Shown here one piece after another: positions 1-64,000 of a stretch of DNA of 64,000 nucleotides. The stretch is from Eledone cirrhosa. Its lineage: Eukaryota. The stretch spans positions 25,668,001 to 25,732,000 of the forward strand of contig OZ024757.1 in the NCBI GenBank assembly GCA_964016885.1, in the 5' to 3' direction. The translations under genes and the position numbers were made by a program. The first letter of the stretch is position 1, and every line of letters starts with the position of its first letter. The notes below the pieces were generated by a model that saw nothing but the letters and a program-made list of their open reading frames with translations, had not been told where the DNA came from and searched no databases.

Positions 1-31855: not shown

Positions 31856-32537
31856 TGGACTCAAAACGTAAAAGTTGAATAAAGTTTCTTCGAAGATCGA
31901 GTTGAAGCGCGATGTATTAAAATTAATAGAATAAAGAGAAAAACTCAACGCAAGAATAGCTGTTAAAACAGTAAAATGATGTGTGTGTAATTTCGTCTCG
32001 TTCATTTGCTCCTTTCTTGCTGTAACTTCTGTGGACCAACACACTTCTAGCCGCTGAATTCTGTCCTTTAATGTAAATTTTATACGACGCAGTCATTGAC
32101 GGTATTTTGCTGTTTTAACAGGGAGTCTAGCCGACTGGGGTGATAAGCACAAACTATTTCAGTCATTTTCTTTAGGCCAGCAGAGCTCACCCCACAGGCA
32201 TACAGATCCTCAGTACCATTAGACTTGGTGCGGTCTCATGAAAGAAGGTACATAAACTACGAAGAACTAAAGGAGGTCGTGTAATGGTCCAAAATTGTTG
32301 TGCACATTGCTTTCCAAGCCAGATATGCCCTTCTTTACCCCTTCCCTATTTGTAATGTTATTTATACAATTGTAAATAAACCTTATATATTCTTTTAAAA
32401 AAAATTGACGTGGTGTGTCGTAGATTTGTCGTTAGATCCATGTCACAACTGGGTGGCATTAAACCTCAAACCTTGGATATATATATGTATATACACAAGT
32501 ATTTATATATGTATATATATATATGTGTATGTATATA

Positions 32538-32610
<73 letters not shown>

Positions 32611-32941
32611 ATATATATATAAATGTATGTGTATATATATATACACATGTGTATGTATGTATATATATATGTGTGTATATATATATGTATATATATGTAT
32701 GTGTGTGTATGTATGTATATATATATATGTGTGTATGTATATATATATGTATACATATGTGTGTATGTTTATATATATATGTGTGTAATGAATTAAGAGT
32801 GAATAACTAATTTAGACTTATAGCATTGAGCTTCTATAATCTTTATCAGGGCATAAATTGGTAAACTCCAATATACCCTAACATGTGTGTGTGTGTATGT
32901 ACTTATAGGTAGATAAATATATATATACATGAATACACCCA

Positions 32942-33009
<68 letters not shown>

Positions 33010-33015
<6 letters not shown>

Positions 33016-33109
33016 CAGGAAAGAAGGTTGACATGGTTTGCTATACAAAAAAGGTTTTTAAAAACCTTTTTTGTATAGCAAACCATGTCAACCTTCTTTC
33101 CTGATTTAT
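33010..33109. repeat. Perfect 100-bp palindrome without a loop
   Basis: ataaatcaggaaagaaggttgacatgg...ggttttt|aaaaacc...cctgatttat. Confidence 0.9.
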
Positions 33110-33276
33110 TATTACTCCAAGTGTTTACAACATAGGAATTACAGCATACCCGCAGCATCACTATGAAAACGCCTTGTTGAGTCAAACCAAGCCAAGCGTT
33201 GATATCATCCAGTACACGGAATACCATAACTGGACTACACCTAAGTGGACTGCATTTAACTATTATTTGTTACCCC

Positions 33277-33328
<52 letters not shown>

Positions 33329-33395
33329 CTGATTGTGTTGTTATTTCTGTTTACCCTTTACATACATGCATATATATATATATATATATAATATA

Positions 33396-33473
33396 CAGGG
33401 TCTCCCAAAAATTGTATACACACTATGATTAGAATGCTATGTAAGTGTGTATACATTTTTGGGAGACACCCTA
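33396..33473. mobile_element. Tc1/mariner-type MITE
   Basis: TA|CAGGGTCTCCCAAAAATTGTATACACACT ... AGTGTGTATACATTTTTGGGAGACACCCT in a TA context. Confidence 0.7.
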
Positions 33474-34231
33474 TATATATATATATATTACGTGTATCCA
33501 AAGATGTCAGAAGCTACAAGCTCATGGCCCCTTCCCAATGTCTTTCCCCTAGAGTTTTCCATTCAGTTTTCATCGGAGTTATTTTGATAGTGAAGTAATA
33601 TCGATTTTACTTCCCCTGTCACCGTACAACATAATCCCCGCCGTCTTCTTCATTGATTGCACTACTTCTCTCTCACCACCCTCTCTCTCACCATCCTCTC
33701 TCTCTCACCACCACTCTCTCTCACCACCTCTCTCACCACCACTCTCTCTCACCACTCTCTCTCTCACCACCTTCTCTCTCACACCACACTCTCTCTCTCT
33801 CACCACCACTCTCTCTCACCACTCTCTCTCTCTCTCACCACCACTCTCTCTCTCTCTCACCACCTTCTCTCTCACCACCACACTCTCTCTCTCACCACCC
33901 TCACGCCACTCTCTCTCTCTCTCACCACCTTCTCTCTCACTACAACATACCCTACAAAGGTACCTTCTTTTTCTCCTGCCTCTTCTTTTTCTTCTTTTTC
34001 TTCTTTTTCTTCTTCTTCTTCTTTGCCTTCTATTTCTTTTCTTTTTCTTTTTCTTCTTCTCCGTCTTCTCCCTCTCCACCTCCACCACCATCACTAAGTT
34101 CTCTCCTCCTCTTCCCCTTCCTCCTCCACAAAACCACCACCACCACCACCACCATGTTCTCTCTCTATTCACGTATTCCAGCACGTGTTGGAAACATTGA
34201 TTGTTGTGTCTACATTCCGGGAACACAGACA

Positions 34232-35265
34232 GGAGCTGTGTGTGATGTGAGAGAGAGAGAGAGAGCTGTGTGTGATGAGAGAGAGAGCTGTGTGTGATGT
34301 GAGAGAGAGAGCTGTGTGTGATGTGAGAGAGAGAGAGAGCTGTGTGTGATGTGAGAGAGAGAGAGAGAGCTGTGTGTGATGTGAGAGAGAGAGCGCTGTG
34401 TGTGATGAGAGAGAGAGAGAGAGCTGTATGTGATGTGAGAGAGAGCTGTGTGTGATGTGGGAGAGAGAGAGCTGTGTGTGATGTGAGAGAGAGAGAGAGA
34501 GAGCTGTGTGTGATGTGAGAGAGAGCTGTGTGTGATGTGGGAGAGAGAGAGCTGTGTGTGATGTGTGAGAGAGAGAGAGAGCTGTGTGGGATGTGAGAGA
34601 GAGAGAGAGAGCTGTGTGTGATGTTAGAGCGAGAGAGCTGTGTGTGATGTGAGAGAGAGAGAGAGAGCTGTGTGTGATGTGAGAGAGAGAGAGCTGTGTG
34701 TGATGTGAGAGAGAGAGCTGTGTGTGATGTGAGAGAGAGAGAGCTGTGTGTGATGTGAGAGAGAGAGCTGTGTGTGATGTTAGAGCGAGAGAGCTGTGTG
34801 TGATGTGAGAGAGAGAGAGCTGTGTGTGATGTGAGAGAGAGAGAGAGAGAGAGAGAGAGCTGTGTGTGATGTGAGAGAGCGAGCTGTGTGTGATGTGAGA
34901 GAGAGAGCTGTGTGTGATGTGAGAGAGAGAGCTGTGTGTGATGTTAGAGCGAGAGAGCTGTGTGTGATGTGAGAGAGAGAGAGCTGTGTGTGATGTGAGA
35001 GAGAGAGAGCTGTGTGTGATGTGAGAGAGAGAGCCGTGTGTGATGTGAGAGAGAGAGCTGTCGGTGATGTGAGTGAGAGAGAGAACTGTGTGTGATGTGA
35101 GAGAGAGAGAGAGCTGTGTGTGATGTGAGAGAGAGAGAGAGCTGTGTGTGATGTGAGAGAGAGAGAGAGCTGTGTGTGATGAGAGAGAGAGAGAGAGCTG
35201 TGTGTGATGAGAGAGAGAGAGAGAGCTGTGTGTGATGAGAGAGAGAGAGAGAGAGTTGTGTGTGA

Positions 35266-35299
<34 letters not shown>

Positions 35300-35520
35300 G
35301 TGTGTGATGTGAGAGAGAGAGAGAGAGAGAGAGCTGTTTGTGATGTGAGAGAGAGAGTGAGCTGTGTGTGATGTGAGAGAGAGAGAGAGAGAGATGTGTG
35401 TGATGTGAGAGAGAGACCTGTGTGTGTGATGTGAGAGAGAGAGCTGTGTGTGATGTGAGAGAGAGAGCTGTGTGTGTGATGTGAGAGAGAGAGCTGTGTG
35501 TGATGTGGGAGAGAGAGAGA
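34232..35520. repeat. Minisatellite GCTGTGTGTGATGT(GA)n
   Basis: Directly visible. Confidence 0.9.
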
Positions 35521-36164
35521 TATATAGATAGTTAGAGAGAGAGAGAGAGAGTGAGCTGTGCATGATGTTTGTGTGCTTGTGTCTGTGAGTTAGTGTCTCT
35601 GCTGTGTGTGAGAGCTGTGTGTATGGGAACTGTGTGTGTACGTGTGTGAGCAATGTGTATGTGAATTGTGTGACCTATGTGTGTATATGAGCTGTGTGTG
35701 TGTGTCGGTGAACAGTGTGTGTGTGTGAGCTATGTGTGTGTCTGAGCTGTCAGTCATGTATGTGTGTGATGAGTGAGTGTGTGTGTGTGTCTGAGCTGTC
35801 AGTGATGTGTGTGATGAGTGAGTGTGTGTGTGTCTGAGCTGACAGTGATGTATGTGTGTGATGAGTGTGTGTGTGTGTGTCTGAGCTGTCAGTGATGTAT
35901 GTGTTTGATGTGTGTGTGTGTCTGAGCTGTCAGTGATGTATGTGTTTGATGTGTGTGTGTGTACGGATATATGTGTCTATACATATGCGGTAGTCTGTAT
36001 GTTTACGTGTGCGTGTGTGTGTGTGTGTGTGTCGTTAGAGTTCACCTTGCCATTGAGATCCAGACGTTGGTTCAGATTACAGGAAAGTGTGTGTATGTAT
36101 GTATATCTGTGTATATATGTGCTTGCGCGTATCAACGTGTGTATGTATAAGTAGTGTGCATGTA

Positions 36165-36222
<58 letters not shown>

Positions 36223-36396
36223 AACCAGTAAGACCTCGACGGCTGAGCTCAAGCCGTTTCGACGGCTAATTCTCGGAAACGGCTTGAGCTCAGCCGTCGG
36301 GGTCTTACTGGTTCCTATTACCCACTCTACTACCCTAAGTATTGAGTACTTTGGTGCGTTATGGTCCACCTGGTTCCTTACCACATTTCCTTCGTT

Positions 36397-36468
<72 letters not shown>

Positions 36469-36720
36469 TAGGAAAAAGTATGACCTCGATGGCAGAGCTC
36501 AAGCCGTTTCGACGGCTATTTCTTTCTAGTCCAGAAATAGCCGTCGAAGCGGCTTGAGCTCTGCCGTCGGGGTCATACTTTTTCCTATATATATATATAT
36601 ATATAGTGAAAAGTTGGACGGGAACAAAAACAGAGAGGCAGACAAATAAAGGTTTATTAGGTTCACGCTCTTGAGAGTGTGGGGGGGGGGGGGGGCGTGA
36701 ATCTCCTAACTATATATATA

Positions 36721-37245
36721 GTTGTTATATAGTAAGGTGTATTATTGGTTGTGTCATACGGTCCAATAAACTTTTGTTAGCAATATTAAGTTCTCCACGC
36801 TTTTGTATATCTCCAATTCCATTTATGGGAACAGCTAGATGATGTAAAACGGAATATTTATATCGAAATAAAGATCCGAAGGCTTGGTATAAATTTCCAA
36901 TCATTTTAATCACGACACATGTTTCAATAAGAGATAGATCGATCGTGCGGCCATGATCGATTATCACTGATCTCGTCAGGTGAAAATGAATTGTCTTCAA
37001 ATCCTTGACATGAAGGAGGAAATTTAACGATGTTCACTCACTATATGGGGGGACAAAACTCTAGTGAGTGAACATCGTTAAATTTCCTCCTTCATGTCAA
37101 GGATTTGAAGACAATTCATTTTCACCTGACGAGATCAGTGATAATCGATCATGGCCGCACGATCGATCTATCTCTTATTGAAACATGTGTCGTGATTAAA
37201 ATGATTGGAAATTTATACCATGCCTTCGGATCTTTATTTTGATAT
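36721..37245. mobile_element. Fold-back element (family E) with HHR at 37122-37195 (+) and its mirror
   Basis: Arms ~36859-37043 and 37062-37245 with an 18-nt spacer. HHR: TCAC-CTGACGA-gat..ATCGATC..GATCGAT..att-GAAAC-atgt-GTC-GTGA. Confidence 0.8.
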
Positions 37246-37333
37246 ATATATACAGTAAAAGAATGAAGAATAACGTGTTCGGATCTAGCTGTCGAAACGG
37301 CTGAAGCTCAGCCGTCGGGGTCCTGACTCTTTT

Positions 37334-37420
<87 letters not shown>

Positions 37421-37425
<5 letters not shown>

Positions 37426-37550
37426 AGTCATAAACAACATAAAATAATTATTTCATTTACCAGTGGTTTCTTGAAGACATATATGTATGTCTGTCTCAAG
37501 AAACCACTGGTAAATGAAATAATTTATCTTATGTTGTTTATTACATAACT
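37421..37550. repeat. Fold-back inverted repeat abutting (TA)n, with a third arm copy at ~37666-37720
   Basis: ttatttcatttaccagtggtttcttga ... tcaagaaaccactggtaaatgaaataa. Confidence 0.75.
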
Positions 37551-37613
37551 ACAAAGCTCTGTACCCTACATAGAGCACTCTCTTTTCCTTTACCTTTCCT
37601 ACGGAAATACTTC

Positions 37614-37653
<40 letters not shown>

Positions 37654-37738
37654 ATATATATATTTAGTTATGTAATAAATAACATAAGATAATTATTTCA
37701 TTTACCAGTGGCTTCTTGAAAGCAAACAAATCTGCTTT

Positions 37739-37965
<227 letters not shown>

Positions 37966-38054
37966 TGTATGTATATATTGGAAAATGTGTGAAATCTTTT
38001 GTACAGTTAGGTATATTTGGCAAAAGGAAAAGAATGACTTTAAACAATTAAACA

Positions 38055-38120
<66 letters not shown>

Positions 38121-38213
38121 ACTAATATATTTTTTGATGTACTGTGTCGTTTGCTTTGTTATTTCTGTTTACTTTTTACATACATGTCAGTCATTTTTTA
38201 AGTGGTCATAGCC

Positions 38214-38259
<46 letters not shown>

Positions 38260-38416
38260 ATATGTATGTACAGGTGTATATATATGTATGGATGTAAGTA
38301 TGTGAGTGTGGATATATGTGTGTGTGTGTGTGTGTGTGTGAACGAGGACGTATGTGTACATGAATCTACACGTGTATGTATGTATGTATATGAGTGTGGA
38401 TGTGTGTCTATGTGTA

Positions 38417-38461
<45 letters not shown>

Positions 38462-38632
38462 ATGTCGCGAGCAGACACAGGCATTCTCTCAGCCGTATCA
38501 CCTTTGATCTGGCGGAACATCCAGGATGTGACAGCATGAAGAGGAGAGAGGGTGGGACTGGGTGGGACCTGCACTTACAAGGCAGACACCCGGAACAAAT
38601 ATACCACGCTCTAACTACTCTAATCGACCGCC

Positions 38633-38707
<75 letters not shown>

Positions 38708-38716
38708 ACATATATA

Positions 38717-38777
<61 letters not shown>

Positions 38778-38832
38778 CATATATATATTTATATATATAT
38801 ATATATATATATAACATATATATTTATATATA

Positions 38833-39753
38833 TGAATATAGACATAGAATATTCGAAAATATTCTGTATGTTTATAATAAACATTTTGAAGACCTAATCG
38901 CTATAGAATAGAATACGTCACGTATTACAATTAGATTCTCGACAAAAGCAAGGGAAGTAAATCTACGCGTTTCATTCTTATTAGAAATCGTCAGGACTAC
39001 ATATCCAGTGCTTCTATCGAGAATGACACAGCTAGAGACTTATAGAATACTTAGCTGTGTACAGGAACTGGTTTGAAAGAGCGGTTGCCGGTCCGGCAGA
39101 AATTAGAAATTGGAATAAATGCTCTGAAATAGCGATATATATGTGAATATAGACATAGAATATTCGAAAATATTCTGTATGTTTATAATAAACATTTTGA
39201 AGACCTAATCGCTATAGAATAGAATACGTCACGTATTACAATTAGATTCTCGACAAAAGCAAGGGAAGTAAATCTACGCGTTTCATTCTTATTAGAAATC
39301 GTCAGGACTACATATCCAGTGCTTCTATCGAGAATGACACAGCTAGAGACTTATAGAATACTTAGCTGTGTACAGGAACTGGTTTGAAAGAGCGGTTGCC
39401 GGTCCGGCAGAAATTAGAAATTGGAATAAATGCTCTGAAATAGCGATATATATGTGAATATAGACATAGAATATTCGAAAATATTCTGTATGTTTATAAT
39501 AAACATTTTGAAGACCTAATCGCTATAGAATAGAATACGTCACGTATTACAATTAGATTCTCGACAAAAGCAAGGGAAGTAAATCTACGCGTTTCATTCT
39601 TATTAGAAATCGTCAGGACTACATATCCAGTGCTTCTATCGAGAATGACACAGCTAGAGACTTATAGAATACTTAGCTGTGTACAGGAACTGGTTTGAAA
39701 GAGCGGTTGCCGGTCCGGCAGAAATTAGAAATTGGAATAAATGCTCTGAAATA
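38833..39753 (-). repeat. 311-bp HHR-containing tandem repeat, inverted block (~2.96 monomers)
   Basis: gaatatagac at 38834, 39145 and 39456. Reverse complement of the downstream monomer. Confidence 0.95.
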
Positions 39754-42700
39754 TAATTTCTGCCGGACCGGCAACCGCTCTTTCAAACCAGTTCCTGTAC
39801 ACAGCTAAGTATTCTATAAGTCTCTAGCTGTGTCATTCTCGATAGAAGCACTGGATATGTAGTCCTGACGATTTCTAATAAGAATGAAACGCGTAGATTT
39901 ACTTCCCTTGCTTTTGTCGAGAATCTAATTGTAATACGTGACGTATTCTATTCTATAGCGATTAGGTCTTCAAAATGTTTATTATAAACATACAGAATAT
40001 TTTCGAATATTCTATGTCTATATTCACATATATATCGCTATTTCAGAGCATTTATTCCAATTTCTAATTTCTGCCGGACCGGCAACCGCTCTTTCAAACC
40101 AGTTCCTGTACACAGCTAAGTATTCTATAAGTCTCTAGCTGTGTCATTCTCGATAGAAGCACTGGATATGTAGTCCTGACGATTTCTAATAAGAATGAAA
40201 CGCGTAGATTTACTTCCCTTGCTTTTGTCGAGAATCTAATTGTAATACGTGACGTATTCTATTCTATAGCGATTAGGTCTTCAAAATGTTTATTATAAAC
40301 ATACAGAATATTTTCGAATATTCTATGTCTATATTCACATATATATCGCTATTTCAGAGCATTTATTCCAATTTCTAATTTCTGCCGGACCGGCAACCGC
40401 TCTTTCAAACCAGTTCCTGTACACAGCTAAGTATTCTATAAGTCTCTAGCTGTGTCATTCTCGATAGAAGCACTGGATATGTAGTCCTGACGATTTCTAA
40501 TAAGAATGAAACGCGTAGATTTACTTCCCTTGCTTTTGTCGAGAATCTAATTGTAATACGTGACGTATTCTATTCTATAGCGATTAGGTCTTCAAAATGT
40601 TTATTATAAACATACAGAATATTTTCGAATATTCTATGTCTATATTCACATATATATCGCTATTTCAGAGCATTTATTCCAATTTCTAATTTCTGCCGGA
40701 CCGGCAACCGCTCTTTCAAACCAGTTCCTGTACACAGCTAAGTATTCTATAAGTCTCTAGCTGTGTCATTCTCGATAGAAGCACTGGATATGTAGTCCTG
40801 ACGATTTCTAATAAGAATGAAACGCGTAGATTTACTTCCCTTGCTTTTGTCGAGAATCTAATTGTAATACGTGACGTATTCTATTCTATAGCGATTAGGT
40901 CTTCAAAATGTTTATTATAAACATACAGAATATTTTCGAATATTCTATGTCTATATTCACATATATATCGCTATTTCAGAGCATTTATTCCAATTTCTAA
41001 TTTCTGCCGGACCGGCAACCGCTCTTTCAAACCAGTTCCTGTACACAGCTAAGTATTCTATAAGTCTCTAGCTGTGTCATTCTCGATAGAAGCACTGGAT
41101 ATGTAGTCCTGACGATTTCTAATAAGAATGAAACGCGTAGATTTACTTCCCTTGCTTTTGTCGAGAATCTAATTGTAATACGTGACGTATTCTATTCTAT
41201 AGCGATTAGGTCTTCAAAATGTTTATTATAAACATACAGAATATTTTCGAATATTCTATGTCTATATTCACATATATATCGCTATTTCAGAGCATTTATT
41301 CCAATTTCTAATTTCTGCCGGACCGGCAACCGCTCTTTCAAACCAGTTCCTGTACACAGCTAAGTATTCTATAAGTCTCTAGCTGTGTCATTCTCGATAG
41401 AAGCACTGGATATGTAGTCCTGACGATTTCTAATAAGAATGAAACGCGTAGATTTACTTCCCTTGCTTTTGTCGAGAATCTAATTTTAATACGTGACGTA
41501 TTCTATTCTATAGCGATTAGGTCTTCAAAATGTTTATTATAAACATACAGAATATTTTCGAATATTCTATGTCTATATTCACATATATATCGCTATTTCA
41601 GAGCATTTATTCCAATTTCTAATTTCTGCCGGACCGGCAACCGCTCTTTCAAACCAGTTCCTGTACACAGCTAAGTATTCTATAAGTCTCTAGCTGTGTC
41701 ATTCTCGATAGAAGCACTGGATATGTAGTCCTGACGATTTCTAATAAGAATGAAACGCGTAGATTTACTTCCCTTGCTTTTGTCGAGAATCTAATTGTAA
41801 TACGTGACGTATTCTATTCTATAGCGATTAGGTCTTCAAAATGTTTATTATAAACATACAGAATATTTTCGAATATTCTATGTCTATATTCACATATATA
41901 TCGCTATTTCAGAGCATTTATTCCAATTTCTAATTTCTGCCGGACCGGCAACCGCTCTTTCAAACCAGTTCCTGTACACAGCTAAGTATTCTATAAGTCT
42001 CTAGCTGTGTCATTCTCGATAGAAGCACTGGATATGTAGTCCTGACGATTTCTAATAAGAATGAAACGCGTAGATTTACTTCCCTTGCTTTTGTCGAGAA
42101 TCTAATTGTAATACGTGACGTATTCTATTCTATAGCGATTAGGTCTTCAAAATGTTTATTATAAACATACAGAATATTTTCGAATATTCTATGTCTATAT
42201 TCACATATATATCGCTATTTCAGAGCATTTATTCCAATTTCTAATTTCTGCCGGACCGGCAACCGCTCTTTCAAACCAGTTCCTGTACACAGCTAAGTAT
42301 TCTATAAGTCTCTAGCTGTGTCATTCTCGATAGAAGCACTGGATATGTAGTCCTGACGATTTCTAATAAGAATGAAACGCGTAGATTTACTTCCCTTGCT
42401 TTTGTCGAGAATCTAATTGTAATACGTGACGTATTCTATTCTATAGCGATTAGGTCTTCAAAATGTTTATTATAAACATACAGAATATTTTCGAATATTC
42501 TATGTCTATATTCACATATATATCGCTATTTCAGAGCATTTATTCCAATTTCTAATTTCTGCCGGACCGGCAACCGCTCTTTCAAACCAGTTCCTGTACA
42601 CAGCTAAGTATTCTATAAGTCTCTAGCTGTGTCATTCTCGATAGAAGCACTGGATATGTAGTCCTGACGATTTCTAATAAGAATGAAACGCGTAGATTTA

Positions 42701-45351
42701 CTTCCCTTGCTTTTGTCGAGAATCTAATTGTAATACGTGACGTATTCTATTCTATAGCGATTAGGTCTTCAAAATGTTTATTATAAACATACAGAATATT
42801 TTCGAATATTCTATGTCTATATTCACATATATATCGCTATTTCAGAGCATTTATTCCAATTTCTAATTTCTGCCGGACCGGCAACCGCTCTTTCAAACCA
42901 GTTCCTGTACACAGCTAAGTATTCTATAAGTCTCTAGCTGTGTCATTCTCGATAGAAGCACTGGATATGTAGTCCTGACGATTTCTAATAAGAATGAAAC
43001 GCGTAGATTTACTTCCCTTGCTTTTGTCGAGAATCTAATTGTAATACGTGACGTATTCTATTCTATAGCGATTAGGTCTTCAAAATGTTTATTATAAACA
43101 TACAGAATATTTTCGAATATTCTATGTCTATATTCACATATATATCGCTATTTCAGAGCATTTATTCCAATTTCTAATTTCTGCCGGACCGGCAACCGCT
43201 CTTTCAAACCAGTTCCTGTACACAGCTAAGTATTCTATAAGTCTCTAGCTGTGTCATTCTCGATAGAAGCACTGGATATGTAGTCCTGACGATTTCTAAT
43301 AAGAATGAAACGCGTAGATTTACTTCCCTTGCTTTTGTCGAGAATCTAATTGTAATACGTGACGTATTCTATTCTATAGCGATTAGGTCTTCAAAATGTT
43401 TATTATAAACATACAGAATATTTTCGAATATTCTATGTCTATATTCACATATATATCGCTATTTCAGAGCATTTATTCCAATTTCTAATTTCTGCCGGAC
43501 CGGCAACCGCTCTTTCAAACCAGTTCCTGTACACAGCTAAGTATTCTATAAGTCTCTAGCTGTGTCATTCTCGATAGAAGCACTGGATATGTAGTCCTGA
43601 CGATTTCTAATAAGAATGAAACGCGTAGATTTACTTCCCTTGCTTTTGTCGAGAATCTAATTGTAATACGTGACGTATTCTATTCTATAGCGATTAGGTC
43701 TTCAAAATGTTTATTATAAACATACAGAATATTTTCGAATATTCTATGTCTATATTCACATATATATCGCTATTTCAGAGCATTTATTCCAATTTCTAAT
43801 TTCTGCCGGACCGGCAACCGCTCTTTCAAACCAGTTCCTGTACACAGCTAAGTATTCTATAAGTCTCTAGCTGTGTCATTCTCGATAGAAGCACTGGATA
43901 TGTAGTCCTGACGATTTCTAATAAGAATGAAACGCGTAGATTTACTTCCCTTGCTTTTGTCGAGAATCTAATTGTAATACGTGACGTATTCTATTCTATA
44001 GCGATTAGGTCTTCAAAATGTTTATTATAAACATACAGAATATTTTCGAATATTCTATGTCTATATTCACATATATATCGCTATTTCAGAGCATTTATTC
44101 CAATTTCTAATTTCTGCCGGACCGGCAACCGCTCTTTCAAACCAGTTCCTGTACACAGCTAAGTATTCTATAAGTCTCTAGCTGTGTCATTCTCGATAGA
44201 AGCACTGGATATGTAGTCCTGACGATTTCTAATAAGAATGAAACGCGTAGATTTACTTCCCTTGCTTTTGTCGAGAATCTAATTGTAATACGTGACGTAT
44301 TCTATTCTATAGCGATTAGGTCTTCAAAATGTTTATTATAAACATACAGAATATTTTCGAATATTCTATGTCTATATTCACATATATATCGCTATTTCAG
44401 AGCATTTATTCCAATTTCTAATTTCTGCCGGACCGGCAACCGCTCTTTCAAACCAGTTCCTGTACACAGCTAAGTATTCTATAAGTCTCTAGCTGTGTCA
44501 TTCTCGATAGAAGCACTGGATATGTAGTCCTGACGATTTCTAATAAGAATGAAACGCGTAGATTTACTTCCCTTGCTTTTGTCGAGAATCTAATTGTAAT
44601 ACGTGACGTATTCTATTCTATAGCGATTAGGTCTTCAAAATGTTTATTATAAACATACAGAATATTTTCGAATATTCTATGTCTATATTCACATATATAT
44701 CGCTATTTCAGAGCATTTATTCCAATTTCTAATTTCTGCCGGACCGGCAACCGCTCTTTCAAACCAGTTCCTGTACACAGCTAAGTATTCTATAAGTCTC
44801 TAGCTGTGTCATTCTCGATAGAAGCACTGGATATGTAGTCCTGACGATTTCTAATAAGAATGAAACGCGTAGATTTACTTCCCTTGCTTTTGTCGAGAAT
44901 CTAATTGTAATACGTGACGTATTCTATTCTATAGCGATTAGGTCTTCAAAATGTTTATTATAAACATACAGAATATTTTCGAATATTCTATGTCTATATT
45001 CACATATATATCGCTATTTCAGAGCATTTATTCCAATTTCTAATTTCTGCCGGACCGGCAACCGCTCTTTCAAACCAGTTCCTGTACACAGCTAAGTATT
45101 CTATAAGTCTCTAGCTGTGTCATTCTCGATAGAAGCACTGGATATGTAGTCCTGACGATTTCTAATAAGAATGAAACGCGTAGATTTACTTCCCTTGCTT
45201 TTGTCGAGAATCTAATTGTAATACGTGACGTATTCTATTCTATAGCGATTAGGTCTTCAAAATGTTTATTATAAACATACAGAATATTTTCGAATATTCT
45301 ATGTCTATATTCACATATATATCGCTATTTCAGAGCATTTATTCCAATTTC
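39754..45351 (+). mobile_element. Retrozyme-like array: 18 x 311-bp monomers, each with a minimal hammerhead
   Basis: tgccggaccg at 39761, 40072 ... 42871 (period 311). I noticed only one substitution (~41486). Confidence 0.9.
39859..39902 (+). ncRNA. Minimal type-I hammerhead ribozyme of the first forward monomer (repeats every 311 nt), predicted cleavage after 39895
   Basis: gtAGTC-CTGACGA-tTTCT aata AGAAt-GAAA-CGCG-TA-GATTtac. Intact CUGANGA/GAAA core, GUA site and palindromic CGCG loop III. Confidence 0.9.
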
Positions 45352-45393
<42 letters not shown>

Positions 45394-45777
45394 CATATAT
45401 ATATTTATATATATATATATATATATATATAACATATATATATTTATATATATACATATATAAAACAGAGAACGAAGGACAAACACAGACAGAGATATGA
45501 ACTCTCCTCTCTAAATATGTATGTAAAAACTAATAATTTTTCTTCCCCTTTTTATTATTCGTATAAATATGCACATAACTACATTATGCATATCCCGCAG
45601 TTAAAAAAGCATATAATGCTGAAACCGGTACCATTATTAAATGCGGAAATATCCACTTTATAAATAAATGTTTTGATATTATACTGAAAGAATCACCATT
45701 ATCTACTGAAAACATCTTTTTCCTCTCTACTATTTGTTTTTATATATATATCAACTCGTGTTTTACTTTTCTACATT

Positions 45778-45925
<148 letters not shown>

Positions 45926-61407: not shown

Positions 61408-61912
61408 CCCTCCTTCAAAAACGAAGGAGAGGCGGTTTTCCTTTGTGTGATAGCTATGGCGAAAGAGGTCGTATGGTGGACAAGGTTGAAAGGGCTGAGG
61501 TCAGACATCTTTCTCTCCGGCCAACAACTGATTCTTTTTTTCAAATACCACTTTGGAAGAAGAATCAGGATGGAGAGAGAGGTGCTGTACTCCAGCAAGT
61601 TTTATGAAAGGTGGGTGAAAGTGGCGAGAATGGCCCGAGTGAATGGGCCTTCTCTCTATATCAGCCTGTAGGTTGAGGAAAAGGAGGAGGAGAGGAAAGG
61701 AGTACAAGCTCTTCGTACTCCTGGAGATGAGGGTTGCACATTTTTTTTCGGGGGTATGTGTTACCCATATAAACTGTCTCCCTCTATTGGGGAAAATCGA
61801 CTAACTTTTTAAATTCCATTTGTGATAACATTTTACACGTTTTTATTGTATGTAAACTTCCCCCTTTGTATTTGTCCCCTTCTTTTGTGCCCCTGTGGCT
61901 AATAAAGAAATA
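61408..61912 (+). mobile_element. Second, shorter Tx1-like LINE copy with 28-bp TSD
   Basis: PSFKNEGEAVFLCVIAMAKEVVWWTRLKGL. tatctatctgttatctatctatcatcta occurs at 61380-61407 and 61913-61940. Confidence 0.85.
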
Positions 61913-62092
61913 TATCTATCTGTTATCTATCTATCATCTATCTATCCATCTATTTGTCTACCTATTTATCTATCTATTGGCAGAGTCGTTAGAACGTCAC
62001 ATACAATGCTTTGTGGTATTCCGCCTGGCTCTCTGCTCTCTGAGTTCAAATCCCACCGAGGTCAACTTTGCTTTTCTTCCTTTTGAAGTCGA

Positions 62093-62830
62093 TAAAAAAA
62101 GTACCAGTCTAGTACTGGGGTCGATTCTTCCTCTATATGTCTTCCTCATTCCCCACTCTCACTCACTTTCTATCCTTCCCTGAAAGAAATCTATGGTGTT
62201 CAGACCTGGAGAGGAGATGGGTTTTACCAGGATCTAAAAATACCCTAGAAATGCTCTATGTCAATATGGCGCCCCTTTTTTCACTACCTCGGGAGTTACA
62301 AGACCATGCATACATATAAAAAAAGTACCAGTCTAGTACTGGGGTCGATTCTTCCTCTATATGTCTTCCTCATTCCCCACTCTCACTCACTTTCTATCCT
62401 TCCCTGAAAGAAATCTATGGTGTTCAGACCTGGAGAAGAGATGGGTTTTACCAGGATCTAAAAATACCCTAGAAATGCTCTATGTCAATATGGCGCCCCT
62501 TTTTTCACTACCTCGGGAGTTACAAGACCATGCATACATATAAAAAAAGTACCAGTCTAGTACTGGGGTCGATTCTTCCTCTATATGTCTTCCTCATTCC
62601 CCACTCTCACTCACTTTCTATCCTTCCCTGAAAGAAATCTATGGTGTTCAGACCTGGAGAGGAGATGGGTTTTACCAGGATCTAAAAATACCCTAGAAAT
62701 GCTCTATGTCAATATGGCGCCCCTTTTTTCACTACCTCGGGAGTTACAAGACCATGCATACATATAAAGAAATACCAGTCTAGTACTGGGGTCGATACTT
62801 CCTCTATATCTCTTCCTCATTCCTCCTCCC
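62093..62830. repeat. 224-bp tandem repeat (3 copies plus part), starting in a SINE tail
   Basis: ORF track repeats at 62137, 62361 and 62585. A diverged relative lies at ~58100-58298. Confidence 0.9.
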
Positions 62831-63203
62831 TCTCACACACTTTTTGTCCTTCTCTGGAAGAAATCTGTGTTTATAAATATATAGGTAGGTAGGGGAAAGG
62901 GAAGGGACCAAGCAACGAAAGGGGAGAGGGAAGTGACAGGCACTACACCTCAGTCTGGAATTATCACATGATACATAGGACAGGTGCAATGTGTCCGTAC
63001 ACGGAAGAGCCGAACTCCCACCGTCATCTCCCCCCCCACCACCACCACCACATCTCTCCGTATGGTGAGTAAATGGGGTCCACACGTGCTGGCCGCGCCA
63101 CAGCCCCGGCGGACAGAATGGAGAAGGTGTTTCCACGGAGGATGGTAAGGGGGAGATGCGCTGGAAGAGCCATTCCAACTCGCGAGGCTCACACCTGCGG
63201 CTG

Positions 63204-64000
63204 GCCAGATCAGCGCCTATAGTGGTGAGTAGAGAGGTAGCCCTTGGGTCAAGGACACCAGAAGTCTCTACTGCTAAGAGTAGCCAGATCAGCGCCTATG
63301 GTGGTAAGTAGGGAGGTAGCCCTAGGGCCAAGGACACCAGAAGTCTCTACTGCTAGGAGTAGCCAGATCAGCGCCTATGGTGGTAAGTAGAGAGGTAGCC
63401 CTAGGGCCAAGGACACCAGAAGTCTCTACTGCTAGGAGTAGCCAGCTCAGCGCCTATGGTGGTAAGTAGAGAGGTAGCCCTTGGGCCAAGGACACCAGAA
63501 GTCTCTACTGCTAGGAGTAGCCAGCTCAGCGCTTATGGTGGTAAGTAGAGAGGTAGCCCTTGGGTCAAGGACACCAGAAGTCTCTACTGCTAGGAGTAGC
63601 CAGATCAGCGCCTATGGGGGTAAGTAGAGAGGTAGCCCTTGGGCCAAGGACACCAGAAGTCTCTACTGCTAGGAGTAGCCAGATCAGCGCCTATGGTGGT
63701 AAGTAGAGAGGTAGCCCTTGGGTCAAGGACACCAGAAGTCTCTACTGCTAGGAGTAGCCAGATCAGCGCCTATGGTGGTAAGTAGAGAGGTAGCCCTTGG
63801 GCCAAGGACACCAGAAGTCTCTACTGCTAGGAGTAGCCAGATCAGCGCCTATGGTGGTAAGTAGAGAGGTAGCCCTTGGGTCAAGGACACCAGAAGTCTC
63901 TACTGCTAGGAGTAGCCAGCTCAGCGCCTATGGTGTTGAGTAGGGAGGTAGCCCTAGGGCCAAGGACACCAGAAGTCTCTACTGCTAGGAGTAGCCAGCT
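63204..64000. repeat. 79-bp minisatellite (about 10 copies, runs off the window)
   Basis: gccagatcagcgcctat at 63204, 63283 and onward. Confidence 0.95.

Follow-up and report, generated by a model that had tools for sequence, protein, structure and literature searches.

A young two-armed retrozyme array in a (TA)n tract of Eledone cirrhosa, with the paired tail-less and tailed ends of Penelope-like elements

How a tandem array with two opposed arms came to lie within a simple (TA)n tract is the question raised by a locus in the 64-kb window (the whole 64,000-nt stretch of DNA analysed, in which all coordinates are given). The left target flank (38693-38832), a compound (TA)n tract that includes AACATATATATATTT units, is followed by an inverted arm on the reverse strand (38833-39753), a forward arm (39754-45352) and the right target flank (45353-45460), where the same compound tract continues. 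AACATATATATATTT occurs four times in the window, at 38707, 38776, 45392 and 45431, all within the two flanks, with a shorter variant at 38813, which bears out a first-pass annotation in which both flanks were said to carry one compound microsatellite. The entire insert consists of a 311-nt unit. As assembled, the forward arm is exactly the 18.0 monomers reported there (39754-45351, 18 x 311 nt) plus one extra matching base (45352); 17 of the 18 units are identical, and unit 6 has a single substitution at position 178. The inverted block, described as about 3 monomers joined to the forward block, is 921 nt or 2.96 units long and variant-free. In the sense orientation its 5′ end is unit position 286 and its 3′ (outer) end is position 273, directly before the CATATATAT motif (274-282) at which the annotation had it stop.

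The arms meet head to head at 39753|39754, the inverted one starting from unit position 286 and the forward one from position 1. The junction is blunt, since the arms do not overlap and nothing is inserted between them, and the TA microhomology earlier proposed for this join is therefore absent at the junction itself. The forward arm ends at unit position 1, and a 39-nt 'tail' (45314-45352, forward strand; unit positions 274-311 and 1), compared here with that in PMC11167929, is present at the right outer end of the insert and missing at the left. The 12-mer TATTTATATATA abuts the insert on either side (38821-38832 and 45353-45364, both on the forward strand); because it is of low complexity, the 12-bp target-site duplication is only a tentative candidate. 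When the assembly was checked for an empty allele, none was seen, the left flank being present at full length once.

The unit, with a 311-nt period and a GC content of about 0.35, falls within the range of retrozymes (150-450 bp, GC below 45-50%). A type I hammerhead motif, recognised by a motif scan from its core, helices and palindromic helix III, lies at 39859-39902 on the forward strand in the first forward unit and repeats every 311 nt in both arms. In that first unit it comprises helix I (GTAGTC), the core CTGACGA (39865-39871), helix II, GAAA (39886-39889) and the palindromic ACGCGT of helix III; an Rfam scan gave no match at gathering thresholds, below which the hammerhead falls. The predicted cut is after unit position 142 (39895 in the window), and neither end of the insert coincides with it, in agreement with the first-pass annotation. 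Of 765 units, 760 retain an intact core, and the common variants of the family are located in N7, helix/loop II and helix I. A decayed antisense hammerhead within the unit appeared plausible by eye and was dropped when 9% of shuffles scored equally well. The unit is dispersed and multicopy, with about 1,500 tailed ends in this genome. The locus is an array of a non-LTR retrozyme and an ordinary member of a family with about 1,500 such arrays in this genome, the insertions of which are young; hammerhead self-cleavage and circular RNA would be expected here from published retrozyme work. Since the insert holds only the 311-nt unit, and no single ORF with reverse transcriptase (RT) and GIY-YIG domains, it was not classed as an autonomous endonuclease-bearing (EN+) Penelope-like element (PLE).

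End phases and inversions were compared across sister arrays, and gave one tail-less (A) and one tailed (B) outer end throughout and random inner phases. Both arms were present in 89 of the 96 loci examined, two loci being complex, and only one arm in 7, which include one at the edge of the sequence examined and one entering unreadable sequence. All 87 simple two-arm arrays have AB ends, with neither AA nor BB seen, whether they had been picked by the B end (48/48), by the A end (24/24) or by neither (15/15). The A end falls between unit positions 264 and 282 and the B end some 35 nt beyond it, at 301-4 (87/87), with a median offset of 35 nt and a range of 25-45. Both flanks start with at least 6 alternating TA bases in 73/87 arrays, a count in which the search pattern forced one flank in 72. 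A target duplication of 12-15 bp was found in 6 of the 10 loci that could be scored out of 87, pure TA tracts being uninformative; the other 4 have long flank matches of 26-57 nt, which may be compound repeats. A head-to-head, 5′-truncated inverted copy, a one-sided tail of 30-40 bp and an AT-rich or (TA)n target, which characterise non-autonomous elements mobilised by PLEs, are thus all found in this family. The fixed paired outer ends are the PLE 'tail' geometry; the first reading had overlooked that the present insert ends in the way familiar from PLEs, with one fixed tail-less and one fixed tailed end.

Near-identical units and palindromes are prone to assembly error, and the repeat could in principle have been collapsed, expanded or mirrored. 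However, at about 1,500 loci the ends are defined by sequence and the unique flanks differ, and the arms are unequal in length and end point, unlike those of a mirrored read. Of four public runs compared with one unit, two DNA data sets, each from a separate study, also contain the tandem unit as contigs with the common variants of the family, and one of these carries a tailed end joined to (TA)n; the other two runs yielded nothing, a result that carries no weight. An artefact of this kind is very improbable. A search of public sequencing runs returned none with half of the words of the locus and listed no RNA run.

The inverted arm was first explained by a fold-back joined by TA microhomology. 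In the general form of this rival, RT would roll from one target end, switch to its own cDNA and copy back, the new end joining the other target end via TA microhomology or after endonuclease cutting; it resembles the self-priming proposal in PMC3846280 and the endonuclease-resolution proposal in PMC8557442. At this single locus copy-back is feasible because the tailed arm is the longer arm, and the tail-less end adjoins the unit's own CATATATAT motif; in-register variants such as those of arrays L103 and L113 (below) would also be expected if the outer part of the tailed arm had been copied. However, a copy of the tailed arm's cDNA cannot exceed that arm, which limits this route to 49 of the 87 arrays, the present locus included, and makes it impossible in the 38 whose A arm exceeds the B arm (in 26 of them the excess is above one unit). 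Copying from the tail-less arm fails in the 42 arrays in which the tailed arm has an excess of more than one unit, and a mixture of the two would require two ending rules to give AB every time. Both directions are excluded by L087, which has a variant in register from both outer ends and arms neither of which can be copied from the other. There is no excess of short loops, and the lengths of the A and B arms, which reach 27-30 units, are uncorrelated (rho 0.095, or about 0.10; independence p = 0.19), whereas simulated copy-back gave a mean rho of 0.30, against which the observed value is low (p = 0.015). Of minority substitutions in the range spanned by both arms, 56/66 are unshared in a tally that left out L033, L093 and arrays lacking a full unit, a weak point against copying because later mutations would be unshared under any model. 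Fold-back is hence unlikely as the general mechanism, though it would still serve at this locus; the independence of arm lengths and the fact that either arm may be longer fit priming from both target ends better.

Inner junctions are distributed flat round the unit, with 8 offsets within 15 nt against 8.7 expected. Arms within 5 nt of an integer number of units occur at chance level (7/174 sister arms against about 6 expected, 11/311 x 174); as inner junctions are at random phase, the value of 18.0, which had been singled out as a possible signal, is due to chance. Inner ends fall at unit positions 140-150, around the hammerhead cut, in 5/174 cases, with about 6 expected; the possibility that the cut sets inner junctions or outer ends was rejected, as there is no pile-up at the cut site. 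Sister junctions carry microhomology or templated inserts: the overlap at 62 insert-free junctions averages 2.4 nt compared with 0.75 for random joins, and 12 of 13 inserts of at least 8 nt match the array's own unit.

The nature of the template can be examined from sequence variation. There are 39 distinct majority units among 91 arrays, and 675/765 units equal the majority of their own array. Array-specific variants are common to both arms in 61/63 arrays, and therefore each array had one template. This sharing and the lack of an inner-end pile-up at the cut support the circular or multimeric template suggested earlier, and the template of each array was likely usually a circle. In three arrays, L087, L103 and L113, variants confined to a minority of units recur in register when counted from either outer end, which points to mixed-multimer templates; the sharing counts against a one-unit circle in these cases because such a circle cannot yield it. 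In L113 the order from the outer end is X-X-Y... in both arms, X and Y differing at three linked positions and X matching another array type of the same family. Copy-back from the tailed arm would account just as well for L103 and L113.

The order of units in L113, and similar patterns in L087 and L103, would also follow if two-ended priming usually copied a long parent-array transcript that had escaped hammerhead cleavage rather than a one-unit circle, and in vitro the anole PLE did not need hammerhead cleavage and used unprocessed RNA as its main substrate (PMC11167929). Yet 27/39 majority units are confined to one of the 91 arrays while fixed throughout that array in both arms, so that repeated one-unit bottlenecks would be needed. 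Truncated copies of a linear template would shrink each generation, yet arms attain 27-30 units, and circular RNAs have been demonstrated for other metazoan retrozymes (PMC7229834). A linear transcript is accordingly a doubtful candidate for the usual template.

Growth after insertion is a further alternative, according to which a short two-armed PLE-type insertion was expanded by unequal exchange or slippage and homogenised by gene conversion; local amplification is favoured in bioRxiv 10.64898/2026.07.22.740005. Conversion between inverted arms could give in-register sharing, and 17 of 100 sub-array variants recur between units, as do two linked changes shared by 6/29 units of L096. However, the other 83 are singletons, the recurrent ones are mostly non-adjacent, within-array divergence is merely 4.3e-4 per base, and the one variant at the present locus is restricted to one unit. 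Later growth is thus quite improbable, and the homogeneity of the arrays supports the first-pass view that a single insertion was reverse-transcribed into a (TA)n tract already in place.

Long RT + GIY-YIG ORFs are carried by the same genome, and one such family has the same layout, an inverted pair with the tail-less end 122-126 nt after its own hammerhead cut and the tail opposite. Its members (L159, L038 and L104, with two remnants in the 64-kb window) are unrelated in sequence to the 311-nt unit. BLAST found no PLE sharing sequence with the unit among 40 of >10,000 GIY-YIG candidate loci, and searches of the array flanks and these 40 loci returned related non-coding elements only; flanks of an older sister family of the repeat contained no attached PLE ORF. 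Conservation between the sister families covers unit positions 202-311 and 1-67. We infer the partner enzyme, as no PLE of matching sequence was present in the loci and flanks searched. The anole PLE nicks and extends both strands in vitro, preferably on AT-rich DNA, and starts at two internal sites bounding a 30-40 nt tail; a dimeric form is predicted for it (PMC11167929).

The preferred reading is that the locus is a young retrozyme insertion in (TA)n with ends 35-39 nt apart, probably the product of a single event. A Penelope-like enzyme with RT and GIY-YIG domains would have cut the two target strands and started cDNA from each cut end on a shared RNA template, likely a circle. Dimeric hammerheads would release this RNA from array transcripts, and ligation would close it into a circle of 310/311 nt, a step taken from published retrozyme work, and the TA tract would be cut in a staggered fashion, about 12 nt apart. 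One DNA end would prime at the A site (unit position ~273-282) and the other at the B site (~308-4), each with short pairing only. Each RT may then continue a random distance, displacing what is ahead (about 3 and 18 units at this locus), and the two cDNA 3′ ends would be joined by microhomology-type repair, followed by gap filling. Tentatively, and with slightly less than even confidence, Penelope-type insertion may as a rule consist of symmetric double priming, in which a dimeric RT/endonuclease binds one RNA at start sites separated by 35 nt and gives one site to each cut strand. Both subunits would copy this RNA simultaneously and, on a retrozyme circle, each would roll independently for up to about 30 laps, after which the cDNAs are joined. 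If true, this rule would explain PLE inverted repeats, the one-sided tail and the one-step birth of retrozyme 'satellite' arrays. The start site reported for the anole PLE is the same on both strands (PMC11167929), a result that does not account for obligate AB pairing and counts against the preferred reading.

The identity of the enzyme behind the movement of animal retrozymes, and its possible rolling on their circles, have so far been addressed by proposals in PMC7229834 and PMC7761336 and by an argument from phylogeny in bioRxiv 10.64898/2026.07.22.740005. The formation of PLE inverted repeats and tails is named as the next task in PMC8557442, and only the first steps were reconstituted in PMC11167929. 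This family provides roughly 1,500 very young natural products, with ends bearing the PLE tail signature and arms long enough to separate twin priming from fold-back. Across the genome it likely preserves traces of a step in the movement of such elements that is still little understood, and it offers insertion-site evidence for PLE machinery mobilising retrozymes. The prediction that each strand has one start site can be tested directly with the in vitro PLE assay already published. The family further suggests that a single step can be enough to form long palindromes and homogeneous tandem arrays of several kilobases.

Compared with known systems, the family resembles metazoan non-LTR retrozymes, as described in the available text of PMC7229834 and bioRxiv 10.64898/2026.07.22.740005, in its apparently non-coding 310/311-nt tandem repeat of about 35% GC, a type I hammerhead per unit, dispersed dimers to about 30-mers, duplications of >4 bp and PLEs in the same genome. 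It differs in its two-arm inverted layout, the arrays described there being head-to-tail, and fixed end phases or (TA)n targeting were not found in that text; expression and circles are shown there and would be predicted here. EN+ PLEs (Penelope/Poseidon, Neptune, Naiad; PMC8557442, PMC3846280, PMC2377424, PMC11167929), with inverted pLTRs and a 30-40 bp tail, share the inverted 5′-truncated copy joined head to head, a tail at a single end, which here has a median of 35 nt, insertion into (TA)n or AT-rich DNA, a target duplication of about 10-13 bp (at few informative loci here) and a minimal dimer-type hammerhead upstream of the end. However, the array here appears to be without ORF, RT or endonuclease, and an arm is many laps of a small unit, not a truncated single copy. 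Chlamys/MRC1 of Chlamydomonas (PMC8557442) are likewise non-autonomous PLE dependants with multicopy head-to-tail insertions. Their 3′ end resembles that of the autonomous partner, and they belong to a clade without canonical hammerheads, whereas the hammerhead is conserved here.

In L1 twin priming, one RNA is copied into two cDNAs, each primed by a different target end, and the product has a 5′ inversion whose inner junction shows microhomology. This is a minority outcome in L1, with an internal and variable second site and non-overlapping arms. In contrast, two arms are near to a rule in the present family (89/96 loci), neither site varies, and the two arms are repeated copies of one and the same sequence.

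The array consists of two head-to-head arms of a 311-nt repeat, an inverted arm at 38833-39753 (minus strand, 921 nt, 2.96 units) and a forward arm at 39754-45352 (plus strand, 5,599 nt, 18.0 units as assembled), with position 1 of the unit set at 39754. The arms face outward, so that their sense 3' ends form the outer boundaries and their 5' ends abut at the inner junction. Unit positions 286 and 1 meet there bluntly, with an overlap of 0, and the TA microhomology that the first-pass annotation had placed at this join is absent. The left outer end is unit position 273, immediately ahead of CATATATAT (274-282), and the right is position 1, 39 nt beyond it. A single substitution in forward unit 6 is the sole difference among the units. 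AACATATATATATTT is found four times in the window, every copy within the two flanks, and TATTTATATATA adjoins the array on the left and right. These motifs, which are of low complexity, fit insertion into one pre-existing tract, as first suggested, with a staggered cut of ∼12 nt. Of the 174 arms in the sampled arrays, only four are longer than the forward arm. Its length of 18.0 monomers, originally singled out, is real but uninformative, because 7 of the 174 arms deviate by no more than 5 nt from a whole number of units, which is about the chance level. Elsewhere in the window, a short element amid TA tracts (37500-37740) resembles by eye a palindrome at L051:1880-2070, and mutually reverse-complementary tandem motifs ∼1.1 kb apart (819-915 and 1965-2111) may be the terminal inverted repeats of a further element.

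A type I hammerhead motif recurs in every unit, made up of helix I (GTAGTC/GATTTAC), the core CTGACGA (112-118), helix II, GAAA and an ACGCGT palindrome, and its cleavage site is predicted to follow position 142. The motif was not called by Rfam at gathering thresholds. Among 765 full units of the sampled arrays, 760 keep its core pattern unbroken, and common family variants near the ribozyme lie at N7 (116), in helix/loop II (119, 124, 126, 127) and in helix I (108, 109, 144-145). Of 100 shuffled versions, 98 fold less well than the unit (z = -3.1). PMC4209133 describes a short palindromic helix III as the dimer-active form in metazoan and Penelope-like element (PLE) hammerheads.

Contig C18, from which the window comes, belongs to a 3.0-Gb genome with a microsatellite load reminiscent of octopods. 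A pattern for the tailed outer end with TA after it matched 778 times on the forward strand, and therefore ∼1,500 such ends are expected genome-wide; the 2,468 reverse matches are inflated by a variable gap. The exact 273-end pattern gave 712 matches, and controls gave 0 for both patterns. The 96 loci sampled were the window, 15 arrays from 150 listed among 417 matches, 53 tailed-end sites (the full listing for the initial 106 Mb of contig C1), and 27 tail-less-end sites from the same contig (two in that region whose partner was not listed, plus the 25 that come next). In 80 loci the end patterns dictate one end and one TA flank, leaving the opposite end unconstrained. The tandem unit with common family variants is present in two public DNA data sets from separate studies, and one contig from public DNA data has the 308 end fused to (TA)n.

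The sample divides into 87 simple two-arm arrays, 2 two-ended complex loci (L046 and L063) and 7 one-armed loci. In five of the last (L038, L076, L099, L100 and L105) the 5' end runs directly into (TA)n, like a second arm of zero length. L063 holds ∼270 nt of unrelated, GC-richer sequence between its arms (4562-4833), and in L046 (6310-6487) the inner junction 208|172 is present twice, like copying that leapt back over the palindrome. Independent arrays are paired ∼1-4 kb apart on C1 at ∼43.58-43.59 Mb and ∼96.18-96.19 Mb, and insertions are possibly clustered locally.

All 87 two-arm arrays pair one tail-less end (A, 264-282) with one tailed end (B, 301-4), in 48/48, 24/24 and 15/15 arrays by selection group. 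The A end is at 273 in 58 arrays and 282 in 17, the B end at 308 in 52 and 310 in 15, and the median offset from A to B is 35 nt. This family-wide rule is the finding, and the window locus is an ordinary member. Inner ends are scattered around the whole unit, and the offset between the two is flatly distributed. Five of 174 inner ends fall at 140-150 and the window's outer ends are at 273 and 1, bearing out the earlier remark that array ends do not coincide with the hammerhead cut. At the inner junction, 49 arrays show an overlap of 1-16 nt, 13 have no overlap and 25 carry an insert. The mean overlap is 2.4 nt versus 0.75 nt for random joins, and 12 of 13 inserts of at least 8 nt match the unit of the same array. 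Overlaps and own-unit inserts are a pattern like that of polymerase-theta-type end joining.

Among 91 arrays with a full unit there are 39 kinds of majority unit, 27 seen once. The array's own majority accounts for 675 of 765 units and occurs in both arms of 61 of 63 arrays. Of 100 sub-array variants, 83 are confined to a single unit, and divergence within arrays is 4.3e-4 per base. Private variants that are fixed across both arms suggest a bottleneck of a single unit and then many rounds of copying, as a circle would supply. Three loci speak against a circle every time: in L113 both arms read X-X-Y-... from the outer end with a 35 nt offset, and L103 and L087 each have one variant in register from the outer ends of both arms. 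A mixed multimer template, copy-back or conversion would be needed for these. A fourth shared variant, in L111, is uninformative. Minority variants also recur in non-adjacent units of L096 (a linked pair of changes in 6 of its 29 units), L062 (units 6 and 13) and L058, hinting at mixed templates or conversion.

The fold-back first proposed, in which reverse transcriptase copies back the cDNA of one arm to make the other, agrees with the window array on its own, and explains L103 and L113 as well as twin priming does, where both cut target ends prime cDNA on one RNA. However, copying back the tailed arm's cDNA is feasible in just 49 of 87 arrays. Either arm may exceed the other by more than one unit (the tail-less in 26, the tailed in 42), so each single-direction model fails in many arrays, and a mixed-direction model requires two ending rules that always yield AB. 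The lengths of the two arms do not correlate (rho 0.095; p = 0.19 for independence), whereas simulated copy-back gave a mean of 0.30 (p = 0.015). L087 rules out in-register copying in both directions, because its tail-less arm extends further on the template but lacks the tail.

An inverted 5'-truncated copy, a one-ended 30-40 bp tail and (TA)n bias are given as PLE hallmarks in PMC8557442, PMC3846280 and PMC2377424, which explain the tail as a product of endonuclease resolution, or the inversion as the result of self-priming on an antisense template. In PMC11167929, a purified PLE protein, predicted by AlphaFold to be a dimer, is shown to nick as well as extend the two strands of AT-rich DNA; on either strand alike, it starts from two internal positions that delimit the tail. 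The genome has >10,000 GIY-YIG candidates, and ORFs of 636-938 aa match RT and GIY-YIG, with RT scores slightly below the Pfam cut-off. One such PLE family has retrozyme-like end geometry; its 3.3-kb copy at L159, an inverted pair, has a tail-less end 124 nt past the hammerhead cut and a tailed opposite end. The window contains two short palindromes (∼20661-21107 and ∼28400-28850) that are remnants of the 3' end of this autonomous-type PLE, and in each of them both arms bear a hammerhead but just one has the tail. No PLE matching the 311-nt unit was found in array flanks, sister-family flanks or 40 of the GIY-YIG loci. Older related tandem families of ∼320 nt (L051:1313-1836, L127:2449-2864, L166-L195) are 77-82% identical to the unit at positions 202-311 and 1-67, and their hammerheads differ or have decayed. 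Since the sister family keeps this stretch and both end points but not the hammerhead region, the stretch is likely the enzyme-recognition region. Many more PLE-type minimal hammerhead families occur in the flanks of L031-L165 and at window 16649, 21318 and 24269, the genome being very rich in them.

Retrozymes, rolling reverse transcription on circles and PLE partnership have been proposed in PMC7229834, PMC7761336 and bioRxiv 10.64898/2026.07.22.740005, and PLE inversions and tails are known. Neither two-armed retrozyme arrays with paired ends nor twin priming as a PLE rule turned up in searches of a literature collection that covers few subscription journals; the words 'inverted' and 'microsatellite' are absent from the main text of PMC7229834. 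The outer ends of the retrozyme lie 131 and 166 nt from the hammerhead cut, compared with 124 nt for the tail-less end of the L159 PLE, and a 311-nt unit with a predicted type I hammerhead agrees with the non-LTR retrozymes described in PMC7229834.

Follow-up and report, generated by a model that had tools for sequence, protein, structure and literature searches.

The hammerhead array at the centre of the 64,000-nucleotide stretch of Eledone cirrhosa DNA analysed here (the window) is probably a single recent insertion of a non-autonomous non-LTR retrozyme, primed by Penelope-like element (PLE) machinery from both target strands on a circular monomer. The components of this reading can be held with different degrees of confidence: from the anatomy of the insertions described below, we consider it very likely that PLE machinery primes from both target strands and that the array was multimeric at birth, and likely, with somewhat less assurance, that the template was a monomeric circle. 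The array belongs to a very young, newly recognised retrozyme family. What is new, as far as the literature consulted goes, is the PLE signature of two starts and two arms on retrozyme insertions, the class itself being already known. We found no published account of the family or of two-arm, tailed retrozyme arrays, and repeat databases may already catalogue the family as a satellite or as a PLE fragment.

The window contains 21 exact copies of the ribozyme core, 18 on the forward and 3 on the reverse strand, and 18 of the 19 complete units are identical, the remaining one differing by the single substitution listed in Table 1. The unit of 311 nt (GC 0.34-0.35) is non-coding, and no open frame of at least 120 aa was found inside the array. 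The description given in an earlier note on this DNA, of about 21 near-identical non-coding hammerhead monomers, is thus borne out, as is the start at 38833, whereas the end that it gave, 45351, falls one base short of the last matching base at 45352. The interruptions of the flanking microsatellites match each other, which could mean either that the target was duplicated, imperfectly, over a long stretch or that an older compound repeat was present. Contigs of runs X4, X5 and X6 (run kind unrecorded) contain a 310-nt unit that closes on itself, as would be expected of tandem DNA and of a circle alike.

Table 1 Features of the array and its flanks. Coordinates are those of the window; unit position 1 is 39896, the base after the predicted cut
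Feature	Position	Strand	Remarks
Left (TA)n target microsatellite	38694..38832		AAC/TTT interruptions
Left arm	38833..39753	-	2.96 units, inverted, RNA 3' side outward
Left-arm ends			In unit positions: outer 131 (start site A), inner 144
Three left-arm hammerheads	38957..39622	-	Predicted cuts 39586, 39275, 38964
Head-to-head arm junction	39753..39754		Blunt, without overlap or added bases
Right arm	39754..45352	+	18.00 units, period 311
Right-arm ends			In unit positions: inner 170, outer likewise 170 (start site B)
First forward-strand type I hammerhead	39859..39902	+	Predicted activity
Stem I of this hammerhead	39859-39864, 39896-39902	+	5' strand and 3' strand, the latter with one extra U
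Core of this hammerhead	39865-39895	+	4-bp stem II on a U.U base, palindromic helix III ACGCGU
First complete unit, taken between two successive cuts	39896..40206	+	Predicted 311-nt monomer or circle
Long stem extending stem I	39909..40161	+	Unit positions ~14-29 with ~251-266
8-bp hairpin with 4-nt loop	39994..40013	+	Unit positions 99-118 in every unit, immediately 5' of start site A
Sole variant base of the array, G>T	41486	+	Position 36 of the sixth complete forward unit
Tail	45314..45352	+	Unit positions 132-170; carried by the right outer end, lacking on the left
Right (TA)n target microsatellite	45353..45462		Interruptions as on the left, orientation alike

Each unit carries, in order, CUGANGA, stem II, GAAA, helix III (ACGCGU) and UA, followed by the cut, with stem I spanning the cut as in type I hammerheads. 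The predicted cuts on the forward strand lie after 39895 + 311n, the last after 45182, in agreement with the cleavage after GUA that had been proposed. The motif had also been called minimal, a term we abandon: by the terms of the available part of PMC4209133, a type I hammerhead with a short palindromic helix III is the canonical animal form, active only as a dimer. The self-duplex of helix III is predicted to contribute -7.5 kcal/mol. Stem I has a predicted energy of -1.3 kcal/mol in the 311-nt form of the window versus -5.0 kcal/mol in the common 310-nt form, a weakening due to the extra U, and judging from these modelled energies the window array may cut poorly. The closing pair of stem II, G10.1-C11.1, which the same part of PMC4209133 names as highly conserved, is missing; most haplotypes have U.U at this point, and in 6 of 36 a variant at position 288 turns it into A-U. 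The U.U base is also found in sister family A, in an ~484-nt family, and in the PLE families 3 and 4 introduced below. Rfam returned no match at gathering score across the 64-kb window, and on 39800-40600 the hammerhead family was absent at E<=10, the three matches obtained (E 3-6) being chance ones, so that the hammerhead call rests on motif and covariation.

The fold of the unit is better than that of most shuffles (linear z -3.4, with 1 of 100 shuffles as good; circular z -3.65). Across the 36 haplotypes, N7 is the sole varying position of CUGANGA, in three states (C, U and A), the 3' part of the core being unable to vary here since the unit splitter demanded it. Stem I variants among haplotypes compensate each other, and in the long stem the common variants at positions 21, 259, 260 and 261 keep or improve pairing. 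Two older sister families, with units of 318 and 342 nt and identities of 68% and 55% (one unit of each compared), form stems I-III from other letters with pairing intact by compensatory change; this, together with the three states of N7, speaks for selection on the RNA structure and for a functional ribozyme. Relatives at 75-79% that came up in the partner search described below turned out to be sister retrozyme families and not PLEs. Neither sister family breaks any pair of the hairpin at positions 99-118, although 4 of its 8 pairs have both bases replaced, in a comparison that spans three families only, with pairs scored by eye and the structure derived from that same alignment. By these sequence comparisons it is the best candidate for a binding or start signal of the reverse transcriptase.

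To place the array in its genomic context, we turn to the family as a whole. A degenerate core pattern has 16,278 exact matches in the 3.0-Gb genome and none in a reversed control, which excludes a chance origin. Exact B ends (position 166) running into (TA)n number 1,013 and A ends, similarly frequent, 1,185, again with zero in each reversed control. Arrays occur on many contigs, and the first 100 cores form 16 clusters, from which a rough extrapolation yields ~2,600 loci and ~5 Mb. The genome-wide search for dispersed arrays that the earlier note had proposed thus finds them, and the case for a local satellite fails; the note's proposal of a young, dispersed, PLE-mobilised family is supported. 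Its unit length of 311 nt is correct for the window, whereas the commonest unit of the family is 310 nt. For the analyses below we used 71 loci, a small part of the family, consisting of the window and 16 loci picked by similarity, 34 by the B end, 15 by the A end and 5 by the core, where the A-end-, core- and B-end-picked sets derive from one contig.

These loci comprise 56 complete two-arm arrays, 10 single-arm arrays, 4 that are incomplete in the sequence examined, and 1 at an N gap. Two arms are present in 60 of the 71: the 56 complete loci, 3 partly covered ones, and L070 by its listed far end. All 56 complete two-arm loci are tail-out and pair an outer end in site A (~126-140) with one in site B (~159-173), with no instance of A+A, B+B or head-out; 54 of these end calls were made by script, and L042 (with a very short B arm) and L087 (with private SNPs near site A) were called by eye. 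The A+B rule holds in 19/19 complete loci not picked by an end, an outcome with a probability of 0.5^19, or ~2e-6, if the ends were independent, and the missing ends of L070 and L071 are present in the genome-wide A-end list. AT microhomology between the unit and its target makes the precise start bases hard to place. TA-rich sequence borders 52 of the 56 loci on both sides, and 17 of the 19 not picked by an end, compared to 6% of control positions. An informative direct repeat was seen at 9 of the 56 loci, in 4 of them occurring only twice (15-38 bp), the rest being masked by (TA)n; the idea of general target duplications of 40-100 bp was dropped, clear duplications being rare among the complete loci. 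Where metazoan non-LTR retrozymes have target-site duplications, these exceed 4 bp. The internal inversion to which the earlier note drew attention is a rule of the family and not a peculiarity of this locus.

This anatomy closely resembles that of PLEs. According to PMC8557442, PLEs are marked by a 5'-truncated copy in inverted orientation, by a tail of 30-40 bp that is often confined to one end, and by insertion into (TA)n, and PMC11167929 describes a PLE protein, predicted to be a dimer, that cuts and extends both strands of AT-rich DNA, with two internal RT starts and a tail that corresponds to the gap between them. The offset of ~35 nt between sites A and B corresponds to this PLE tail, and the ends suggest a rule of one start per strand at these two sites.

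The inner ends and junctions provide information about the template. Arms range from 0.2 to 18 turns, with a median of 3.8, and 85 of 110 exceed two units. The outer ends of arrays never lie at the ribozyme cut and are placed in (TA)n, and the inner ends are scattered, with a mild departure from uniformity (KS p = 0.04), only 2 of 118 falling within 10 nt of the cut where 7.6 would be expected. Cleaved linear monomers were considered as a template and are rejected, the inner ends showing no accumulation at the cut. Among 59 junction rows (58 unique, L128 repeating L071), 38 have microhomology of 1-7 nt, 1 has 16 nt, 8 are blunt, and in 12 extra bases stand at the join, for the most part templated nearby, and no pair of junction phases recurred between separate insertions among the junctions examined. 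Taken together, the avoidance of the cut by inner ends, the lack of recurrence of junctions and the frequency of arms longer than two units argue that the template was not cut.

The loci are also close to clonal. Full units are present in 64 loci, and of the 494 counted there 441 match the majority haplotype of their locus, counts in which a few units enter twice because the L128 stretch overlaps L071. The majority haplotype is common to both arms in 35 of 40 loci, and the other 5 differ by one SNP. Of 36 haplotypes in total, 28 are the majority haplotype of one locus alone, and of 1,081 random pairings among end- or core-picked loci, 76 had a haplotype in common, the divergence between loci amounting to ~3.7 changes. 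In the 64-locus count the window haplotype is private; it has also spread to other loci despite its weak stem I, which tells against the ribozyme step of the proposed reading. One locus, L080, has a haplotype switch inside one arm, which a single-circle template does not explain and which counts against it.

If the insertions are made by a PLE protein, the genome offers several candidates. Four PLE families were found, three of them with many near-identical long open frames, and the anatomy of the retrozyme insertions recurs in intact families among them, PLE1 and PLE3. PLE1 has units of 4,286 nt that contain a frame of 1,278 aa and stand in tandem and inverted copies, and its ends lie at +164/+224 after its ribozyme in 3/3 complete pairs, corresponding to a tail of 60 nt. 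Its endonuclease domain is identical in 150/150 scored matches, and its Atlas look-alikes are RT, HTH_animal and GIY-YIG at 0.96-0.98; a Pfam search on PLE1 returned 0 families. PLE2 has a 785-aa frame, PLE3 has ~4.2-kb units with a 775-aa frame and ends about +124/+159 after its own cut (tail ~35 nt in 3/3 complete pairs), and PLE4 has a tail of ~68 nt and a ribozyme core nearly that of the retrozyme. PLE1 and PLE3 both carry a CX4CxxC linker before GIY-YIG, of the kind described for Neptune and Nematis (PMC11167929), a likeness of motif only. By geometry, PLE3 is the best-fitting candidate partner, yet the alignment of the post-cut part of the unit to these four families was no better than shuffles, of which 19 in 200 reached the score for PLE3, and 101, 75 and 90 those for PLE1, PLE2 and PLE4; the comparison took in these four, and further PLE families exist in the genome. 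The PLE neighbourhood of the array, which the earlier note found striking, turns out to be weak evidence and uninformative about mobilisation, since pieces of PLEs occur everywhere in the genome; it is the anatomy of the insertions that ties the array to PLEs. The retrozyme unit is itself not filed as a PLE because it lacks an ORF with RT and GIY-YIG domains, and is better described as behaving like a non-autonomous PLE.

The sequence of events that we propose is as follows. An array would be transcribed, neighbouring hammerheads would pair through the palindromic helix III and cut, and the resulting 310/311-nt monomer would close to a circle. A Penelope-like RT/GIY-YIG protein, probably a dimer, would bind this RNA near the hairpin at 99-118 and, as the anatomy implies, nick both strands of a (TA)n microsatellite, after which priming would proceed from one nick at site A (~126-140) and from its counterpart at site B (~159-173), where the ends are observed. 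Each copy would then pass the cut site repeatedly, the visible product being arms of 0.2-18 turns, and the two copies would be joined head to head, in the observed junctions mostly by 1-7 nt of microhomology. The outcome would be an array with two arms, tail-out and of a single haplotype, that is complete from the start and can itself serve as a new source. Reverse transcription by a PLE around a circle has been put forward as a hypothesis before, in the available parts of PMC7229834 and PMC4209133, and 10.64898/2026.07.22.740005 holds the mechanism of retrozyme movement to be unresolved. We favour the circle because long arrays with private haplotypes in both arms require one unit to be copied repeatedly, without scars at the cut site. 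We are less sure of it than of the two-strand priming because the anole PLE prefers uncut RNA in vitro, the features of the ribozyme are weak, and none of the four PLE families matches as a partner. Also weighing against the reading are the 10 single-arm loci among the 71, the scarcity of discernible target-site duplications and the mild non-uniformity of the inner ends.

These reservations are best expressed by considering PLE priming from both strands on an uncut linear multimer derived from an existing array, in which case circles would be rare or absent and the ribozyme of little weight. Uncleaved RNA is indeed the main substrate of the anole PLE in vitro, where insertion persists when the ribozyme is mutated (PMC11167929), and of 9 Xenopus retrozyme dimers only one cleaved (10.64898/2026.07.22.740005). 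The weak stem I and the U.U base of stem II seen here fit such a template, under which the inner ends would be expected to avoid the cut site equally. Copying a multimer can, however, only shorten arms, and should pass on single-unit variants and donor junctions to the daughters, whereas the private haplotypes (28/36), the non-recurrent junctions and arms of up to 18 units against a median of 3.8 call for a step from monomer to multimer. Since the ribozyme stems have in addition been kept by compensatory change across families, we regard an uncut multimer as unlikely.

One could also imagine that a short PLE-type insertion of one or two units grew in place, by unequal crossover or by DNA rolling-circle amplification, while gene conversion kept the two arms homogeneous. 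Tandem repeats can expand in this way, local growth by unequal crossover is discussed for retrozymes in 10.64898/2026.07.22.740005, array sizes vary from <1 to about 22 units, and the switch in L080 may reflect conversion between arms. Growth in place is nevertheless hard to reconcile with loci that are so few changes apart and yet mostly long and clonal in both inverted arms, with non-integer arm lengths, and with outer ends that are fixed while inner ends are scattered; the autonomous PLEs of the same genome, moreover, have the same tandem-plus-inverted form with units of 3.6-4.3 kb. We thus consider it quite improbable. Finally, the evidence base is one assembly, in which fold-back reads could have produced the inversion or length and consensus polishing, which can erase differences between units, the homogeneity. 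A fold-back would mirror the flanks and repeat one end, while the flanks here differ and A+B is found in 56/56 loci; locus-specific haplotypes survive; and in contigs of run X1 the unit gives way to (TA)n at 40035 (position 140) and at 40066 (position 171). An assembly artefact therefore has very little to recommend it.

Returning to two-strand priming on a circle, one could speculate further that the arrays are a record of rolling-circle reverse transcription in an animal, in which a PLE dimer takes one ribozyme-made 310-nt circle, held by the hairpin, its subunits starting separately at A and B on opposite strands and copying up to 18 turns directly into the chromosome. We consider this full version somewhat less likely than not. 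If true, the same rolling-circle route would also account for the 4-kb units that the autonomous PLEs of this genome carry in tandem and inverted form, and the hairpin and start site would constitute a portable module able to load any small circle onto a PLE. The one-start-per-strand rule was left unresolved by the in vitro study of a PLE (PMC11167929), and the insertions here suggest that such a rule exists. With young insertions numbering in the thousands, and with ends that identify the class of enzyme and place two starts to within a few bases, the family offers a direct test of how animal retrozymes spread, and the intact candidate enzymes in the same genome make the question of circle versus multimer testable.

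The arrays can be compared with several known systems. In LINE-1 twin priming, the first primer is placed at the poly(A) end and the second at an arbitrary internal site, and inversions are a minority. The likeness to twin priming (PMC2837659) lies in two target-primed copies joined head to head with short microhomology; here, in contrast, each start has a fixed internal site, the two being separated by 35 nt, and 60 of 71 loci have two arms. Plant LTR retrozymes are likewise non-autonomous and thought to move via a ribozyme-made circle, but, in the available parts of PMC4918200 and PMC7229834, they have a type III ribozyme, LTRs, a tRNA primer site and 4-bp duplications, none of which are seen here.

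Closer are the metazoan non-LTR retrozymes of coral, mussel and axolotl and newt satellite 2, which, as far as the available parts of PMC7229834 and PMC7761336 describe them, share with the present family non-coding tandem units of 150-450 bp with GC <50%, a single type I hammerhead in each unit, its palindromic helix III being weak, dispersed copies in the thousands, and PLEs in the genome. Circles have been shown in those species and are predicted here, and stem II sits on G-C there and on U.U here. A partnership with PLEs has been proposed from co-occurrence and pLTR similarity (10.64898/2026.07.22.740005, and the available parts of PMC7229834, PMC7761336 and PMC6765202), the repeats being, in the portion of PMC7761336 at hand, without a conserved motif pointing to a partner. 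Two-arm tail-out arrays, paired starts, (TA)n targeting and a conserved start hairpin we found undescribed for the class within the same portions of these papers. As for the PLEs carrying GIY-YIG, although the retrozyme is without protein, has a unit of 310/311 nt and up to 18 turns per arm, and has no significant post-cut likeness to PLE1-PLE4, it shares with them, by PMC11167929 and the available parts of PMC8557442 and PMC4209133, an inverted 5'-truncated copy, a 30-40-nt tail, an internal start downstream of the hammerhead, an AT-rich or (TA)n target and tandem copies.

In each of the three long copies examined (L180, L181 and L183), the coding region of PLE3, a Penelope-like element (PLE) family of this genome, is divided between one frame of about 476 aa and another of about 775 aa, possibly reflecting an intron or a programmed frameshift. 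Short copies of the PLE3 3' end mostly terminate at a hairpin that precedes the ribozyme by 30-40 nt, which gives MITE-like palindromes; two short inverted pairs from this 3' end lie in the window. The inverted pair of PLE1 fragments, also in the window, is inserted at (TA)n, carries hammerheads of its own, and has outer ends at +224 and +164, counted from the ribozyme cut.

Coordinates of PLE-derived pieces in the window and of a further hammerhead repeat
Feature	Location	Strand
PLE1 3' fragment, tail-out inverted pair	window 361-2461	both
PLE1 fragment GIY-YIG frame, first copy	window 918-1448	-
PLE1 fragment GIY-YIG frame, second copy	window 1445-1963	+
Additional PLE1 piece	window about 4205-4540	
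Hammerhead-like PLE-type fragment	window about 16600-16650	-
PLE3 3' end, short inverted pair	window 20686-21110	
PLE3 3' end, short inverted pair	window 28424-28850	
Hammerhead-like PLE-type fragments, inverted pieces flanking (TA)n	window 37420-37740	
Hammerhead repeat distinct from the retrozyme, unit about 484-502 nt	L063:2688-5815 (- strand numbering)	

The (TA)n at the ends of other PLE-type insertions often hosts arrays of the retrozyme, and neighbouring arrays can be separate insertions of differing haplotypes, as for L128 and L071, about 1 kb apart (genome G000, contig C1, 43.58-43.59 Mb), and for L064 and L139, about 6 kb apart (same contig, 15.42-15.44 Mb). The haplotype switches within a single arm in L080, and close to the inner ends the sequence of L043, L046 and L059 jumps over short distances, stutters or has its junction doubled, as would arise from template switching. 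The 310-nt unit was also recovered from three sequence runs labelled as three other organisms (X4, X5 and X6), each yielding one clean contig with 3-4 differences at low depth, which may originate from a related species, diet, contamination or RNA.

PLE4 (L184-L200), with 6,508 exact core matches, starts at about +25 and +94, and its ribozyme has a stem II nearly identical to that of the retrozyme and a different helix III; the ribozyme module may have been swapped between families.

Two sister families of the retrozyme, with units of 318 and 342 nt (L201-L207, L193 and L197; 2,273 and 3,154 first-look candidates, respectively), share its A and B ends, but their arrays are shorter and more diverged. 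Both are older than the retrozyme, and all three are successive waves of a single lineage. The distinct repeat of about 484-502 nt, present in L063 and also in L041, L042, L048, L065, L091, L126, L138 and L141, forms both tandem and inverted arrays and carries a (TA)n tract inside its unit; it has in common with the retrozyme a U.U base of stem II and a palindromic helix III.
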